A stretch of 64,000 nucleotides of DNA from Bacillota bacterium (GTDB lineage Bacteria; Bacillota; SHA-98; UBA4971). The position numbers were made by a program, and so were the translations under genes. Below are positions 1 through 64,000 of this stretch, one piece after another (the first letter of the stretch is position 1; each line of letters starts with the position of its first letter). The notes under the pieces were generated by a model. That model saw only the letters and a program-made list of their open reading frames with translations. It was not told the origin of the DNA and did no database searches. The stretch spans positions 6,789 through 70,788 of the forward strand of contig DAOSZN010000011.1 of NCBI GenBank assembly GCA_035593725.1, given 5' to 3'.

Positions 1-135
1 TTTCTCTTTCTTCGAGTGTATCCTAAGAATAATGCAAGAACCGCTGCAGATAGGCACTATCAGGACACCGTTCCACAGCGGTCATGTCCATTGGTACTAG
101 ATTAACGGCACTGAGATTTTACCTGCTTCTCCAAG

Positions 136-624
136 TCAGTGAATCTCTATGTCAGAAGCCCCGCACTTGCCGTATATTTCTCTGACATCATTAACCTCAT
201 TGTCGTCGGCCTTTACTACAGCCAAGACCTTTCCTTCCTTAACCTTGTTTTCATAGAACTTGCTACGATTTTCCGGAATCCCCAAATCCACCAGGCCGCC
301 TACAAGTCCGCCTGCCACGGCGCCGGTGAGGCCGGCAGCTATTGGTCCGATAGCGACAATTGGGCCGATTCCGGGTATTGCGAGAGCTCCCAGTCCGGCA
401 AGGACTCCGGCAGTGCCTCCGATTGCGCCTCCGGTGACTGTGCCACCGGAAACATCCGCGCCGCGGCCCATTTTGAGCCCGCCTTCGCCGCGATCCCCGC
501 CACGTCCTTGATCATCCTTGGCAACTATAGATACCTTATCATCGCCGAAGCCTTTCCTCTTTAGCTCGTGAATCGCTCTCTCCGCCTCGTCACGTCTGCT
601 AAATGTGCCTATGATACTTGCCAT
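136..624 (-). CDS. YflT-domain general stress protein with C-terminal glycine-zipper membrane segment
   Basis: N-terminus IGTFSRRDEAERAIHELKRKGF...VSIVAKDD fits the heat-induced stress protein YflT fold; then a long Gly/Ala-rich zipper (GGAIGGTAGVLAGLGALAIPGIGPIVAIGPIAAGL). Confidence 0.6.
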   Translation of the reverse strand: MASIIGTFSRRDEAERAIHELKRKGFGDDKVSIVAKDDQGRGGDRGEGGLKMGRGADVSGGTVTGGAIGGTAGVLAGLGALAIPGIGPIVAIGPIAAGLTGAVAGGLVGGLVDLGIPENRSKFYENKVKEGKVLAVVKADDNEVNDVREIYGKCGASDIEIH

Positions 625-876
625 CTATTTTGCCTCCTCCTTCTTAATAGGGTTTGGCTTTAGTTTGACATAATACTCAGGCTCATATGCGTTATTTAGC
701 TTCTCTTTCAGCCGAAGGTATTCAGCGACGAGCTTATCAAGGCGTTCACTGATATCGTAAGTCTCAGCGTTGTCAAGCTTTCCTTGATGTTGGGCTATCG
801 TTGAGTGTAGCTCTCCGCGCAAATCTTCTATTGCTATCCGAAGTGTTTGCAATCTTCTCTCTAGATCTTGCATCAT
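625..876 (-). CDS. Spo0E-like sporulation regulatory protein (aspartyl-phosphate phosphatase family)
   Basis: 83 aa helical protein; IEDLRGEL ... DISERLDKLVAEYLRLK matches the Spo0E signature SQELDxLIxxYxxLK; strong RBS GGAGGGAG 4 nt before ATGATG. Confidence 0.55.
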   Translation of the reverse strand: MMQDLERRLQTLRIAIEDLRGELHSTIAQHQGKLDNAETYDISERLDKLVAEYLRLKEKLNNAYEPEYYVKLKPNPIKKEEAK

Positions 877-2149
877 TTAGCTCCCTCCGAATTAGGAACG
901 ACTCAGTTTTGCGCGGGCCTGCCACCGCTATTACAGGTGACTCTTTACCTAGGAGGTGACCGGCTATTCGAGTTACGTCATTATATGTCACGTCATCAAT
1001 GACTCTACTGATTTCATCCGGTGTGTACAGTGGCTCGCCTGCAAGTTCCAGCCTTCCAAGCCTGCTCATTCTACTATTAGTAGTCTCGAGATTAAGTGCT
1101 AAGGCGTTTTTCAATTGTTCTTTGCCACGGTTATATTCTTCCCACTTAAGGCCGTTGTTACATATATCATAAAGTTCTTCCATGATCAAATCCTTAACAA
1201 GGCTGATATTTTCCACGCCGGTCCCTGCATATACTGCAAACACCCCGGTGTCTTCGTATAAGGCTGTATAGGAGTAAGTCGAGTAGACCAGACCGCGGTC
1301 CTCTCTGAGTTTCTGGAAAAGCCTGGAGCTTAACCCTCCTCCGAATGCGACATCTAAGACGTATAACCCAAACCTGTCCGGGTGGTTTCTGTTAAAGGCT
1401 TCGTACCCGATACAAAGGTGAGCCTGTTCTATAGCTTTAGAACGAAAAGCCTGTGCCCCCGGTTTCCATTTAGAGGTTGTGGGGGACTTCATTTTTCTCC
1501 TGGATAAATCCAGACGCTTGTTTACTTCTTCCACAACTTCATCATGCTTTATGTTGCCTGCAGCTGATATGACTGCGCCTTCTGTTACGTAATGCTCGGA
1601 CATGTACTTGACAATATCGTCTCTTCCAAGACTCTTCAGGGTTTTGAGGGATCCGAGAGTCGGCAGTCCAAGAGCGCAAGGGCCCCATGCTGTGGATGCA
1701 AGTAAATCATGGACGACTTCTTCCGGCGAATCCTCGTACATGGCTATTTCTTCAGCTATAACGCCTTTTTCCTTTGTGATGTCGCTTTCTGCAAGTAAAG
1801 GGCGGCAAGCAATATCGCAGATAATATCTACTGCAAGTCTCATACATCTATCAGGCACTTTAGCGTAATAGCATGTATAGTCTTTGGTAGTTACAGCATT
1901 CAGATATCCCCCTACCTCGTCTATCTCTTCTGCAATTTTCCTGGCTGTACGACTTTCAGTGCCTTTGAAAACCAGATGTTCAATAAAGTGAGAAATACCG
2001 TTTATTTTTGGGCTTTCCCAGCGAGATCCGGCATTCAACCATAAACCGACTGTACACGATCGTACATGGGGGATTTCTTCAGTCACCACCTTTGTCCCGC
2101 CAGGGAGCACAATTCTCTTGTACCGGTTCACTGCACCACTCCTAGACAT
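773..2149 (-). CDS. M16 (pitrilysin/insulinase) family zinc peptidase
   Basis: HFIEHLVFKGT inverted zinc motif HxxEH and M16 two-domain layout; ORF opens with GTG at 2173, ATG at 2149 (MSRSG) preferred; last 34 codons overlap the Spo0E-like gene. Confidence 0.85.
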   Translation of the reverse strand: MSRSGAVNRYKRIVLPGGTKVVTEEIPHVRSCTVGLWLNAGSRWESPKINGISHFIEHLVFKGTESRTARKIAEEIDEVGGYLNAVTTKDYTCYYAKVPDRCMRLAVDIICDIACRPLLAESDITKEKGVIAEEIAMYEDSPEEVVHDLLASTAWGPCALGLPTLGSLKTLKSLGRDDIVKYMSEHYVTEGAVISAAGNIKHDEVVEEVNKRLDLSRRKMKSPTTSKWKPGAQAFRSKAIEQAHLCIGYEAFNRNHPDRFGLYVLDVAFGGGLSSRLFQKLREDRGLVYSTYSYTALYEDTGVFAVYAGTGVENISLVKDLIMEELYDICNNGLKWEEYNRGKEQLKNALALNLETTNSRMSRLGRLELAGEPLYTPDEISRVIDDVTYNDVTRIAGHLLGKESPVIAVAGPRKTESFLIRRELNDARSREKIANTSDSNRRFARRATLNDSPTSRKA

Positions 2150-2363
2150 CCTTCGCTCTTCATCGACATGCACATAAGAATTCGCCTATCCGGGTCCGAA
2201 TCCTCTTTTCTTTTGCCGCTTACTAGCGACGATTTTTGCGCCACATTCAACCTCTATATCCTGAACTTGCATAGAGGACCTGCCTGTTCTCTGTAGAATT
2301 CGCAAGTACCATCTTTATGCGTCCCAAGGCAAGGGACGTGCAGCAAGGAGGAGAATCCAAGTC

Positions 2364-3746
2364 TTGGACCCAAAGATCGCCGCAACAGTTTTGGCTATTT
2401 TACTCTATGCTTTCTCCGCGAACAATCCTAAACCTGAAAACGTTGTCCCGCCTTCACCTGTAGACGCATATGAGGTGACCTCTGCAAAGCAGACAGACAG
2501 CAAGAAACCGGTTGCTGTCACAGACCACGTCCAAGCTTCTGTCAAAGAACTGGCCAGGGTCCGCAAAGGGCCCGGAACAGACTTTCCGACTTTACAGAAG
2601 CTTCCTTCCGGCGCACGAGTCACTGTTATCGCTCAATTTGCCGATTGGTATCAGGTCAAGCTCTCCAACGGACAAACAGGTTGGATGGCCGGATTTCTCC
2701 TCGAAGGCAGCAATCTGCCTGCTCTGAATCCTATGGAAAAAACCGGGTTTCCGTCTGACGCCGCCCGTAACAGGCCGGAAGCAAGACTTGGCACACGTAA
2801 AGTAATTGGATACTATACAGAGGATTACCATGGTGACCCAACATCATACGGGTCTCTTCTGCCTAATAAAGACTTTCTTGACGGTATAGCCATTTTCTTG
2901 CATCCGATAGACAAAGATGGGAGAGTAATAGGAGAGACCAGCGAAAGAGCGATGAAAGCAGCGAAGTCCGGAAATTTGCAGACTCTGGCTCTTGTACATA
3001 ACCTGGTGGAAGGCGGATTTGATGAGAAGCGCGCTCACTCCTTGCTTCATAGCTATAATTCGAGGGCTAAGGCAATTTCGGATATTCTTACAATCTTGGA
3101 GAAACAGGGTTACGATGGGGTTAACATAGATCTTGAGAACGTGAATCCGAGAGACCGCGAGAATCTTACAGCTTTCATGAATGAGCTCTGCGCGCGCTTA
3201 AAACCCCGCGGATATCTTGTCACCATGTCCGTGCCTGCCAAGACTCAGGACCTGCCGGGGCAATCCTGGATTGGTGCGTTTGACTACTATGCCCTAGGGA
3301 AAGCCTGCGATTATATAATGCTTATGACGTATGATGAGCACTCTCAAATCAGCGGTTCGGGACCTGTAGCCTCTTTCCCGTGGGTGGAGAAGGTAATCAA
3401 ATATGCGATAACCCAGATACCAAGGCATAAGGTGCTGATGGGAGTGCCTGCATATGGCTATGATTGGAATCTTGCTACAGGAAGGGCGGTAGCGCTTTCG
3501 TATACCCAGGTAATGAACCGCGCAAATCGTATGGGGATTGCCCCGTCTTGGGATTCCAAGGCCAAATCCCCGTTCTTTAAGTATGTGGAAGGCGGCGCTT
3601 GGCACGAAGTATGGTTTGAGTCGCCTCACAGTCTCAAGCCCAAGCTTGAGCTGGTGGAGAAGTACGATATCGGCGGTATTGCCATATGGAAGCTAGGTTA
3701 TGAGGATAATCTATACTGGAAAGCTATTTGTGATGCTCTGGGGTAA
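2364..3746 (+). CDS. Spore cortex-lytic glycoside hydrolase family 18 (YdhD/SleL-like) with N-terminal SH3b domain and signal peptide
   Basis: TTG start 10 nt after AAGGAGGAG; SH3b-like segment (ARVRKGPGTDFPTLQKLPSGARVTV...WYQV); GH18 catalytic block YDGVNIDLE and GH18 core. Confidence 0.8.
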   Translation: MDPKIAATVLAILLYAFSANNPKPENVVPPSPVDAYEVTSAKQTDSKKPVAVTDHVQASVKELARVRKGPGTDFPTLQKLPSGARVTVIAQFADWYQVKLSNGQTGWMAGFLLEGSNLPALNPMEKTGFPSDAARNRPEARLGTRKVIGYYTEDYHGDPTSYGSLLPNKDFLDGIAIFLHPIDKDGRVIGETSERAMKAAKSGNLQTLALVHNLVEGGFDEKRAHSLLHSYNSRAKAISDILTILEKQGYDGVNIDLENVNPRDRENLTAFMNELCARLKPRGYLVTMSVPAKTQDLPGQSWIGAFDYYALGKACDYIMLMTYDEHSQISGSGPVASFPWVEKVIKYAITQIPRHKVLMGVPAYGYDWNLATGRAVALSYTQVMNRANRMGIAPSWDSKAKSPFFKYVEGGAWHEVWFESPHSLKPKLELVEKYDIGGIAIWKLGYEDNLYWKAICDALG

Positions 3747-3751
3747 TTGTC

Positions 3752-4783
3752 TTATCCGGACTCATGCAAGTTTAGCAAATCTGATACGGTGAAAAACCGG
3801 TAACCTGCATTCCGTGATGCGTCCACAATTCTTGGAAGGGCTTTGAGGAATACTTTGGTTGGATGAGCCAGGATGATAGCTCCGGGCGCGATTTTCGGCA
3901 CAACTCTTCCTAATATTTTCTCCGGGTCTTCAGTCTTCCAATCAAGTGTGTCAATGGTCCACATTGTTGTTGTATATCCTAATGAAGCAGCTGCCGAAAC
4001 AACTGTCAGGTTGCATTCGCCGTAGGGCGGAGCAAAGAGTTTGCTTGGCTTGACTCCTAAGCTGACAAGGAGCTTCTCATTGTCTGAAATAAGCTGTTTT
4101 ATCATAGGTTCGCTCATTTTCTCCACATGGACATGCTGATATCCGTGGTTCGCCAGCTCATGCCCTTCTTCGCTGATAAACATTACCATGTCTGGGAATT
4201 TCTGAGCCCACTCGCCGTCAATGAAGAATGTTGCCTTCACATTCTGTTCCCTGAAAATTTCAAGTAATTCAGGAAGACAATCTTCGCCCCAAGCTACGTT
4301 CACTGCGATTGCCATAGCCTGTCTTCCTGTATCAACACGGTAAACAGGACTGAAGTGACGCTTGGTTATTGCCGGAGCGATTACAGTTCGCGCTAATTCC
4401 ACGTTATCCCCTGGTTTTGCCTTCATGGAGCGGTCTACAGTCAGATCCACGTCAATATCAAGGCCTGGGGCTTCCGGGATTAACTCGCCTGTCTCCTTAA
4501 AGATCATAGCATCTTTCGGCGCTGTTCGTTCTTGTTCTGCCATGGCTTCTACAATCCGCCTAACCTCATTAGGCAGATATCCTGAGATGAGCCGTGTCTC
4601 CAGGGTAACTCCGGGCTTTACACCGTAGACCATTCGCCTGATATCATCAAGAGATGAGACAAGAACTACCGTGAACACAAAGATTAGAACGGCGAATGCC
4701 ATAAGAAGCGTCATCTCTCGTGTAATCACAATTGCGGTGAGACGGCCTTCACGTTTGGGAGTCAGTCTGTCCTTACGTTTCAT
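3752..4783 (-). CDS. Membrane-anchored polysaccharide deacetylase (CE4/NodB domain), PdaA-like
   Basis: NodB domain with GHELANHGYQH and TxDTLDW-type motifs; N-terminal TM; start ATG at 4783 preceded by AAAGGAGGGA (ORF extends to 4843). Confidence 0.8.
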   Translation of the reverse strand: MKRKDRLTPKREGRLTAIVITREMTLLMAFAVLIFVFTVVLVSSLDDIRRMVYGVKPGVTLETRLISGYLPNEVRRIVEAMAEQERTAPKDAMIFKETGELIPEAPGLDIDVDLTVDRSMKAKPGDNVELARTVIAPAITKRHFSPVYRVDTGRQAMAIAVNVAWGEDCLPELLEIFREQNVKATFFIDGEWAQKFPDMVMFISEEGHELANHGYQHVHVEKMSEPMIKQLISDNEKLLVSLGVKPSKLFAPPYGECNLTVVSAAASLGYTTTMWTIDTLDWKTEDPEKILGRVVPKIAPGAIILAHPTKVFLKALPRIVDASRNAGYRFFTVSDLLNLHESG

Positions 4784-5594
4784 CCAGAAGGTCCCTCCTT
4801 TCGCCCCTGCTTTGTGAGGGCATTTGTATAGGTCGCATTTCACCTGTATGGGGATGTATATAATAATCGCCTTCGAGTAAGAGTTGACTCAAAGGGACTA
4901 TCTTATATCCTTGCTCCATAATCCCTTCAATGATTTGAGGCAAGGCCTCGGGAGTGTTGCGACCTGTCACATGAAACCGGATGATGGCGCCTTTATGCAG
5001 CTTTCTTAGCACCCTCTTTTCCATGTCGTTTGAGGATGTCCCGCGCCAGTCCAACGAATCTATGCTCCACATCACTGTTTCATACCCCAGTTCTCTGGAA
5101 GCCTCTATCACTTTATTGCTGTACTCACCATAAGGAGGCCTAAAAACCTCGGGCGTTTGGCCTGAAACCTTCTCAATGTGTTTATGAGCCTTCTCCAGTT
5201 CCCGTTTGAGCTCAGCTTTAAGAAGAGAGTTGGAGTGAGGAAGGGAATAAGTGTAGTTGCCGAGTTCGTGGTTGCTCTCAATAATCTTGTTTACGGAATC
5301 CCGATGTTTCTCTATCCATTCTCCGGACAAAAAGAAGATTGCGTTGACATTATACCTTTCCAGAACACTTAGGATTTCCAACGTCAGGTCCTTCCCCGAT
5401 TCGCCTTCAAATGTCAAACTGACCTTATTTTCCGGTGTAAACACGGAATACACCGGAACAAGCCTACCGGACACGGTAGCAATAACTGCTTTAGCTGCTG
5501 TGAATAACGCTATTTGAGAGGTATCGATGATAATAAGCAACACTATGAGTATGAGAGCCGGTCTCTTCCAATTTTGTCCGATGACGATCAACAT
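4773..5594 (-). CDS. Polysaccharide deacetylase family protein (CE4 paralog, motifs diverged)
   Basis: NodB-like domain (RPPYGEYS, SIDSLDW) with N-terminal TM; canonical TFDDG reads TFEGES and the His motif reads HELGNYTYS; start 5594 after GGGGAGGA. Confidence 0.75.
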   Translation of the reverse strand: MLIVIGQNWKRPALILIVLLIIIDTSQIALFTAAKAVIATVSGRLVPVYSVFTPENKVSLTFEGESGKDLTLEILSVLERYNVNAIFFLSGEWIEKHRDSVNKIIESNHELGNYTYSLPHSNSLLKAELKRELEKAHKHIEKVSGQTPEVFRPPYGEYSNKVIEASRELGYETVMWSIDSLDWRGTSSNDMEKRVLRKLHKGAIIRFHVTGRNTPEALPQIIEGIMEQGYKIVPLSQLLLEGDYYIHPHTGEMRPIQMPSQSRGERRDLLDET

Positions 5595-5695
5595 TTGAGA
5601 GGTCCTCCCCGGGGAGAGCATTTCCCATAATACTTATGCAGGATCCGGAGACGGAATGCAGGTCTTGGAAAAGTAGCCAGGCGGGAGACACCTGG

Positions 5696-6154
5696 CTACT
5701 TTGCGAAATAGTGATTGCCGATGACAGTCGTGACGGGCCTTGTGAAAATCCAGTAGGATGTGACGCGAGCGGGATTATAGAAATACAGGGCGCCATAAGT
5801 GGGGTCCCGACCTGACAAGGCCTCTCCGGCAGCTCTATAGGAATCCGGGTCCGGTGTGCAGCCAATCTGTCCGTCGTAGACTGACGTGAATGCCCAATCA
5901 TCGTAGATGACACCGGAGACAGTCGAAGGGAACAGAGGACTGCGAACCCTATTCATAACTACAGCGCCAACAGCGACTTTACCGAGGTATGGTTCGCCTC
6001 TTGCTTCACCTGATATTACCTGAGCCAGTAGTTCATAGTCAGATTGTCCTGCGCTCGCAAGGTCCTCCTCTGCGCCTGGAAGACCCATGCATAACACCAT
6101 GAAAGGAGCCAGGACACAAATGAGTATAATGAAATAAGCTTTTCGGTTTCTCAT
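5696..6154 (-). CDS. SleB/CwlJ-family cell wall hydrolase (Hydrolase_2 domain)
   Basis: ISGEARGEPYLGKVAVGAVVMNRV is the SleB/CwlJ catalytic-domain signature; signal peptide; start ATG at 6154 after GGGGG. Confidence 0.75.
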   Translation of the reverse strand: MRNRKAYFIILICVLAPFMVLCMGLPGAEEDLASAGQSDYELLAQVISGEARGEPYLGKVAVGAVVMNRVRSPLFPSTVSGVIYDDWAFTSVYDGQIGCTPDPDSYRAAGEALSGRDPTYGALYFYNPARVTSYWIFTRPVTTVIGNHYFAK

Positions 6155-6273
6155 GGTTTCGCCCCCTTTATGAAAAGACACGAATAACCTCATAAAGGCG
6201 AACTTATGAGCGGATTATAGCATGGGGATCCCGGGAGGACAACCGGAAGATGCTGCTAAAAGAGGAATGAATG

Positions 6274-8448
6274 TTATTGGCTGCCTAGCCATCTCCGGAC
6301 TGAGTCCACAGCTTGGCTGTTGTTTTCCACAGACAGAGTGACGTCGGGAAGCGATGACAGAAAGGCCTTGCCGTACCATTTCCCTACTAAGCGATTATCA
6401 AGGACTACAACAACTCCTCGATCTTCGCTGCTTCTTATTAGACGCCCAAAGCCTTGTCTGAATCTGATTACAGCTGAAGGAAGGGCATAGGACCGAAAAC
6501 CATCGATGTTTTGCGCCCTAAAAGCCTCCATTCTTGCTTCATAAACAGGATTGGTGGGGACTTGAAAAGGAAGTCTCACAAGAATAACGCATGAAAGTGC
6601 ATCGCCAGGGACATCCACGCCTTGCCAGAAACTATCAGCTCCAAGGAGCGCGCCTGGCTCCTCCTGAAAACAAGTAAGCATGCGATGACGGGGCATTGCG
6701 CCTTGCCTGAATACTTTGATGCCTGATTCTTCCAAGGAGGGCCGGATCATCTCTTCAACCTTATCGAGCATAGCATAGGATGTAAACAGCACAAATGCCC
6801 GTCCCTGTGAAGCTTGGATGATTTCAGAGATTAGCTTTGAGGCTTCTTGTATGAATAACGGATGGCGTGGGTCGGGCAAGTCTTTAGGAACTATAAGCAA
6901 GGCTTGATTTGGAAAGTCAAAAGGCGAGTCAAATATGAATTCTAAAGCGGGATCAAGCTGCTCGTCGAGTCCTACCAGGTGTTTGAAAAACTGAAAATCC
7001 CCTCCTACAGTCATTGTTGCTGAGGTAAGGACCGCCGATTCGACCATGTCAAATAAGTGTTCACGGAGATAAGGCGCCACATCAAGTGGTGTGGCGATAA
7101 GTTGAATACCGGTAGGATGGTTTTCGCTCCAGTAGACAAATCCACTGTCTTCCATGGACATGACGAATCTAAGAGATGTGATTTGTGAGGACAGCCTGCC
7201 TACCACGCCTTGGATGTCCCCTTCCAGAGGCTTAAGGCCTGTATCTGATTCACCCTCAAGCACATTAAGGCCTTCCAGGATCTGATTGAGATTTGCCAGC
7301 AGTTCTTGACCTCTGATAATGGCCTTCTCCGCGCTTGGCATAATTATGTCCTGCCACTCGACTGATTCTATCATGTCTTCATTCAGCCTGACTGCGTTAT
7401 TCCCTCTCTGATATTGCGCTAAGACATGCCTTAGGAATTTGCCGAAAGACTCGAAAAATGAAGCGGACGCCTCATAGCTTCGTCGGGTAGCCTCTATTGA
7501 AGAGTCAATCGAAGACACCATCTTCTGCACAAGACTGTCTTTGACTTCAGCTCCGGCAGCAAAAACCGTAGCTCTTAGACTAAACAGCAAACCTCCCCTT
7601 CCGCGACGAGGACCTTCAATGTGAACGAGCTCGCTATGGGCTCTTTTGATATTTCCGAAGGATGCTCTGTATCCTAAATGTTCTTCAGCTACATCAGGAA
7701 TGTTATGAGCCTCGTCCAAAACAAGATATCGGTATTCCGGAAGAACTCGACTGCTTGAGCTATCAGGCATTACTGTCCGTAAGGCAATATCCGAAAGTAA
7801 AAGGTGATGGTTGGTGACTAAGATATCAGCCTCTTCCATCTGTGATCGCGCTTTCAGAAAATAGCACCTTTTGCGCCACGGACATCGAGTCCTGAGACAA
7901 GACATGGAATCCGATGAAACGCTGTCCCAGATCTCGCCCGGCGCCTCCAGATGAAAGTCAGATCTGGACCCTGTTGGGACATTCGCCAATTCGCTGATGA
8001 ACTCAGCGAACGCCAACCTGAAATCGTCCGAGGTCTCGTCTTCCATTTCATTTGAAAGAATTGCAAGCTTTCTATGGCAGACGTAGTTGGATCTTCCTTT
8101 GACCAAACAATACCGAAACTCCACTTCCAGGCAGTCAGCAAGGGAAGGAAGGTCTTTCTGAATAAGCTGTTCTTGAAGGTTAATGGTATTTGTGGATATT
8201 ACTATCTTGTTTCCTGTGGCAGAAGCCCATAGGATAGCAGGAACAAGGTAAGCGACGGACTTGCCTGTGCCTGTGCCGCTTTCCATAAGTGCGTGGCGGG
8301 ATGTCAAGAAACTGCGCAACACCATATGAGCCATTTGTTGCTGGGATTCTCGAAATTCGTATCTGGGCAAGGCTTTTGCCAAAAGGCCTTCAGGCTCAAA
8401 TATCGTTCGTATTTTTTCTTGAATCCGGTCTTGTTTAAGCTCTGCCAA
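6274..8448 (-). CDS. dinG: DinG/XPD(Rad3)-family ATP-dependent DNA helicase with Fe-S cluster domain
   Basis: Walker A ESGTGTGKS; DEAH box LVLDEAHNI; four-Cys Fe-S insert (CHRK...C...CPWRKRC); helicase C-terminal motifs. Confidence 0.8.
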   Translation of the reverse strand: MAELKQDRIQEKIRTIFEPEGLLAKALPRYEFRESQQQMAHMVLRSFLTSRHALMESGTGTGKSVAYLVPAILWASATGNKIVISTNTINLQEQLIQKDLPSLADCLEVEFRYCLVKGRSNYVCHRKLAILSNEMEDETSDDFRLAFAEFISELANVPTGSRSDFHLEAPGEIWDSVSSDSMSCLRTRCPWRKRCYFLKARSQMEEADILVTNHHLLLSDIALRTVMPDSSSSRVLPEYRYLVLDEAHNIPDVAEEHLGYRASFGNIKRAHSELVHIEGPRRGRGGLLFSLRATVFAAGAEVKDSLVQKMVSSIDSSIEATRRSYEASASFFESFGKFLRHVLAQYQRGNNAVRLNEDMIESVEWQDIIMPSAEKAIIRGQELLANLNQILEGLNVLEGESDTGLKPLEGDIQGVVGRLSSQITSLRFVMSMEDSGFVYWSENHPTGIQLIATPLDVAPYLREHLFDMVESAVLTSATMTVGGDFQFFKHLVGLDEQLDPALEFIFDSPFDFPNQALLIVPKDLPDPRHPLFIQEASKLISEIIQASQGRAFVLFTSYAMLDKVEEMIRPSLEESGIKVFRQGAMPRHRMLTCFQEEPGALLGADSFWQGVDVPGDALSCVILVRLPFQVPTNPVYEARMEAFRAQNIDGFRSYALPSAVIRFRQGFGRLIRSSEDRGVVVVLDNRLVGKWYGKAFLSSLPDVTLSVENNSQAVDSVRRWLGSQ

Positions 8449-9312
8449 CTACCATATCACCGCCTCTTGGGCAAGACGTCTGATAGCAGCAAGATTCCGC
8501 CTATCATCTTCAATGCCCTTCTTCGGCGTTTCCAGAATAAAGGGCACCTCACGAAGTTTGGAGTTTCCGAGGATAACGCGAAACCCTTCCTCTCCTATCA
8601 TGCCGGATCCGATATCCGCATGGCGGTCAAGACGGGATCCTAAAACACCCATTGAATCATTGGCATGAACAAGGGCGACACGGGACATTCCAAGAATTTC
8701 ATCCAATTGTCCTAAGGTTTTGGCAAGTCCTTCTCTCGTCGCTATATCATAACCTGCTGCGAACATGTGGCAGGTGTCCAGACAGATTCCAAGAGGCACC
8801 GAATCTGATATATCCATTATGTCTCTTTGATGTTCAAACATCCATCCGATTTCAGTTCCGGCGCCTGAAACCATTTCAAGAAGGAGCAGTAATCCATCGC
8901 CCGGCAAGAGCTCTGCCATATCGCATGCTTTCGTAATTGCCTCTCTGATTCTCTTAATGCCCGCTTCTACGCCTGAACCTAGGTGATTACCGGGATGAAT
9001 GACCAGATAGTCTGCTTCGAGACATTGGCAACCTGCAATTTCATGGGCAAGAGCCCGAACTGATACTTCATATGTCTCTTCTTTGGGCGAAGCAAGGTTA
9101 AGAAGGTACGGGGCGTGAATAGCCAACGGTCTTATGTCTTTTTCGATAAGGCTCTGCTTGAAAGCTGAAGCCTCATCTTCATGGATGGCCTTGTGCCTAA
9201 GACTCCTAGGATTCCCGGCGAACATCTGAATAGTGTCACACTCAAGGAGAGTAGCGTCATCCAGCGCCTTATTAAGGCCTCCTGCTTTGCTTACGTGCAC
9301 ACCGAATCTCAT
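8449..9312 (-). CDS. nfo: Endonuclease IV (AP endonuclease family 2)
   Basis: TIM-barrel Nfo signature blocks (HAPYLLNLAS, HPG..., LLLLEM.SG); abuts dinG with no gap. Confidence 0.9.
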   Translation of the reverse strand: MRFGVHVSKAGGLNKALDDATLLECDTIQMFAGNPRSLRHKAIHEDEASAFKQSLIEKDIRPLAIHAPYLLNLASPKEETYEVSVRALAHEIAGCQCLEADYLVIHPGNHLGSGVEAGIKRIREAITKACDMAELLPGDGLLLLLEMVSGAGTEIGWMFEHQRDIMDISDSVPLGICLDTCHMFAAGYDIATREGLAKTLGQLDEILGMSRVALVHANDSMGVLGSRLDRHADIGSGMIGEEGFRVILGNSKLREVPFILETPKKGIEDDRRNLAAIRRLAQEAVIW

Positions 9313-9374
9313 AATCAGGTACCTCCTGTCCAGGTATTCGATGTGAGATATGAGTTTCCTGCACGTTACGACTT

Positions 9375-10172
9375 TTAGCTGCGCCCTAACCTGTCAATGA
9401 AACGGAGTACAGAGTTTCCGTCAATGGCTTTTGAAAGGGAACGTCGTTCCGAGTAGATATGGACCAAGATAAGGAATAGGAGCGCCAAGGCCTTCACAAA
9501 GACCGCAAGACGCGACGCGATCCAATAACCAAGCGCTGCTCCCAGTGGATTTGCGCCTGCGTCTCCCATCATACATTCCTCGCTCAACTCATCATTTAGC
9601 GCTGCCAGTACGCCTCCGGCAAGCCCTACAGAAACCAGTCCGGCAGATGAATGATAGTCACCCAAAAGAAGCAGTGCCAAGATTATGGAAAAAGCCTTAA
9701 TTGAACGGAGGGGCCGAAGGTCCAAGAGATTCATGAAGTTTGCAGCAAGACTTATTAAGGTGGCGTCAAAAACAAGTATGAACAAGGGCTTTGCGCCCCT
9801 TGAAACTGTGACGGAGACGAAAGCAAGGGACCATATGATCACAGCTTTAAGCAACCCTGTTGTCATTTGTCGCTCTTTTACGGAGGTTTTCACATGGCCG
9901 ATTAAGCCCCTGGATGCATCTGAGCTGCATACATCGTCAATAAGGCCTACAAGTGAAGAGCCTACCACCAATAGAAGGCATAAAAGAGCGCTCTGCGCTT
10001 TTAAGCTGGTGAATCCGTACAAAACTACGGCAATCATAGCAGCGAAGGAAGCGGAAGTGACGAAGATAACCCCTGCTGAAGTCGGAATTTGCTTGCCTGA
10101 ATAATTCTTGCGAACCAGTCCGGATAAGCCCAGCAATCTTAGGATTGGTTTTTTCATGAATCCGGCAAGCAA
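9375..10172 (-). CDS. Short MraY/WecA-like (GT4-family) polyprenyl-phosphate sugar-1-phosphate transferase, multi-TM
   Basis: Several TM helices; LIDDVCSSD (DDxxD-like); NFMNLLD (NxxNxxD-like); MMGDAGANPLG resembling the MraY/WecA FMGDxGS motif; only 265 aa. Confidence 0.5.
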   Translation of the reverse strand: MLAGFMKKPILRLLGLSGLVRKNYSGKQIPTSAGVIFVTSASFAAMIAVVLYGFTSLKAQSALLCLLLVVGSSLVGLIDDVCSSDASRGLIGHVKTSVKERQMTTGLLKAVIIWSLAFVSVTVSRGAKPLFILVFDATLISLAANFMNLLDLRPLRSIKAFSIILALLLLGDYHSSAGLVSVGLAGGVLAALNDELSEECMMGDAGANPLGAALGYWIASRLAVFVKALALLFLILVHIYSERRSLSKAIDGNSVLRFIDRLGRS

Positions 10173-10250
10173 AAATGAGATAATGCCGCATGTGAGTAAA
10201 TCCGTGGAGATTTCTCCTTATGTTCCAAGTTTACACTCTAAATAGCCTGT

Positions 10251-10967
10251 TTAGTTGACACATCTTTCAGCGACAGCCTTCGCAACCCAGTAAAACTGGT
10301 GTGCTCTATGGGAAAACCCTGCTAAATTCCACCCTGTGACTCTATGTGCCATTTCACAGTCGACCTCGAGAATCCGCAAGCCTTGACGCAACGCGTCAAT
10401 AGTAAGACCAACTTCTACTCCGAAACCCGGTGCAAAAGGCATAAGTCTGAGGAAGATAGGGCGTCTTGCGGCTCTCTGTCCGGAAAGAATTGAAGTCAAC
10501 TCACTTTTGCAAAGCCGCCTTACACCCCAATAGGCTGTTGATTTCACAATGCCGAGACCTCTGGGCCTGACGTTGGGAAGCTGCGGAAAACGCGCGACAG
10601 TCATATCAGCTTCGCAAGTCGCAATAGGTTCAATTAGCCTCGCAATCTCCCTCGCGGTTTCACCTATGTCAGCATCCAGAAAGACCACGATATCTCCTTG
10701 GGATTTCAGAGTTCCTTGCATTAGAGCAGCTCCCTTCCCCGCCCTTCGAGGCATCGGAATCACCGTGGCGCCTGCAGTTTGAGCTTTTCTTAGCGTGTCA
10801 TCCCGGGAACAGTCGTCAACTACAATCACCTCGCCTACCTCAGAGGATGGTTGTGTCAATGCCAAGACTGTTGAGGTTATTCTCTCTTCTTCGTTGTAAG
10901 CTGGGATGACTACTGAGATCATCATAGACTCGTCAGTCTCCGTCAATAATGTTGGCAAGCTGCTCAA
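10251..10967 (-). CDS. Family 2 glycosyltransferase (dolichyl/polyprenyl-phosphate sugar synthase-like)
   Basis: ISVVIPAYNEEERI, VIVVDDCSRDDT, FLDADI (DxD); TTG start at 10967 overlaps upstream gene, alternative ATG at 10925. Confidence 0.8.
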   Translation of the reverse strand: MSSLPTLLTETDESMMISVVIPAYNEEERITSTVLALTQPSSEVGEVIVVDDCSRDDTLRKAQTAGATVIPMPRRAGKGAALMQGTLKSQGDIVVFLDADIGETAREIARLIEPIATCEADMTVARFPQLPNVRPRGLGIVKSTAYWGVRRLCKSELTSILSGQRAARRPIFLRLMPFAPGFGVEVGLTIDALRQGLRILEVDCEMAHRVTGWNLAGFSHRAHQFYWVAKAVAERCVN

Positions 10968-11775
10968 TTAGGGCAAAACGCCCCATCGGGGTATCCACCT
11001 GCTCTATTGTGGGTATGTCCTGACGTTGATATTCAGTAATGAAAGAAAAGTCCGCATTTCTCGATTCGGCAATAACAGCAGGCATACCTAGTTCTTGAAA
11101 GGCTTTAACAAGGGGGATATCCGTGTAGATAGGCGTATGGGCAGGATCTCTGCTGCCTCCGGCGATTATGACTGCATCGCATATCGCTGTCTCGAAAAGG
11201 TCTATCTCGAGATACTCAGTTCGTAAGAGAGTATCAATTTCAGGCGAATACGAAGTTTTATCTTGAACAACCAGTGCAGCAACAGAATCAGCGAGTTTTT
11301 GCCCTACCGTGCCACAGGAAGGCTTGCTAATACCGTAGACCGCGCCGAGCTCTTTAGCGTCTTCAGAGGTGACGGGTTCAAGTCGTTTTGTTACATAGAC
11401 TACCTGGGTCACTCTTGCGCCTGCGTCTCTCAGCGAAGCTGTCACAGTAGCGGTTTCTTCATGTGACAATCCTTGACCTGGCACTACCATAGCTATACGC
11501 TTTCCGTCCAGCCTACCGCAAATGAGTTTTGTCAGCGCCATTTCTCCGAAGGCTATCGAGTTTTCCAGCAAAGACTCGGTTCCTACAAGTTTTGCGTAAA
11601 GTGCTTCACGGTCTTTTCGAATCAAGGTGAATTCCGATTCAATTCTGTCAATGAGCGTTTGCTGATGCCTCACCAAGGTATCATCTTTTACTATGATGCT
11701 TCCTAGGAAGATTCCCAGACCTAATGCGAAGAATATCGCTACGGTCGAAGCAATATGGTGCCTGAAAGTTATCAT
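10933..11775 (-). CDS. MctB-family (SteB-like) membrane protein
   Basis: N-terminal TM (IASTVAIFFALGLGIFLGSII) plus extracytoplasmic domain of the MctB family architecture; start 11775 after AAGGAGAG; sits between steA-like gene and GT2. Confidence 0.6.
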   Translation of the reverse strand: MITFRHHIASTVAIFFALGLGIFLGSIIVKDDTLVRHQQTLIDRIESEFTLIRKDREALYAKLVGTESLLENSIAFGEMALTKLICGRLDGKRIAMVVPGQGLSHEETATVTASLRDAGARVTQVVYVTKRLEPVTSEDAKELGAVYGISKPSCGTVGQKLADSVAALVVQDKTSYSPEIDTLLRTEYLEIDLFETAICDAVIIAGGSRDPAHTPIYTDIPLVKAFQELGMPAVIAESRNADFSFITEYQRQDIPTIEQVDTPMGRFALIEQLANIIDGD

Positions 11776-11806
11776 TCTCTGCGCGCTCTCCTTATGCCCC
11801 TTTCTG

Positions 11807-12931
11807 TCAAACAGGCCAGGTTGCAAGCTTCAATTGCATAATGATGAGCCTCAGAAACTGCCTTATGATTTGGGACGCCGCTACACTGGTGGAGAGCGGA
11901 ATAAGGCCGGCCAAGGCTACCTTGGCGACATCCTTGCCATGCGCGTTCCTATAAAGCTTGCTTATGCCTTTTGCGTCAATAAGGACTGACCCCACTTTCA
12001 TTCGTACAAGAAAAGTGCTTGCCATTCCTTTACGCCCTTTGTCGAGAAAATCTTCGACTGACGAATGGCCTCCCACAATTACGATGAGTTCAGCGCCTTT
12101 CTCGTAGGCAAGCAGGAGTGCCAGGTCTTCACTGATCCCGGGGGCTTGACATTCCACTGCCTCAAGTCCGAGCTGCTTTAACCTGTCTCTTCCCGGGGAT
12201 TCCCCATTGGGGTAAACGTGCACCAGAAGCTCAGAACCGTGTTTTAATGCCCGGTCGCTTGCGCTGTCCATGTCCCCTATGATGATATGCGGTGCGATAC
12301 CTAAACGCAAAAGCGTATCTGCAGCCCCGTCCACAGCGATGACAACAGGCCTCATTTCATCAATGTAAGGCCTGATTGCCCTAAGATCGTCATAGTATCC
12401 CCGTCCCCTCGCCACGACAAGGACATGTTTCTTGGCAATCTTTGTGCGAATGCGTGGGAAGCTGATGTCTCTTAAGATAATCGATCTTTCTTGCTTTGCA
12501 TGTTCTATTGTGTTGAGAATGAATGCGTCAACGTGGTCAGATAGGCATGTTCTCGCCTCTTTCAATTTCTCCAAGACTTCGGCTTTGGTGACAATTATTC
12601 CTTGACAAACCGGCCTTCCGTTCTTCATTAATGTGTTGCCGGAGATCTCCACAATCTCCCCGTCCCTCACAGTTTCCATCACCTTAGGTCCTACACGATC
12701 TAACAAACAAATCCCGGCATCGCATAGATGAAGCGGGCCAGGATTGTAATACTTGCCTGTAATGGAAGCTTTAACGTTGACGACTCCTCGAACCCCTGCT
12801 TGTATCAGCGCATCACAAGCTACCTGATCGATATCTTCGTGATCCAGAATTGCGATTTCCCCTCGACATACGCGAGAGATAAGGCTTTTCGTTCTTCTGT
12901 CCAGTCTCGCTACGCCCTTGACCTTCATCAA
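11807..12931 (-). CDS. steA: SteA-like putative cytokinetic ring protein (thiamine pyrophosphokinase catalytic-like domain)
   Basis: TPK-like motif VIAVDGAADTLL...PHIIIGDMDS; about 370 aa; paired with MctB-family gene as in actinobacterial steA loci. Confidence 0.6.
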   Translation of the reverse strand: MMKVKGVARLDRRTKSLISRVCRGEIAILDHEDIDQVACDALIQAGVRGVVNVKASITGKYYNPGPLHLCDAGICLLDRVGPKVMETVRDGEIVEISGNTLMKNGRPVCQGIIVTKAEVLEKLKEARTCLSDHVDAFILNTIEHAKQERSIILRDISFPRIRTKIAKKHVLVVARGRGYYDDLRAIRPYIDEMRPVVIAVDGAADTLLRLGIAPHIIIGDMDSASDRALKHGSELLVHVYPNGESPGRDRLKQLGLEAVECQAPGISEDLALLLAYEKGAELIVIVGGHSSVEDFLDKGRKGMASTFLVRMKVGSVLIDAKGISKLYRNAHGKDVAKVALAGLIPLSTSVAASQIIRQFLRLIIMQLKLATWPV

Positions 12932-13091
12932 GTCACCCTTTGAAGGCCCTGGCGATGCCCTTCCTACGCTGCTACCTCCGGTTGGTCTCCTTCATAGATA
13001 GTATGTATTACCTGAAACTTTATCATTCCATCGTGTATCCGGATCCGACTTTGGATAAATCACTCAATTATGAGAACGTTGGGAAATGAAC

Positions 13092-13874
13092 CTAACTTGC
13101 TCTGATATCAAGGCGAATCTTATCAGCTATTCTGGCAATAAAAGCAGAGTTTGTGGGTTTTCCTTTTTCGCTGCTGACTGTGTATCCAAATAAGCTGTTT
13201 AAGAGTTCGATATTTCCTCTGGTCCAAGCGATTTCTATCGCATGTCTGATAGCCCGTTCCACTCTTGCTGCGGTAGTATCAAATATCTCAGCTACGCGCG
13301 GATACAGTTCCTTCGTGACACTGTTTAAGAGGGTAGGTTCACCTATTACAAGGATGATCGCTTCTCTGATGTAAGTGTAACCCCTGATATTCGCAGGAAT
13401 TCCCATATCATGGATAAGTCTTGTCACCTCTGAATGAAGATCCCTTGGGGGAGGAACGTAGTCTACTGTCTTTCTTCCTTTAATTTCTTGTGGTGACGAC
13501 ATTACTTGGCGTATCCTGTCTGCCAATGTTTGAACGTCAAAGGGTTTTACAACGTAGTAGTCTGCTCCCATCTCAGTAAGTTGCTGTATTATTCGCTCTT
13601 GGCCCAGGGCAGTGAGAACCACGAATCTTGGCTGATGGTTTGAATGCTGTTCAGAAAGGCGCTCAAGCACTCCCACACCGTCCAAGTGAGGCATGATAAT
13701 GTCAAGAACCACAACATCAGGCTCCAACTCTGATATCTTCCTTAGAGCCTCAATGCCGTCATATGCCACCCCAACCACTGACATATCAGACTGTGAATTA
13801 AGAAATCCTTTTAAGAGATCACACAAATCATGGTTATCATCAACTATTAGAACACGTGTAGCGCCCTGTCCCAT
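13092..13874 (-). CDS. spo0A: Stage 0 sporulation protein A (response regulator, Spo0A_C DNA-binding domain)
   Basis: Receiver domain (RVLIVDDN...VLDIIMPHLDG) and the Spo0A-specific C-terminal domain (IHDMGIPANIRGYTYIREAI); ATG at 13874 (MGQGATRV) preferred over ORF start 13946. Confidence 0.93.
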   Translation of the reverse strand: MGQGATRVLIVDDNHDLCDLLKGFLNSQSDMSVVGVAYDGIEALRKISELEPDVVVLDIIMPHLDGVGVLERLSEQHSNHQPRFVVLTALGQERIIQQLTEMGADYYVVKPFDVQTLADRIRQVMSSPQEIKGRKTVDYVPPPRDLHSEVTRLIHDMGIPANIRGYTYIREAIILVIGEPTLLNSVTKELYPRVAEIFDTTAARVERAIRHAIEIAWTRGNIELLNSLFGYTVSSEKGKPTNSAFIARIADKIRLDIRAS

Positions 13875-13912
13875 GATACCACCCCAATCAATACTCCTTG
13901 GATTAGAGACTG

Positions 13913-13919
13913 TGTCGAC
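13913..13919. promoter_or_regulatory. 0A-box-like heptamer TGTCGAC (6/7 to TGTCGAA) in the spo0A leader
   Basis: Between the candidate sigma-H promoter and the spo0A start; matches the Spo0A-box only if start 13874 is correct. Confidence 0.25.
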
Positions 13920-13937
13920 TTCCCTGACGCCGTATGA

Positions 13938-13963
13938 ATTCGCCATCTCATAGCGAACTCCTC
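13938..13963 (-). promoter_or_regulatory. Candidate sigma-H type promoter in the spoIVB-spo0A intergenic region (GAGGAGTT-N11-GGCGAAT)
   Basis: Minus strand -35-like GAGGAGTT (RAGGAWWT), 11-nt spacer, -10-like GGCGAAT (RNNGAAT), about 65 nt upstream of the proposed spo0A ATG. Confidence 0.3.
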
Positions 13964-14012
13964 CTGAATTGCCAAAAATCCCACAATTGTCTTAACCTAC
14001 TGTGTAATGAGA

Positions 14013-15386
14013 CTATCGTGATAATGCCGGTTGATCCAAGATTCCTAAGTATTCATCCTGAGGCAGCATGAAACCTGCGTCTCGCACAAGCCACTCAGCA
14101 AGAACGCCGTATCCTCTCGTCTGATCTGATACAAACACATGGGTCAATACGCCTGCCAGCTTGTTGTTTTGGATGATGGGACTGCCTGACATGCCTTGCA
14201 CTATGCCACCGGTCATTGACAGTAGGCGCGGATCAGTGACTCGAACCACTAATCCTTTGATTTGAGGGCTTGTTTGGCGTGTTACCCGCTGAATTTCCAC
14301 CTGAAATTGCTCTATTCTGTCTTCTTGTAAGACTGTATAAAGGTAGGCAGGGCCGGGCACAACTTCGTCTGCAAGGGCTACGGGAATCGGTTCCGAAAAA
14401 TGAGGATTGACAGGCTTAGTATTGAGTCTGCCGAAAATACCGAATTTTGTATTACGCTCTATTGTTCCGATTATGTCTTCTTCTCCGCTGAAACTACCTA
14501 TTTTCTCTCCTGGCTGGCCATGGCTGCCCTGGTGAATACCGAGAATTTGAGCGGTAACTATCATGCCGCTGGTTACATCCATCTCCCTATTGGTAGAGAC
14601 ATCTGTAATTACGTGCCCTAGTGCACAGTAAAGACCTGATGTAGGATGGTAAAAAGACAGAGTGCCTACGCCGGCGGCATTTTCTCGAACCCATATGCCC
14701 AATCTATAATAGGTTTCCTTTTCGCCTATGGATACCTCAGCCTCATCGGACAGGCTTTCATCATAGACAGGAACCGGCTTCAGCCTCACCGTAATTTTCT
14801 TGGAATTGCGTAGGATGTTGAGTTCTGCTTGCCTACCGCTTCTGCCGATGTCGTCTATTGTGCGTTCTACCTGCGATTTGCTGTTGATAGCTTGTCCATT
14901 GATGCGAAGAATAACATCTCCAACCTCTATACCTGCTTCACGTGCAGGATAGTGCCAGCTGCCGTCAGGCCCGATTATGGGATAATGCCCTATCACCACG
15001 ACGCCTCCGGAAGGCAGCAGAACCCCAATGGAGTGGCCTCCGGGAAACACCCGGACCTCCGGAACCACGCTGACAATCATTCGCTTGAGTGGGATCAAAT
15101 CCCAGAGACGCACTTCGAGGCTGCTTTCGCCTTGACTTAAGGAAACAAGCTTTACTCCGCCGTTAAAAGGTAAGAGCTCCAGGCCTGAGGTGGTTGTGCG
15201 TAAGTCAAGGGGCCGGCCTAGTTGAATCTCCTTGGTATTCCCTTCAATAAGTGTGATTCTGCCCGGTATTCCGCCAACGGTGAGGAAATAAGCAGCAAGA
15301 CATACCAGTGCAAGCACTATGAATCTCTGGATAAGTTGAATTCCAAAATGCGGATTTTTCTTATTCGGCGGTTGATGCAGCCCCAA
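14013..15386 (-). CDS. spoIVB: SpoIVB stage IV sporulation serine peptidase (PDZ + S55 domain)
   Basis: PDZ segment (GIEVGDVILRINGQAINS) and S55 catalytic region (GTLSFYHPTSGLYCALGH); classic position immediately upstream of spo0A. Confidence 0.9.
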   Translation of the reverse strand: MGLHQPPNKKNPHFGIQLIQRFIVLALVCLAAYFLTVGGIPGRITLIEGNTKEIQLGRPLDLRTTTSGLELLPFNGGVKLVSLSQGESSLEVRLWDLIPLKRMIVSVVPEVRVFPGGHSIGVLLPSGGVVVIGHYPIIGPDGSWHYPAREAGIEVGDVILRINGQAINSKSQVERTIDDIGRSGRQAELNILRNSKKITVRLKPVPVYDESLSDEAEVSIGEKETYYRLGIWVRENAAGVGTLSFYHPTSGLYCALGHVITDVSTNREMDVTSGMIVTAQILGIHQGSHGQPGEKIGSFSGEEDIIGTIERNTKFGIFGRLNTKPVNPHFSEPIPVALADEVVPGPAYLYTVLQEDRIEQFQVEIQRVTRQTSPQIKGLVVRVTDPRLLSMTGGIVQGMSGSPIIQNNKLAGVLTHVFVSDQTRGYGVLAEWLVRDAGFMLPQDEYLGILDQPALSR

Positions 15387-15602
15387 ACCTCATCTACCCC
15401 TAACACAACATGAATCAACGTAAGTAATGACAGCCCTATACAGTGTTAAGGAGACTGCTTTCCGCGCCTCCTTAACTCGTAAGTCGTAAGTTCCGACATT
15501 ACCCTGCCCGTAATTGCTGTTTTTATGCCGTTCAAACTTTTCATGGGGTGTTGCAGGTTGCAAACTAAGACAAGGGTGGGCTAAACTGTAATGAAATGAT
15601 AA

Positions 15603-16979
15603 TTAGCGTCTTATCAAGCGAGCTATGAAAAAGCCGTCAATCCGATGGATATGAGGATAAGTATTCACGTATGGCTTCCCCTGTTCCTGAAAGGCTGTTT
15701 TGAATCCGACTGGAAGATAAGGTTGAACATTTTCCACTGAAAACTCAGGATGTTCCGAGACGAAATCAGATATCAGCTCTGAGTTCTCCTCCGGCTCAAT
15801 ACTGCAGGTGCTGAAGACTAAAACTCCGCCTGATTTTACCTGATGTGCTGCAGATTCCAGGAGTTCCCTCTGGAGGACTACGAGGCGTTCTAAGTCTTCC
15901 TCCGTCCTTTGCCATCTGAGATCCGCTCGTCGCCTGAGAACGCCTGTTCCTGAACAAGGCGCATCTAAGAGCACTTTATCAAACTCTATAGCCTTAATAT
16001 CCTCAGGCAAGTTGCGGCTGTCACACAGTACGGGTCTGACTGAGGAGATTCCCAGTCGTTCAAGATTGCTCTTAATGAATTCCAATCGATGGTCATAGGC
16101 ATCACACGCTATAATCTTGCCTCTATCTTCCATAAGTTGTGCTATGTGGGTAGTCTTGCCACCGGGAGCTGCTGCTACATCCAGCACACACTCATTCGGC
16201 TCAGGCGCAAGCGCGTGTGCTACCAGCATGGACGCTATGTCTTGGGCAAAAAACATACCTTTTAAATATAACTCATGGCCGAACAGGTTTCCTGTATTTC
16301 GGACTTCTATCCCTTCGTCAACCAGATGAGACGGATGCGCCTCAAAACCTCCTAGGCCAAGTTCCTTAACGAGCGCATCTCTTGTGGTTTTTAGGGTGTT
16401 AGTCCTGACAGTCAGCGGAGCTTCTTCGTTGTTAGCCTGACAAAGCCTTATAGTCTCCTCATCTCCGAATCTCTTGATCCATCTGGATACTAACCATTCG
16501 GGATGAGAATACTTCAGTGATATGTACGACACCTCATCGTAAACAGGGTCGGGAAACCGGATTGCATCCGGCTTTCTTAGAAAAGACCTGAGAACTGCGT
16601 TGACAAACCCTGCACTGCCGATGTGGGCATACTTCTTTGCCAAGGCAACGGATTCCGAAACCGCTGCATGTTTTGGAATCCGCTCCAGGTAGGAAATCTG
16701 ATATACACCAAGTCTAAGTGTATTCCTTGTAACGGGATCCATTTTCCGAACAGGCCTTGTTGAAAAAGTTTCAATGATATGGTCAATAGTCTTTCTGTGC
16801 TTTGTGACCCCAAGAATCAGTTCTGTACAAAAGGCGCGATCTCGTAATGCGAGATCGCCGGAGTCTAAGATTCGGTTTCTTGCCTGCCGGGCATAGGAAT
16901 CCTTTTCGTCAATTTCTATTAATGCCCGGAGCGCAGACTCTCTCGCACTTTCCGGACTTGCCATCATGACGCCTCCCAA
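15603..16979 (-). CDS. rsmB: 16S rRNA (cytosine967-C5)-methyltransferase RsmB/Sun (NusB + MTase domains)
   Basis: NusB-like N-terminus; SAM MTase motifs (LDVAAAPGGKT, DAPCSGTG); def-fmt-rsmB synteny. Confidence 0.9.
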   Translation of the reverse strand: MGGVMMASPESARESALRALIEIDEKDSYARQARNRILDSGDLALRDRAFCTELILGVTKHRKTIDHIIETFSTRPVRKMDPVTRNTLRLGVYQISYLERIPKHAAVSESVALAKKYAHIGSAGFVNAVLRSFLRKPDAIRFPDPVYDEVSYISLKYSHPEWLVSRWIKRFGDEETIRLCQANNEEAPLTVRTNTLKTTRDALVKELGLGGFEAHPSHLVDEGIEVRNTGNLFGHELYLKGMFFAQDIASMLVAHALAPEPNECVLDVAAAPGGKTTHIAQLMEDRGKIIACDAYDHRLEFIKSNLERLGISSVRPVLCDSRNLPEDIKAIEFDKVLLDAPCSGTGVLRRRADLRWQRTEEDLERLVVLQRELLESAAHQVKSGGVLVFSTCSIEPEENSELISDFVSEHPEFSVENVQPYLPVGFKTAFQEQGKPYVNTYPHIHRIDGFFIARLIRR

Positions 16980-16991
16980 GAGGAAGCCTGA

Positions 16992-17684
16992 CTACTCGCG
17001 TCTGTTCCCTCGTAGTATCAACAATCTAAGCAGTTGAGTCAAGGCTACGGCAGTTGCTGCCAGATATGTCATACCTGCTGCATTTAAGACTTCCTTAGTT
17101 TTAGGAAGCTCGTCTTGGGTAATATATCCGCCTTGAGCAAGTAAGGCCAAAGCCCTTCTACTGGCATCATACTCGACAGGAAGAGTAACAATGGAGAACG
17201 TGACCGCTGCAATGAAAAGCCAGATCCCCAGTGTCATTAACCAGCTTAAGCCTACTTCAGAAAAAACCAATCCTATCATGAACAGTGGAAAAGCGAGTTT
17301 GGAACCAAAGGACGCAACAGGCACAAGACTGGACCTTATAGCTAGCGGTACATAGTTTTCATCGTGCTGAATGGCATGGCCTGCTTCGTGAGCAGCCACC
17401 CCAAGAGCGGCCAATGAATTGCTTCCATAGACCTGTGGCGACAGCCTGAGGATTTTCACACGGGGGTCGTAGTGATCCTGAAGCATACCTGGAATCTGCT
17501 GAATTTTGACATGGCTAAGTCCGCTTCTGTCAAGTATGTCCCGGGCTACTTCCGCGCCTGTCGCTCCGCTCTTTGCCCGTACTCTTGAGTAAGAGTTAAA
17601 TGCCCTTTGCACCCGCGCTTGCGCCCACATGGCAAACAATAATGCAGGAAATATCAGGATATATGTCGGGTCATAGAAGAACAT
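16992..17684 (-). CDS. Membrane zinc metallopeptidase (YugP-like, HExxH)
   Basis: VAAHEAGHAIQH zinc motif; TM segments; conserved between fmt and rsmB in Firmicutes. Confidence 0.75.
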   Translation of the reverse strand: MFFYDPTYILIFPALLFAMWAQARVQRAFNSYSRVRAKSGATGAEVARDILDRSGLSHVKIQQIPGMLQDHYDPRVKILRLSPQVYGSNSLAALGVAAHEAGHAIQHDENYVPLAIRSSLVPVASFGSKLAFPLFMIGLVFSEVGLSWLMTLGIWLFIAAVTFSIVTLPVEYDASRRALALLAQGGYITQDELPKTKEVLNAAGMTYLAATAVALTQLLRLLILRGNRRE

Positions 17685-17733
17685 CGACCCATCCCTCCTT
17701 TATACAAAGTAATATTTAATGATCCGAAAAGCC

Positions 17734-18684
17734 CTACTTACCTAGAACGTCGCCTACTTGTATAGGGTTCCCACATAAATAGTCCCCTATTGTTAAACGC
17801 TTGCTCCCCTCACACTGAACTTCCTGAATCAGATAGTACCCTTTGCCTGTTGCCACCTGAAGACATTCAGGATGCAACAGGCATACTTCGCCTGGCAGAG
17901 GCCTTCCGGTAGAAATTATTTCACTTTCATCCTTGGAAACTTTACCACGGAATATCTTGAATCTTTTCCCTTTAAGATAAGTAAACGCGCCTGGGCGTGG
18001 ATTGCCTGCCCTGATCAAGTTATGAATGACTGAGGCAGGTTTCGTCCAGTTTATTTGAAATTCATCCCGTCCTAACTTAGGGGCATATGTAGCGGCCCTT
18101 TCATCCTGCGGGATCCTTGGAGCAACACCGGATCCGATGAGTTGCAGAGTCTCGACGAGCAACTTGGCGCCCCGATGTGACAGTTCCAAACTCAATTCGC
18201 CACAGGTCGCATCTTCCGGGATTTCTACTTTCTCCTGCAAAATGATATCCCCGGTATCCCAACCTTCTGCCATATACATTGTGGTTACGCCGGTTTCTTT
18301 TTCTCCCGCCATTATCGCGCGTTCAATAGGCGCAGCCCCCCGATACTTTGGCAGTAAAGACGCATGGACATTAATACATCCTTTTGGAGGAATATCCAAA
18401 ATTCTCTTTGGAATAAGCAGACCATAGGCGACAACTACGATTACGTCAGGTTGAGCTTGTTCCAGTATATCATCAACTTCTTGCCCTCTCAGAGATTGAG
18501 GCGTCCGGACAGGAATCCTCCGCTCTTCTGCGAAGGCTTTAACCGGCGTAGGAAGACAGCGCCTCCCCCTTGATCTGGGGCGATCCGGTTGAGTGAAAAC
18601 ACAAGGCACGTGATACCCTGATGACAAGAGCGCTTCAAGATGGGGTACGGCAAATTCCGGACTTCCCATGAAGACTACCTTCAT
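17734..18684 (-). CDS. fmt: Methionyl-tRNA formyltransferase
   Basis: MKVVFMGSPEFAVP... formyltransferase N- and C-domains; overlaps def by 4 nt. Confidence 0.93.
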   Translation of the reverse strand: MKVVFMGSPEFAVPHLEALLSSGYHVPCVFTQPDRPRSRGRRCLPTPVKAFAEERRIPVRTPQSLRGQEVDDILEQAQPDVIVVVAYGLLIPKRILDIPPKGCINVHASLLPKYRGAAPIERAIMAGEKETGVTTMYMAEGWDTGDIILQEKVEIPEDATCGELSLELSHRGAKLLVETLQLIGSGVAPRIPQDERAATYAPKLGRDEFQINWTKPASVIHNLIRAGNPRPGAFTYLKGKRFKIFRGKVSKDESEIISTGRPLPGEVCLLHPECLQVATGKGYYLIQEVQCEGSKRLTIGDYLCGNPIQVGDVLGK

Positions 18685-19157
18685 ACTTCGTCTTCCGCCT
18701 GTTCTTTTGTGATGTTTGTAGCTTTATCAATGAAAAGGATACCGCCTAAGTGATCGATTTCATGTTGCAACGCTCTTGCAAGAAGCCCTTCCGCTTCGAG
18801 TTTTCCGTAACTTAAGCCGTTGTCAGTCATTCCTTCAACGGTTATTCTTTCCCACCTTGCCACTTCCCCGGTAAGCCCCGGCACTGACAGGCAACCTTCC
18901 CTGCCAACCGTCTCCTCATCATCGTGATGCACTATTCGAGGGTTAAACAGTATTATCGGGCCTTCTCCCACGTCAATGACAACAACCTGCACCGGGATTC
19001 CTACCTGATTAGCTGCAAGGCCTACCCCGTCAACAGCGTACATCGTCTCCAACATGTTGTCCGCAAGAGTCAGCATCTCTTTCGTGATTTTTTTTACAGG
19101 TAGCGCCCGCACCCTAAGGACGGGATCGCCATGTTTTCTAACTTTCAGGATCAACAT
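18681..19157 (-). CDS. def: Peptide deformylase
   Basis: GVGLAANQVG, EGCLSVPG, HEIDHLGG motifs; ATG at 19157 after AAGGGAGG preferred. Confidence 0.93.
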   Translation of the reverse strand: MLILKVRKHGDPVLRVRALPVKKITKEMLTLADNMLETMYAVDGVGLAANQVGIPVQVVVIDVGEGPIILFNPRIVHHDDEETVGREGCLSVPGLTGEVARWERITVEGMTDNGLSYGKLEAEGLLARALQHEIDHLGGILFIDKATNITKEQAEDEV

Positions 19158-19177
19158 GCCGCCTCCCTTATCAAATA

Positions 19178-21421
19178 TCAAAGCATACTCTCAGGATCAA
19201 CGTCTACTTGGACCATTATATCATAAGATGGTGAAGGACACGCCTCAAGTATCCCCTTAATGAGCTTGTCTTGGTCATGAGGCTTTATCCGAGGATCTAT
19301 CTTCAGTAGTATTTGCCATCTATGCATTCCTTTTACCCTCGCCAAAGCGCAAGGCGCAGGTCCCAAGATTCTAATGCCTTTTAGCTGTTTTTCCGATTTA
19401 ATCTGTGCCCGTAGCGCCCGGACAAGGGAAATAGCGTACCTTTCTACAGCCGAAAGGCCTTTGCCGCTGACAACAATCAGTACCAGGCGGGAGAAAGGCG
19501 GATACAGACCTTCACTGCGACAAGCGATCTCTTCATCGTAGAAACCTCTGTAGTCATAGGTTTTACCTAGCTCAATCGCATAGTGTTCCGGCGAGTAAGT
19601 CTGCACAATAACATGGCCGCTCTTCTTGCTTCTGCCGGCTCTGCCTGCGACTTGGGTAAGTAGTTGGAATGTCCGCTCCCCTGCCTTATAGTCCGGGAGA
19701 TTAAGACACGTATCAGCGCTTACTACACCCACCAGGGTTACGTTGGGAAAATCAAGGCCTTTCGCTACCATTTGAGTGCCTACAAGGATATCATAGTCTC
19801 CTCTTTTGAATTTGCTGACTATTTCTTCATGGGCGCCTTTACGACGCGTGGTATCTGTGTCCATCCGGCAAGTACGGGCATGAGAGAATGCACGTTTGAC
19901 TTCTCCTTCGATTTTTTGCGTGCCTGCTCCGAAGTATCTGATGTAACGTCCTCCGCAGTTAGGACAGACTGAGGGAACAGGTTCTTCGTAATCGCAGTAA
20001 TGGCACCTTATGTTGCTTTCGGCAGCATGGTATGTAAGAGCCACGTCACATTCAGGGCATCTCATAGAATAGCCGCATTCCCTACATAATACGAAAGTAG
20101 AGTATCCACGTCTGTTGAGGAACAGTATTATCTGCTCACCTCGGGTGAGCCTGTCAGATATGGCCTCAGAAAGAGCCTGGGAAAATATGCTTCTATTCCC
20201 TTTAGCCAGTTCTTCTCGCATATCCACTACCTCAACAGTGGGCATTTCCCACATCCCGACTCTGTGAGGAAGCTCGAGGAGCCTATACTCTCCGTGCAAG
20301 GCTTTGTAATACGATTCCACTGACGGGGTTGCGGATCCCAGGACGCACACGGCCTTCGATATCCTGGCCCTTTCACATGCAACATCACGCGCGTGGTACC
20401 TGGGAGACTCTTCCTGTTTGTAAGAATTCTCATGTTCTTCATCGACGACAATGAGTCCTAAATTCTCCACAGGCGCGAAAATTGCTGAACGTGCGCCTAC
20501 TACTATTCTCGCGTCGCCTCTTTCCACCCTCCGCCACTCATCATAACGTTCCCCGGGCGATAATCTACTGTGGAGAACAGCCACATCTTGTCCGAACCTT
20601 TCAGAAAAGCCTTCTGTCATTTGAGGGGTAAGGGATATTTCAGGAACAAGGACTATCGCTGACTTGCCTCTGGCAAGAACGGCTTCAATGACCCGCATAT
20701 ATACTTCTGTCTTTCCGCTTGCGGTTACTCCGTGTAACAAGAAAGGTGCAGGCGACACGTTATCCAGACTGCTGACAATAGCGGTGACTGCTTTATCTTG
20801 CTCCCGAGTCAACACAGGCATAGGCTTCCGAGTATTCGATATTGCCTTGATGGGACTTCGGAGGACCTCTTTTTGTGTCTCATTCAGGATCCCTTTTTGA
20901 ATAAGGGCACGAACTGCCCCTGACGTCGAGCCTGGCGCGTTAGTAAGACGTCTCCTCGGCATTTTAGGGCCTTTCTCAAGTAGTATTTTCAGGGCTTGCG
21001 CTTGGCGAGGGGCTTTCTTTTCCATGACATCTATCATGGCTTCGGCTTTCTCCCGTGGTATCGCAAGCTCCACTATTGACTCAGTCTTGACTTTCGCTCT
21101 GCCTCTACGGACTGAAGCCGGAAACATTTGGGCGATAGCTTCGCCCAGTGAGCATGAATAGTATTCGCTGATCCATGCGGAAAGAGCCATCATCTGTTCT
21201 GAAAGGACGGTATCCCCGCGAAGCGCACGGATGTCTTTCACACGGGCGACATCAGGAGTCTCCGTGAAACCCACTACATATCCGGTAAGCTCTCTCCTGC
21301 CGAAAGGGACTAACACCGCGCTGCCTACTTTGATCTCGCCTTCCAGTTCGGCAGGAATGCCGTAATGGAATAGGCCTTTTGCGCTTTCTGAAGGGACGTC
21401 CACTACCACTTCAGCGTACAC
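19178..21421 (-). CDS. priA: Primosomal protein N' (replication restart helicase PriA)
   Basis: Walker A GVTASGKT; DEEH box; Cys4 zinc-binding insert (CRECG...CPECD...CHYC...CPNCG); GTG start after GGGGAGGA. Confidence 0.93.
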   Translation of the reverse strand: MYAEVVVDVPSESAKGLFHYGIPAELEGEIKVGSAVLVPFGRRELTGYVVGFTETPDVARVKDIRALRGDTVLSEQMMALSAWISEYYSCSLGEAIAQMFPASVRRGRAKVKTESIVELAIPREKAEAMIDVMEKKAPRQAQALKILLEKGPKMPRRRLTNAPGSTSGAVRALIQKGILNETQKEVLRSPIKAISNTRKPMPVLTREQDKAVTAIVSSLDNVSPAPFLLHGVTASGKTEVYMRVIEAVLARGKSAIVLVPEISLTPQMTEGFSERFGQDVAVLHSRLSPGERYDEWRRVERGDARIVVGARSAIFAPVENLGLIVVDEEHENSYKQEESPRYHARDVACERARISKAVCVLGSATPSVESYYKALHGEYRLLELPHRVGMWEMPTVEVVDMREELAKGNRSIFSQALSEAISDRLTRGEQIILFLNRRGYSTFVLCRECGYSMRCPECDVALTYHAAESNIRCHYCDYEEPVPSVCPNCGGRYIRYFGAGTQKIEGEVKRAFSHARTCRMDTDTTRRKGAHEEIVSKFKRGDYDILVGTQMVAKGLDFPNVTLVGVVSADTCLNLPDYKAGERTFQLLTQVAGRAGRSKKSGHVIVQTYSPEHYAIELGKTYDYRGFYDEEIACRSEGLYPPFSRLVLIVVSGKGLSAVERYAISLVRALRAQIKSEKQLKGIRILGPAPCALARVKGMHRWQILLKIDPRIKPHDQDKLIKGILEACPSPSYDIMVQVDVDPESML

Positions 21422-21475
21422 ATCGTATCCTCCCCGGTTTACTCCTAATCCGAATCCTTACTCCTTCCCAAATCC

Positions 21476-21566
21476 TCTTTGTCAGGGAAAGGATATTAAG
21501 TCCTCTATAGGTAACTTTATCCCTTTCATGGAGGAACTTGCAAGCCTATTTAAGTTCTTTGTCAGG
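21476..21566. repeat. Direct repeat of an 11-mer (TCTTTGTCAGG; CCTGACAAAGA on the gene strand) spaced 81 bp apart in the yqeG-like/priA intergenic region
   Basis: Exact copies at 21476..21486 and 21557..21567; short imperfect inverted repeat GAAAGGGATA/TATCCTTTCCC between them. Confidence 0.4.
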
Positions 21567-21582
21567 TTCTTTCAGTTTTCGG

Positions 21583-22143
21583 CTATTCTGTGAAGTTGTG
21601 AGGGTCTGAGTCTTCTTGCTTAAGCAATCCGCGGCACGCTAGTTTTCGTAGGACGATTCTTTCCAGTTTTCTGAAGAATTTTGTGGTAATAAACTCATTG
21701 GTTGACATAGGTTGTACAAGAATAGTATATAATCCGGCGCGGTTCCCTCCGAGGATGTCAGTGAATATCTGATCGCCTATTATTGCAGTTTCTTGCGGTA
21801 ATGTGCCCAATAGACAAAGGGCGGATCTAAATGCTGAACCTAAAGGCTTAAAGCCTTTAGCGGATGGAATATCCAGCATACGTGAAATATCGTCTATTCT
21901 GTTTTTGCGGTTATTTGAAAGCAAGCATACGCGAAAACCATGGGTCTTCGCATCTTCAAGCCACTTCCGGGTGGTCGCAGGTATTTCGGTGCTGCCCCAC
22001 ATTGTTACTGTGTTATCGATGTCGAACACAATTCCCTCAACGCCAATGCCTTTGAGGTGGGAAAAATCTATATGATGCAGAGAGCCTACATAGAGGTTCG
22101 GACAGAGCTTGGACAGCAAGATCGTGCCTCCTTGAAGTGCCAT
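21583..22143 (-). CDS. YqeG-like HAD superfamily (IIIA) phosphatase
   Basis: HAD motifs IVFDIDNT and IGDQIFTD; YqeG-size 186 aa. Confidence 0.75.
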   Translation of the reverse strand: MALQGGTILLSKLCPNLYVGSLHHIDFSHLKGIGVEGIVFDIDNTVTMWGSTEIPATTRKWLEDAKTHGFRVCLLSNNRKNRIDDISRMLDIPSAKGFKPLGSAFRSALCLLGTLPQETAIIGDQIFTDILGGNRAGLYTILVQPMSTNEFITTKFFRKLERIVLRKLACRGLLKQEDSDPHNFTE

Positions 22144-22182
22144 GGGTTAACGCGTGACACACGTGACCGGTGCCGGTATTGT

Positions 22183-22211
22183 ATCATATTGTTATCGCCT
22201 GTTCCAGTAAA
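22183..22211 (-). promoter_or_regulatory. Candidate sigma-A promoter for the yqeG-like/priA transcription unit: TTTACT-N17-TATGATACAAT
   Basis: -10 TATGAT (22188..22183) and -35 TTTACT (22211..22206), 17-nt spacer, about 40 nt upstream of the yqeG-like start. Confidence 0.4.
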
Positions 22212-22252
22212 AAGCAGTCCGTTTCTCAATCAGAATAAAAACCTGAGAGGCA

Positions 22253-23902
22253 TTAACTGGCATAGACCTTGACACCGTTCATGAACGTCATCTCAACGCC
22301 GATATCCTTTAGATGTTCGGGAGGAACTGCCATGGGGTTCTCAGAAAGCACTATGAAGTCAGCCAGCTTGCCTGGGGTAATGCTTCCATAGAGATTCTCC
22401 TCACAGCCTGCGTAGGCCCCTACCGTTGTATAGGCGCGGAGGGCTTCATCTACCGTTATAGTCTCTGAATTACCAAATGACTGACCACCGGCGGTTTTCC
22501 GTGTTACCGCCGCGTAAATCCCAAGGAAAGGGTTCCCGTCGCACACCGGTGAATCAGAGTTGCCGGCCAGCGGAATGCCCATATTGATGGTAGTTCTCTG
22601 AGGAAATGTACGGCATGCACGTCGGTGACCAAGGTTAGATATCCAGCTGTCACCTAATGCATATATAAAGGATATCGAGGACTCAACCACTAATCCCAGG
22701 TTCTTTATCCTCCGAAGATGATCTTCAGTAGGCAAGACGCAGTGGTCTATTCTATTTCGCATCCTTCGCACCGTCTCTATCGGCACCTGGCGAGTGACAT
22801 CTTCCATGGAAGCTATAGCAAGCTCTATTGCTCTTTCACCGATGGCGTGGATGGATACTCTAAGGCCTTTCTTCACACACTCAGTGACGAGGGGTACAAG
22901 CTCATCCTTGCTGACATAGAGAATTCCTTTGTCTTCAGCAGCTCCCACATAGCCTTCTTTTACTGCGGCCGAACGACCGCCTATACTACCGTCAAGAATA
23001 AACTTCATACCCATTACCTTAAGGATGTCATTACCGTATCCGCTCTCAAGTCCCAGCCCCAGAGCATGGGGAATAAGTCCTGCATCCCTCGACCCGAAAG
23101 TGACCCCTTCCAGCCAGAGACGAACTCTCGCAGGCAGCTTGTGGTTTTCGGCAAGCCTCTGGTAGACTCTGAACGCATCGCTGTCTACCAACATGTCATG
23201 GACTGTGGTTATGCCCCACTTGGACAACTGCCCAAGGGCAAGCATGAATCCACGTTCGACTTCCTCATTTGTATACGGTGGAATGGCTACCAAGTCTTGA
23301 GCGCGATCCATTAGTAAGCCGGTGGGTTCGCCTGTAGCCGGGTCTCGCTGAATACGTCCTCCCTCAGGATCCGGTGTATTCTTTGTGATCCCTGAAAGTC
23401 TCAAAGCCTCGCTGTTTGCAACTCCCATGTGCGCACAGGTTCTTCTTATATAGACGGGAGTGTCCGGCGAGACGGTGTCCAGATCCCACCTGGTGGGATG
23501 TCTATGTTCCTTTAGCTTGCTGTCATCATATCCCCAACCACGAACCCATCCTTGTTTGTTGGTCGTCTTAATGCGTTCAGCAATATTGCTGACTATGTCT
23601 CTGACCGATTTCACTTTGGGATATGCGCAGTTCACATCGAGCATTGTCGTTGCCAAGATAGACGGATGCATGTGTGATTCCACAAAACCCGGCATAACAG
23701 TCTTACCTCGAAGGTCAATGACTTCAGGTGTACCACGGCACTCGGAAAAGGCACCTTGTTCGGTGCCGACATATATAATCCGGTTGCCCTGAATCAACAA
23801 TGCCTCAGCTCCTGAAATGCTAGGATCAAGAGTAAGAATTTGCCCGTTTTTCAGTAGTAATTCACTTTTCTCACTAAACACTTTCGTCCTTGATTCTGAC
23901 AT
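22253..23902 (-). CDS. Amidohydrolase-3 family metal-dependent hydrolase (YtcJ-like)
   Basis: Amidohydro_3 pattern (GFVESHMH..., HAIG..., C-terminal HxxD); ATG at 23902 (MSESRTKVF) after GGAGG preferred over ORF start 24100. Confidence 0.8.
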   Translation of the reverse strand: MSESRTKVFSEKSELLLKNGQILTLDPSISGAEALLIQGNRIIYVGTEQGAFSECRGTPEVIDLRGKTVMPGFVESHMHPSILATTMLDVNCAYPKVKSVRDIVSNIAERIKTTNKQGWVRGWGYDDSKLKEHRHPTRWDLDTVSPDTPVYIRRTCAHMGVANSEALRLSGITKNTPDPEGGRIQRDPATGEPTGLLMDRAQDLVAIPPYTNEEVERGFMLALGQLSKWGITTVHDMLVDSDAFRVYQRLAENHKLPARVRLWLEGVTFGSRDAGLIPHALGLGLESGYGNDILKVMGMKFILDGSIGGRSAAVKEGYVGAAEDKGILYVSKDELVPLVTECVKKGLRVSIHAIGERAIELAIASMEDVTRQVPIETVRRMRNRIDHCVLPTEDHLRRIKNLGLVVESSISFIYALGDSWISNLGHRRACRTFPQRTTINMGIPLAGNSDSPVCDGNPFLGIYAAVTRKTAGGQSFGNSETITVDEALRAYTTVGAYAGCEENLYGSITPGKLADFIVLSENPMAVPPEHLKDIGVEMTFMNGVKVYAS

Positions 23903-24189
23903 TTGCTGTTGCCTCCCAGCCACGATTAGTGCTCCAAACTTTAGTACTTCCCAGCTTGTTATTATACGCATGCAAACCGAGGAGATCAAGAACCGGTAGC
24001 TGCCAAGCTTAAGTGAATCATTATACCCTTCGGTGTTTTCGGAGAAGGACTTTTGCCGCAACAGAAAGAAAGTAGATCCCTGCCGGACTATCCTGAACAC
24101 GTCAGGAATGGGCCGAGACTATTGAAGAATTGACGTTTTGGAATAAGAGCCTTCAAAAGAGAAGCTTTAGGCGGCGAGGTGGTGAATTC

Positions 24190-24717
24190 ATGGAAAAGAA
24201 TCGAATTACTGTGGTAGAGGGAGATATCACGAAGCAGCATGTTGATGCTGTAGTCAACGCAGCTAATAACACATTGCTAGGCGGAGGAGGAGTGGACGGC
24301 GCCATACACAGGGCAGCCGGGCCTGGACTTCTTGCTGAATGCAGAACAATAGGAGGATGCCGGACCGGAGACGCAGTCATAACCCGGGGTTACCGGCTTC
24401 CTGCCAAATGGGTCATACATACGGTCGGGCCGGTTTGGCACGGCGGCAAATCAGGGGAAGCGGGACTACTTGCCGACTGCTATAGAAATTCTCTCCGGCT
24501 GGCGATAGAACATGATATACGCACTATAGCATTTCCGTCCATCAGTACCGGAGCGTACGGTTATCCTATTGATCAAGCTTCGCGGATTGCCGTAGAGACC
24601 GTGGCGGAATTCTTGAAACACGATCAATCCATTCTTGAAGTCAGGTTTGTTTGCTTCAACGAACGTACATACGACGCCTTTGAGCGAGCATTGAAAGAGC
24701 ATTTTCAGGAACTCTGA
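24190..24717 (+). CDS. Macro-domain protein (O-acetyl-ADP-ribose deacetylase, YmdB-like)
   Basis: ITVVEGDITKQHVDAVVNAANNTLLGGGGVDGAIHRAAG macro signature; ATG at 24190 after GAGGTGGTGA. Confidence 0.85.
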   Translation: MEKNRITVVEGDITKQHVDAVVNAANNTLLGGGGVDGAIHRAAGPGLLAECRTIGGCRTGDAVITRGYRLPAKWVIHTVGPVWHGGKSGEAGLLADCYRNSLRLAIEHDIRTIAFPSISTGAYGYPIDQASRIAVETVAEFLKHDQSILEVRFVCFNERTYDAFERALKEHFQEL

Positions 24718-24762
24718 GGCTGAATTCTCGCATCCTGACCCAGTTGGAATCTCACAAGATGA

Positions 24763-25065
24763 TGGAATTCATGGCAGGACTTCTGGTACATAACATTCCC
24801 ACTGTTAAAACCGACTACGCTTCTGGTGTCAGTGATGGTCATGCTCCAATGCCTCAAAACCTTTAGCACACAGTATCTCTTCTCGACATCAGGCGCGCCT
24901 ACCAGGCCTATTGATGTCATTACCCTAAGCATCTACAATACTGCAATCAAAGATCATAACATCGGAAGGGCCAGCGCCATGAGCGTCTTGTTGTTCCTTG
25001 TCATGCTAATCCTCACATGGTTGCAGCTTAAGCTCACCAGGACTGAGGATGTTACCTATAACTGA
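24763..25065 (+). pseudogene. 3' remnant of a carbohydrate ABC transporter permease (MalF-type); 5' part and binding-protein gene absent
   Basis: Frame open from 24763 (after TGA 24760-24762): W..FWYITFPLLKPTTLL (post-EAA motif) then permease C-terminus IYNTAIKDHNIGRASAMSVLLFLVMLILTW; starts right after the macro-domain stop. Confidence 0.6.
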
Positions 25066-25119
25066 CATTATCGAAACAGGGCATGGGGATAAATGCTCTA
25101 AGATCAGGGGGGAATTCAC

Positions 25120-25983
25120 ATGAATGCTACCAAATTGAGGGCTTCACTTTCGGGGAAATTGGGTGACATTTTGATCTGGTTGTTTCTGGCTGTGGCATGC
25201 GTGTTTGTTGTCACGCCACTCCTCTTCATGTTCACCGCATCTTTCATGCCTGCAATCGACATAATGAAGCTGCCATATCCATGGGTGAGCGATCATATAC
25301 ATTGGCAGAACTATTGGAATGGTTTGAGGGGGCCTGACGGATCCTTCATATTCCTCCGCAATACCCTCAATTCGCTGGTTGTGGCTCTCGCGGTTACTGT
25401 AACTACCGTAATCTTGTCTTCATTATCCGGTTACGGCCTTGCCAAGTTCAAGTTTAAAGGACGCAATGCAGTCTTTATGCTGATAATGGCGACAATGATG
25501 ATTCCCTTTGAGACAATCATGATCCCACTCTATATGGTAACGATGAAGATGGGATTGCAGGATTCCTATGCCGGACTCATTCTACCTTTCCTCACCAATG
25601 CTTTCGGGGTATTTTTGATGCGACAGTTTCTGCTGACCTTCCCCGATGAAGTGCTGGACGCGGCCCGCATTGACGGCGCAAGTGAACCTCGGATCTTTAC
25701 CCATATAGTGCTGCCAAACAGCGGTCCCGCAATCGCTACCCTGGCAATTCTGACTTTCCGTTCACAGTGGGATAATCTATTATGGCCCCTATTGGTGGTT
25801 CAAAGTGATGAGATGAAGACTATCCCCCTGTACATCACTAAGTTCATGGCTGAAACTCACAGTGATGAAGGAATCATGATGGCTGTTGCTGCCATGGCCA
25901 GCCTCCCCATGTTTATCTTGTTCTTTACTATGTCTAAGTATTTCATCAGCACGGAAGGCCTGCATTCGACGATAAAAGGCTAA
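25120..25983 (+). CDS. Carbohydrate ABC transporter permease (MalG-type, second permease)
   Basis: EAA loop LDAARIDGASEPRIFTHIVLP and six TM segments. Confidence 0.85.
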   Translation: MNATKLRASLSGKLGDILIWLFLAVACVFVVTPLLFMFTASFMPAIDIMKLPYPWVSDHIHWQNYWNGLRGPDGSFIFLRNTLNSLVVALAVTVTTVILSSLSGYGLAKFKFKGRNAVFMLIMATMMIPFETIMIPLYMVTMKMGLQDSYAGLILPFLTNAFGVFLMRQFLLTFPDEVLDAARIDGASEPRIFTHIVLPNSGPAIATLAILTFRSQWDNLLWPLLVVQSDEMKTIPLYITKFMAETHSDEGIMMAVAAMASLPMFILFFTMSKYFISTEGLHSTIKG

Positions 25984-26000
25984 GCCGGGCAAGACGTGAA

Positions 26001-26040
26001 CAACAAAAAAACCGCGCCTTCCTGTAACAGAACGCGGGTT
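26001..26040 (-). terminator. Rho-independent terminator downstream of sigK
   Basis: Minus strand GGAAGAACCCGCG-loop-CGCGGUU then UUUUUUUGUUG, about 28 nt after the sigK stop; intergenic with the convergent ABC permease gene. Confidence 0.55.
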
Positions 26041-26067
26041 CTTCCAAAATGCAAGGACACCGGATCA

Positions 26068-26784
26068 TCAACGGTACCCGTTTGCTGCCATTTCCCTCTG
26101 GAGCTTCGTGATGGCCCGTTTCTCAATCCTTGATACATACGAGCGGGAGATTCCGAGATGCTTCGAGATTTCTCGCTGAGTTCTGCGTATGCCGTCCTTG
26201 AGTCCGTACCGCATTTCGATGACCTTTTTCTCGCGGCAAGTTAGCTTATCTACCTTTTCCGCCAACTTTTTTTCTTCCAACATCGCTTCTACCTTAAGGG
26301 CTACTTCATCGGCTTCACTTCCTAGGACATCAATTAGTGTAATCTCATTGCCTTCCTTGTCAGCCCCGATAGGGTCATGTAAAAGAAGCTCCGTCTTGTT
26401 CTTCCTTGTGGCTCTAAGATGCATGAGGATCTCATTTTCTATACACCGGGCTGCATATGTAGCCAACCTGGTCTTACGGTGCTGATTATAAGTGTCTATT
26501 GCTTTTATAAGGCCTATCGTTCCTATGGAAATCAAATCATTTTGATCTTCCGTCGCTCCGTCAAATTTCTTAACAATGTGCGCAACCAGCCTCAGATTAT
26601 GTTCAATCAAGGTTTTCCTGGCATTTTCGTCTCCTTGTTCCTTTTGCAGCAAAACCTTAGCCTCTTCCTCCTCAGACAGAGGGGGTGGGAATACATTTCC
26701 GGATGAAACATATGATATGAGATGCCACAATCCACGAAGAAAGAGAGCCGAACCTATCAAGAGATCCAGCATATGATCAGCCAC
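26068..26784 (-). CDS. sigK: Sporulation sigma factor SigK (pro-sigma-K), uninterrupted
   Basis: Hydrophobic pro-sequence ...[18 protein letters not shown]; region 2 [12 protein letters not shown]...[13 protein letters not shown]; [20 protein letters not shown] and [21 protein letters not shown] match SigK rather than SigE. Confidence 0.85.
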
Positions 26785-26887
26785 CCCCGGTAAAAAGACT
26801 CATTAGTATAAATATGATGTGTTCAGAAAAAAGTGCTTGTTCCGGTTAGGTAGTTTTTGATGAGATGCTACCTTTATTCTTGTGAGC

Positions 26888-28579
26888 TTAGTCGTGTGAA
26901 GATTGAAGAAGAAGCCGACCGGCAATTTCTTTAAATATAGGGGCAGCTGTTTCGCCGCCGGAGCCTCCTTCTTCAACAAAGACCACGATCACGAAACGGG
27001 GATCTTGGAGAGGAGCAAAACCTGCAAACCAAGCGTGACATATGGGGCGTCCGGCAGCGTCGAGTCGTCCTGTTTCAGCCGTTCCGGTCTTGCCGCAGGA
27101 TCCGAGCTCATCGATCCAGGCCTCCTTCGCAGTTCCCCATCGGGTAACTGACTCTAACATGAATGTGAGCTGCCTGCATGTGTCTTGTGACAACACCCTA
27201 CGGGATACGCCTGATTTAACGCTTTGTATCGCCTCCGCTTCAGTGGGTTTGATCCCGAGAACCAGCTTCGGTGAGATAAGTTCGCCGCCATTGGCTATCA
27301 CAGACAAGAGCGCAGCCACTTGAAGTGGGGTCACTGACACTTCGCCTTGTCCTATTGCCAGATTCGCAGTATCCGATGGAGACATGTAGTAAGCACCCGG
27401 GAGTTGACCGGGTTGCTCAAACGGCAGGCTGATGCCGGTGGTTGCCCCGAATCCCAAGCGTTCATAGAAATTCACAAGGGTTTTTCCGCCTATTCCGAGC
27501 GCAACTTCTATAAAAACGGGATTGCACGAATACGCCATCGCATCCAAGAAGGACAGAGTCCCGTGGCCTCCGCTTTCATGTAAGTAACACTTGAACCTGT
27601 TCGCGCCTACATCTATGAATCCAGGGTCATAGAAGCGTTCTGAGAGGGAGACAATGTTATTCTCCAGGCCACATGCTGCCACTACTATCTTAAGTATTGA
27701 GCCTGCCGGATAAGGCGTGATTGCCCTGTTTATCATCGGCGATAGAGGCTGCGTCAAAGCCTTTGCCACATCGTTGGGCGAAAAAGCCGGCCTACTGGCC
27801 ATAGCCAGCACTTGGCCGGTTTTGGGCTCCATAACAATGACTGCGCCCCTAGGAACCCTGGCATCCATCACTTCCTCAACAATTTCCTGCGTCTTGCGGT
27901 CAATAGTAAGAATTACATCAGTTGTGCCTTCCGAGTCACACAGCCATCTGACTCCAAGGCCTATGTACGGTACGCGCCTGGCATCCACAAAAGACGCTAC
28001 AAAGCCGGTTTCTCCGCTACGCAGGTGGTTATCAAAAACCTTCTCAATTCCGGATATCCCGGAAATCTTTTGCTCGTCAAGGTAGCCTATGACATGGGCG
28101 GCCAACCCTCTCGGATCGTACCTGACCGGCTCTCGAATTATGACGACGCCAGGATCATCCGGTACTTTTAGATTTGGACTCCCAAGGTTAACCTTGCTTG
28201 CATCAATGTATATGCAAGTTTGAGCCGGGAATTGTGAAAGAGCGGCCTCTTGAGGCATGCTTATGTTGGAAATATGTGACATAAACTTAAGAACGTTATC
28301 CTTGTCTGAGATGAGCTCCGGAAAGATGACTATTGCAGGTTTGAAGAAAGTCCCCGCAAGAACTTGCATATTTCTGTCATAAATTGTCCCCCTGAGCGGG
28401 GTTTTGCAGAGTAGTTCTATACGTTGATCCCGCGCTCGCCTGGCAAGAGTCTCTCCACGAACGAGTTGGATCCACATAAGTTCAGAGATGAGAAAAAGGA
28501 AAATGATAAGAAGACAGAATACAATGCTTTTTGTACGGCCTTCGGCGAGAATTCTAATAAACCTGCTGCGTTGTGACAT
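26888..28579 (-). CDS. Class B penicillin-binding protein / peptidoglycan transpeptidase (PBP2/SpoVD family, no PASTA)
   Basis: N-terminal TM, PBP dimerisation domain, transpeptidase motifs (STGK-type serine region, SCN, KTGT). Confidence 0.85.
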   Translation of the reverse strand: MSQRSRFIRILAEGRTKSIVFCLLIIFLFLISELMWIQLVRGETLARRARDQRIELLCKTPLRGTIYDRNMQVLAGTFFKPAIVIFPELISDKDNVLKFMSHISNISMPQEAALSQFPAQTCIYIDASKVNLGSPNLKVPDDPGVVIIREPVRYDPRGLAAHVIGYLDEQKISGISGIEKVFDNHLRSGETGFVASFVDARRVPYIGLGVRWLCDSEGTTDVILTIDRKTQEIVEEVMDARVPRGAVIVMEPKTGQVLAMASRPAFSPNDVAKALTQPLSPMINRAITPYPAGSILKIVVAACGLENNIVSLSERFYDPGFIDVGANRFKCYLHESGGHGTLSFLDAMAYSCNPVFIEVALGIGGKTLVNFYERLGFGATTGISLPFEQPGQLPGAYYMSPSDTANLAIGQGEVSVTPLQVAALLSVIANGGELISPKLVLGIKPTEAEAIQSVKSGVSRRVLSQDTCRQLTFMLESVTRWGTAKEAWIDELGSCGKTGTAETGRLDAAGRPICHAWFAGFAPLQDPRFVIVVFVEEGGSGGETAAPIFKEIAGRLLLQSSHD

Positions 28580-28640
28580 AAATTGTGCCCTCCATAGTCA
28601 CAGTTATGCACAACCGTAGCCTTCCTCGAATTCAGGGAGC

Positions 28641-29690
28641 CTAGTCGCGTACCTGTACTTTGGCGATAGCTTTTTGATGTTCTTTAAAGGTTCTGGTGAA
28701 AACATGCCCGCCTTTTTGATCCGCGGCAAAGAAAAGATAATCTGAAGTTGCAGGTCGGAGCGCTGCACGCACTGAAGACAACCCCGGAGAGGCGATAGGG
28801 CCGGGGGGAAGTCCGGGAACGACATAAGTATTGTACGGCGAGTCTATCTTGAGGTCATCAAGTGAGAGTCGCGTCTTCCATGAGCCCAGAGCGAACTGGA
28901 CCGTAGCGCAAGATTGCAGCGGCATACCCACCTTTAACCTATTATAGAATACAGAGGCCACCAGAGGCCTGTCTTCAGCCAGCTTCGCCTCCTTCTCTAT
29001 TATAGACGCAAGGGTGACAACTCCGTGAAGACCCAGCGCCCTCGCCTTTTCATCCACATCATCCTGTGACCATTCAGGTAGGACCGCTTGAGCAAACCCC
29101 TTGACCATTACGGTAATAATCGCTTCTTCAGTGATCCCGGATTCCACCGTATATGTGTTTGGGAATAAGTATCCTTCGAGATTGCCTGAGAACTCCGTAT
29201 CCCCTTCCACTACTTTGAAATCGCTGTCTCCTCCGGTAGCTAAATAAAGAAAACGCTCCTTTGACGCAAGGCCTTTCGCCTCGAGGATGTCAGCGATCTC
29301 CTTTATACAGACCCCTTCCGGAATCGTAAATCGTATGAGTTCGACCTTACCTTGGGCTAAAGCCTGCACAATACCGATAGTACCCATCCTCGGACTGAGC
29401 TTATATGTGCCTGCCTTAAGCTTATTGTCGACTTGTGCAAGCTTAGTTACCGCTTGAAAGAGAGCAGATGATTGAATGAGCTCAGCGTCAGCCAGAAGCC
29501 TTGAGATTTCTTTTGAGCTCATTCCGGGATTGATGGAGACTATGATTTCATGTGCGGGGCCGTAAGGAAGCAACAAAAAAATGACCCAAAGTACAAGACA
29601 TATAAGAACACCCAGTAGGATCCTTGCTTCGAGGCCCCGCCATGCTATCGTGCTTTGCTGAGGTCTGTTGGGACCCAGTTCACCTGACAC
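28641..29690 (-). CDS. mltG: Endolytic murein transglycosylase MltG (YceG-like)
   Basis: YceG family core including YLFFAADQKGGHVF; N-terminal TM. Confidence 0.9.
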   Translation of the reverse strand: MSGELGPNRPQQSTIAWRGLEARILLGVLICLVLWVIFLLLPYGPAHEIIVSINPGMSSKEISRLLADAELIQSSALFQAVTKLAQVDNKLKAGTYKLSPRMGTIGIVQALAQGKVELIRFTIPEGVCIKEIADILEAKGLASKERFLYLATGGDSDFKVVEGDTEFSGNLEGYLFPNTYTVESGITEEAIITVMVKGFAQAVLPEWSQDDVDEKARALGLHGVVTLASIIEKEAKLAEDRPLVASVFYNRLKVGMPLQSCATVQFALGSWKTRLSLDDLKIDSPYNTYVVPGLPPGPIASPGLSSVRAALRPATSDYLFFAADQKGGHVFTRTFKEHQKAIAKVQVRD

Positions 29691-29696
29691 CTATAT

Positions 29697-29830
29697 CTAT
29701 TCCTCGTCGTCAATATCCTCATCAAAATCGTCGTCAAAGTCAAGGTCGTCATCATCAAAGTCATCATCAAAATCGTCGTCAAACTCTTCATCAAAATCAA
29801 TGTCATCTTCGTCTTCGCAAAGGACTTGAG
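29697..29830 (-). repeat. In-frame low-complexity coding repeat (GAY/TTY codons) encoding the Asp/Phe tail of the DUF1292 protein
   Basis: Repeated gtcgtcaaa / gtcatcatcaaa units on the plus strand encoding FDDD/FDEE. Confidence 0.5.
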
Positions 29831-30077
29831 TTACCTTTTCGTATTCCTCATCATCGAGTTCGACCAGGACTTCTTCCCCGTCTTCCTTTTCTTCCACCTT
29901 GAAGATAAAGGCGTCAACTTCCATGTCATCAGAAGCCTCAGTATCAACTTCTTCGGACACAAGAACCACATAAGTCTTCCCGTCTACTTCAAGGATTTCT
30001 TCAACAGTAAAGGTCTCCTGTTCTCCGTCGTCGTAAATCAATGTAACAATCTCATCCAACTCGGGCATTTCAAGCAC
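29697..30077 (-). CDS. DUF1292 (YrzB-like) protein with extreme acidic Asp/Phe-rich C-terminal tail
   Basis: N-terminal IVTLIYDDGEQETFTVEEILEVDGKTYVVL is the DUF1292 core; conserved slot between ruvX and mltG; 45-aa tail DDIDFDEEFDDDFDDDFDDDDLDFDDDFDEDIDDEE. Confidence 0.75.
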   Translation of the reverse strand: MLEMPELDEIVTLIYDDGEQETFTVEEILEVDGKTYVVLVSEEVDTEASDDMEVDAFIFKVEEKEDGEEVLVELDDEEYEKVTQVLCEDEDDIDFDEEFDDDFDDDFDDDDLDFDDDFDEDIDDEE

Positions 30078-30101
30078 CCCACTTTCACTTCATCAATAGA
30101 A

Positions 30102-30617
30102 CTAGGCATATTCTCCCGGTTTGATTTCTTCCTCAGCTCTTCTATTCTTCGCTATGTTTTCCATAGGAAACCCCTTTGATTCGCAGCCTGAAGAAATATC
30201 GCACTGCTGCTTAAGACGGTCTAAGTAACCATCAAGGATTATCGCAGCGGCAACTGAGTCTATCACACCTTTTCGCTTCTGTCGAGATACATCCGCAGAA
30301 ATTAAGGCCCGTTCCGCTTCTGTTGTAGAAAACCTTTCATCCCACATAACTATAGGCACAGAAACATGCTTCTTCAGCTTTTCTGTAAATTCCATGACGT
30401 AGACAGCGCTCTTACCCAATGACCCGTCAGTATTCATTGGTAGGCCGACAACGATGAGAGATACCTCCTCATCGTTCACTATTTGACACAATTGATCAAT
30501 ATCATGCCGGCTTCCTATCCTCTTGATTACCGAAAACGGCTGGCTGATAATGCGTGCAGGGTCAGAAAGCGCAACCCCTATAGTTTTTGAGCCAACATCA
30601 AGGCCCATTATTCTCAT
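30102..30617 (-). CDS. ruvX: Holliday junction resolvase-like nuclease RuvX (YqgF)
   Basis: MRIMGLDVGSKTIGVALSD RNase H-like motif; ATG at 30617 after GAAGGTGG preferred; about 30 aa C-terminal extension. Confidence 0.88.
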   Translation of the reverse strand: MRIMGLDVGSKTIGVALSDPARIISQPFSVIKRIGSRHDIDQLCQIVNDEEVSLIVVGLPMNTDGSLGKSAVYVMEFTEKLKKHVSVPIVMWDERFSTTEAERALISADVSRQKRKGVIDSVAAAIILDGYLDRLKQQCDISSGCESKGFPMENIAKNRRAEEEIKPGEYA

Positions 30618-30622
30618 ACGGG

Positions 30623-31582
30623 TCAAACCACCTTCATACATACCTCAGGACAGACTGCCTGACAATAGCCGCACAGCACGCACTTTGCCTTATCAACTAC
30701 AGCACGGCCTGAAACAACGCTAAGTGCCCCATGACTGCATTTTTTGACACACTCACCACAGCCTATGCACCATGGTTCAATTAGCAGGGCTTTGTCGAGA
30801 CAGGTTCTCTCACGGAGGGCTTTATCAGGTTCTCGCCCTTCAAATATGGCTAAGTCCATCTCCAGCTCATCCAGGGTTTTAATGCCAACGGCAATTGAAT
30901 CCACACATGGCTGTTCTATAGCGAATTTCAGCGCTCCCTCTACATTGTGGAGCAAGGCCCCGCCACCGATGGCTTTCATAGAGTATATGCCTTTTCCTTG
31001 CGAGTGAGCCATTTCAATTGCCTGAAGCATATGAGAAACTGTACCATCAGCAATCCCTATTCCTGAATAATTCAGCAAAGGATGAATAACATCAATTTCA
31101 GGCATGCCCAGAGCTGCTTCTACGCACTGAATATAGTGAGTTGATACCCCGATTGCCCTGATTATTCCTCTGTCCCGGGCATCTTCCAAGTAACGAAGAG
31201 CTTCTCTATGGCCTTTTAATGTCAAAGCTGATTCCTGTTCATGTAGCAGGAACAAGTCCAGGTAATCGATGTTCATAGACCTAAGAGCAAACTCCACCGA
31301 TTTCTTCATGCTCTCATATGTGTAATCGTAAGATCGGGATGCAATTACGATATCACTACGATTCATGCCTGAGATTGCCTCACGAATATACGGATATGTA
31401 CCGTATAGCTCTGCTGTGTCAAGGAAGTTTACGCCTCTTTCAATAGCGGCGCGAATCAAAGAAGCTCCTTCCTGAATCGGAAGATTCGCCTGAAGAGGCC
31501 CGATTGTCAGAGTCCCGAAGCAAAGCCTTGATACTGGAATATTCGTCCCGCCAAGCAACCTCATCTCAATACAGTGCGTCAT
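30623..31582 (-). CDS. Aldo/keto reductase fused to a C-terminal 2x[4Fe-4S] ferredoxin domain
   Basis: AKR TIM-barrel N-terminus ([11 protein letters not shown]...[12 protein letters not shown]); C-terminal [11 protein letters not shown] ... [12 protein letters not shown]; ATGA overlap with ireB stop, overlaps ruvX start. Confidence 0.85.
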
Positions 31583-31833
31583 ATGCCCAGATAGTACCTA
31601 ATAAGCTCCTCCAGAATCTCGTCGCGTTCGAGTCTGCGTATCAGGTTACGGGCGCCTTTATGACTGGTGACATATGTAGGATCCCCTGACATCAAGTACC
31701 CTACAAGTTGATTCACAGGATTGTACCCTTTCTCCTTCAACGCATGACTCACCTCAAGGAGAACTTCTCTTATGCTAACCTTATCCTCCGGAACAATGCG
31801 GAACGTCCGGGTTTCATCGAAAGACCCATTCAT
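31579..31833 (-). CDS. ireB: UPF0297/IreB-family protein (YrzL-like, DUF965)
   Basis: 84 aa; [44 protein letters not shown] matches UPF0297; conserved just downstream of alaS. Confidence 0.8.
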
Positions 31834-31883
31834 TACGGCCTCACGCTCCCGACGCTATGTTTGCCTGGGGTCGTCGTTGAAGG

Positions 31884-34559
31884 CTAGCGCGTCTGTTTGC
31901 CCAATGCCAGCCGACTCTCTACGAAAGATCTGGTTTGTCCGAGGGCTTCATCAAGTTTTGATACATCTTTGCCTCCCGCTTGAGCCATATCAGGCCTTCC
32001 CCCGCCTCCCCCGCCGGTTATTTTCGCGGCAACCTTCACAATATCTCCTGAGCGGACCCCTTGCTCTATCAGATCTTTTGTGACCATAGCCACAAATAAC
32101 GCTCTCTCATCGAAGCGAGATCCTAATACCACGACACCTGAATCCATGCTTCCCCTTATTCTGTCAGCCAGTTCTCGAATGGCATGTTCATCCAGGCCGT
32201 CTACTCTTCCTACGACCACCTTGGCGCCATTGACTTCGACTGCCTGATTAATCAGATCATGGGCTTTGGATGACACTGCTTTCAACGTTAGGCCCTTGAT
32301 TTCCTTCTCCAGCTCTTTTAGGTCTCGCTGCATCCTCAACACTCTATCGGGAATCTCCTCACGAACGCACTTGAGAATTCCGGTGGTATCGTTAAGGATT
32401 CCTTCATTAGACCTTATATAGGCAAGAACACCGGTACCTGTTACGGCTTCAATACGACGAATACCTGCTGCGACAGGGCTTTCTGATATAATCTTCACAA
32501 GGCCGATTTGGCCTGTGCGCTGTACGTGTGTGCCACCGCAAAACTCAGCGCTGACATCATCAATCCGGACTACTCTCACGTTGCTGCCATATTTCTCTCC
32601 AAATAAGGCTATTGCACCGATTTTGCGGGCCTCCGAAATAGGCATTGTCTCGGCTTTAACGTTTAGATCGTCCAAAACCCACTTGGTAACCATGTTTTCG
32701 ACCTTGCAAAGCTCGCTGTCACTGACAGGAGAATGGTGCGAGAAATCAAACCTCAATCTGTCATGGGATACATATGAACCCGCCTGCAAGACATGGTCCC
32801 CTAGGACGCTCCTAAGCGCCGCGTGAAGAAGATGCGTAGCTGTATGGTTCCTGGCCGTAGCACACCTTACGGTTTCATCGACTGAAGCCTTAACTTTATC
32901 TCCTACGTTGATATCTCCTTCGAGGATTGTAACATCATGCACAAGCACAGAATCAGAAACCCTAACTGTATTATTGACTCTCGCGCTAAAGCTGTTCCCT
33001 GTAATCGTTCCGGAATCGCCGACCTGTCCCCCGCCTTCAGCATAAAACGGAGTGAAGTCAAGGACGATCTCCCCGTGTTGGCCGGATGATATGTGTCCGA
33101 CAGGTTCGCCTTCAGAAAATATCGCGATTACCGTGGATTCGCCGGTCAAGGTCTCATACCCGATAAACTTGACGTCGAGACCGGACAAGGCTTCTGCTTT
33201 TGCTGTGGATAAGCCCCCCATGTACCCCAGGGCCTGCCTGGAAGCTCTGGCGCGCTCTCGCTGTTCATCCATTGCCTCAGCAAAACCTGCCTCGTCCACG
33301 GTCATGCCGCTTTCCCCTGCAATTTCCCTTGTGAGTTCAAGGGGAAACCCATAAGTATCATAGAGCTTGAACGCCTTCGAGCCTGGGACTTGTGATAACC
33401 CTTTGTCCTCCAGCTCTCGAACTATGTCTTGGAGCATAGTTGTGCCTTGATCGAGACGTTCCAGGAACCGTTCTTCTTCAGAACCAATGACCTTATGAAT
33501 ATGGTCTCTTCTTGCGACAAGCTCAGGATAAGCATGAGAAAACACGGATGAGGCCACATCAGCCATCTCGACCATGAAAGGCCTGTCAATGCCGAGTAAT
33601 TTTCCATGTCGAATCGCTCTCCGGAGCAACCTGCGCAACACATACCCTCTGCCTTCATTAGCAGGGAGAACACCGTCAGCTATGAGGAACATCACAGCGC
33701 GGACATGATCCGCCACTATTCTTAAGGAGGCATTCTCTTTACGGTCCAGTTGACGGCTTATTCCTGCAGCGTCCAGAACTGCTTTGGTGATAGGTCGGAA
33801 GGAATCAGTGTCAAAAACACTGGACGCCCCTTGCATGACTGCTGCAATGCGTTCAAGACCCATCCCGGTGTCGATCCCTTTTCTCTCAAGGGGACGATAC
33901 TCGCCTTTCTCGTTGCAGTAAAACTGGATAAAAACAAGGTTCCAGATCTCCATAAATCTGTCACAATCGCAACCAAGCATGCAGTCAGGTTGCCCGCAAC
34001 CGAAAGCTTCGCCTCGGTCGACGTAAATTTCGGAGCACGGGCCACACGGACCGACTCCGATTTCCCAGAAGTTATCCGGTTTGCCAAATCGCACTATGCG
34101 CTCGGCCGGCACTCCGATTAGTCTGTTCCAGATGTCAAAAGCCTCGTCATCATCAAGGTATATGGTAATCCAAAGTTTATCTTCAGGTAAGCCTAAATGG
34201 GTTGTGACAAACTCCCATGCCCAGGTAATGGCATCCTTCTTAAAGTAGTCTCCGAAGGAAAAGTTTCCGAGCATTTCAAAAAATGTAAGGTGTCGTGAGG
34301 TTATGCCTACATTTTCTATGTCCAATGTCCTTATGCATTTCTGACAAGTAGTCGCCCGAAGGTGTTCCGGCTTGGCAGTACCCATATAATATGGCTTAAA
34401 AGGAACCATACCTGCACCTGTGAGAAGAAGTGTCGGGTCATTTCTGGGAATCAAAGAAGCAGACGGCAAGGAAACATGATCCTTGCTGACGAAAAAATCT
34501 CTGAACATATCTCGAATTTCACGAGTGCTGAATGCACGTACGCCTAAGCCTTCTTGCAC
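31884..34559 (-). CDS. alaS: Alanine--tRNA ligase
   Basis: 891 aa; class II core, editing domain (HxxxH/CxxxH) and C-terminal DHHA1; GTG start 9 nt after AGGAGG. Confidence 0.95.
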   Translation of the reverse strand: MQEGLGVRAFSTREIRDMFRDFFVSKDHVSLPSASLIPRNDPTLLLTGAGMVPFKPYYMGTAKPEHLRATTCQKCIRTLDIENVGITSRHLTFFEMLGNFSFGDYFKKDAITWAWEFVTTHLGLPEDKLWITIYLDDDEAFDIWNRLIGVPAERIVRFGKPDNFWEIGVGPCGPCSEIYVDRGEAFGCGQPDCMLGCDCDRFMEIWNLVFIQFYCNEKGEYRPLERKGIDTGMGLERIAAVMQGASSVFDTDSFRPITKAVLDAAGISRQLDRKENASLRIVADHVRAVMFLIADGVLPANEGRGYVLRRLLRRAIRHGKLLGIDRPFMVEMADVASSVFSHAYPELVARRDHIHKVIGSEEERFLERLDQGTTMLQDIVRELEDKGLSQVPGSKAFKLYDTYGFPLELTREIAGESGMTVDEAGFAEAMDEQRERARASRQALGYMGGLSTAKAEALSGLDVKFIGYETLTGESTVIAIFSEGEPVGHISSGQHGEIVLDFTPFYAEGGGQVGDSGTITGNSFSARVNNTVRVSDSVLVHDVTILEGDINVGDKVKASVDETVRCATARNHTATHLLHAALRSVLGDHVLQAGSYVSHDRLRFDFSHHSPVSDSELCKVENMVTKWVLDDLNVKAETMPISEARKIGAIALFGEKYGSNVRVVRIDDVSAEFCGGTHVQRTGQIGLVKIISESPVAAGIRRIEAVTGTGVLAYIRSNEGILNDTTGILKCVREEIPDRVLRMQRDLKELEKEIKGLTLKAVSSKAHDLINQAVEVNGAKVVVGRVDGLDEHAIRELADRIRGSMDSGVVVLGSRFDERALFVAMVTKDLIEQGVRSGDIVKVAAKITGGGGGGRPDMAQAGGKDVSKLDEALGQTRSFVESRLALGKQTR

Positions 34560-34749
34560 CGACTATTGCCTCCTAATTCAGTACTTTCAGAAACTCACTA
34601 TGCTACTTGCTTCTTGCGCTGCAGTGTTACCCAGTTTTCGTTGGCAAATACGAGTTGAGTCTTTGGCTCTCGGCAAACCCTGTATGGCAAAAAGCAGCGC
34701 GCATTTGCGGTAGACTATCCAATGCCACATTTCGCTATGAGATACTAAT

Positions 34750-34778
34750 ATCATAGCGTGTACCCTAATAGGTGTCAA
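34750..34778 (-). promoter_or_regulatory. Sigma-A type promoter for alaS: TTGACA-N17-TATGAT (minus-strand reading)
   Basis: Perfect -35 TTGACA (34778..34773) and near-consensus -10 TATGAT (34755..34750) with 17-nt spacer, about 190 nt upstream of the alaS GTG. Confidence 0.5.
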
Positions 34779-34818
34779 CGAGAATCCCTGAAGCTTTCGG
34801 CCGTTCTACCGGAGAATT

Positions 34819-35781
34819 CTACTGCAGAAGCTTATTATGGATGTATCTTAAGGTAACTTTGACAATGGAACTAACCGGCACAGCCAAGATTACCCCTGGG
34901 AATCCGAAGAGATAACCTCCTGAAACTATCGAGAAAATGACGGTTACAGGATGCAATCCCACATGCTCGCCAAGGATCTTGGGACTTATGATACTGCTTT
35001 CCACCTGGTTAACGACAACAAAGAGGATCACAACGTAGACAGCACTAAGGGGGGATTTTAGAAGTGCAAAGACAACTGCCGGAACCGCTCCTATGACAGG
35101 CCCGAAGTAAGGCACTATGTTGAAGATTCCTGCGATAAGTCCGATGAGCAGTGCAAAATCCACGCCAATGACAGATAACCCGGTTGCAATAAGGATTCCG
35201 ACAACCGCCGAGACAAGCAATTGACCTCGAATAAACGACCCCAGGCTGTTATCCATTTCAATCATGAGTCCCACTATGTCGCTGCGCCACCTATCCGGTA
35301 TCCATGAGAGAAGCCACATCTTCAGCTCAGGGAAATCCATTGTCAGGTAAAAGGCCAGCACAGGAACGAGTATGAGTAAGCTTAGTTTTGGCAGAAACCG
35401 GGGGATTGAACCAAGAGTTCCTTCAACAAAACCTGCCAGGGTCTGTTCCGCCCTCTCAATCCCGTTATCGATTGCGCCTTTAATAGGTTCCGGAACACTA
35501 ACCCTTGTGAACCTCTTATAGAATCCGGCAATCTGCGACTGTATACTCTCTACCTGCTGAGGGAGGATTTCCGCAAGGCGCTCCAGTTGGACTAGGAATC
35601 TTGGGACCAAGTATAAGAAAAGCAGTGCTACAGCAAGGGTAAACCCTACGTATATAACGAGGGTTCCTAACCCGCGTGGCGCACCACGTTTTTCCAGATA
35701 TGTGACAACCGGGTTCATTAGGTATGACAATGCAAAAGCCAGGAGAAACGGAGCAAGCACACCCCTGACCCTATACAGCAA
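34819..35781 (-). CDS. AI-2E family transporter (UPF0118/PerM-like)
   Basis: Eight-TM topology and AI-2E-type conserved blocks. Confidence 0.85.
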   Translation of the reverse strand: MLYRVRGVLAPFLLAFALSYLMNPVVTYLEKRGAPRGLGTLVIYVGFTLAVALLFLYLVPRFLVQLERLAEILPQQVESIQSQIAGFYKRFTRVSVPEPIKGAIDNGIERAEQTLAGFVEGTLGSIPRFLPKLSLLILVPVLAFYLTMDFPELKMWLLSWIPDRWRSDIVGLMIEMDNSLGSFIRGQLLVSAVVGILIATGLSVIGVDFALLIGLIAGIFNIVPYFGPVIGAVPAVVFALLKSPLSAVYVVILFVVVNQVESSIISPKILGEHVGLHPVTVIFSIVSGGYLFGFPGVILAVPVSSIVKVTLRYIHNKLLQ

Positions 35782-35870
35782 AAGCAGGGCGGCTACTGAC
35801 AGAAAGACAGTGAAAAGATAAGATCGTCCTGGGCGATAACGGGAATTCTCTCCGGGGTGTTCACCTACAA

Positions 35871-36131
35871 CTAGTCCACTCCTCCTATGTTAAGACGATT
35901 CGGCAATGCTTGTATGGTCCGGCCTGCACGCACTAGTTCTTTCTCGATGTCCTTCGCAAAACGGTTAGTGGTTTTCATAATTTCCTTTATCATGTTGCCT
36001 GCTATTTCCTCGGCTTGCGAATTATTCGCCGTGAGCTTTGTACGGCTCTTCTTCGATTTTCTATAAAGATAGACGCCTACTGCAGTTCCTGCTGCAGTCC
36101 CTGTAAGCACAGTCTTCCAGAATCTATTCAT
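35871..36131 (-). CDS. YtxH-like (DUF948) small membrane-anchored protein
   Basis: N-terminal TM (VLTGTAAGTAVGVYLY) then charged helical region; ATG at 36131 after GGGAGG. Confidence 0.4.
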   Translation of the reverse strand: MNRFWKTVLTGTAAGTAVGVYLYRKSKKSRTKLTANNSQAEEIAGNMIKEIMKTTNRFAKDIEKELVRAGRTIQALPNRLNIGGVD

Positions 36132-36193
36132 AAGAGTCGCCTCCCGAATGCTCATGTGTAAAAGTATACTTAGTATTGCCACCATGCAAAAAA

Positions 36194-37267
36194 TTAGACG
36201 ATGATTCCGCCTCCTATGACAACATCGTCATCATAAAATACCGCGGATTGTCCCGGAGTTATCGCTCTCTGTGGCTTATCAAAGATAACTTTTGCCATAT
36301 CTCGGCTCTTTGGCAAGATTAAACCAGGCTCCTCTTTTGCATTGTATCGAATCTTAATGCCTAAGCGCATTCTGTGACGAGGATCCGGATTTATAATCCA
36401 ATTCACGTCATGCACCTCAAATTCCCGGGATAACAGGTCCTTCTCTTCTCCCACAATAAGTGCGTTCCTGGACACATCAATCTCAGTTACGTACAGTCTC
36501 TTAGTCCCGGGAATCCCAATGCCTTTTCTTTGGCCGACGGTGTAAAAAGGCAATCCTCTGTGTTCACCAAGGATACGCCCGCTTTTGTCCAAAATCGGTC
36601 CAGGCTCAATTACCATATTCTGATACTTCTTGAGGAACTCTCGATAGTCAGTTCCGGAAAGAAAGCATATCTCTTGACTTTCATCCTTATTTGCCACAGG
36701 AATACTTGCTTCAGACGCGGCCTCCCGAACCTGTCCTTTGGTGAGTTCACCTAACGGGAAGAATGTGGAGGCAAGGTCATGCTGGGTCAGGCGGTAGAGC
36801 ACATATGACTGATCCTTAGTGTCGTCTTTTCCTTTCTTGAGCAGAAACCTGCCTGTAGAAGGGTCAATGGATATCCTAGCATAATGGCCGGTAGCGACAT
36901 ATTCGACCTCTAACTTGCGCCTTATGTCTTGGAGGTAGCGAAACTTGATTTCGGCATTACACCGGACGCAGGGATTCGGCGTGCGCCCCTGAGAGTATTC
37001 GTCCACAAGATAGCTGACTATTTCCTTCCGGAAACTGTCTGAAACATCGACTATGTGATGAGGGATATCCAAAAACTCGGCCACAGCTTTAGCGTCCTTT
37101 GAAAGGAAGTCATCCCACATTTTCAGGGTAACACCGATTACATGAAATCCTTTCGATTTTAGAATCAGAGCAGCGACAGAACTGTCAACTCCTCCGCTTA
37201 TCGCTACAAGCACCCGCGTTCCCGGGCCATTGCATCTCATATCCTTCAGTCCTGCACAGTGATGCAT
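36194..37267 (-). CDS. mnmA: tRNA-specific 2-thiouridylase MnmA
   Basis: PP-loop VAISGGVDSSVAA, catalytic Cys, C-terminal barrel; iscS-iscU-mnmA synteny. Confidence 0.92.
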   Translation of the reverse strand: MHHCAGLKDMRCNGPGTRVLVAISGGVDSSVAALILKSKGFHVIGVTLKMWDDFLSKDAKAVAEFLDIPHHIVDVSDSFRKEIVSYLVDEYSQGRTPNPCVRCNAEIKFRYLQDIRRKLEVEYVATGHYARISIDPSTGRFLLKKGKDDTKDQSYVLYRLTQHDLASTFFPLGELTKGQVREAASEASIPVANKDESQEICFLSGTDYREFLKKYQNMVIEPGPILDKSGRILGEHRGLPFYTVGQRKGIGIPGTKRLYVTEIDVSRNALIVGEEKDLLSREFEVHDVNWIINPDPRHRMRLGIKIRYNAKEEPGLILPKSRDMAKVIFDKPQRAITPGQSAVFYDDDVVIGGGIIV

Positions 37268-37270
37268 GGC

Positions 37271-37678
37271 TTATGAAGCTTCACCGCCTGCTTCATTGTC
37301 AGGTACGCTCCTCCCCTGCTTCTCCAAGTAGTCTCTGATAGCTTTCCTGAGAGCGTCCGCGCCGAGGTTTGAACAATGCATCTTCTTAGGCGGAAGGCCT
37401 CCCAAAGCATCTGCCACGGCTTTGTTTGAAATCTCAAGGGCTTCTTCTAAGGTTTTCCCCTTTACCATTTCTGTAACCATGCTACTGACTGCTATTGCTG
37501 CACCGCAACCAAATGTCTTAAACTTGGCGTCCTTGATCTTATCGTCCTCGACTTCTATGGTTATCTTCATGACATCCCCACAAATAGGATTGCCTACCAT
37601 TCCTACGCCGTCTGCATCTTCGATTTCCCCGACATTCCTCGGGTTTGTGAAATGATCCATCACCTTGTCTGTATACAT
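37271..37678 (-). CDS. iscU: Fe-S cluster assembly scaffold IscU/NifU
   Basis: NPICGDVM, FGCGAAIA, HCS cluster-ligand motifs. Confidence 0.92.
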   Translation of the reverse strand: MYTDKVMDHFTNPRNVGEIEDADGVGMVGNPICGDVMKITIEVEDDKIKDAKFKTFGCGAAIAVSSMVTEMVKGKTLEEALEISNKAVADALGGLPPKKMHCSNLGADALRKAIRDYLEKQGRSVPDNEAGGEAS

Positions 37679-37758
37679 AGCTTATATCCCCTCCCCTGCA
37701 ACTGATAAAGGGTAGATGAAATTCTGAATTAATGACTCCCAATAGGATGACGCTCTTC

Positions 37759-38949
37759 TCATTTGCACTTGCAAGCGTCATCAAACGAAATCTCAGCACT
37801 AAACGGAGACATCGCTCTGAGCTTGCTGACTATACCAGGCAACATCTCCAGTACGTAGTCAATGTCTTCAGCTGTAGTCTCGTGTCCAAGGGACAATCTG
37901 AGTGAGCCGTGGGCTATCTCGCTAGGAAGCCCCATAGCCAATAGGACATGGGACGGTTCAAGGGATCCTGAAGTGCACGCGGACCCGCTGGACCCGCATA
38001 TGCCCACCTTATCAAGGCTAAGAAGCACTGATTCCCCTTCTATGAACTCAAAGCAGAAACTTGCGTTTCCCGGCAGCCTCCTTGTGGGATGCCCGTTCAA
38101 TCTCACATTAGGAATACTCTCCATGATTCCCTTTATTAGGTAATCACGAAATCCTGTTAGACGCGTCATCTCGCTTTCCATTTCCTTCTCAGCCAATTCA
38201 AGAGCGACTGCAAGTCCCACTGCCCCTGCAACGTTTTCAGTCCCGCCTCTTCTATTCCGTTCCTGGCCTCCTCCGTCAATAAATTTTTCCATCTTCACGC
38301 CTTTTCGGACCCAAAGTGCGCCTATACCTTTAGGACCTTTGAACTTATGTCCTGAAAGTGAAAGCAAGTCCACTCCTAGCTTCTTTACATCTACAGGAAT
38401 GTGCCCTGTGGTCTGAACCGCGTCTGTGTGGAACAATACACCGTGGCTTTTCGCGATTTCGGCTATGTCTTCAATGGGTTGAACCGTACCCACCTCGTTG
38501 TTAGCGTGCATTATCGAGATAAGTACGGTATCGCTTGTGATCGCAGCCTCTACATCAGCCGGGTCTACCATCCCATAAGAATCCACAGGCACGAAGGTCA
38601 CTTCAAATCCTCGCTTCTTGAGACGCTTGACACTGTCAAGCACCGCATGGTGTTCTATTTGGGACGTGATGATATGATTGCCACGCTTTGAATGGGCATA
38701 AGCCACACCTTTGATTGCCATATTATCAGCTTCAGTTCCTGATCCGGTAAATATGATCTCCTCCGGATGAGCGTTGATTGCCTTTGCCACTTTACCTCTT
38801 GCCTCGTCCAGTGCAACTCTGGCTTCTCTGGCTATACCGTAAATACTTGACGGATTTCCGTACCTTTCCGCCAGGAAAGGAAGGATCGCTTCTACAACTT
38901 CCTGTCGTGGTTTTGTTGTTGCTGCGTTATCCAGGTATACAAGCTTCAT
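37759..38949 (-). CDS. iscS: Cysteine desulfurase (NifS/IscS, PLP class V)
   Basis: PLP-lysine region LSGHKFKGPKG and active-site SSGSAC. Confidence 0.92.
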   Translation of the reverse strand: MKLVYLDNAATTKPRQEVVEAILPFLAERYGNPSSIYGIAREARVALDEARGKVAKAINAHPEEIIFTGSGTEADNMAIKGVAYAHSKRGNHIITSQIEHHAVLDSVKRLKKRGFEVTFVPVDSYGMVDPADVEAAITSDTVLISIMHANNEVGTVQPIEDIAEIAKSHGVLFHTDAVQTTGHIPVDVKKLGVDLLSLSGHKFKGPKGIGALWVRKGVKMEKFIDGGGQERNRRGGTENVAGAVGLAVALELAEKEMESEMTRLTGFRDYLIKGIMESIPNVRLNGHPTRRLPGNASFCFEFIEGESVLLSLDKVGICGSSGSACTSGSLEPSHVLLAMGLPSEIAHGSLRLSLGHETTAEDIDYVLEMLPGIVSKLRAMSPFSAEISFDDACKCK

Positions 38950-38997
38950 TTCTAATCATCTCCCGACAATAGTGTGGCTTTAGGCATGATTCCTGAC

Positions 38998-39480
38998 TCA
39001 CTGACATGTCCCCATTGGTCGCTGGGAATCAGAGGCACAAGCCCCGCATGACCCACTACTTAAGTCAACGGTTCCTTCGCACAAGTCCCTGAGGTTAATT
39101 GAATCAAGCACTCTGTTAGTGCAATCTTGTAGCTTCTTCCATACGAACCTAACCACGCAATCTTCCAGTTGTTCACAGTCCTCATGGTCGAAATCGTGGG
39201 CGAGACATTGAACCGGGTCAAAGGATCCCTCCATCACTCTGACAACATCGCCTACTGTGATTTCCTCAGGTGGCTTCGTAAGTTCATAGCCTCCCTGCGC
39301 ACCTCTGGAGCTGGCAACAAGCCCTGCTTTACGCAATTTTGCCATGAGCTGTTCAAGGTAATGTAAGGAAACCATCTGTCTGTCAGCTATAGAATTAAGA
39401 GGCACAGGACCTTCACCGTAGCGAAGAGCTAAGTCGTACATGGCTCGCAATCCATATCTGCCACGAGTTGATAATTTCAT
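38998..39480 (-). CDS. iscR: Rrf2-family transcriptional regulator (IscR-like)
   Basis: Winged-helix N-terminus MKLSTRGRYGLRAMYDLA and three-Cys cluster (C-x9-C-x5-C); ATG 39480 after AAGGTGA preferred (ORF opens with GTG 39489). Confidence 0.8.
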   Translation of the reverse strand: MKLSTRGRYGLRAMYDLALRYGEGPVPLNSIADRQMVSLHYLEQLMAKLRKAGLVASSRGAQGGYELTKPPEEITVGDVVRVMEGSFDPVQCLAHDFDHEDCEQLEDCVVRFVWKKLQDCTNRVLDSINLRDLCEGTVDLSSGSCGACASDSQRPMGTCQ

Positions 39481-39678
39481 TGGATTCACCTTCTTCCTTG
39501 CGGCAGGAGGGGAATCCCAAGTAAACTAATCGGGATTCCCGCATAAAAAATATATCACCTGTCAATATCCGTGTCAATCACTTTTGACGCACTTTTTTAA
39601 TGCGCTTCTTCCGAGTTCTTCTTCATTCTGTATAAAATATGTTATGATCCAAGCGAAACACAATCGGAGCGTGATACT

Positions 39679-41040
39679 ATGGATTTGTTCAGCTGTCGGG
39701 GCGACCGATTCTTGCGACGCGAGGCTCCCCTTGCCCTTAGAATGCGTCCTGTCACTTTGGAGGAATTTGTCGGGCAAGAACACATCTTAGGCCAAGGAAG
39801 ACTACTTAGACGAGCTATTGAAGGGGACAGGCTTTCATCTGTTATTCTGTACGGACCTCCCGGCACCGGTAAAACTGCGCTGGCCAATATCATAGCAGGC
39901 ATAACCAGATCCCACTTCCAATCATTGAATGCAGTAACGTCAGGGGTAGCTGATATAAGACGGGTTATGGAAGATGCTTCGGACAGACTTAGGATGCACG
40001 AAACCAGGACAATTCTCTTTATCGACGAGGTCCACAGGTTCAACAAAACTCAACAAGACGCTCTGTTGCCTGCCGTAGAAGACGGAACCGTGATATTCAT
40101 CGGCGCAACAACGGAAAACCCGTTTTTTGAGATTAGCAGGCCGCTTCTATCACGCTCACGCGTGTTTAGGTTTGAGCCGCTGGATGATGAAGATATCTCC
40201 CTTATTTTACGTCGAGCATTGGAAGATAAAGAGCGCGGTCTCGGAGAGTATAAGGTGGTAGTTGACGAAGATGCGTTCTGTCATATTGTCCGATGCGCAA
40301 ACGGTGATGCCAGAACAGCCTTGAACGCAATTGAACTTGCTGTGCTGACAACCGAGGCGGATGAAGGCGGAGTGCGCTGCATCACCTTGGAGATTGCGGA
40401 AGAATCTATTCAAGAGAAGGCATTAGTGTACGACAAGAGCGGAGACGCTCACTATGACATGGCTTCCGCATTGATAAAAAGCATGAGGGGGAGCGATCCT
40501 GATGCCACCGTGTACTGGCTTGCAAGAATGATCGCTTCAGGTGAAAAGCCTGAATTTATAGCGAGGAGGATCCTGATTCATGCAGCAGAGGACATAGGCT
40601 TGGCTGATCCCCACGCCCTTTTGGTGGCAAGCGCGGCAGCTTGGGCAGTAAACTTCGTGGGGTGGCCGGAAGCTAAACTCATTCTTACCCAGGCTGCCAT
40701 CTACCTAGCCACAGCTCCAAAAAGTAACTCATGCTACCTTGCAATAAAGAACGCTTCGTCTGACCTTGAAGGTGAACGCACAGGCGAAGTTCCTCATCAC
40801 CTTCGTGACGCATCCTATAAAGGCGCTGCCTCCTTAGGACATGGCAAAGGCTACAAGTACCCCCATGATTATCCCGGCAACTACATCTTTCAGCAGTATT
40901 TGCCTGATAACTTAGTGGGCAAGACATACTATGAGCCTTCAGAAAACGGTTATGAAAGAACAATCAAAGAAAGATTTGCCAGCCGGAAGAAGAGTCAGCC
41001 AGTGAAAAAACATGACCCCACCATGCCGTCTGGCCGGTAA
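39679..41040 (+). CDS. rarA: Replication-associated recombination protein A (AAA+ ATPase RarA/MgsA)
   Basis: Walker A GPPGTGKT, Walker B FIDEVHRF, MgsA C-terminal domain. Confidence 0.92.
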   Translation: MDLFSCRGDRFLRREAPLALRMRPVTLEEFVGQEHILGQGRLLRRAIEGDRLSSVILYGPPGTGKTALANIIAGITRSHFQSLNAVTSGVADIRRVMEDASDRLRMHETRTILFIDEVHRFNKTQQDALLPAVEDGTVIFIGATTENPFFEISRPLLSRSRVFRFEPLDDEDISLILRRALEDKERGLGEYKVVVDEDAFCHIVRCANGDARTALNAIELAVLTTEADEGGVRCITLEIAEESIQEKALVYDKSGDAHYDMASALIKSMRGSDPDATVYWLARMIASGEKPEFIARRILIHAAEDIGLADPHALLVASAAAWAVNFVGWPEAKLILTQAAIYLATAPKSNSCYLAIKNASSDLEGERTGEVPHHLRDASYKGAASLGHGKGYKYPHDYPGNYIFQQYLPDNLVGKTYYEPSENGYERTIKERFASRKKSQPVKKHDPTMPSGR

Positions 41041-41223
41041 CATTTCTATCCCTGCGCCCTGCAGGTGGGTGCCCTCCCAAGTGTTTTGCGACTCCGCACG
41101 CCGACGGCACTCGCGCCTCACTCGGAGCTGAGGCCCCTTTCAAATGGTGTTGGAACAAAAGTTACCGATGTCAAATCGAACACGGTAGGGTCTTTTTAGT
41201 GTTTTCCTTGCAAGTGAATGATA

Positions 41224-43068
41224 TCATAAGCCTTTAAGGATTTCAAGGCAGTCCTGTGTATCACCGCTTGTGTCTATTTTGCCCGTGTCGGCTACCTCTA
41301 TATGCAGTTCGGCCAGCTGTTCATCGCTAATCATGCCGGGAGCTCCAGTCATGGGGCACACTGCCTTTTGCGTCTTGGGAAAGGCGATTACGTCCCGGAT
41401 GGTCTTTCTCCCTGACAATAGCATAACCAGCCTGTCAAAGCCTAACGCAATCCCGCCGTGAGGAGGCGCTCCATACTCAAAAGCCTCAAGAAGGAAACCA
41501 AATTTTTCCCTTGCCTCCTCTTCACTGAGTCCTAATGCTTTAAAGACCCTCTCCTGCACGTCTCGTTTGTGTATTCTTATGCTTCCGCTGCCCAGCTCCA
41601 CACCGTTCAAGACTAGATCGTAGATGTTAGCTCTGACACTTAAAGGATCTGTCTCCATTAGATCAATATCCTCTTCCAGCGGAGAGGTAAAGGGATGATG
41701 GACAGCGACTATCCTCTCTTCTTCCTGGCTGAATTCAAATAGGGGAAACTCAGTGACCCACAGGAATGCCATTTCGTCTTTGGGGATCAGGCCCAATTCG
41801 GCACCTAGGTGCAATCTTAATCTGCCAAGGGATTCCTGGACTACTTTTACGGGACCTGCGACAATTAGAATGAGATCCCCGTCTTTTGCAGCTGTGATTT
41901 CCGCGATTTTCTGCAACTCATCTTCCCGGACAAACTTGGTCAATTGAGAGTTAAGGACAAGCTCTCCGTCTTCCCCACAAGAGACTGCTATTGACATGAG
42001 TCCTGCTGCACCAAAGTCTTTCACGACTTCCTCGAGCTCTTTGATTTGCTGCCTGGAGAATCCGGAACAACCCGGCCCTACAATAGCAGCTACCGTGCCA
42101 CCTGTCTCAATGGCGCTGCGGAAAACGCGGAAACCGCAATTTTCTACAGCATCGCTTATGTCTATCAATTCCATGCCGAATCTAATGTCAGGCTTGTCAG
42201 AACCATATCGCGCCATAGCTTCAGCATATGACATCCTAGGGAAAGGCCTTGCCACAGTTGTCCCGAGAGTCTTCTCGATACAATCGGTCATCATTGCCTC
42301 GACAAGGTTAAGCACATCATCTCTACTGATGAAAGACATTTCGATATCGATTTGTGTAAACTCAGGTTGTCTGTCAGCACGTAAGTCTTCATCCCGGAAA
42401 CAGCGGGCAAGTTGAAAATATTTGTCAAATCCGGACACCATTAGGAGCTGCTTGAATAATTGGGGGGATTGCGGTAACGCGAAGAATCGGCCTGGATTCA
42501 CGCGGCTGGGCACAACAAAGTCGCGAGCCCCCTCAGGGGTGCTTTTTATGAACATTGGCGTCTCTACCTCAATGAACCCCTGAGAATCCAAGAAGTTCCT
42601 TACAGCCATGGTTAAGCGGTGACGGAAGATTATATTCTTTTGCATGTCGGGTCTTCGGAGGTCAAGATATCTGTACTTAAGCCTGAGAAGCTCGTCAACA
42701 TCAAGATTCTCAGTAATATAAAAAGGCGGAGTCTTCGACTTAGATAACACTTCCAGAGACTCAGCTGCCACATCAACATTCCCTGTGGGGAGCGAAGGGT
42801 TTGCTGTGCCGGGCGGGCGCTCTACAACAACTCCGGATATGCATACTACATCCTCTGAACCAAGCTTCTCTGCTGCTCGATGGGCACGAGGGGAGGTTTC
42901 CGGATTAAAAACCACCTGGACAACACCTGAACGATCCCGAAGGTCGATAAATATAAGACCGCCAAGGTCCCTTCTCCTGGCAACCCAACCCGCGAGAACG
43001 ACTGTCTTGCCTATTAGAGCTTCATCTGCAACTTCTCCCACCATATGAGTTCTCTTCATCTGCATCAT
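41224..43068 (-). CDS. aspS: Aspartate--tRNA ligase
   Basis: Anticodon-binding OB fold ([22 protein letters not shown]) and class II motifs; hisS-aspS synteny. Confidence 0.95.
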
Positions 43069-43116
43069 GGCTCACTTCTCTCTTCATAAGTTGGATTATT
43101 TTAAAAGAGTTATATT

Positions 43117-44376
43117 CTATGTCAATACTTGAACCAGATCTCTGAACTGTACTTGAGCTTGATCCCCGGTTGCCATATCTCTCACTACGGCGTAGTCCCC
43201 TTTAAGCTCGTCTTCGCCGATTATCACAACTTTCTTGACTCCCTGCTTATCCGCGTACTTCATCTGAGCTCTTAAGCTTCGGTCCAAGTAATCAATATCC
43301 GCTGATGTGCCTTGCTCGCGTAACAAGCGAGCAAGGCGAAGAGCCTGAAGCTTAGCCTCGTCCCCCATCGCAGCGATAAACACGTTGACTCTGCCTGCTT
43401 CTTGGCCTATTGCCCCACCTTCCGCGTCCTGCAAGACTTGCACAGCCCGCTCTATACCTGCAGCGAAGCCTACGCCCGGAATCGCGCTCCCGCCAAGCTC
43501 CTCAGCCAAGCCGTCATACCTTCCACCGCCCCCGAGGGCGTCCTGTGCCCCGAGGCCGGAATGAATCACCTCAAAAACGGTCTTGGTGTAATAGTCAAGC
43601 CCCCTGACAATAGTGGGATCCAGTTCATAAATGAGATCCAAGGCAGTCAAGCACTCAGTGACTCCTTCAAAGTGCCGGCTGCAGTCTTCGCAAAGGTAGT
43701 CGAATATCGGAGGGAGTTTCTTGGCAAGGCCAGCACATCGTTCATTCTTGCAATCCAGGACTCTCAGGGGATTGCGCTCAAGCCTCCTTCTGCAGTCAGC
43801 ACAAAGCTCATCCGTATGTTTGGAAAGCAAATTCATAAGGCTTTCTTTATAACGAGGTCTACACTTAGAACACCCAATACTATTCAGGCGCACGACAAAG
43901 CCTTCTAATCCCAAACGTTGATAAACACTGATGAGCACAGAAATAACCTCTGCATCCAAAGCAGGTGAAGATGCCCCTAGGGCTTCGACCCCAAACTGGG
44001 TATGTTGCCTGAGGCGTCCCATTTGAGGACGTTCATATCGAAACATTGGCCCAATATAATAAACCTTAACAGGCTGAGGCAAGGCCCACATTTTGTGCTC
44101 AAGGTAGGCTCTGACAACCGGGGCTGTACCTTCAGGACGCAGCGTGATGCTGCGTTCCCCCTTGTCAAGAAAGGTGTACATTTCTTTCTCCACAATATCA
44201 GTGCTCTCTCCGACTCCTCTCTGAAAGAGCTCTGTATGCTCGAAAATTGGGGTTCTGATCTCAGTGTATCCTGCATTGCGGCATACTGATCTTACAGTCT
44301 CCTCCAGCCGTTGCCAAACCCCCGGTTTCTCAGGAAATACGTCTATCGTTCCCCTCGGCGCCCTGATATGTGTCAT
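43117..44376 (-). CDS. hisS: Histidine--tRNA ligase
   Basis: Class II motifs and HisRS anticodon-binding domain; 419 aa. Confidence 0.95.
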   Translation of the reverse strand: MTHIRAPRGTIDVFPEKPGVWQRLEETVRSVCRNAGYTEIRTPIFEHTELFQRGVGESTDIVEKEMYTFLDKGERSITLRPEGTAPVVRAYLEHKMWALPQPVKVYYIGPMFRYERPQMGRLRQHTQFGVEALGASSPALDAEVISVLISVYQRLGLEGFVVRLNSIGCSKCRPRYKESLMNLLSKHTDELCADCRRRLERNPLRVLDCKNERCAGLAKKLPPIFDYLCEDCSRHFEGVTECLTALDLIYELDPTIVRGLDYYTKTVFEVIHSGLGAQDALGGGGRYDGLAEELGGSAIPGVGFAAGIERAVQVLQDAEGGAIGQEAGRVNVFIAAMGDEAKLQALRLARLLREQGTSADIDYLDRSLRAQMKYADKQGVKKVVIIGEDELKGDYAVVRDMATGDQAQVQFRDLVQVLT

Positions 44377-44388
44377 GAATTTGCCTCC

Positions 44389-45531
44389 TCAGTCATCAGC
44401 CTGTTCCTTAGGATTAATGGCGCTGTCTCTCTTCTCCAAGAGCTCCCGAATTTCTTTAGTCTTAGCTTGCTGCTCCTTGACATCATCATCAGAGCCTACG
44501 GTTTTTAGAAGAGACTCAAGACGGACATGAAGCAGAATGTCCAGCCCGCCGTATTCCGAAGCGGCTTTGAATTCATTTGCAGCAAGCTCCCGTGAACCTC
44601 CGTCCCTATATGCCAACCCCAAAAGGAGTCTCAAATATGGATCCTCAGGCCGCAAACTGACAGCCTTCTTTAAAGCTTCAATAGCTTGTTCCGTGTCACC
44701 TTTGGCCGTGTAAGCCTGGGCAGCACCTACGTAGAGATAAGCGTTATCCGGATCCATGGTTATTGCGGAATTGTATTCAAGAATTGCCTCGTCATAGTCG
44801 TTTTCCTGAAGTTTTCTGAGCGCCCTTAACTCAGCGTCACGGAGTTCTATGTTTGCCTCGCTACGAAGTCCTTCAAGCCAATTAGACAACGCATCTTGCT
44901 CTGCTTTCGTTCTGAGTCTTGTCTCAATTTCAGAGCGCTTTTCGTCAAACTCTTCGCCTTCTGCAGGTTTTCCGGTTTCTTCTGTATAAGCCTTCTTGAC
45001 CTCGTCTTCAGATACTGTAACTCCTGCTTGAACTTTGGCGAACAGTTTCTGGATTGTCAAACGGTCTTTTATCAGAGTTTTAAACTGAGCTGCTGTGATA
45101 TTGTTCGCGGCAAGCGCGTCACGGAAAGCCTCCTTGCTGGGAAAGGCCTCTTCCTGTAACTTAAACTCAGCTTCAATTTCTTTTGATGAGATGCGAATCT
45201 TCTCTTTCTGTGCAGCCTCTGTAATCAATGCAGTATTAATAAACTGATCAAGTAAAGAGGCGCGAATAGGCCCTATTGTCTCAGGAAGCACCCTTCCTGT
45301 GTACTCGTACTCGGAAAGAAGCGCATTTCTGTACCCTTGCTCAAAAGCTTCTCTGGTTATCGGTTTCCCGTTGACTATAGCGATAACCCCGTAGCCGTCT
45401 GCAGAAGGCTCTCGGACAAACACTGAGCCTGTATATAGCAACCCTCCTACGAAGGCAATGGCTAGAACGATAACTAAAACCTTAGTGATTTTGGCACCTT
45501 TTTTTCCACGAAAGCCCTTGAACAAGGGCAT
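44389..45531 (-). CDS. SurA N-terminal-domain-like chaperone-type protein with C-terminal TPR repeats, membrane anchored
   Basis: N-terminal TM; PpiD/SurA_N-like block (IAIVNGKPITREAFEQ...); TPR-like repeats (AYLYVGAAQAYTAKGDTEQAIEALKKAV). Confidence 0.6.
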   Translation of the reverse strand: MPLFKGFRGKKGAKITKVLVIVLAIAFVGGLLYTGSVFVREPSADGYGVIAIVNGKPITREAFEQGYRNALLSEYEYTGRVLPETIGPIRASLLDQFINTALITEAAQKEKIRISSKEIEAEFKLQEEAFPSKEAFRDALAANNITAAQFKTLIKDRLTIQKLFAKVQAGVTVSEDEVKKAYTEETGKPAEGEEFDEKRSEIETRLRTKAEQDALSNWLEGLRSEANIELRDAELRALRKLQENDYDEAILEYNSAITMDPDNAYLYVGAAQAYTAKGDTEQAIEALKKAVSLRPEDPYLRLLLGLAYRDGGSRELAANEFKAASEYGGLDILLHVRLESLLKTVGSDDDVKEQQAKTKEIRELLEKRDSAINPKEQADD

Positions 45532-45585
45532 CTCCCCCTATCTTCAACACTATGTTGTGAGTCTATCTCACTTTCCACCTGGTTG

Positions 45586-46212
45586 TCAACGGCTGAAACC
45601 GGCCCGCTCCCAGCCAATAGTAGTGAACGGACCATGGCCCGGATAAATCAATGTTTCATCAGGAAGGACAAGGAGCTTTTCTTCAATGGATTCCATAAGC
45701 TCATCATAAGATCCGCCGGGCAAGTCCGTACGGCCAATCCCTCCTTGGGCAAAAATCACATCTCCTGAAAAAACTACGCCTTCTCCCAAGAGCGAAATGC
45801 TGCCCGGGGTATGACCCGGAGTATGCAATACCCTAAGGCATACACCACCTGCATACAGCGTGTCTCCTTCAGCAAGGAGCAAGTCTGCAGGCGGACTTGT
45901 CTTGCCCTTAGCGAAACTAGAGAAAGCAGGTGAAAGATTGAGAGTAGGGTCTTCAAGCGCAGGCGCGTCTTCTGCACCTATAGCAATAATAGCCCCTGTT
46001 GCTTCTGCCAATGCCTTGTTCGCTGCTATGTGGTCCACGTGTCCGTGGGTATTTGCGATTATCTTGCATATTAGGCCTTCCGCCTTCAGTTTTTCCAGTA
46101 TCCGATCGGCATCGTCTCCCGGATCAATAACTATTGCTTCCTTTGATGTTTCACACCCTACAATATAGCAATTAGTCCCAAACGCTCCGACACGGATTGT
46201 GCTAATGATCAT
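45586..46212 (-). CDS. MBL-fold metallo-hydrolase (glyoxalase II-like)
   Basis: THGHVDH zinc motif plus downstream His/Asp ligands. Confidence 0.85.
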   Translation of the reverse strand: MIISTIRVGAFGTNCYIVGCETSKEAIVIDPGDDADRILEKLKAEGLICKIIANTHGHVDHIAANKALAEATGAIIAIGAEDAPALEDPTLNLSPAFSSFAKGKTSPPADLLLAEGDTLYAGGVCLRVLHTPGHTPGSISLLGEGVVFSGDVIFAQGGIGRTDLPGGSYDELMESIEEKLLVLPDETLIYPGHGPFTTIGWERAGFSR

Positions 46213-46384
46213 GAATTCGGCAACTCCTTTCCTGTCCCCTGTAATGATTCCGATCTCTGGAGTCCGGAGAACTTGAAGTCACCATAGGCGCGCCGTGGAT
46301 GTTCTTTATGTTAATGGTACAGCAATACTGCCTGAACGCCTGGATTAGGCATGAAGGCACACAAGCGGCGCAAGCGACAATAAC

Positions 46385-46837
46385 CTAGAATAGTTTGTCG
46401 CTGTCAAGCAGTATGGTGACCGGACCGTCATTTTCTACAGATACAGTCATCATGGCTTGGAATCTTCCGGTCTCAACTGAGAGGCCGGCGCCTCTGAGTC
46501 TCCTTACATATTCTTCGTACATTTCCAAGGCTTTCTCCGGAGACGCAGCATGGCTGAAGCTGGGTCGTCTGCCTCTGCGACAGTCGCCCCACAAGGTGAA
46601 TTGGGAGACTACAAGCACTTGTAAATTCAGTTGCAAGACGGACAGATTCATCTTTCCGCTATCGTCTTCGAAGATCCGAAGATTGGCAACCTTATCAACC
46701 AGGTACCTTAAATCATCAAGAGAATCGTCTTCTCCGACGCCGAGAAAAACCACCAGCCCCGGCCCGATCTCCCCTACTATTTCATCCTGGACCGTAACTT
46801 TGGCAGACTTTACTCTCTGGACTACAGCTCTCATCAA
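46385..46837 (-). CDS. dtd: D-aminoacyl-tRNA deacylase
   Basis: MRAVVQRV...SQFTLWGD (SQFTL motif) and C-terminal gate NDGPVT; 150 aa. Confidence 0.92.
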
Positions 46838-46867
46838 TATCTCACTTTCTATCGGAGGAGACGGAAT

Positions 46868-49063
46868 TTAGCTTGACACCGACTTCTCCAGATGCAGGCC
46901 TATCTGTTGCACTCTGCGGACTGCTGTTACACCCTTAATGCGCTTGATCCTTTCTATTACGGAATTCAAATGGTCAGCGCCGGTTGTCTCCACCACCATA
47001 TTGACAATGGCAATGTCATCCTTAGTTGTCTTAGCGTTTACAGCGCTAATATTCGCGCGAAGCCCTGTGACTGCATTCATAATATTTGTCAAAAGTGCAA
47101 CTCTGTCCATAGCCTCGATTTCGAGTTCCACAGGATATGAGTTCTCCGCGTCAAATTCCCACTCAATTTCTATGCAACGTTCAGGGGACGTTTTGAGCCA
47201 GGCAATATTCGGACAATCCCGCCTGTGCACTGAAATTCCCTTGCCTCTGGTGATATAACCTATGACCTCATCTCCTGGGATGGGGTTGCAGCACTTGGCC
47301 ATCCTAGCTAGGACGTTGTCCACACCTTTTACCTTAATTCCCAGGCTTTCCTCAGGTCTCCTTCGCGCAGCGAGCCGAGTCGGTTCTTTTTCTTCTTTTC
47401 CCTTCTCAGCCTTTTCCGGCATAATCCGGCCGACTACAAGGGCTGCTGAAATCTTGTTGTCACCTACTGATGCCAAAAGATCGTCGACGTCCTGAAATCC
47501 CAGACGCTTTGCAGCGACTTGTAGTTTTTCTTCTCTGAGGTTTTCATGAACTTCCAAACCTTGACGTCTTAATTCCTTTTCCAAAAGGTCACGGCCTCTG
47601 GGCAGGGACTCGCTGCGCCGCTCCTCTCTTACCCACTGGCGTATCTTGCTTCTCGCTTTCGATGTTTTGACAAAAGCCAGCCAGTCCAGGCTGGGGCCGG
47701 TTTGCCCTTTTGATATAACTATTTCCACTATATCGCCGTTGGTAAGTTGATAATCCAGAGGCGCCATTTTCCCGTTGATTCGTGCGCCTACGCACCTATG
47801 TCCTATGTCAGTATGCACGCTATAAGCAAAATCCACAGGAGTGGATCCCGCAGGCAAGCTTTTCACATCACCCTTTGGGGTAAAAACAAAGACTTCATCT
47901 TTGAAAAGGTCGATTTTCAAAGTCTCCATGAAGTCATGAACATCCTTCATATCCCTTTGCCATTCCAGCAGCTGCCTGAGCCATGAAAGCTTCTCCTCAA
48001 ATTCATTGGTGGCTTGAGTGCCTTCCTTGTATCTCCAGTGGGCAGCTATGCCATATTCGGCAGTTCGATGCATTTCCCAGGTTCGAATCTGAATCTCCAA
48101 AGGCTCGCCTTCAGGTCCTATCACTGTCGTATGAAGGGATTGGTACATGTTTGATTTAGGCATCGCAATATAGTCTTTGAACCGGCCGGGTATTGGTTTC
48201 CAAAGGGAATGGACTGTGCCCAAAGCTGCATAGCAATCTCTTACGTTGTTTACGATGATTCGAACTGCGATGAGATCATAAATCTCATCAAAGGTCTTGC
48301 CCTTTACTCTCATCTTCTCGAATATGCTGTAGAAGTGTTTAGCCCGCCCCTGCAATTCGCAAGGAATATTCCCTTCATCAAGGCTCTTTTTGAGGATCTC
48401 TTTTGCTTCCTCAATGAGACCTTCTCGTTCTTTGCGCTTCCTTGAGACTCTTTCGACAAGTTTGTAGTATTCACCCGGCTCCAGGTATCTCAGAGCGAGA
48501 TCCTCAAGCTCCCACTTAATCCTCCACATTCCGAGCCTGTGAGCAAGGGGAGCATAGATCTCCAGAGTCTCCCTGGCTATTCTTGCCTGCCTATCCCAGG
48601 GAAGATGGCCTAAAGTTCGCATGTTGTGAAGTCTGTCTGCCAGCTTGATGAGGACTACCCGAATGTCCTGGGCCATTGCCAAGAACATCTTCCTCAAATT
48701 CTCCGCCTGCTGCTCTTCTCTTGACATTAGAGGCACCCTGCCGAGCTTTGTTACTCCGTCGACCAGGAGCCCGATTTCGTCTCCGAACGTTGCCTTAATC
48801 TCGGCAAGAGTTACATCTGTGTCTTCGATCACGTCGTGGAGCAACCCTGCGGCAATTGTGGTAACGTCCATTTCAAGTTCGGCAAGAATAAGCGCAACCT
48901 CGAGAGGGTGAAAAATGTACCAATCCCCCGAGTCACGTCGCTGGCCTGCGTGTGCACGGGAAGCAAAGTCAAAAGCTTTCATCACAGTATCGAGAGGGGC
49001 TGAAGGAGCATATTGCTTTACTCTGTCGAGCACATCCTCAATGGTTACTCCCATAGATACCAC
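46868..49063 (-). CDS. relA: Bifunctional (p)ppGpp synthetase/hydrolase RelA/SpoT (HD-RelA_SpoT-TGS-ACT)
   Basis: HD domain (HPLEVA...HD), synthetase block (YQSLHTTV), TGS and ACT C-terminus; recJ-relA-dtd synteny. Confidence 0.93.
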   Translation of the reverse strand: MVSMGVTIEDVLDRVKQYAPSAPLDTVMKAFDFASRAHAGQRRDSGDWYIFHPLEVALILAELEMDVTTIAAGLLHDVIEDTDVTLAEIKATFGDEIGLLVDGVTKLGRVPLMSREEQQAENLRKMFLAMAQDIRVVLIKLADRLHNMRTLGHLPWDRQARIARETLEIYAPLAHRLGMWRIKWELEDLALRYLEPGEYYKLVERVSRKRKEREGLIEEAKEILKKSLDEGNIPCELQGRAKHFYSIFEKMRVKGKTFDEIYDLIAVRIIVNNVRDCYAALGTVHSLWKPIPGRFKDYIAMPKSNMYQSLHTTVIGPEGEPLEIQIRTWEMHRTAEYGIAAHWRYKEGTQATNEFEEKLSWLRQLLEWQRDMKDVHDFMETLKIDLFKDEVFVFTPKGDVKSLPAGSTPVDFAYSVHTDIGHRCVGARINGKMAPLDYQLTNGDIVEIVISKGQTGPSLDWLAFVKTSKARSKIRQWVREERRSESLPRGRDLLEKELRRQGLEVHENLREEKLQVAAKRLGFQDVDDLLASVGDNKISAALVVGRIMPEKAEKGKEEKEPTRLAARRRPEESLGIKVKGVDNVLARMAKCCNPIPGDEVIGYITRGKGISVHRRDCPNIAWLKTSPERCIEIEWEFDAENSYPVELEIEAMDRVALLTNIMNAVTGLRANISAVNAKTTKDDIAIVNMVVETTGADHLNSVIERIKRIKGVTAVRRVQQIGLHLEKSVSS

Positions 49064-49149
49064 CTATATTCCGGCCGAAATTCACCCATGGGCAGATAAC
49101 TTAATCAGCTGCCTTCCGGCTTGTATACTTTTAATCAATTATACATCAA

Positions 49150-50862
49150 TTAAGCCCGATTTTCAGTCATTCTCAAGCCTTTTACATTAAGTTGCGGTTG
49201 GATTGTTCCATTCCATTCGTTAACCTCAATTGTATAAATCAGGTCAATACTCTCTATGTTGTGGGAGTAGAGCTGAGAGGCCAGATGGCCAAGGTCGAAT
49301 CCTATACCGTCATGGACTGCGTCGCCTTGGCAGAGTTTCAGTTTCAAATGTTTACCGCCTTGGCCGACGCCTCGGTAATCTTTCAGCGTGACTCCGGTTG
49401 AGAGAAATATGGGTGTCGGATTAGCAACACCGAACGGCGCCAACATTGAGATTCCCTTTGCGACCTCAAGATCAATCTCATCTAGGGTCAGCTCTTGATC
49501 TACGTTGATTTTCGGCAGAAAATCCTCTTCGCGAAGAACGCTTCGCCCGACCTCATTTATTCCTTGCCTGAATTCGTCGATTGAACGGCGAGATACTAAG
49601 ACTCCGGCAGCATACTTGTGTCCCCCGAAACGCAGGAGAGTATCCCCGCATTCACAAAGCGCTTTGTATAAGTCAAATTCAGGGATACTCCTTCCGGAGC
49701 CTTTGCCTTCTTCGCCATCAAGAGATATCAAGATCGTGGGACGATTGAATTCCTCCACAAGCCTCGACGCTACAATCCCGATTACTCCCGGGTGCCATCC
49801 TTCATTCGCCAAGACAAGGACACTGTCAACAGCTTGGCCGTTGCAGGTCTCAACCATCGAAGACGCTTCCTCGAATATCTGCTGTTCCAGATCTTGTCTT
49901 TTTGAGTTTACATCATCGAGGAACTTTGCGATATCCATAGCCTTCTCAGGCGAATCAGTCAACAGAAGTTCTACGCAAAGTGAAGCGTCGCGAATCCTTC
50001 CTGCTGCATTCAGACGCGGCGCGATTACAAAACCCACCGTTCCTGCGGTAATTCTACGGTCGGCAAGGCGACATACTTCAATCAGGGACTCCAGCCCCAG
50101 GTTCTCGGTTCGGTTCATTTTTACCAGACCTTGCTTTGCGTATATCCTGTTCTCCCCGGTAAGGGGAGATACGTCAGCAATAGTGCCCAAAGCGACAAGG
50201 TCGAGAAGATGGTCAGGCGGATTGAAGACATGCGGTGTGCCTTTGACAGTCATGAGGAGGGCGCAAGCCAACTTATAGGCTACACCTACTCCTGCAAGAT
50301 CTCGAAAAGGGCACGTGCCTTCATCATTGCGCTTCGGATTAATAACTGCAACAGCGGGAGGAAGCCCTCCATGGGGTTCATGGTGATCTGTAATGATTAC
50401 GTCTATCCCAAGGCTCCGCGCAAGCTCAACCTCGGAGAATGCTGTGATACCGCAATCGACTGTAACCAACAGTGATACGCCGTCCCTTGCTGCGCTCCTC
50501 ATCGCCTCATGGTTCATGCCGTATCCCTCGTCAACACGGTCAGGGATATAATAGTCTACCCTTGCTCCAAGACCGGTAAGGACATCCATGAGGACACATA
50601 TGGATGTAATACCGTCTACGTCATAGTCACCGTACACTCGGATTTTCTCGCGGTCTTTTATCGCGCGAATCAGTCTCGACACTGCCTTGTCCATATCATC
50701 AAGAAGATTTGGGTCTTCAAGATCAACAAGATCAGCCCGCAGAAACGTTTCCGCGCTCGTTTCGTCCCGGATTCCTCTTTGAGCCATCAAACCCGCGACA
50801 AGCGGAGGAATTCCCAGAGCGTCACTGATAATTCCAGCCTTTGTCCGTGCCTCTTCAGGCAT
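49150..50862 (-). CDS. recJ: Single-stranded-DNA-specific exonuclease RecJ (DHH/DHHA1)
   Basis: DHH motifs (DYDVDG, VDCG, ITDHH) and DHHA1; ORF opens with TTG 50907, ATG 50862 after GTGGAGATTA preferred. Confidence 0.9.
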   Translation of the reverse strand: MPEEARTKAGIISDALGIPPLVAGLMAQRGIRDETSAETFLRADLVDLEDPNLLDDMDKAVSRLIRAIKDREKIRVYGDYDVDGITSICVLMDVLTGLGARVDYYIPDRVDEGYGMNHEAMRSAARDGVSLLVTVDCGITAFSEVELARSLGIDVIITDHHEPHGGLPPAVAVINPKRNDEGTCPFRDLAGVGVAYKLACALLMTVKGTPHVFNPPDHLLDLVALGTIADVSPLTGENRIYAKQGLVKMNRTENLGLESLIEVCRLADRRITAGTVGFVIAPRLNAAGRIRDASLCVELLLTDSPEKAMDIAKFLDDVNSKRQDLEQQIFEEASSMVETCNGQAVDSVLVLANEGWHPGVIGIVASRLVEEFNRPTILISLDGEEGKGSGRSIPEFDLYKALCECGDTLLRFGGHKYAAGVLVSRRSIDEFRQGINEVGRSVLREEDFLPKINVDQELTLDEIDLEVAKGISMLAPFGVANPTPIFLSTGVTLKDYRGVGQGGKHLKLKLCQGDAVHDGIGFDLGHLASQLYSHNIESIDLIYTIEVNEWNGTIQPQLNVKGLRMTENRA

Positions 50863-50939
50863 TTCCCGTAATCTCCACACGCAATTGGTCAATCTCTCAC
50901 TCCCCAACTACTTGTTCCCATTCCTTTAGGCAATTTGCA

Positions 50940-51389
50940 CTACATAGACTCGTCGTCACCGTTTTGGGGTTCAGGAAGAATCTCCATAGAGCGAGTGGCT
51001 TCCAATTCAACTTCAAGAGCTGATACAAGCCGCTTTTCAGTCTCAAGCTCCCTCTTTTTGACATCAATTTCTCCTTTCAGTCTTTCCAGCTCCTGTGATA
51101 ATCGGAGATTGCTTTCCTGCGCTTCGCCCAGTTCTTTCCCAATAGTGTCCACTTTTGTGTTACATGACCTAAGTGAAAGCCTGAGTCCGATTTCCCTGAC
51201 GAAAGTAAAGAGACCTACAGCCAGAGCTCCTGCTGCAGCAGAGCCTAAGATTACGATTGCTAAAGAAATATCTGTGAGCTGCCACTTAAAAAATGAGACA
51301 GACACCGGAGTAGAGTTTTGAATGGCAAACATTGCCACAAGAACAGCAAATGCCAACGCTACTATGGCAATGGCAAGCAATGACATCAT
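50940..51389 (-). CDS. LapA-family (DUF1049, YrvD-like) membrane protein with coiled-coil tail
   Basis: Two N-terminal TM helices with the LapA-type pattern, then coiled coil; conserved slot upstream of recJ. Confidence 0.6.
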   Translation of the reverse strand: MMSLLAIAIVALAFAVLVAMFAIQNSTPVSVSFFKWQLTDISLAIVILGSAAAGALAVGLFTFVREIGLRLSLRSCNTKVDTIGKELGEAQESNLRLSQELERLKGEIDVKKRELETEKRLVSALEVELEATRSMEILPEPQNGDDESM

Positions 51390-51467
51390 CTCCTAGCTTC
51401 AAAAGAATAAAAGCAGACAGGCATGTTTTTTGGGGATATTCGCCAAGGCCGAGGGGAAATCCTGCCT

Positions 51468-53240
51468 CTAGCGCTTATTGCCTTTGGCGCTTTCTCGCCT
51501 TCCTGCTCTCACGAGATTTACCAAAATATCCTTGTCAAACTCATCTACTATATAAAGTTTACCATGAGCCACCTCAACAAGGCGAGAAAGAAAATCGCGG
51601 TTAGGTTGAAGGCCTACGCACATAAAGGTAATCTTGTTATCGGCTATGCGTTTTGCAGCTGTGAGAGCATCTCTTGCAGGATCCGCGGTCCAGCGATTCA
51701 TCGTGGGGATGCCGTCAGTTATCAGGATGAGGAGAACGTCTTTCAGTTTTTTTGCTTTGATGAAATCCAGCGTGTCAGCAATACCTGCTGCAAGGGGAGT
51801 CAGGCCTTGAGGTTGGATTCTCTGCACTCCTTCTTCAATTGCCTTCTTGCTTCTGGTAGACGTAATGTGGATCTTGACATCGCGTTCTTGGAATGTCAAT
51901 ACGCTTATTTTCACTCGACACGCCATAGTCAAGTGGCGTATCAGATACTTGGCCGCTCGAATCCTTCTCCCTACCATACTTGCGCTGGCGTCTATCAAGA
52001 GGCAAATTTCCGGCGGGCGAGTGGGACGACGTCGATAAACGTATATATCTTCACGCAAAAACGGTGATGAACCGGCCCCGTTTATCTGACGTCGGACCAA
52101 GGAATTAAGAACCGTCTCAGGAACGGCGATAGTGTCACACCATTCTCCTTCGTTGAGTGCTCTTGTGGTTTTTGCAATCCTCGGTGCATCGCCCCGGGTT
52201 TTCTTGCGGAAGCGACCTTCCTCATATTGAGGAAACTTCGTCACTATGGGCATTTTCCTGATGAGGCGTCTAATTGCTGCCTCAATTTCTGAAGCATACG
52301 CAGTCAGGATGCTTTTTACTTCTGTGCCTTTCGGGGTTAGGGCAAACTTGCCCGTCTCACGTCCTATGAGTTGAAAAGAGGTAAGTCTTTCTATGACTTC
52401 GTCAAGATCCCCGACATCTGAACGAATATCCGGTGGAATACCGCCTGATGACGTGAGACTTTCAAGGAGTTTCGCCATATTGACTCTTCCGCCGAATTCC
52501 TCTGCCATTGATGCCACAGCGTCCACCCGGGATTCTTGATTCAGAGAATTCCAATCGCGGTCAGCAGGCCTTCGACCTGCTTCGTTCAGGTACGAGTCGA
52601 AAATACTGGAATACGGAGAAAGATCTGCCTTTCCTTTCCCCTCTAAATGAGATATACGCTCCACCTTGCGGATTTCAACTCCCTGACGCGCAAGTTCCGC
52701 TTCTATGGCACTGACAATATAGAACACAACTGCCAGGCAATTGTCGGGTAACATTGCAGCTAGGTGTACATGGTTATAGTGGGCTTTTCTCAGAGAGAAT
52801 TTCCTGCCGTAATTCAAAGACCCGCTGATCCTGCCTCCACCGCTTCCTGTCTGCATATCAATGAGATCCAAAAGTTCGCCTGCTGTGGGAAACAGAAGCC
52901 CTCTGGCATGATGAAGCATAGGATTACGGAAATACTCATGCACAGCCTGCTTAATTGCTTCCGCAACTCCCCTGTGATCAATTTCACCGATTTCATGGAA
53001 AACATCTATGTGAAGTATTTCGTTTTTCTTCAACCTTGAATAGAAAGCGCAACCTGCATCCTGATTGATGACAATCTTCACTTCGTCAGGTTCAGCGGGA
53101 TAAATCACATGTACTCTACGGCTGATCACTGTAGTCTCGCCAATCCTGAGCCCTCGTCCCATCCGGAATTCAGTCAGCATCAACTTGACCAGGCGATGAC
53201 TGTCATATCGTAAGAAGGCCAAGTGGCGATAATCATTCAT
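51468..53240 (-). CDS. vWA (von Willebrand factor A, MIDAS) domain protein with a large uncharacterised N-terminal region; ChlD/CobT-C-terminal-like partner of the upstream AAA+
   Basis: C-terminal vWA with MIDAS DASAS and ILITDG; N-terminal about 380 aa without recognised motif; ATG at 53240 overlaps the upstream stop as ATGA. Confidence 0.8.
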   Translation of the reverse strand: MNDYRHLAFLRYDSHRLVKLMLTEFRMGRGLRIGETTVISRRVHVIYPAEPDEVKIVINQDAGCAFYSRLKKNEILHIDVFHEIGEIDHRGVAEAIKQAVHEYFRNPMLHHARGLLFPTAGELLDLIDMQTGSGGGRISGSLNYGRKFSLRKAHYNHVHLAAMLPDNCLAVVFYIVSAIEAELARQGVEIRKVERISHLEGKGKADLSPYSSIFDSYLNEAGRRPADRDWNSLNQESRVDAVASMAEEFGGRVNMAKLLESLTSSGGIPPDIRSDVGDLDEVIERLTSFQLIGRETGKFALTPKGTEVKSILTAYASEIEAAIRRLIRKMPIVTKFPQYEEGRFRKKTRGDAPRIAKTTRALNEGEWCDTIAVPETVLNSLVRRQINGAGSSPFLREDIYVYRRRPTRPPEICLLIDASASMVGRRIRAAKYLIRHLTMACRVKISVLTFQERDVKIHITSTRSKKAIEEGVQRIQPQGLTPLAAGIADTLDFIKAKKLKDVLLILITDGIPTMNRWTADPARDALTAAKRIADNKITFMCVGLQPNRDFLSRLVEVAHGKLYIVDEFDKDILVNLVRAGRRESAKGNKR

Positions 53241-54688
53241 CTTATTCTGAGATCCTCCTCGGTAAAGAGAATATCCCCGCCTGCAAGTTGGAAAAGGGAT
53301 TTGGCCTTCCCGGGAGGCGCGCATATGTCAATATCCTTAGGATCAGCTATGCTCGTCCCCTCGCCTGTAGCATAATGCTCTCCATGGCCTCTTTGTCCTC
53401 CGGAGGAACCGGCGCAGGATGCAAGCCCTCTTTGCTGCGGATTGCGAGACGCTCTTGACACATCAGGACGAATCAGTCCTATACCCCTCATAAGTCTGTC
53501 CCAAAGGGAATCCGGCTTCATGAAATTATCACCGCGCCTTGCCAAATCCCTTGGATTGTGTGACGAGGTTTCTCCTTCATCTGAGTCGTCTTCGGAATTT
53601 TCCGGCAGCCTGTCTTGCTCCCTCGGCCTGCCGTGCCTGGATTCATACTCATCAAGAAATTTGCTGATGTTAATAAGTGTCGCGCCGTCAACGCGGTGGC
53701 GAAGGGTAATAGGCAATACTCCCCTGATATCATCCAGCAGCACTCTGGTTCTGGAGTCGAGAGCAGCCCTTGCCCGAGCGCCAAGAGCAATCGCTTCCAC
53801 AGCTCTTAGGCTTTCTATGCCAAAACTGACATACAGTTCAGCCAAGACTGACGCCAGCTCGTCAGGTAAGGCAATCCTTTGCAACAGCTCTGCTTTTTGA
53901 GGGACAAATCCCCTGTCTTGAGGCCATAAAGATTCATCGGAAGCTGCATGTCCGCACAGGATCTTCTTTACTGTGTCATGGTTTTGCGGACGTCCCATGT
54001 TTACCACAAAATCGAATCTGTCAGATAATTGCCTTCTTATATCCTCAAGCGCCCCGGGTTCCTCATCAGGGTTACTTGCAGCCCAGACACAACACATGAC
54101 CGGAAGGGTGAACGTTGGCAAGCCTGTCTCCTCTACCTGAATGCGTCCTGGTTTTGTCCCCATGACATCAAGGAGGACATCTGTAAGTTCAGGAGAGGTA
54201 TCTGCCAATCTGTTTATCTCATCCACAAAAATGATGCCTCGATACGCCCTGGGTATGATCCCCGGCAACAACGCTATCTCCGGTTTGTTCGGGTCAACTA
54301 CTTTCGCCAAATCTATGCTACCAACAACAGTTCCGAGTTTTGCAGCATGAGAAATCTCAAGAAACGGAACGGAAACAGACTCAGTGCCTAAGAGAGAGAG
54401 GTCTTCAGGCCCCAGATTCCGATGGATCGGGCAGTGCGGATTACCGGGATCACAGTTGTACCAACACCCCGCAATCCTTTCTATGGAAGGAAGAATGTTC
54501 TTCATAGCCCTAACAACTGTAGTCTTGCCTGTGCCACGAAGACCTTCCACATGAACGTGAATCGGAGTACCTGCAAGAAGAGACAGGACAGACATTTCCA
54601 AGGCGTCAACTAACGGTTGATTGCCTTCATGCACTATAAGGTCATGATATCTTTTCAATATGGGCACCTCCAAAGTGTAACGCGGCAT
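53237..54688 (-). CDS. Mg-chelatase ChlI/BchI-like AAA+ ATPase with acidic low-complexity C-terminal tail (ChlD-linker-like)
   Basis: Walker A GLRGTGKTT, Walker B IIFVDEINRL, sensor-1 VWAASNP, Cys/His insert CWYNCDPGNPHCPIH at the BchI position, alignable with BchI/ChlI core; about 130-aa acidic/Gly-Ser tail (ENSEDDSDEGETSS...). Confidence 0.85.
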   Translation of the reverse strand: MPRYTLEVPILKRYHDLIVHEGNQPLVDALEMSVLSLLAGTPIHVHVEGLRGTGKTTVVRAMKNILPSIERIAGCWYNCDPGNPHCPIHRNLGPEDLSLLGTESVSVPFLEISHAAKLGTVVGSIDLAKVVDPNKPEIALLPGIIPRAYRGIIFVDEINRLADTSPELTDVLLDVMGTKPGRIQVEETGLPTFTLPVMCCVWAASNPDEEPGALEDIRRQLSDRFDFVVNMGRPQNHDTVKKILCGHAASDESLWPQDRGFVPQKAELLQRIALPDELASVLAELYVSFGIESLRAVEAIALGARARAALDSRTRVLLDDIRGVLPITLRHRVDGATLINISKFLDEYESRHGRPREQDRLPENSEDDSDEGETSSHNPRDLARRGDNFMKPDSLWDRLMRGIGLIRPDVSRASRNPQQRGLASCAGSSGGQRGHGEHYATGEGTSIADPKDIDICAPPGKAKSLFQLAGGDILFTEEDLRIR

Positions 54689-54736
54689 CTGTAGACAGGT
54701 ACTGATATTATGGCCTTGCCGTAATCAGCGCATACC

Positions 54737-54751
54737 GCGAAACAAGTGCCC
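54737..54751 (-). promoter_or_regulatory. Candidate sigma-54 (-24/-12) promoter upstream of the ChlI-like AAA+ gene: GGGCAC-N5-TCGC
   Basis: Minus strand GGGCACTTGTTTCGC: GG and GC correctly spaced, 2 mismatches to TGGCAC-N5-TTGC; about 47 nt upstream of the ATPase ATG, just downstream of the sigma54 activator gene. Confidence 0.35.
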
Positions 54752-54817
54752 TCATTTCCCAAAGATGTAACTTATCTACCGATTCAAGCATTGCAAGGAA
54801 GCTTCAGGTTATCCTGA

Positions 54818-56293
54818 TTATGTATCCACTTGTATGCCAAGTTTTTTCAAGCGGTATTGAAGAGTCTGGCGAGGTATTCCGAGGAGGCGGGCAGTTTGAG
54901 AAACATTGCCACAGGATTCAGCAAAAGCCCTGCGGATAAGGGCGTTTTCCAATTCTCGGACAGTTTCACGGAAATCGCCTGTTAATTCTATCTCCTGAAT
55001 AACATCATTGAGTTGATGAGGCAAACTCCCAGGAAGAGATGGCGACTTCCTTAAATGATCCGGAAGGTGCTCCGAAAGAATCATGTCCCCGTCCAGCATG
55101 TGCATGGCGCCTTCAATTGTATGCTCCAATTCACGGACATTGCCTGGCCAATCATAGGAAAGGAATACTTGGAAGACTTCTCTCGAGACACCCTTAACAT
55201 TCATCATTAGCTGACTGTTGAATCTGTCAATGAAATGCCTTATTAAGAGAGGTATGTCATCGCGTCTTTCCCTGAGCGGTGGGATTTCTAAACAGATGAC
55301 GTTTAACCTATAATACAAATCATTCCGCAGCAACCCCAGGGAAACCGCTTCCTCAGGCCTCCGAGTCATAGCTGCGACAACCCGCACATCCACTTGGCGT
55401 TCATTTATGTCGCCTACACGGCGCAAACGTTTCTCTGAAAGAACCCTCAGTAATTTCGCTTGCAGGCTGGAAGGCATGGAATCAATTTCATCAAGGAAAA
55501 TCGTGCCTGAATCAGCCAGCTCAAAAAGGCCGGGTCGGTCATAAGCGCCTGTAAACCCGCCTTTTGTCGTTCCAAAGAGTATCCCCTCAAGCAACCCCTC
55601 AGGAAGAGCAGCACAATTCTGCGCGATAAACGGCCCCTTTCCCCGCGGGCCTGCATTATGAATCGCTTGCACAAACAGCTCTTTCCCGGTTCCCGTTTCA
55701 CCGTAAACCAGCACAGCCGACGTGCTTCCTGCAGCCCTTTGGGCTTTTCGCTTCAGGTCCAGTATACATTCGCTCTCGCCTATTATGTCTCTGAACGTGT
55801 AACGGGCGCGATTTGAACCTATATCCCTTCTGCCTTCGCGCTTAGCGAACAACTCCATCTGAAGGTCAACAATACGATGAGCCATCTCCTGTATGAGTGT
55901 TATATCACGGGAAACTTCCACAGCCCCGATAAGCCTGCCTCCGACTGTCACAGGCAGAGTGGAGTTTACTGTGGTTATCGTATCCCCTTTGTAATTCATG
56001 AAGGTTTGCTCCCTGTTAGACACAGGGTGTCCGGTTTTGAGCACTTGAAGCAGGGTGCTGGTTTCTCGGCACAAAGACGGAAACACCTCGAGCACATGTT
56101 TACCAACCACTTCATCAGGTTTTAGGTTGTCGAGGGTTGCAGCTGCCCTGTTGTAAAAAACGGTTATGCCGTTTTTGTCTACTACTTGAATCCCTTCATC
56201 TATGGAATCAAGGATCAGATGGAAGTTTTGAAGGAGTTCATCGGAGTCGTTTTCCATATTGAGATTGGAAGGTTCCGGGCCCATCACACCCAT
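54818..56293 (-). CDS. Sigma-54-dependent transcriptional activator (PAS sensor + AAA+ sigma54-interaction domain + Fis-type HTH)
   Basis: PAS N-terminus; Walker A GETGTGKE; GAFTGA-type loop GGFTGA; Walker B IFLDEI; C-terminal HTH (QTARLLGIPRQTLQYRLKK); ATG 56293 after GGGGTGAT preferred. Confidence 0.88.
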   Translation of the reverse strand: MGVMGPEPSNLNMENDSDELLQNFHLILDSIDEGIQVVDKNGITVFYNRAAATLDNLKPDEVVGKHVLEVFPSLCRETSTLLQVLKTGHPVSNREQTFMNYKGDTITTVNSTLPVTVGGRLIGAVEVSRDITLIQEMAHRIVDLQMELFAKREGRRDIGSNRARYTFRDIIGESECILDLKRKAQRAAGSTSAVLVYGETGTGKELFVQAIHNAGPRGKGPFIAQNCAALPEGLLEGILFGTTKGGFTGAYDRPGLFELADSGTIFLDEIDSMPSSLQAKLLRVLSEKRLRRVGDINERQVDVRVVAAMTRRPEEAVSLGLLRNDLYYRLNVICLEIPPLRERRDDIPLLIRHFIDRFNSQLMMNVKGVSREVFQVFLSYDWPGNVRELEHTIEGAMHMLDGDMILSEHLPDHLRKSPSLPGSLPHQLNDVIQEIELTGDFRETVRELENALIRRAFAESCGNVSQTARLLGIPRQTLQYRLKKLGIQVDT

Positions 56294-56370
56294 AATTATC
56301 ACCCCTTGGGCGCAACCGCTGATCTTTGGGCATCGTACCTATAATCTTCTGGACGAATCCCCGCTTTCCT

Positions 56371-57366
56371 TCAATGCGTTATCCCGGTTTTTTGGTATGT
56401 TGAAATCGGACAGGAAGAGTTCGGCGACTGATTATCGAGAGCAAACTCCACAAGCAAGGCGATAAGGTCGGAAAACTCAATTCCTGCAGCCTTGGCAGCA
56501 TCAGGGACCAGGCTCGTCTGGGTCATACCTGGGATTGTGTTGACCTCCAAAATGTAGACCTCGTCTTCAGGCGTAACAATAAAGTCAGATCGTGAAATAT
56601 GACGACACCCTAGAGCTCTGTGAGCCTTTATCGCCGCATCCTGGGCTGCCTTATAAGCATGCTTACTAATCTCAGCAGGTATGATGTGCTCACTCATGCC
56701 CGGAGTGTACTTGGCTTCATAGTCATAGAGGCCTGTGACAGACCGGATTTCAATTACCGGCAATGCTTGGGGTTCAGTGTCGCCTAATACGCCGACTGTA
56801 ATCTCTGTGCCGGATATATATTCTTCAACTAAGACCTCGTCATCGTACTTTGATGCTTCAATGACTGCGTTTTCCAGATCTTGCAAGGAGCGAACTACGG
56901 TTAATCCTATGGTGGAACCCTGCTTATTGGGTTTTACTACCAATGGATAGGTGAAGTTTTTGGTTATTTGTTCTATTATAGTCTGAAGCCCGGGTTGCTT
57001 CAGCGCATACCTGGATACCAGGATATCCTTTGGACAGAGAAGGCCTTCAAGCCGGAACAATTTCTTTGAAATTGCTTTGTTCATAGCCAATGCGCTGGCG
57101 AGGACCCCGGATCCCACATACGGGAGGTCCAGTATGTCAAGAAGACCTTGAAGGCACCCGTCTTCCCCATACTTCCCATGGAGTGCGATAAAGACTACGT
57201 CAGGCCTGGCTTCCTTCAGAGAAGTTACAAGATTGTCATCAAGGTCAAGAGCTGTGACGCTGAAGCCCTTTTCGACCAAGGCGCGAGTGACCTGCCGCCC
57301 TGTAAGTAATGATACTTCTCTCTCTGCAGATTTTCCACCGTAAATTAGTGCAACCCTTTTCTTCAT
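56371..57366 (-). CDS. ddl: D-alanine--D-alanine ligase
   Basis: ATP-grasp with Ddl N-terminus (VALIYGGKSAEREVSL...), central and C-terminal motifs; ATG 57366 after GGAGGATGGAGGA. Confidence 0.92.
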   Translation of the reverse strand: MKKRVALIYGGKSAEREVSLLTGRQVTRALVEKGFSVTALDLDDNLVTSLKEARPDVVFIALHGKYGEDGCLQGLLDILDLPYVGSGVLASALAMNKAISKKLFRLEGLLCPKDILVSRYALKQPGLQTIIEQITKNFTYPLVVKPNKQGSTIGLTVVRSLQDLENAVIEASKYDDEVLVEEYISGTEITVGVLGDTEPQALPVIEIRSVTGLYDYEAKYTPGMSEHIIPAEISKHAYKAAQDAAIKAHRALGCRHISRSDFIVTPEDEVYILEVNTIPGMTQTSLVPDAAKAAGIEFSDLIALLVEFALDNQSPNSSCPISTYQKTGITH

Positions 57367-57447
57367 AGTGTCCTCCATCCTCCGGCAATGCCGGCACAGC
57401 GGCCTGTTAAGATTGCCTCCGCTCGTTTCCTAATATGGCATCTGGAA

Positions 57448-57672
57448 TCATAGTTGATAGAAGAGCGGTGCCATGACCCGCGCTGCAATAACTGAAACGA
57501 GAAGAACATATATAAGTGTCGTGGCGATGACAATGCGTATAGCGAGAGATGTCACATCGTTCTGAATCGCTCCGCATCGCCTGGCAGAAATCACCCAGGC
57601 CATCTCAAATATTATCACAAGCGACAAAATGGCTGCACACTTCACTATCGAAGCGAGGCCCACAAAATACAC
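57448..57672 (-). CDS. Hypothetical small hydrophobic (2-TM) protein
   Basis: 74-aa ORF, two predicted TM helices, same orientation as flanking genes; no recognisable motif. Confidence 0.3.
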   Translation of the reverse strand: MYFVGLASIVKCAAILSLVIIFEMAWVISARRCGAIQNDVTSLAIRIVIATTLIYVLLVSVIAARVMAPLFYQL

Positions 57673-57761
57673 CCCCGGACAGAAAAAGACTCTTAATATT
57701 CTATGTTTCTTGCCGGGGATTTGAGATTAAAATCTAAACCCAAAGCATTCAGTTTGAGCCT

Positions 57762-58538
57762 TCAATCCATCCCGTCTGAAAACTTGATGTCCCATGACTT
57801 GAGCTGTTCTATTAAGTCATACTTGGTAAGATCGAGATGAATCGGGGTAATGGAAATCATGTTGTGCCTGACAGCTGTAGAATCGATATCGAGAGCACCG
57901 TCGCAATCTTCCACATTGCCTGCCATCCAGTAATATGTCCTACCTCTCGGATCAACTCGCCTGTCAAAGACGTCTTTCCATACCCTCGCGCCTAGCTTTG
58001 TAATTGACACGCCGGCCAAATCCCGCCTCTCCACAGACGGAATATTGACGTTCAGAAGCGTCTTAGGAGGCAGCCCGTTTTCAGCCACTCGTAAGACGAG
58101 TTGTCTTCCGAACTCTGCTGCCATAGAGTAGTTGCAATTCTCAAATGCTGCCACAGATATGGCCACAGAAGGAATTCCGTATATCGCACCTTCAATGGCA
58201 GCTGAGACAGTGCCGGAGTATAAGACGTCAGTCCCTAGGTTAGGTCCGCGATTGATACCGGAAACCACCATATCAGGCTTCCATTCCAAGAGGTCCTCAA
58301 TAGCCAACTTGACACAATCTGAAGGAGTGCCATCAACAGCCCATGCTTGGATCCGGGGGTCAGAGAAGTCGATTCTTTCTATCCTGAGCGGCCTAAGCAC
58401 AGTAATAGCATGCCCGGTGGCGCTTCTTTCTCTGTCTGGGGCCACTACGCTGACTTCACCGAGTTTTGCGAGATCCGCAGCCAGTATCCGTATCCCGTCA
58501 GCTAAGATTCCGTCATCGTTGGTGACCAATATTCGCAT
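57762..58538 (-). CDS. surE: 5'/3'-nucleotidase SurE
   Basis: MRILVTNDDGI...DRERSATGHAIT SurE signature. Confidence 0.92.
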   Translation of the reverse strand: MRILVTNDDGILADGIRILAADLAKLGEVSVVAPDRERSATGHAITVLRPLRIERIDFSDPRIQAWAVDGTPSDCVKLAIEDLLEWKPDMVVSGINRGPNLGTDVLYSGTVSAAIEGAIYGIPSVAISVAAFENCNYSMAAEFGRQLVLRVAENGLPPKTLLNVNIPSVERRDLAGVSITKLGARVWKDVFDRRVDPRGRTYYWMAGNVEDCDGALDIDSTAVRHNMISITPIHLDLTKYDLIEQLKSWDIKFSDGMD

Positions 58539-58547
58539 GAAGAAGGC

Positions 58548-59213
58548 TCACTCCTCATAACCTACATGAATTACTCCGTCGACTTCAATGATTTCATCCA
58601 GCAATCTGTCCTTGGGCACCGAGAATGGCACTTCAAGGCTAAGATGAATAGCAGCTTCATGCCCTTTCCCCACGGTTTCCATATCTACTTCTTTAATACT
58701 GACACCGTATCTACCTAACACCGATGCTATAGCACCTAACTGTCCCGGCCTGTCGCTTACCTGAACGAAAAGAGTGTCACGTTTTGACAGCATAAACCTT
58801 CGTTCAAAACGATCAAATACCACAAGCACCACAACAACAAGGCCGGTAGTCACTGCTCCTGAAACGTAGAATCCTGTACCGACAGCCAGTCCTATCCCTG
58901 CCACAACCCAAAGACTCGCTGCGGTGGTCAATCCTTTAATCGTTGCGCCTTCCCGAAGAATGGTGCCTGCCCCGAGAAAACCTATTCCGCTAATGACTTG
59001 AGCTGCGATTCGTCCCGGATCGTACCCTGATTTGCCTGAAAACTCCAAGAAAGCATATTGAGAAATTATCATTGCTAGGGCTGACCCAATACATACAAGA
59101 ATATGAGTTCTAAAGCCTGCAGGTCGTTTATGGCTTTCTCTTTCAAGTCCAATCAGTCCACCGAACATAGTAGCGACAATAAGTCTCAAAACTACCTCGC
59201 CCTGGGAGATCAC
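58548..59213 (-). CDS. mgtC: MgtC/SapB-family membrane protein with C-terminal ACT-like domain
   Basis: MgtC N-terminal block (LRLIVATMFGGLIGLERE...GFRTHILVCIGSAL) and C-terminal ACT-like domain; GTG start after GGAGGG. Confidence 0.85.
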   Translation of the reverse strand: MISQGEVVLRLIVATMFGGLIGLERESHKRPAGFRTHILVCIGSALAMIISQYAFLEFSGKSGYDPGRIAAQVISGIGFLGAGTILREGATIKGLTTAASLWVVAGIGLAVGTGFYVSGAVTTGLVVVVLVVFDRFERRFMLSKRDTLFVQVSDRPGQLGAIASVLGRYGVSIKEVDMETVGKGHEAAIHLSLEVPFSVPKDRLLDEIIEVDGVIHVGYEE

Positions 59214-59263
59214 GCGTTTCCCTCCCTATCACTAGCATCCTCAGGTATTATAGACTAAATTCA

Positions 59264-59272
59264 ATTATAACA
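59264..59272 (-). promoter_or_regulatory. Extended -10 element TGtTATAAT upstream of mgtC
   Basis: Minus strand aTGtTATAATtg about 50 nt upstream of the mgtC GTG; intergenic region (119 nt) too short for an M-box riboswitch. Confidence 0.3.
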
Positions 59273-59332
59273 TAAAGATCAGACCGGAAGCCGAAGTACA
59301 TGTGAGACAATGAGAGATGCCATCTGACTCTG

Positions 59333-60220
59333 TCAACTGCTTGCCTTTCGAGTGGGTTTTTCCCGTAAGGCCAAGACGCGGCGGGATACTTGACGTACAA
59401 GGACTTGTATCTCGTCCAAGGCTTCTAATACCGGTTTTTGAGACTCATCTCCGCATAACTCTTTTATGGCTTCCAATGCATAAGACCTAAGGTCTTCGTT
59501 CTCAAGGCATATTCTCACCAAAGGCTCAACTGCCCGTTCATCGCCTAACGCTCTCAGCGCCTGTATGGCGCCATAGCGAACATCAGTGGACTCGTCACCT
59601 AAAGCGGCAATTAGACGGCTTAAGACCTTAATATCGCCGATTTTCCTGAGCGCTTCAACTGCCTCGTATCTGACTGCAGGATCAGGATCACTCAATAGCG
59701 CAGACAAGCGAGGCACGGATTTCTTATGCTTGAGTTCTCCTAAGAGCTTTGCTGCTCTGCGCCGGGTATTTCTATCAGGCATGTCAAGTGCGCAGCTGAC
59801 AACTTCGACCACTTCCGCCTTGGGAAATTTCATTATCGCCCTGGTAATATTATAAGCGACATACGGATTCTCTTCCTTAAGCGCTTTCACAAGATGCTCT
59901 AATGAAGCACTGTCGCCGATTTCCCCAAGCGCTTCTGAGGCCCAGCTTCTAACTGAATCGTCCTCGTCCTCGAGGGCACGAATCAAAACGCATACAGCTT
60001 TCTTATCAGGTAGTTTGCTAAGGCCATAGGCTGCTCCACGCCTTGCGAAAACATCCCCTTCCTCAAGCGCCTGTATTAAGAGATCTACAATTTCCGCCCT
60101 TACGCTCAGAACTTCAGCCCTGGTCAGTTCCTGCGTATCACTGTCAAGCTTGGATAAATCTCCTTCAAGTTGAGATAGCTGATGAATTAGGATATCAATC
60201 TTGTCGATACCATCGACCAT
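59333..60220 (-). CDS. HEAT-repeat (PBS-lyase type) protein
   Basis: At least six 30-aa HEAT-like repeats (VRRGAAYGLSKL..., VRSWASEALGEIG..., VRYEAVEALRKIG..., VRYGAIQALRALG...); ATG 60220 after GGGGATGGGGGGA. Confidence 0.7.
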   Translation of the reverse strand: MVDGIDKIDILIHQLSQLEGDLSKLDSDTQELTRAEVLSVRAEIVDLLIQALEEGDVFARRGAAYGLSKLPDKKAVCVLIRALEDEDDSVRSWASEALGEIGDSASLEHLVKALKEENPYVAYNITRAIMKFPKAEVVEVVSCALDMPDRNTRRRAAKLLGELKHKKSVPRLSALLSDPDPAVRYEAVEALRKIGDIKVLSRLIAALGDESTDVRYGAIQALRALGDERAVEPLVRICLENEDLRSYALEAIKELCGDESQKPVLEALDEIQVLVRQVSRRVLALREKPTRKASS

Positions 60221-60407
60221 ACAAAATCCCCCCATCCCCTGGCAGCAACCTGGTTTCATAGCGCATTCCGCTACCCGAGAATCACCGTAAAGGGGACGAT
60301 GCGCCGCGCTCTTAAGTACAGCCCGGCGATAGCACGTTAACTGTTCGACACCGACGGATCTATTCCTCCCGCCTTAGTGTCGGTCAACCAATCTTTTTAT
60401 GTTATAT

Positions 60408-60773
60408 CTAGGCACTCCTCATTCCACAATGAGGGCACACTTCGGCGTCAAGTTCCATGAGATCATGGCACTTCAAGCATTCTTTCTTTACAGGCTTTCC
60501 ACAATGGGGGCAAAAGGCCAGGTTATGGATGTACTTCTTGGAACAGTGGGGACATATGAGAAGCTTTCCACGAGGGCGTATGAAAAAATATGCAGCTACC
60601 ACAAGCAATGTCCCGAAAACGCCTACTGTCAGGGCTGAGAAAACACAGGCTACCGCCCAAATCACGGGGTTGTAATCCCGACCGCGGGCATCCCGAAAAA
60701 TCAACCAAGCAGACACTGCTCCGACTGCTATCGTTCCTAGCAGGATAGGCCAATTCATTCCACTGGATTCCAT
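60408..60773 (-). CDS. Membrane protein with C-terminal double zinc-ribbon (3x CPHCG-type)
   Basis: Two TM helices, then CPHCSKK...CPHCGK...CLKC...CPHCG. Confidence 0.55.
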   Translation of the reverse strand: MESSGMNWPILLGTIAVGAVSAWLIFRDARGRDYNPVIWAVACVFSALTVGVFGTLLVVAAYFFIRPRGKLLICPHCSKKYIHNLAFCPHCGKPVKKECLKCHDLMELDAEVCPHCGMRSA

Positions 60774-60870
60774 ATTCTCTCCGCTGGAAAGACGTATCTT
60801 GACACGCCTATAATTCCAGCTCCCTCCCTATAGTATCATGTTTTTACACTGAGTCCGGCCGCAGGTTTCA

Positions 60871-61896
60871 CTAATCCTTAATATATTCAAATCTGAGTCC
60901 GGTTTCCGGAACAGGCGTTCTGAGCATCAAGTCTTCCACAGCCTTCTTAGGATCCGCCCCTTCAAAGAGGACACTGTACAATTTGGAGGCAATAGGCATC
61001 TCCACATTGAAACGTTTCGACAAAGCCACTGCAGTCTTGGTAGTGGTAATACCCTCCACCACCATATTTGTGGAACCTATGATCTCATCAAGGCTCTTGC
61101 CTCTGCCTATTGCCATTCCTGCTCTCCTGTTCCTCGATAACATGCTCGTACACGTGACAACTATATCACCCATCCCTGAAAGGCCTGCAAAGGTCATGGG
61201 ACTAGCTCCGAGAGCTGCGCCCAGCCTTGTAATCTCCGCAATACCCCTGGTCATAAGTGCAGCGCGCGTATTATCGCCGAATCCGAGCCCGTCAGAAACC
61301 CCGGTGCCTAAAGCAATTACGTTCTTTAGGGCGCCACCTAGCTCCACCCCGATGATATCGCTGCTGGTATAAACCCGGAGAGCCGAACACATCAGGGCCT
61401 CTTGAGCCAACTTGGCAACAGCAATATTAGAAGATGCAGCAACAATTGCAGTGGGAACTCTGCGAGCGACTTCTTCCGCATGGCTCGGACCTGAAATAAC
61501 ACCTATGTTAGCGGCAAGTTCACAAGGGAGTTCTTGTGTTATTACTTCTGACATTCGCATCAAAGTTCCTTCTTCAATACCTTTGGCTGCATGAATTAGA
61601 ACATGTTCTTCTGAAAGATACGGCCGGGCCTTCCGAATCACACTCCGCATGTGTTGAGCAGGTACCGGTATCAGGAGAATCCGGTTCATCCGGATGACTT
61701 TTTCCATGTCACAAGTAGCGAGGACTGTCTCCGGCATGAAGACGCCTTCCAAAAACGTGCTATTTGTACGGAATGTCCTTATTTCATCAGCTACTTCTTG
61801 TTCCCGAACCCACAAGTCCACAGTATAGCCTTCCTGAGCCAACAACACAGCCAGGGCTGTTCCCCAGCCTCCTGCGCCGATAATTCCCAGTCTCAC
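60871..61896 (-). CDS. gpsA: NAD(P)H-dependent glycerol-3-phosphate dehydrogenase
   Basis: Rossmann GAGGWGTALA and GpsA C-terminal domain; der-plsY-gpsA synteny. Confidence 0.93.
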   Translation of the reverse strand: MRLGIIGAGGWGTALAVLLAQEGYTVDLWVREQEVADEIRTFRTNSTFLEGVFMPETVLATCDMEKVIRMNRILLIPVPAQHMRSVIRKARPYLSEEHVLIHAAKGIEEGTLMRMSEVITQELPCELAANIGVISGPSHAEEVARRVPTAIVAASSNIAVAKLAQEALMCSALRVYTSSDIIGVELGGALKNVIALGTGVSDGLGFGDNTRAALMTRGIAEITRLGAALGASPMTFAGLSGMGDIVVTCTSMLSRNRRAGMAIGRGKSLDEIIGSTNMVVEGITTTKTAVALSKRFNVEMPIASKLYSVLFEGADPKKAVEDLMLRTPVPETGLRFEYIKD

Positions 61897-62492
61897 TCAG
61901 CTTTCTCTCCTAACTTTCGTTCTGTGCCGGATATAAGTCTCTTGATATTTGAATGGTGTTTTATTATAGCTAATCCACCTGCACCGGCGGCAAGGACCAC
62001 GTATTCAGTGGGGTAGTGTAGCCCATAGGCAGCAACAGGGGCAAGGCCTGCCACAATAACCGACCCAAGAGATACATACCTTGTAAGCAATACCACGACC
62101 AGCCAAACCGGCGCTAAGACTGCCGCAACCATAGGCATGGCAGCAATTACGATTCCGCTTCCGACTCCGATGCCTTTCCCGCCCCTAAATCTCAAGAATA
62201 CCGAGTATGCACTACCTATTGCAGCTGCCATCCCACACAATGCAACGCCATGCGTCCCGTAAGCCAGGATACCCAAATACACACTTAGGGCGCCTTTAGC
62301 AAGATCACAACCTAGAACAACGAGCGCCGGGCCCCATCCCAATACCCTAAGGACGTTAGTAGCGCCGATATTGCCACTGCCCTTAGTCTGTACGTCAACG
62401 CCTTTCCACAGCTTGCCTACAACGTACCCGGAAGGAATAGATCCTAAGATATAACTGAAACCTATAGCCATAAGAAGCCATACATATTTCAT
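61893..62492 (-). CDS. plsY: Glycerol-3-phosphate acyltransferase PlsY
   Basis: ILGSIPSGY...SGNIGATN PlsY signature, multi-TM, 4-nt overlap with gpsA. Confidence 0.92.
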   Translation of the reverse strand: MKYVWLLMAIGFSYILGSIPSGYVVGKLWKGVDVQTKGSGNIGATNVLRVLGWGPALVVLGCDLAKGALSVYLGILAYGTHGVALCGMAAAIGSAYSVFLRFRGGKGIGVGSGIVIAAMPMVAAVLAPVWLVVVLLTRYVSLGSVIVAGLAPVAAYGLHYPTEYVVLAAGAGGLAIIKHHSNIKRLISGTERKLGEKAE

Positions 62493-62512
62493 GGTTTCTC
62501 CTCCGTTCCTGT

Positions 62513-63838
62513 CTATCCTCTTTTCCTGAGCAAGAATCTCATGGGAACCCCTTCAAAATCAAACGATTGCCTCAAGGTATTCTCCAGGTAACGTCTATAG
62601 GAGAAATTCATGAGATCAGGATAATTCATAAACAGAGCAAAAGACGGCGGACGTGTTGATACCTGTGTCCCATAGTATATCTTCAGCTGTCTGCCTTTGT
62701 CATGGGGAGGCGTCACCCTAAACTGAGCTTCCTTCAGTACATCATTTAAGACCGGGGTCGCAATCCGTCTTCTATGATTTTCGGCTACTTTCTCCGTAAC
62801 CGTCATTAACATAGAAATCCCTTGGTTCTTTAGGGCGGACACGAACAAGAGAGGCGCATAGGATATAAACGCCATTTCGTTCCTTGTGCGCTGCTCGAAA
62901 TGGGCCTTCCCTTGTCTGCCTCCTGTGATGAGATCGCACTTATTGGCTACAATGATCATGCCTTGACCTGCTTCTTCCACATATCCGGCAATTCTTGCAT
63001 CTTGCGAGGCAGGCATTTCCGAAGCATCCAAAACGATGAAAGCTACATCACACCTATCGGCTGCCCGAAGCGCGCGAAATACGCTGTAACGTTCCACCGG
63101 ATCGCGAATCTTTGCCATCCGTCTAATCCCGGCGGTATCGATTATCACAAAGCGCTTGTCGTTCCACACGAAAGGGGTGTCCAGAGCGTCCCGGGTTGCA
63201 CCGGGTATCGGGGTTACGATAGATCGCTCTTCCCCTAGGATACAGTTCACCAAAGACGATTTGCCCGCATTGGGACGGCCAAGGACCGCCAGTTTTATTA
63301 CGTCATCCTCGATATCTCGTTCTCCGGGCTGAACAGGGGTATCAGGCAAGAGTTCCAGGGTTTTGTCAAGAAGATCCCCGATACCGATTCCGTGGGTCGC
63401 GGAAATAGGATGGGGCGGACCGAGGCCTAAGGCGTAAAACTCTACGTGGTGATCGTAACGACGGCCTTCTGCCTTGTTGGCGACAACTATCACCTTGCGT
63501 CCGGATTTCCTTAGAATGTCGGCGACATCATAATCATGTGGCATCAGGCCTGAAGCTGTATCCACCACAAACCAAACCACATCGGCTTCACGGATTGCCA
63601 TGTTAGTCTGGGAAATTATCATCTCTTCCATTGAAGAGGATGCGGGCCCTGCATGAATACCGCCTGTATCCACAAGTGTGAAGGTCTTTCCGTTCCACTC
63701 AGTGTGGGCGTAAACCCTGTCCCTTGTGACCCCGGGGGTTTCTTCGACAATAGCATGGCGCACGCCGAGGATCCTGTTAAACAGTGCAGATTTGCCTACG
63801 TTAGGTCTGCCCACAATAGCCACTATGGGGTCATACAT
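62513..63838 (-). CDS. der: Ribosome-associated GTPase Der/EngA (double G domain + KH)
   Basis: Two G domains (GRPNVGKSAL and GRPNAGKSSL P-loops) and C-terminal KH-like domain. Confidence 0.93.
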   Translation of the reverse strand: MYDPIVAIVGRPNVGKSALFNRILGVRHAIVEETPGVTRDRVYAHTEWNGKTFTLVDTGGIHAGPASSSMEEMIISQTNMAIREADVVWFVVDTASGLMPHDYDVADILRKSGRKVIVVANKAEGRRYDHHVEFYALGLGPPHPISATHGIGIGDLLDKTLELLPDTPVQPGERDIEDDVIKLAVLGRPNAGKSSLVNCILGEERSIVTPIPGATRDALDTPFVWNDKRFVIIDTAGIRRMAKIRDPVERYSVFRALRAADRCDVAFIVLDASEMPASQDARIAGYVEEAGQGMIIVANKCDLITGGRQGKAHFEQRTRNEMAFISYAPLLFVSALKNQGISMLMTVTEKVAENHRRRIATPVLNDVLKEAQFRVTPPHDKGRQLKIYYGTQVSTRPPSFALFMNYPDLMNFSYRRYLENTLRQSFDFEGVPMRFLLRKRG

Positions 63839-63939
63839 GAAAGGTCACCCCTATTGCACAGACTTTACCGGGTTTATAGAGAGCCTGCGTATATGTACAG
63901 ACACTTGAGTATTCCATAAAATAGTATTGTGACGACAAG

Positions 63940-63961
63940 AGGAGGGACTAGCCCTCCTCCC
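63940..63961. terminator. GC-rich inverted repeat GAGGAGGG-CTAG-CCCTCCTC upstream of der (possible terminator of the gene beyond the window end)
   Basis: 8-bp perfect stem; weak T-rich tract (TTGTCGTC) on the minus strand. Confidence 0.3.
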
Positions 63962-64000
63962 CACAGATTACAGCAACACCCGCAAAGTCCGGATACAATT

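Follow-up and report, generated by a model that had tools for sequence, protein, structure and literature searches.

Homologues of steA and steB adjoin two transferase-like genes downstream of spo0A in a spore-forming Firmicute

The gene set downstream of spo0A

The window analysed here, a stretch of 64,000 nucleotides from a Bacillota bacterium (GCA_035593725.1, DAOSZN010000011.1:6789-70788), carries four minus-strand genes directly downstream of spo0A: steA, a steB/MctB homologue, a gene for a GT2 glycosyltransferase and a short gene for a PNPT-like membrane protein. All four open reading frames of a sequence-only reading were recovered, as were the motifs that it quoted: GDMDS at SteA residues 218-222, VIPAYNEEERI and DAD in the GT2 protein, and GLIDDVCSSD, ANFMNLLD and MMGDAGANPLG in the fourth protein. 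The gene immediately upstream, spo0A (13092..13946, minus strand), scores 357.7 bits against TIGR02875 and has the Pfam Spo0A_C and Response_reg domains; spoIVB (14013-15386) lies beyond it. The 163-nt spacer between spo0A and steA holds a low-confidence candidate for a forespore-type (sigma-G-like) promoter (12999..13028, minus strand), with the pattern GAATG-N18-CATACTA, which we take to follow the sigma-G consensus. This pattern is identical in locus L003 although the spacer there has diverged, and it is matched in just 2 of 29 other Bacillota loci, where 0.43 would be expected. On the downstream side, nfo (endonuclease IV; 8449..9312, minus strand; 244 bits against TIGR00587) follows 62 nt after the set and outside the conserved module, and it abuts a gene for a DinG/YoaA-like helicase (6274..8448, minus strand) that has the Pfam domains Helicase_C_2 and DEAD_2 and scores 567.8 bits against NF053712, below the cutoff of 680. 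In close relatives, too, nfo follows the PNPT-like gene, but among 74 more distant loci just 2 have this order.

The junction lengths first proposed for these genes were arithmetically right for the starts then chosen, but the likely starts differ. The likely start of steA is ATG 12928 and that of steB is ATG 11775, the methionine at which the PF11382 match begins, leaving a 31-nt gap after steA. The GT2 gene likely starts at ATG 10925, so that 7 nt separate it from steB where a 35-nt overlap had been proposed, and its product has a 100% identical, 224-aa twin in NCBI (P0089).

SteA (11807..12928, minus strand) is a TPK/MptE-like nucleotide-binding protein of the cytoplasm that carries a single TM helix near its C-terminus, predicted at residues 337-355. 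Its residues 4-369 match positions 1-367 of NF040608 (division_SteA) with 445.5 bits, well above the cutoff of 150, which confirms the family assignment made earlier; it also matches PF04263 (33.9 bits), PF12555 (SteA-like_C; 29.1 bits) and the crystal structures 9hmy (E = 1.6e-67) and 9hmz (E = 3.7e-41). The TPK-like domain, the C-terminal anchor and an adjacent steB, by which membership of the family was judged, are all present. The steB product (10933..11775, minus strand) was likewise correctly assigned to the MctB family, since residues 18-291 of the long open reading frame match PF11382 with E = 5.1e-31 and 108.9 bits (gathering score 25.6). It is bitopic: an N-terminal TM helix (6-32) is followed by a helix of 55 residues and by an alpha/beta domain outside the cytoplasm. 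The sequence of SteB ectodomains is poorly conserved between phyla. The eight best Foldseek matches to the AF2 model (pLDDT 83) were to MtSteB (9hle), SteB-RipA (9hmx), MctB (9m9z and 9ma1) and Cg1604 (8au6), with E values from 1e-11 to 2e-8; the ninth follows at 1.7e-3. In Mycobacteriales, the SteA-SteB pair (Rv1697-Rv1698/MctB; Cg1603-Cg1604) spans the membrane and regulates RipA, a septal D,L-endopeptidase. Either GDP or UDP stabilises the C. glutamicum SteA protein (CgSteA), whereas ADP and NTPs do not (PMC12977500).

A soluble glycosyltransferase and a short PNPT-like membrane protein

The third gene (10251..10925, minus strand) encodes a GT-A glycosyltransferase of 224 aa (Pfam GT2, PF00535, E = 1.2e-23), which is soluble, with no predicted TM segment. 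The motifs PAxNEE, DxSxDxT, GKG, DAD, SGQR and HR..Q are invariant in its family, and the nucleotide-sugar and DxD residues are intact. Its best PDB match, and the sole alignment that covers most of the protein, is to GpgS (4y6n, E = 2.4e-18, residues 3-184), while enzymes of the DPMS, ArnC and GtrB type match just the N-terminal nucleotide-binding ~100 residues at ~1e-9, with the PDB matches to DPMS and ArnC confined to residues 1-103. The protein falls under every NCBIfam cutoff, including those of its best match, the GpgS model NF010496 (99.4 bits, cutoff 262), and of the polyprenyl-phosphate glycosyltransferase models AglJ (85.6 against 325), PpgS (49 against 370) and ArnC (45 against 529). 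An earlier designation as a polyprenyl-P-sugar synthase is therefore not supported for this soluble protein. The GpgS matches, in the model library as among solved structures, would favour instead a glucosyl-3-phosphoglycerate synthase, making glucosylglycerate as a compatible solute or MGLP precursor in a module that would be metabolic. We consider this very unlikely, because the score is far under the cutoff, the protein is ~100 residues shorter than GpgS and in two lineages GT2 forms a single polypeptide with a membrane PNPT fold (see below); furthermore, the GpgS segment GGGRVTE, which presumably includes contacts to 3-PGA, aligns to RGLGIVK in the window protein.

The last gene of the set (9375..10211, minus strand) has an uncertain 5' end. 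Its first canonical start is TTG 10172, and conserved coding extends to 10217. Because the in-frame codons 10217-10173 (GEISTDLLTCGIISF) are kept in relatives, with third-position changes that are mostly synonymous, and fold as TM1, translation certainly begins upstream of TTG 10172. No ATG, GTG or TTG occurs between an in-frame TAA (10220-10218) and 10172, and therefore the candidates are non-canonical starts, ATC 10211 and ATT 10184.

The product, with nine predicted TM helices, has no Pfam match at E<=0.01, PF00953 included, and scores 19.9 bits against TIGR00445 (cutoff 192). PF00953 thus does not recognise the window protein itself. For its family, 88 homologues were found; of 70 members, 43 match PF00953 (best 8.5e-14), and MraY structures come up at E = 3.4e-8 when the family profile is used as the query. 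The AF2 model (pLDDT 95.1, pTM 0.92) has MraY or DPAGT1 exclusively as its 35 best PDB matches in Foldseek, with query-normalised TM-scores of 0.57-0.71. By this model the protein has the MraY/WecA/GPT (PNPT) fold, and the MraY/WecA likeness suspected from its motifs is upheld. A search at E<=1e-30 returned 1,955 cluster representatives, nearly all of them 265-300 aa long and aligned to the profile over its full length. Because so many proteins are similarly short, and because N36, D92, D93, H106, K122, N158, N161, D164, P167, R169, D217, G219 and D273 are invariant in 70 sequences, this is a distinct subfamily rather than a truncation.

The conserved residues divide between a retained core and an altered nucleotide pocket. 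D92 and D93 align with D115 and D116 of E. coli MraY, and D217 with D267, so that the catalytic acids are present. The loop-C signature NxxNxxDGxDG is incomplete: N158, N161 and D164 are kept, whereas D198 of MraY is replaced by the invariant Pro167, followed by the invariant Arg169, and other uridine-pocket positions (the loop-A Lys and the TM8 Asn) are replaced as well. Loop E of PNPT enzymes carries a conserved His motif. No equivalent of MraY loop E or TM10 was found in the family: profile-to-MraY alignments end at MraY residue 284-303, the model stops after TM9 with two short helices, and the family consensus has no His-rich motif after TM9. The description of this protein as a GT4-type initiating phosphotransferase consequently went too far; with a separate subfamily, an altered uridine pocket and an unmatched loop E/TM10, UDP-HexNAc-type initiation is no more than a possibility.

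Because the uridine-binding positions of MraY are replaced and loop E is unmatched, the protein could be non-catalytic or act on an unrelated substrate. It might be a lipid-binding pseudo-enzyme that makes no lipid-linked glycan but anchors or regulates SteA or SteAB, perhaps as a sensor of how much undecaprenyl phosphate or lipid II is available; its sub-threshold scores in Pfam and TIGRFAM, the lack of a TM10 match and the fact that its invariant neighbour is SteA, not GT2, would agree with this. We nevertheless judge such a role unlikely. Throughout 70 diverse sequences, the MraY core keeps its acidic and Asn residues (DD, NxxNxxD, MGD) unchanged, and the new polar residues H106, K122, R169 and D273 are invariant as well, a pattern that one expects in an active site rather than in a scaffold. 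In addition, the fusion of this protein to a glycosyltransferase with an intact DxD suggests substrate hand-over.

Linkage across three phyla and natural fusions

Synteny was counted in the 68 loci of Bacillota, Actinomycetota and Armatimonadota whose upstream sequence was long enough. In every one of them the PNPT-like gene is <=3 kb away from steA, and in 67 it is downstream of steA, the exception being a locus (L039) with the order GT4L-steA-steB; steB is found in 65 of the loci and GT2 in 40. Linkage extends over Clostridia, Halanaerobiales, Paenibacillus, Tumebacillus, Solirubrobacterales, Thermoleophilia, Acidimicrobiia, Coriobacteriales, Micromonosporaceae and Armatimonadota. The arrangement, found again in 80 genomes of three phyla, far exceeds what chance would produce, and the module in the window is one copy of an old, conserved set of steA, steB, GT2 and the PNPT-like gene. 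GT2 is missing from ~40% of loci (Solirubrobacterales, Thermoleophilia and Micromonosporaceae), and a two-enzyme scheme is thus not universal.

Two independent GT2-PNPT fusion proteins were found. In P0088, which is encoded right after mctB and occurs in two independent assemblies, GT2 is joined at cytoplasmic loop A and TM1 is deleted; in P0290, also 3' of mctB, GT2 is followed by an extra TM helix, TM1 and then the PNPT fold. Both are consistent in topology with a cytoplasmic GT2. Conservation in three phyla and these fusions support the earlier proposal that the four genes are one functional unit. Synteny and fusions show that the proteins of the module work together and are silent on what they do.

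Mycobacterial-type steAB loci have neither GT2 nor the PNPT-like gene in any case (0/49). Their order is recN-steA-mctB-pyrG, and in C. glutamicum steAB are the final genes of their operon. Because SteAB works without either transferase in Mycobacteriales, coupling between them is not obligatory. The association of steAB with transferases had been described as a feature of this Firmicute, when it is in fact widespread, with Mycobacteriales as the lineage that is without transferases. Nor is the spo0A adjacency special, as had been supposed: it is inherited from an ancestral recN-steA neighbourhood into which spoIVB-spo0A was inserted in spore formers. The position of SteAB downstream of spo0A in Clostridia has already been published (mBio 2026; PMC12977500). 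In the literature, no published account of the linkage of steAB to transferases was found. The four-gene set is common to three phyla and absent from the mycobacteria where SteAB was studied, and the transferase linkage offers a concrete lead toward the nucleotide ligand of SteA.

A WecA or TagO enzyme followed by a second transferase is a classic linkage-unit pair, and the transferases might make a cell-wall glycopolymer linkage unit or other envelope glycolipid unrelated to SteAB, with adjacency a relic of the inherited recN-to-pyrG gene order. Conserved order can persist without a functional link, and loci that lack the transferases still have recN, steAB and pyrG in synteny. This explanation is improbable in our view, since the linkage, found at every locus tested, outlasts big rearrangements of its surroundings: in Tumebacillus, moa genes lie upstream while spo0A and recN are absent, Paenibacillus has lost steB and kept steA-GT2-GT4L, L039 keeps adjacency in a permuted order and the flanks vary by phylum (nfo versus pyrG). 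Gene overlaps of 1-4 nt are also common.

Proposed role and relation to known systems

This analysis establishes what the proteins are and how they fold, their synteny across phyla, the fusions and the lack of both transferases at mycobacterial-type loci; beyond this, we infer catalytic activities, substrates and a coupling to SteAB signalling. The reading that we lean toward, with somewhat better than even confidence, is of a conserved four-gene envelope module in which the PNPT-like protein and GT2 make a lipid-linked intermediate that is coupled through SteA to SteAB hydrolase control. SteA-SteB would act as the transmembrane regulator of a septal peptidoglycan hydrolase, with the SteA pocket in the cytoplasm and the SteB ectodomain outside, and the PNPT-like protein and GT2 would work as two physically coupled enzymes on the cytoplasmic side of the membrane. 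Retaining the Mg2+/phosphate-transfer core of MraY/WecA (DD, NxxNxxD, MGD) but with a rebuilt nucleotide pocket, the PNPT-like protein may take a phospho-group from a nucleotide-activated donor and pass it to a lipid phosphate, be it polyprenyl phosphate or a different one. GT2, with its intact DxD, may add a hexose from a UDP- or GDP-sugar afterwards, or supply it first. SteA, the invariant partner of the PNPT-like protein, would bind UDP or GDP as the nucleotide substrate or product, and through the SteA-SteB TM bundle this lipid-linked step would be linked to how the hydrolase is positioned on the outside. From the original idea of a lipid-linked glycan-building pair, this keeps the MraY/WecA-like protein and the functional unit; the remainder claimed too much, given that GT2 is closest to GpgS.

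A bolder extension, speculative and improbable in our estimation, is that SteA and the short PNPT-like protein constitute a new two-component lipid-phosphate transferase whose product is extended by GT2, with this product or UDP/GDP switching on SteAB hydrolysis. If so, the TPK-like domain of SteA would provide the nucleotide-donor site that the PNPT-like protein has apparently lost, and the lipid-linked glyco-intermediate, or released UDP/GDP, would be the long-sought on-signal for SteAB-controlled hydrolysis of septal (or sporulation-septum) peptidoglycan. On this view, SteAB of mycobacteria would be what is left after reduction, the sensing half only.

In comparison with the mycobacterial system, SteA is homologous over its full length, sharing the TPK-like pocket and C-terminal TM helix, and SteB is alike in fold and topology; both gene pairs are adjacent, in equal order and in a recN neighbourhood. 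They differ in that here and in most non-mycobacterial lineages GT2 and the PNPT-like gene come after the pair, in the pocket motif of SteA (GDMDS, the canonical TPK type, versus GDPDQ in crystallised SteA) and in the host, a spore-forming Firmicute without a mycomembrane. GT2 has the GT-A fold, PAxNEE, GKG and DxD in common with GpgS (GT81) and with small GT-A GT2 enzymes (DPMS, ArnC, GtrB). Its C-terminal half (LSGQRA...PFAPGFGVEVGL) resembles GpgS; unlike DPMS, GtrB and ArnC it lacks a TM or amphipathic C-terminal region, and its fusion to a PNPT-like protein in some lineages sets it apart from all four. With MraY, WecA, TagO and DPAGT1 the PNPT-like protein shares its predicted fold, for which only PNPT structures were matched, as well as the DD after TM3, NxxNxxD, the Asp of MGD on TM8 and a probable active site on the cytoplasmic face. 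It has ~270 aa and 9 TM helices rather than 320-410 aa and 10-11, a short C-terminal LRxLDxLGR segment with an invariant Asp where MraY has loop E/TM10, and the new invariant motifs RGxxGH and TTGxxK. Finally, the PNPT-like gene always adjoins steA and does not lie in a dcw, O-antigen or teichoic-acid locus.

Organization of the module in the window

Four open reading frames running from 12931 to 9375 on the minus strand of the window encode SteA, SteB (MctB family), a GT2 glycosyltransferase and a short MraY/WecA/GPT-fold membrane protein, hereafter PNPT-like. A six-frame ORF list and the coding-strand sequence confirmed this same-strand run, which the sequence-only reading had described, and all of the motifs that it had quoted from the four ORFs were present. 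The module is preceded by spoIVB (15386-14013, minus) and spo0A (13946-13092, minus) and followed by nfo (9312-8449, minus) and a DinG/YoaA-like helicase gene (8448-6274, minus). The junction distances are right for the starts used in that reading, but the likely starts differ from those of the longest ORFs: steA begins at ATG 12928; the Pfam match of the MctB-like gene (10933-11775, minus) opens exactly at the Met of ATG 11775, leaving a gap of 31 nt to steA; and GT2 likely begins at ATG 10925, after a gap of 7 nt.

The first canonical start codon of the fourth gene is TTG 10172. However, the in-frame codons 10217-10173 encode GEISTDLLTCGIISF, which is kept in relatives with mostly synonymous, third-position nucleotide changes and which forms the first transmembrane helix in the structure model. 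TTG 10172 lies too far downstream to be the start. The frame is closed by TAA 10220-10218, which falls within an AAGGAG Shine-Dalgarno-like sequence, and ATG, GTG and TTG are absent from this frame between that codon and TTG 10172. ATC 10211 and ATT 10184 are candidate starts, and the gene may be initiated at ATC or ATT. Close relatives start at GTG or TTG codons at varying positions, and the fourth gene of the related locus L003 also has no canonical start. GT2 and the fourth gene share one reading frame in the window and L003; stop-codon read-through from GT2 into the fourth gene was ruled out in the window, where two in-frame TAA codons intervene.

On the coding strand, no intrinsic terminator was found between the module genes; the one hairpin seen, within the fourth gene, is weak and no better than chance. 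Counts of promoter- and terminator-like signals were at shuffle level, and no signal above that level parts the genes. Nor was a riboswitch or other Rfam RNA element found at E<=1 in 9000-14100, the spo0A-steA spacer included. This spacer carries a candidate sigma-G-like promoter, GAATG-N18-CATACTA (12999-13028, minus), which we take to fit the sigma-G-type forespore consensus; both elements are identical in L003 though the spacer has diverged. The motif was confined to the window, L003 and L011 and is not enriched in other Bacillota (2/29 loci versus 0.43 expected); sigma-E, -F, -K and -A patterns showed no enrichment there either, and a sporulation promoter was rejected as a general feature upstream of steA. 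Compared with 163 nt in the window, the spo0A-steA gap measures only ~7-80 nt in the Bacillota loci L025, L037, L040, L012, L078 and L080, where transcription from spo0A may continue into steA. Downstream of the helicase gene, the window (4773-6193, minus) holds ORFs of 165 and 282 aa, whose syntenic counterparts in L003 (12005-14401) have a polysaccharide deacetylase domain and a Hydrolase_2 domain of the SleB/CwlJ type; genes for the spore cortex and for germination may thus be common in the wider surroundings.

Identities, folds and topologies of the four proteins

Identities, folds and topologies could be established for all four products. The placements in the SteA and MctB families, proposed from sequence, were upheld by profile searches: SteA scored 445.5 bits against NCBIfam NF040608 (cutoff 150) and the MctB-like protein matched PF11382 at E = 5e-31. 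SteA also matches PF12555 and the TPK catalytic domain, aligns with the mycobacterial-type SteA crystal structure 9hmy at E = 1.6e-67 and has a single C-terminal transmembrane helix. A PDB sequence search with SteB gave no match, while the eight best fold matches of its AlphaFold model (pLDDT 83) were only M. tuberculosis SteB/MctB and C. glutamicum Cg1604 (9hle, 9m9z, 9ma1, 9hmx with RipA, and 8au6 for Cg1604; E 1e-11 to 2e-8), the next match lying at E = 1.7e-3. Close homologues of SteB are named "copper transporter" at NCBI (P0354, P0360, P0364, P0365), a name that goes back to what was first proposed for MctB; the role has been argued against (PMC12977500, the 2026 SteAB paper). This annotation is corrected here, and so are the labels "hypothetical" and "WecA-like" that the PNPT-like protein bears.

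GT2 (224 aa; 100% identical to the NCBI protein P0089) matches PF00535 and has no transmembrane segment. Of the solved structures, GpgS (glucosyl-3-phosphoglycerate synthase) alone is related to it over nearly the full length (E = 2.4e-18, residues 3-184), matches to DPMS, ArnC and GtrB-like structures being confined to the N-terminal ~100 residues. Despite this relationship it is highly improbable that GT2 is a true GpgS, and the assignment was rejected: GT2 falls under every NCBIfam cutoff, scoring 99 with the GpgS model against a cutoff of 262, and its length also speaks against it. All 46 orthologues share the same nucleotide-sugar and DxD residues, so GT2 looks catalytically competent.

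The sequence-only reading had proposed PF00953 as a check on the fourth protein. The window protein itself gave no match in a direct Pfam scan with either start; many of 88 homologues of like length carry PF00953, which was matched by 43/70 aligned family members. The family profile matched MraY structures at E = 3.4e-8, spanning MraY residues 29-284, and the 35 best PDB matches of the structure model (pLDDT 95.1, pTM 0.92) were all MraY or human DPAGT1, with query-normalised TM-scores of 0.57-0.71. Several lines of evidence, from sequence and from this model, thus indicate a PNPT fold. An exhaustive profile search recovered 1,955 PNPT-like representatives at E<=1e-30 (clusters at 50% identity, about 2,000). 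Almost all of these are 265-300 aa long and align with the profile over its whole length, so being short is a defining trait of the family, and the fourth protein is not an ordinary MraY or WecA. One protein of the representative library, P0227 (1005 aa), has the GT4-like domain at 2-271 and a C-terminal extension of ~720 aa, in which several more hydrophobic stretches occur and Pfam gave no match at E<=0.001.

Conservation, fusion and loss of the transferase genes

A scan with the PNPT-like family alignment, at one genome per species, returned at least 582 loci. In the best 80 of these, ORFs were called and scored with phmmer and HMMs, and synteny was counted in the 68 whose upstream DNA extended for 3.2 kb or more. 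Within this sample, drawn from the best 80 of at least 582 loci, steA lay upstream of the PNPT-like gene on the same strand in 67/68, and the remaining locus, L039, has the order recN-GT4L-steA-steB (GT4L, the PNPT-like gene); the neighbourhood seen in the window recurs, with steA within 3 kb of the PNPT-like gene in all 68. In the same sample steB was present in 65 and GT2 in 40. Since steB and GT2 are missing from some loci, the invariant pair of this sample is steA and the PNPT-like gene. Two Paenibacillus species (L023, L060) and L047 carry steA-GT2-GT4L, and a family HMM found no steB/mctB anywhere in these loci, up to 20 kb; the link between SteA and the transferases can therefore exist without SteB.

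The module crosses phyla. Its order is (recN)-spoIVB-spo0A-steA-steB-GT2-GT4L in Bacillota, recN-steA-steB-GT4L-pyrG in Solirubrobacterales, Thermoleophilia and Micromonosporaceae, and recN-steA-steB-GT2-GT4L(-pyrG) in other Actinomycetota and Armatimonadota. The adjacency to spo0A stems from a recN-steA neighbourhood that is older. Downstream, nfo and dinG come after the module in close relatives but in just 2/74 distant loci. In Tumebacillus the four genes, with 4-nt overlaps, stand in an unrelated neighbourhood. It is distinctly unlikely that the transferases form an unrelated wall-polymer linkage-unit pair that lies nearby through inherited gene order. In L002, L015, L079 and other Actinomycetota loci, a 4-nt overlap between the GT4-like gene and pyrG (CTP synthase) is frequent, which suggests translational coupling; where the transferases are absent, pyrG comes directly after steB. 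Two loci lie on contigs of MAGs whose labels, 'Bifidobacterium breve' (L052) and 'Caulobacteraceae' (L047), look out of keeping with the rest of the distribution, and mis-binning is likely; L052 scores resemble those of Solirubrobacterales loci, and Bifidobacterium is reported to be without SteAB (PMC12977500).

GT2 and the PNPT-like protein also occur joined, in two different natural fusions. In P0088 (406 aa), found directly after mctB in independent assemblies from two samples, GT2 is joined at cytoplasmic loop A of the PNPT-like part and TM1 is gone, while P0290 (527 aa), also after mctB, retains TM1 with an extra transmembrane helix before it. Because both would keep GT2 in the cytoplasm by predicted topology, they look as genuine fusions would, with the partners side by side at the inner membrane face.

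As a negative control, 80 metagenomic loci were examined in which SteA shares 83-93% identity with the mycobacterial-type protein that was crystallised, of which 49 had at least 3.5 kb downstream. GT2 or a PNPT-like gene was found in 0/49, steA-mctB-pyrG in 47/49, and recN upstream in 36 of the latter; both transferases have been lost in these loci. The window SteA has the canonical TPK motif GDMDS versus GDPDQ in the crystallised protein, which differs at 4 of the 11 positions whose conservation among module-linked SteAs reaches 98% or more. Weak but consistent evidence thus suggests that SteA constraint was relaxed after the transferases were lost.

A possible pathway and its relation to SteAB and MraY

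At the septum, SteAB forms a transmembrane complex by which the hydrolase RipA is positioned and activated (PMC6705760; PMC12977500). Its control of RipA, the chief hydrolase for cell separation in M. tuberculosis, was shown recently, and the one clue to its activating signal is that SteA binds a molecule containing UDP or GDP. The conserved pocket of SteA is similar to the phosphonucleotide-binding sites of TPK and CstII, and CgSteA is stabilised by GDP or UDP, its ligand being unknown (PMC12977500). That steAB occurs immediately downstream of spo0A in a subset of Bacillota, mainly Clostridia, is already known (PMC12977500). Neither PMC6705760 nor PMC12977500 mentions a glycosyltransferase or MraY-like neighbour of steAB, and no report of the transferase linkage or of clostridial SteA function was found in the literature searched, which covered part of the journals; the four-gene module, the short PNPT-like subfamily and its strict steA association appear not to have been described previously. 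Outside Mycobacteriales, the sampled steA neighbours include a dedicated membrane MraY-like protein, joined by GT2 in 40/68 loci, both being predicted to use nucleotide substrates. This linkage leads to a definite hypothesis about what SteA might sense or help to produce.

On balance, we lean towards the four proteins acting in one pathway. The PNPT-like protein would be an active Mg2+-dependent phosphotransferase acting on polyprenyl or another lipid phosphate, with a donor whose nucleotide part is unlike that used by MraY and WecA; GT2 would draw on a UDP- or GDP-sugar, either adding to that intermediate or helping to supply it; SteA would bind a nucleotide substrate or product; and pairing of its transmembrane helix with SteB would tie the lipid-linked step to hydrolase control outside the membrane. 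The question of the SteA ligand is now open to specific experiments, for which Clostridia, Paenibacillus and Actinoplanes are tractable carriers.

Profile alignment to E. coli MraY and family alignments showed that the acidic residues D115, D116 and D267 are kept as invariant D92, D93 and D217 of the PNPT-like protein, and N189, N192 and D195 as N158, N161 and D164. In contrast, MraY D198, the second Asp of DGLDG, is replaced by an invariant Pro followed by an invariant Arg, and the loop-A Lys and TM8 Asn are also replaced; from MraY-inhibitor structures, we take these three residues to line the uridine pocket. A non-catalytic, lipid-sensing subunit, which the replaced pocket residues would favour, seems unlikely beside the acidic residues that are kept, and a putative phosphotransferase is the preferred reading. 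Loop E and the last transmembrane helix of MraY have no matching segment in the family, in which TM9 is followed by no more than a short C-terminal LRxLDxLGR segment containing an invariant Asp, while RGxxGH and TTGxxK are invariant motifs that are new with respect to MraY. PNPT-like proteins make up a large branch of the MraY/WecA superfamily that has gone unannotated, in a superfamily that ranks among the major classes of antibiotic target.

Follow-up and report, generated by a model that had tools for sequence, protein, structure and literature searches.

The window (the whole stretch of 64,000 nucleotides that was analysed) contains three minus-strand ORFs, which we will term genes 1, 2, and 3. 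An earlier note, made from the sequence alone, described them as three co-directional genes between a lapA-recJ-relA-dtd block and ddl, and annotation of the neighboring genes confirmed this. The features of the locus, all on the minus strand, are:

54818..56293, minus strand: gene 1, a PAS-domain sigma-54 enhancer-binding protein (RocR-like) of 491 amino acids (Pfam and NCBIfam)
54746..54764, minus strand: conserved box CTTTGGGAAATGAGGGCAC, overlapping the −24-like GGGCAC (leader comparison)
54737..54751, minus strand: −24/−12-like element GGGCAC-N5-TCGC (at 54751..54737), a putative sigma-54 promoter (sequence reading)
54706..54735, minus strand: predicted forespore-type promoter, −35 GTATG (54735..54731), 15-bp spacer, and −10 GGCCATAATA (54715..54706) (consensus match)
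53237..54658, minus strand: gene 2, a ChlI/BchI-class AAA+ ATPase of 473 amino acids from a probable TTG start at 54658 (NCBIfam, PDB profile search, and homologue alignment)
54422..54466, minus strand: Cys/His knuckle insert in the AAA+ domain of gene 2, GCxYNCxPxxPHCPxH (homologue alignment)
53336..53656, minus strand: low-complexity acidic/Gly-Ser linker of gene 2, of variable length and sequence among homologues
53240..53335, minus strand: conserved C-terminal peptide of gene 2, DPxD...APPxKAxxLxxL...TEEDL (homologue alignment)
53237..53240, minus strand: ATGA in which the stop codon of gene 2 overlaps the start codon of gene 3 (read directly)
51468..53240, minus strand: gene 3, 590 amino acids, with a family-specific N-terminal domain, a winged helix, and a vWA/MIDAS domain (full-length homologues and AlphaFold2)
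52575..53240, minus strand: N-terminal domain of gene 3, amino acids 1-222
52251..52538, minus strand: winged helix of gene 3, amino acids ~235-330 (model topology helix-helix-helix-hairpin)
51516..52028, minus strand: vWA domain of gene 3 with a complete MIDAS (D417-x-S419-x-S421, T481, D509)

Gene 1 matches the Pfam models PAS, Sigma54_activat (199 bits), AAA_lid_14, and HTH_8 (48.5 bits), and its translation contains a GGFTGA loop. This bears out its earlier description as a PAS-domain sigma-54 activator: it has the Sigma54_activat AAA+ domain, the GAFTGA-type loop, and the C-terminal Fis-type HTH of an enhancer-binding protein. Its top NCBIfam match is PrdR (388 bits, under the cut-off of 795).

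The ATPase and the MIDAS protein

The earlier note gave gene 2 as 53237..54688. This ORF is present and would encode 483 amino acids if the ATG at 54688 were used, but translation probably starts at the TTG at 54658, which is preceded by a ribosome-binding site (GGAGGTG) and is where the homologues begin. The motifs that had suggested a ChlI/BchI-like core are all there: Walker A (GLRGTGKTT), Walker B (IIFVDEINRL), VWAASNP, and the Cys/His insert. The alignment of homologues shows K55 of Walker A, D156 and E157 of Walker B, N206, and R224 to be invariant, so that the ChlI-class AAA+ core has intact Walker A and B motifs, sensor 1, and arginine finger. The best NCBIfam matches are TIGR02442 (153 bits), BchI (109 bits), and BchD (102 bits), all below their cut-offs; for the ChlI/BchI model TIGR02030, the curated whole-protein threshold is 466.95 bits. 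When the profile of the gene 2 family was searched against the PDB, it matched ChlI/BchI only (E = 1e-30 to 1e-34), and no MoxR, RavA, CbbQ, or NorQ chains were returned. We also considered whether gene 2 belongs to the MoxR or ComM class and rejected this, as the AAA_3 (MoxR) score of 22 bits is below the Pfam gathering cut-off of 27 and the PDB matches are to ChlI/BchI alone. We predict that gene 2 encodes a catalytically competent ChlI/BchI-type ATPase, which presumably forms a hexameric ring.

Two further parts of gene 2 are conserved. The residues of the Cys/His knuckle (C75, C79, H85, C86, and H89) are all invariant across 20 diverse homologues, and the knuckle may bind zinc. The tail of about 130 amino acids that had been described as acidic/Gly-Ser and of low complexity is real (the linker has no Pfam match). 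It is probably disordered, and it ends in the conserved peptide, which is acidic. The peptide is possibly a ligand of the MIDAS or of another partner. However, most homologues keep it, and one of these has no vWA gene next to it, which weakens the case for a MIDAS ligand.

Gene 3 was modeled by AlphaFold2 with a pLDDT of 86 and a pTM of 0.72. As expected from the earlier reading, it ends in a vWA domain (residues 412-570 by Pfam) with a MIDAS whose five residues do not vary among 104 homologues. No Pfam model matches residues 1-390. The winged helix within this region has weak profile matches to the winged helices of Sso10a, CggR, and SloR and to HTH_45/HVO_A0261_N. The N-terminal domain (~220 amino acids) is confidently modeled, and we found no relative of its fold in Pfam or the PDB and no match to a nuclease fold or motif. 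Among 1.84 billion representative proteins, only 171 contain it, and almost all of these have the same architecture, so the suggestion that this part of the protein is novel holds up. Within it, S40, H44, D61, H77, H82, H157, and E180 are invariant; D79, H154, H159, and a QTGTGGGR loop are also invariant, but only in the main subfamily. The His/Asp/Glu constellation is invariant even in a subfamily with 26-32% identity. The domain may bind a metal.

The two proteins match complementary halves of TIGR02442: gene 2 aligns to profile positions 28-356 and gene 3 to positions 420-616 (70 bits, its best NCBIfam match). Thus, the pair looks like a ChlI-ChlD fusion that was split within the linker, much as the earlier note proposed for a ChlD-like protein, but far below the cut-off: members of TIGR02442 are single proteins that span 641 positions and score at least 779.45 bits. 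Similarly, a ChlD/BchD protein is a single polypeptide in which an acidic/Pro-rich linker joins an AAA-like N-domain to a C-terminal vWA domain, and it scores at least 499.55 bits with TIGR02031, while gene 3 scores 31.9 bits, through its vWA part only.

Conservation of the pair and its neighborhood

The genomes of 188 species encode a relative. The two genes are co-directional in 80 species genomes. The ATPase gene directly precedes the vWA gene in 76 of the 80 loci and begins at most ~850 bases from it in the other four. Abutting or overlapping stop and start codons are also found in L001, L003, L004, and L088. Given the ATGA overlap, which is plainly readable in the window and which had been taken to imply coupling, genes 2 and 3 are predicted to be translationally coupled. 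The gene order tgt-yajC-secDF-[pair]-recJ-apt-relA-dtd is near-universal among the loci that we compared, the divergence of the pair tracks that of the host genes, and the GC content of the window is uniform. No Bacillus or Clostridium relatives were among the matches listed. A second subfamily (B) adjoins gerM and is not near recJ. From these comparisons, the pair is a family that is inherited vertically and stays at the same place on the chromosome across many Bacillota.

The pair had been called an orphan, without an adjacent ChlH or CobN partner. No ChlH/CobN-type gene lies within 8-10 kb of the pair in the ~90 loci that we inspected, and in none of these is the pair in a cobalamin or chlorophyll cluster. 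The label is right in that no client gene of this type is adjacent, but it understates how widely the pair keeps its position. The activator adjoins the pair in just 19 of 84 loci (L001-L019), all from the sub-clade with at least 64% identity.

Two candidate promoters upstream of the ATPase gene

The −24/−12-like element of the earlier note is present in the gap between genes 1 and 2, and it retains GG-N10-GC, but it has three mismatches to TGGCAC-N5-TTGCW. Sites with up to two mismatches occur in the window at chance frequency (28 seen versus 32.6 expected), so a site with three mismatches is not above chance. The match is better (two mismatches) in L001, L005, and L009. However, we inspected 13 loci that retain the activator, and in 6 of them (L011, L012, L013, L016, L017, and L019) the GG or the GC is broken. 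The box CTTTGGGAAATGAGGGCAC is kept across the whole activator-bearing clade. With the activator adjacent in so few loci and an element this weak, sigma-54 control is not a defining feature of the pair; at most, sigma-54 input is possible as a lineage-specific overlay.

There is also a predicted sigma-F/G-type promoter upstream of gene 2. The sigma-F consensus, as quoted from Wang et al. (2006) in bioRxiv 10.1101/2023.12.01.569620, is a −35 of GYATA, a spacer of 14-15 bp, and a −10 of GGnnAnAHTR. In the window, GTATG-N15-GGCCATAATA matches the −10 exactly and the −35 with one mismatch. A sigma-G-type reading, GTATG-N18-CATAATA, is possible as well. The promoter overlaps or abuts the −24/−12-like element, is better conserved, and was missed in the earlier reading.

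Applying this B. subtilis consensus, with spacers of 14-16 bp, to distant Clostridia, we found that 54 of 77 loci have an exact sigma-F-type −10 ahead of the ATPase gene, versus ~5 expected (shuffled sequences averaged 5.0 and never exceeded 10, the count on the reverse complement was 2, and the rate upstream of five other genes was 0-19%). The −10 is accompanied by a −35 with at most one mismatch in 31 of the 77 loci (0.4 expected), although the −35 match is moderate. After de-replication, 35 of 49 promoter clusters have the −10 box (2.2 expected). There is also an independent G-n-A-T signal at the expected 15-bp spacing from the −10, and in many loci the promoter is preceded by a terminator-like hairpin and a T-run. 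The element is conserved in all 19 loci of the activator clade and in L020. We did not find the motif in subfamily B or upstream of a solo ATPase homologue. The window also contains spoIVB, which is a forespore gene in B. subtilis. As it matches the sigma-F-type consensus only partially, the consensus is not validated in this organism.

Possible roles and comparison with known systems

The surroundings fit a sporulating lineage: the window has genes for Spo0A and SpoIVB (each scoring over its curated cut-off) and for SleB-like and YlxY/PdaB-like proteins. One carrier of the pair, Tepidanaerobacter, possesses the set of engulfment genes and is listed with the spore-forming clostridia; some carriers have been described as non-spore-forming in culture. 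In the sporulation literature that we searched, we found no mention of a chelatase-like AAA+/vWA pair.

We give about even odds to the view that genes 2 and 3 are a chelatase-class AAA+/MIDAS pair that forms a distinct family of endospore-forming Bacillota and is most likely expressed in the forespore. The pair would be a two-gene operon with its own forespore-type (sigma-F/sigma-G) promoter, and because of that promoter, the developing spore is where the machine would most likely be produced. If it works as BchI-BchD and NorQ-NorD do, the ATPase would dock on the vWA/MIDAS protein, the N-terminal domain and winged helix of gene 3 would hold a client, and ATP would then drive remodeling of the client or the insertion of metal into it. 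In this lineage, the RocR-like activator gene is directly upstream and could add sigma-54 input as an overlay. Given its conservation among Bacillota that form spores and its forespore-type promoter, the pair looks like an undescribed sporulation factor. More specifically, and only tentatively, it may be a forespore-specific chelatase-class motor with a MIDAS adaptor, whose His-rich, new-fold domain binds a metal or substrate and which performs ATP-driven insertion or remodeling for spore maturation in non-model endospore formers. If so, the Mg-chelatase motor family would for the first time be connected with the development of endospores.

A different explanation starts from gene 1: its PAS domain might sense a small-molecule or redox signal and turn on a sigma-54-dependent operon for chelatase-like or MoxR-like maturation of a vegetative metalloenzyme. 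Indeed, two sub-clades whose genes differ farther upstream both keep the activator immediately ahead of the pair, a GG-N10-GC element (GGGCAC, T(T/C)GC) has a fixed place in the closest relatives, and we found no stronger sigma-54 site nearby. Still, this seems unlikely because 65 of the 84 loci lack the activator, because the element is a chance-level motif with three mismatches here and is broken in six loci that retain the activator while the sigma-F/G-type element persists in all of these, and because the activator belongs to a broad RocR-like group with many homologues of 52-60% identity in other contexts. We are somewhat more doubtful that the pair acts on DNA or the forespore chromosome, and not on a metallocenter, with the winged helix binding DNA, the His/Asp-rich domain acting as a nuclease- or phosphoesterase-like or otherwise nucleic-acid-directed module, and the ATPase remodeling. 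The winged helix, the invariant His, Asp, and Glu of the N-terminal domain, and recJ as a constant downstream neighbor would fit. But the proximity to recJ reflects a housekeeping neighborhood and is weak functional evidence, since secDF, apt, relA, and dtd accompany the pair just as constantly, and subfamily B lies elsewhere; also, winged helices often serve protein contacts, and the N-terminal domain does not resemble a nuclease.

It would be still more surprising if genes 2 and 3 simply encoded the usual ChlI/ChlD-type subunits of a class I chelatase for cobalt, nickel, or magnesium, with the CobN/ChlH-type subunit encoded elsewhere in the genome. The best profiles (TIGR02442, BchI, and BchD) and the sole PDB relatives of gene 2 (ChlI/BchI) do come from these enzymes, and L089 has cbiMNQ-type (CbiM, CbiN, and CbiQ) and ABC ATPase genes ~8 kb away. 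However, the scores fall short of the curated cut-offs by 5- to 15-fold, the vWA protein has two unrelated domains in place of the AAA-like N-domain of ChlD, the surroundings are never those of cobalamin or chlorophyll synthesis, and the promoter is of the forespore type. Finally, AAA+/vWA pairs are known in mobile conflict or anti-phage systems of the MoxR-vWA type, and there is a weak Pfam match to bpMoxR, but in gene 1 only. We disfavor this origin and think it highly improbable: genes 2 and 3 have no PADLOC match to a defense system, their position is fixed and syntenic, they diverge with the host genes and share the uniform GC content, there is no third effector gene, and gene 2 is of the ChlI class, not MoxR.

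Among characterized or named systems, the TIGR02442 fusion ("putative cobaltochelatase") is the best-scoring family for both genes, but the pair is encoded by two genes, has ~390 amino acids of new domains ahead of the vWA half, and lacks a cobalamin context. Gene 2 is of the same AAA+ class as the motor of BchI/ChlI plus BchD/ChlD (PDB 1G8P, 2X31, 6L8D, and 8OSF), and an acidic low-complexity linker is common to both systems, although here it is on the ATPase rather than on the vWA protein. In contrast to ChlD/BchD, gene 3 carries the His-rich domain and the winged helix at its N-terminal end, and in contrast to Mg-chelatase, no ChlH gene is near. Gene 2 also carries a Cys/His knuckle, seen in the family alignment, that BchI is not known to have. 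NorQ-NorD, CbbQ-CbbO, and RavA-ViaA share the logic of a ring ATPase and a MIDAS adaptor that act on a third protein or metallocenter, but their ATPases are of the MoxR class, and the client genes that flank NorQ-NorD and CbbQ-CbbO (norB and the Rubisco genes) have no counterpart at this locus. With the sigma-F/sigma-G regulon of B. subtilis, the window and most of the homologous loci share the same promoter architecture.

A ChlI-class ATPase coupled to a vWA protein

Gene 2 (the AAA+ ATPase, 53237..54658, minus strand) and gene 3 (the vWA protein, 51468..53240, minus strand, 590 aa) form a distinct, vertically inherited, and translationally coupled ChlI-class AAA+/vWA-MIDAS pair, with a new domain at the N-terminus of the vWA protein. 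The two genes do overlap, as the earlier note had proposed: the start of gene 3 is read within an ATGA shared with the stop of gene 2. All three reading frames described there are present on the minus strand, but the start of gene 2 had to be corrected. The true start is most likely the TTG at 54658, which comes after a GGAGGTG ribosome-binding site and is where the homologues begin.

In a Pfam search, gene 2 contains only AAA_lid_2 and a borderline Mg_chelatase match. The nearest NCBIfam model is TIGR02442 ("putative cobaltochelatase", 153 bits, profile positions 28-356), followed by BchI (109 bits) and BchD (102 bits), all far below their cut-offs. A profile of 20 homologues, compared with all PDB sequences, matched only ChlI and BchI (E from 1e-30 to 1e-34), so gene 2 is ChlI-class, as had been read from its sequence, and not MoxR or ComM. 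The placement with MoxR or ComM, which the earlier note had named as counting against its reading, did not arise. The alignment of homologues shows no variation at Walker A K55, Walker B D156/E157, N206, or R224, nor in a Cys/His knuckle (C75, C79, H85, C86, and H89). The lid domain is followed by a variable acidic/Gly-Ser linker and then by a conserved terminal peptide (...APPxKAxxL...TEEDL); a Pfam search of this tail at E ≤ 10 gave no match. The peptide is a putative ligand of the MIDAS or of a partner, which stays speculative because it is also present in a homologue without an adjacent vWA gene.

Gene 3 matches the other half of TIGR02442 (profile positions 420-616, NCBIfam), and the pair looks like a split TIGR02442-type ChlID. 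For gene 3, AlphaFold2 with 104 homologues as input gave a confident model (pLDDT 86, pTM 0.72) with these modules:

Residues 1-222: alpha/beta domain, here called the N-domain (AlphaFold2 model)
Residues ~235-330: winged helix (AlphaFold2 model; weak profile matches to Sso10a, CggR, and SloR)
Residues 412-570, C-terminal: vWA domain (AlphaFold2 model and Pfam)

The MIDAS previously noticed in gene 3 is well conserved, with all five residues invariant across the 104 homologues. The N-terminal part is also as novel as it had seemed: residues 1-390 have no significant Pfam match, and the N-domain has none even at E ≤ 10. Against the PDB, the family profile of gene 3 gave matches for just two parts, the vWA domain and, at a weak level, the winged helix, and none for the N-domain. 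An exhaustive profile search found the N-domain in just 171 of 1.84 billion representative proteins, nearly all of which carry it N-terminally and are 550-650 aa in length. Invariant positions in the main subfamily include D61-A-G63, Y67, H77-x-D79-x-x-H82, a T131-G-x-G-G-G-R loop, H154-x-x-H157-x-H159, and E180. In a subfamily that is 26-32% identical, S40, H44, D61, H77, and E180 are still invariant, and H82 and H157 are found in at least 90% of sequences. (We considered LAS-type and PHP-type metallohydrolases for the His motifs and dropped both, given the differing motif order and the absence of a fold match.)

A fixed position in a housekeeping block

With one genome scanned per species, a relative turned up in 188 genomes. 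Full-length homologues of gene 3 occur across many Bacillota (Thermosediminibacter, Tepidanaerobacter, Caldanaerovirga, Thermovorax, Fervidicola, Thermovenabulum, Sporolituus, Symbiobacteriaceae, Caldinitratiruptor, and many MAGs), and the species genome closest to the window organism, an uncultured Bacillota bacterium, has 92% identity in the gene 3 protein. We mapped reference proteins onto 84 loci and also inspected Pfam-annotated examples. The pair occupies a fixed position in a housekeeping block, with the near-constant order (tgt-yajC-)secD-secF-[ATPase-vWA]-(lapA)-recJ-apt-relA-dtd. In 76 of 80 genome loci the ATPase gene immediately precedes the vWA gene; the remaining 4 start within ~850 bases of the vWA gene, so that the upstream region is unreadable there. 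GC content is uniform across this region of the window. The earlier note saw no client gene next to the pair, and this holds more widely: neither ChlH/CobN, NorB, nor any other recognizable client adjoins it at any locus examined.

A LapA-domain membrane protein with a coiled-coil tail (50940-51389, minus strand) follows the vWA gene in the window, and likewise in Sporolituus. The B. subtilis LapA-domain gene yrvD is at the equivalent place before recJ, and for this reason we consider lapA to be part of the ancestral block and not of the module.

A divergent subfamily of the pair (subfamily B, vWA protein 26-32% identical) adjoins gerM (Germane domain) and murI instead. Its loci next to gerM are:

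L085, 2167-5578
L086, 170-3917
L091, 8001-13889

A glutamate racemase gene is found in L085 and L091, and in L091 rph and a Ham1/RdgB-family gene follow. We take this neighborhood to resemble the racE-gerM-rph-ysnA region of B. subtilis. At another locus (L087, 160-3716), the gene 3 family is represented by two adjacent tandem vWA-protein genes (583 and 585 aa), and 51 nt before the first of them is a -10 box of the sigma-F type (GGCCAGATTA).

Promoter elements and the sporulation context

The window includes the following sporulation genes, and therefore the organism has an endospore program:

3752-4843, minus strand: YlxY/PdaB-like polysaccharide deacetylase (score below cut-off)
5696-6193, minus strand: SleB-like cortex-lytic enzyme (score below cut-off)
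13092-13946, minus strand: Spo0A (358 bits, cut-off 200)
14013-15386, minus strand: SpoIVB peptidase (429 bits, cut-off 305)

Among carriers of the pair, Tepidanaerobacter has been listed with the clostridial spore-formers and has the Spo0A-Q:AH-DMP-GerM engulfment signature; for some carriers, sporulation in culture is not known. In the literature on chelatases, vWA proteins, COG1239, or COG1240, we found no link to sporulation or to the secDF-recJ locus.

Upstream of gene 2 lie:

54751..54737: -24/-12-like element GGGCAC-N5-TCGC, a putative sigma-54 promoter
54735..54706, minus strand: forespore-type element GTATG-N15-GGCCATAATA, immediately downstream of the -24/-12-like element

For comparison we used the sigma-F consensus (-35 GYATA, -10 GGnnAnAHTR; Wang et al., 2006), as quoted in bioRxiv 10.1101/2023.12.01.569620. 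The window element fits the -10 exactly and the -35 with one mismatch. The forespore-type motif is strongly enriched upstream of the pair. Of 77 loci, 54 have a -10 box that fits the sigma-F consensus exactly in the 150 nt before the ATPase gene (shuffles: mean 5.0, maximum 10), as compared to 2 of 77 in the reverse-complement control; the control counts upstream of other genes were recJ 2/44, relA 6/64, secD 5/26, tgt 0/20, and hisS 0/27. The box is accompanied by a -35 with at most one mismatch in 31 of 77 loci (0.4 expected), and it persists in 35 of 49 upstream sequences after de-replication to dissimilar ones (2.2 expected, maximum 8). When the sequences are aligned by the -10 only, a G-n-A-T signal that was not selected for emerges at 15 bp, the expected spacing. 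Most of the remaining loci have one-mismatch -10 variants (e.g., TGCAATACTA, GAGCAGACTA, or TGGGAAAATA), and in many loci the element comes after a terminator-like hairpin and T-run. Mother-cell motifs (sigma-E and sigma-K patterns) precede the ATPase gene in 0 of 78 loci, a generic scan for sigma-70 promoters and terminators was at chance level, and an Rfam search of the leader and locus found no RNA family. Subfamily B and a solitary ATPase homologue have no clear forespore-type motif. (The latter, at L090 8001-9263, is 420 aa long, 54% identical, and in a cluster named Thermacetogenium phaeum BchI; no vWA gene adjoins it, and the conserved C-terminal peptide is retained.)

The sigma-G pattern is GHATR-N17-18-CATnnTA, and the forespore-type element of the window also fits it. 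The window's spoIVB is preceded by GCATA-N15-GGCAGGGTAA (15528-15499, minus strand), with a perfect sigma-F-type -35 and a -10 that deviates at two positions; as this element is only partial, the B. subtilis consensus may not transfer cleanly to the window organism. Just downstream of spo0A is a SteA-like gene (putative cytokinetic ring protein, 445 bits, 11807-12931), and 74 nt upstream of it is a full sigma-G-type motif, GAATG-N18-CATACTA (~13035-13005, minus strand), one of just three properly placed intergenic forespore-type matches in the 64 kb window.

Gene 1 (54818..56293, minus strand) is the sigma-54 activator that it was said to be, with PAS, Sigma54_activat (199 bits), AAA_lid_14, and HTH_8 matches and a GGFTGA loop. 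Its top NCBIfam match is PrdR (388 bits versus a cut-off of 795), and it is RocR-like. Across the 84 loci, the activator adjoins the pair only in L001-L019, a clade at least 64% identical to the window's vWA protein. Activator orthologues of at least 63% identity are confined to this clade, and beyond them is a continuum of 52-60% identical homologues elsewhere; the genomic context of the closest of these (T. oceani) is uninformative. The -24/-12-like element is present but has three mismatches to TGGCAC-N5-TTGCW, and sigma-54 matches with up to two mismatches occur in the window at chance frequency (28 seen versus 32.6 expected). The element is better matched in L001, L005, and L009, and its GG or GC dinucleotide is lost in six activator-bearing loci (L011, L012, L013, L016, L017, and L019). 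No stronger sigma-54 site lies nearby, and none with at most one mismatch exists anywhere in the activator-clade loci. The forespore-type element is more conserved and is found in all 19 activator-clade loci (L020 has it as GAATG...GGCCATACTA).

Directly upstream of the forespore-type promoter is a box, CTTTGGGAAAYnAGGG(G)CAC (54764-54746, minus strand), at the same position in L001-L019. It is conserved across the entire activator-bearing clade, even where the sigma-54 GG/GC is lost, and may be a candidate binding site for a regulator.

What the pair may do

The developing spore is the context that the promoter signature suggests, and it is a testable one; we infer forespore expression of the pair. 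Docking of the ATPase ring on its MIDAS partner would follow the pattern of BchI-BchD or NorQ-NorD. It is reasonable to think that the N-domain, with its conserved residues, holds a putative metal or catalytic site; ATP might drive metal insertion into, or remodeling of, a client that the His-rich domain and the winged helix would hold.

A rival explanation, that of the earlier note, is a sigma-54-controlled, chelatase-like or MoxR-like maturation module. The adjoining activator would suit it; the activator is limited to one clade, and the -24/-12-like element decays even there. Perhaps the activator may add a lineage-specific input to the pair. Another rival is a DNA-directed function, for which the winged helix might speak, its profile matches being weak. 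The pair could instead be a canonical chelatase with a distant CobN/ChlH, for which the ChlI-class ATPase might speak; the chelatase models score far below their cut-offs. A defense system is disfavored because a PADLOC search of genes 2 and 3 gave no match and because the synteny of the pair is fixed.

If forespore expression is correct, then the pair stands for an additional, conserved step of sporulation in Clostridia-type lineages that depends on energy, one beyond the reach of B. subtilis and C. difficile studies. If not, the family still yields a new domain and a naturally split ChlID variant. It is a defined new family (171 representative clusters, at least 188 species, and a fixed genomic address), and the N-domain has a confident model without a known fold relative. 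With function and expression as proposed here, the lead is well defined and testable, and experiments are feasible, since Tepidanaerobacter, Thermosediminibacter, Sporolituus, and Caldinitratiruptor are among the carriers in culture.

Pairs of the AAA+/vWA-MIDAS kind recur as a way of inserting metals and remodeling complexes with ATP, and every pair characterized has led to a client of its own. The AAA+/MIDAS logic is the known part of this system; its arrangement of domains, the fold at the N-terminus, the fixed genomic place, and the predicted developmental expression are new.
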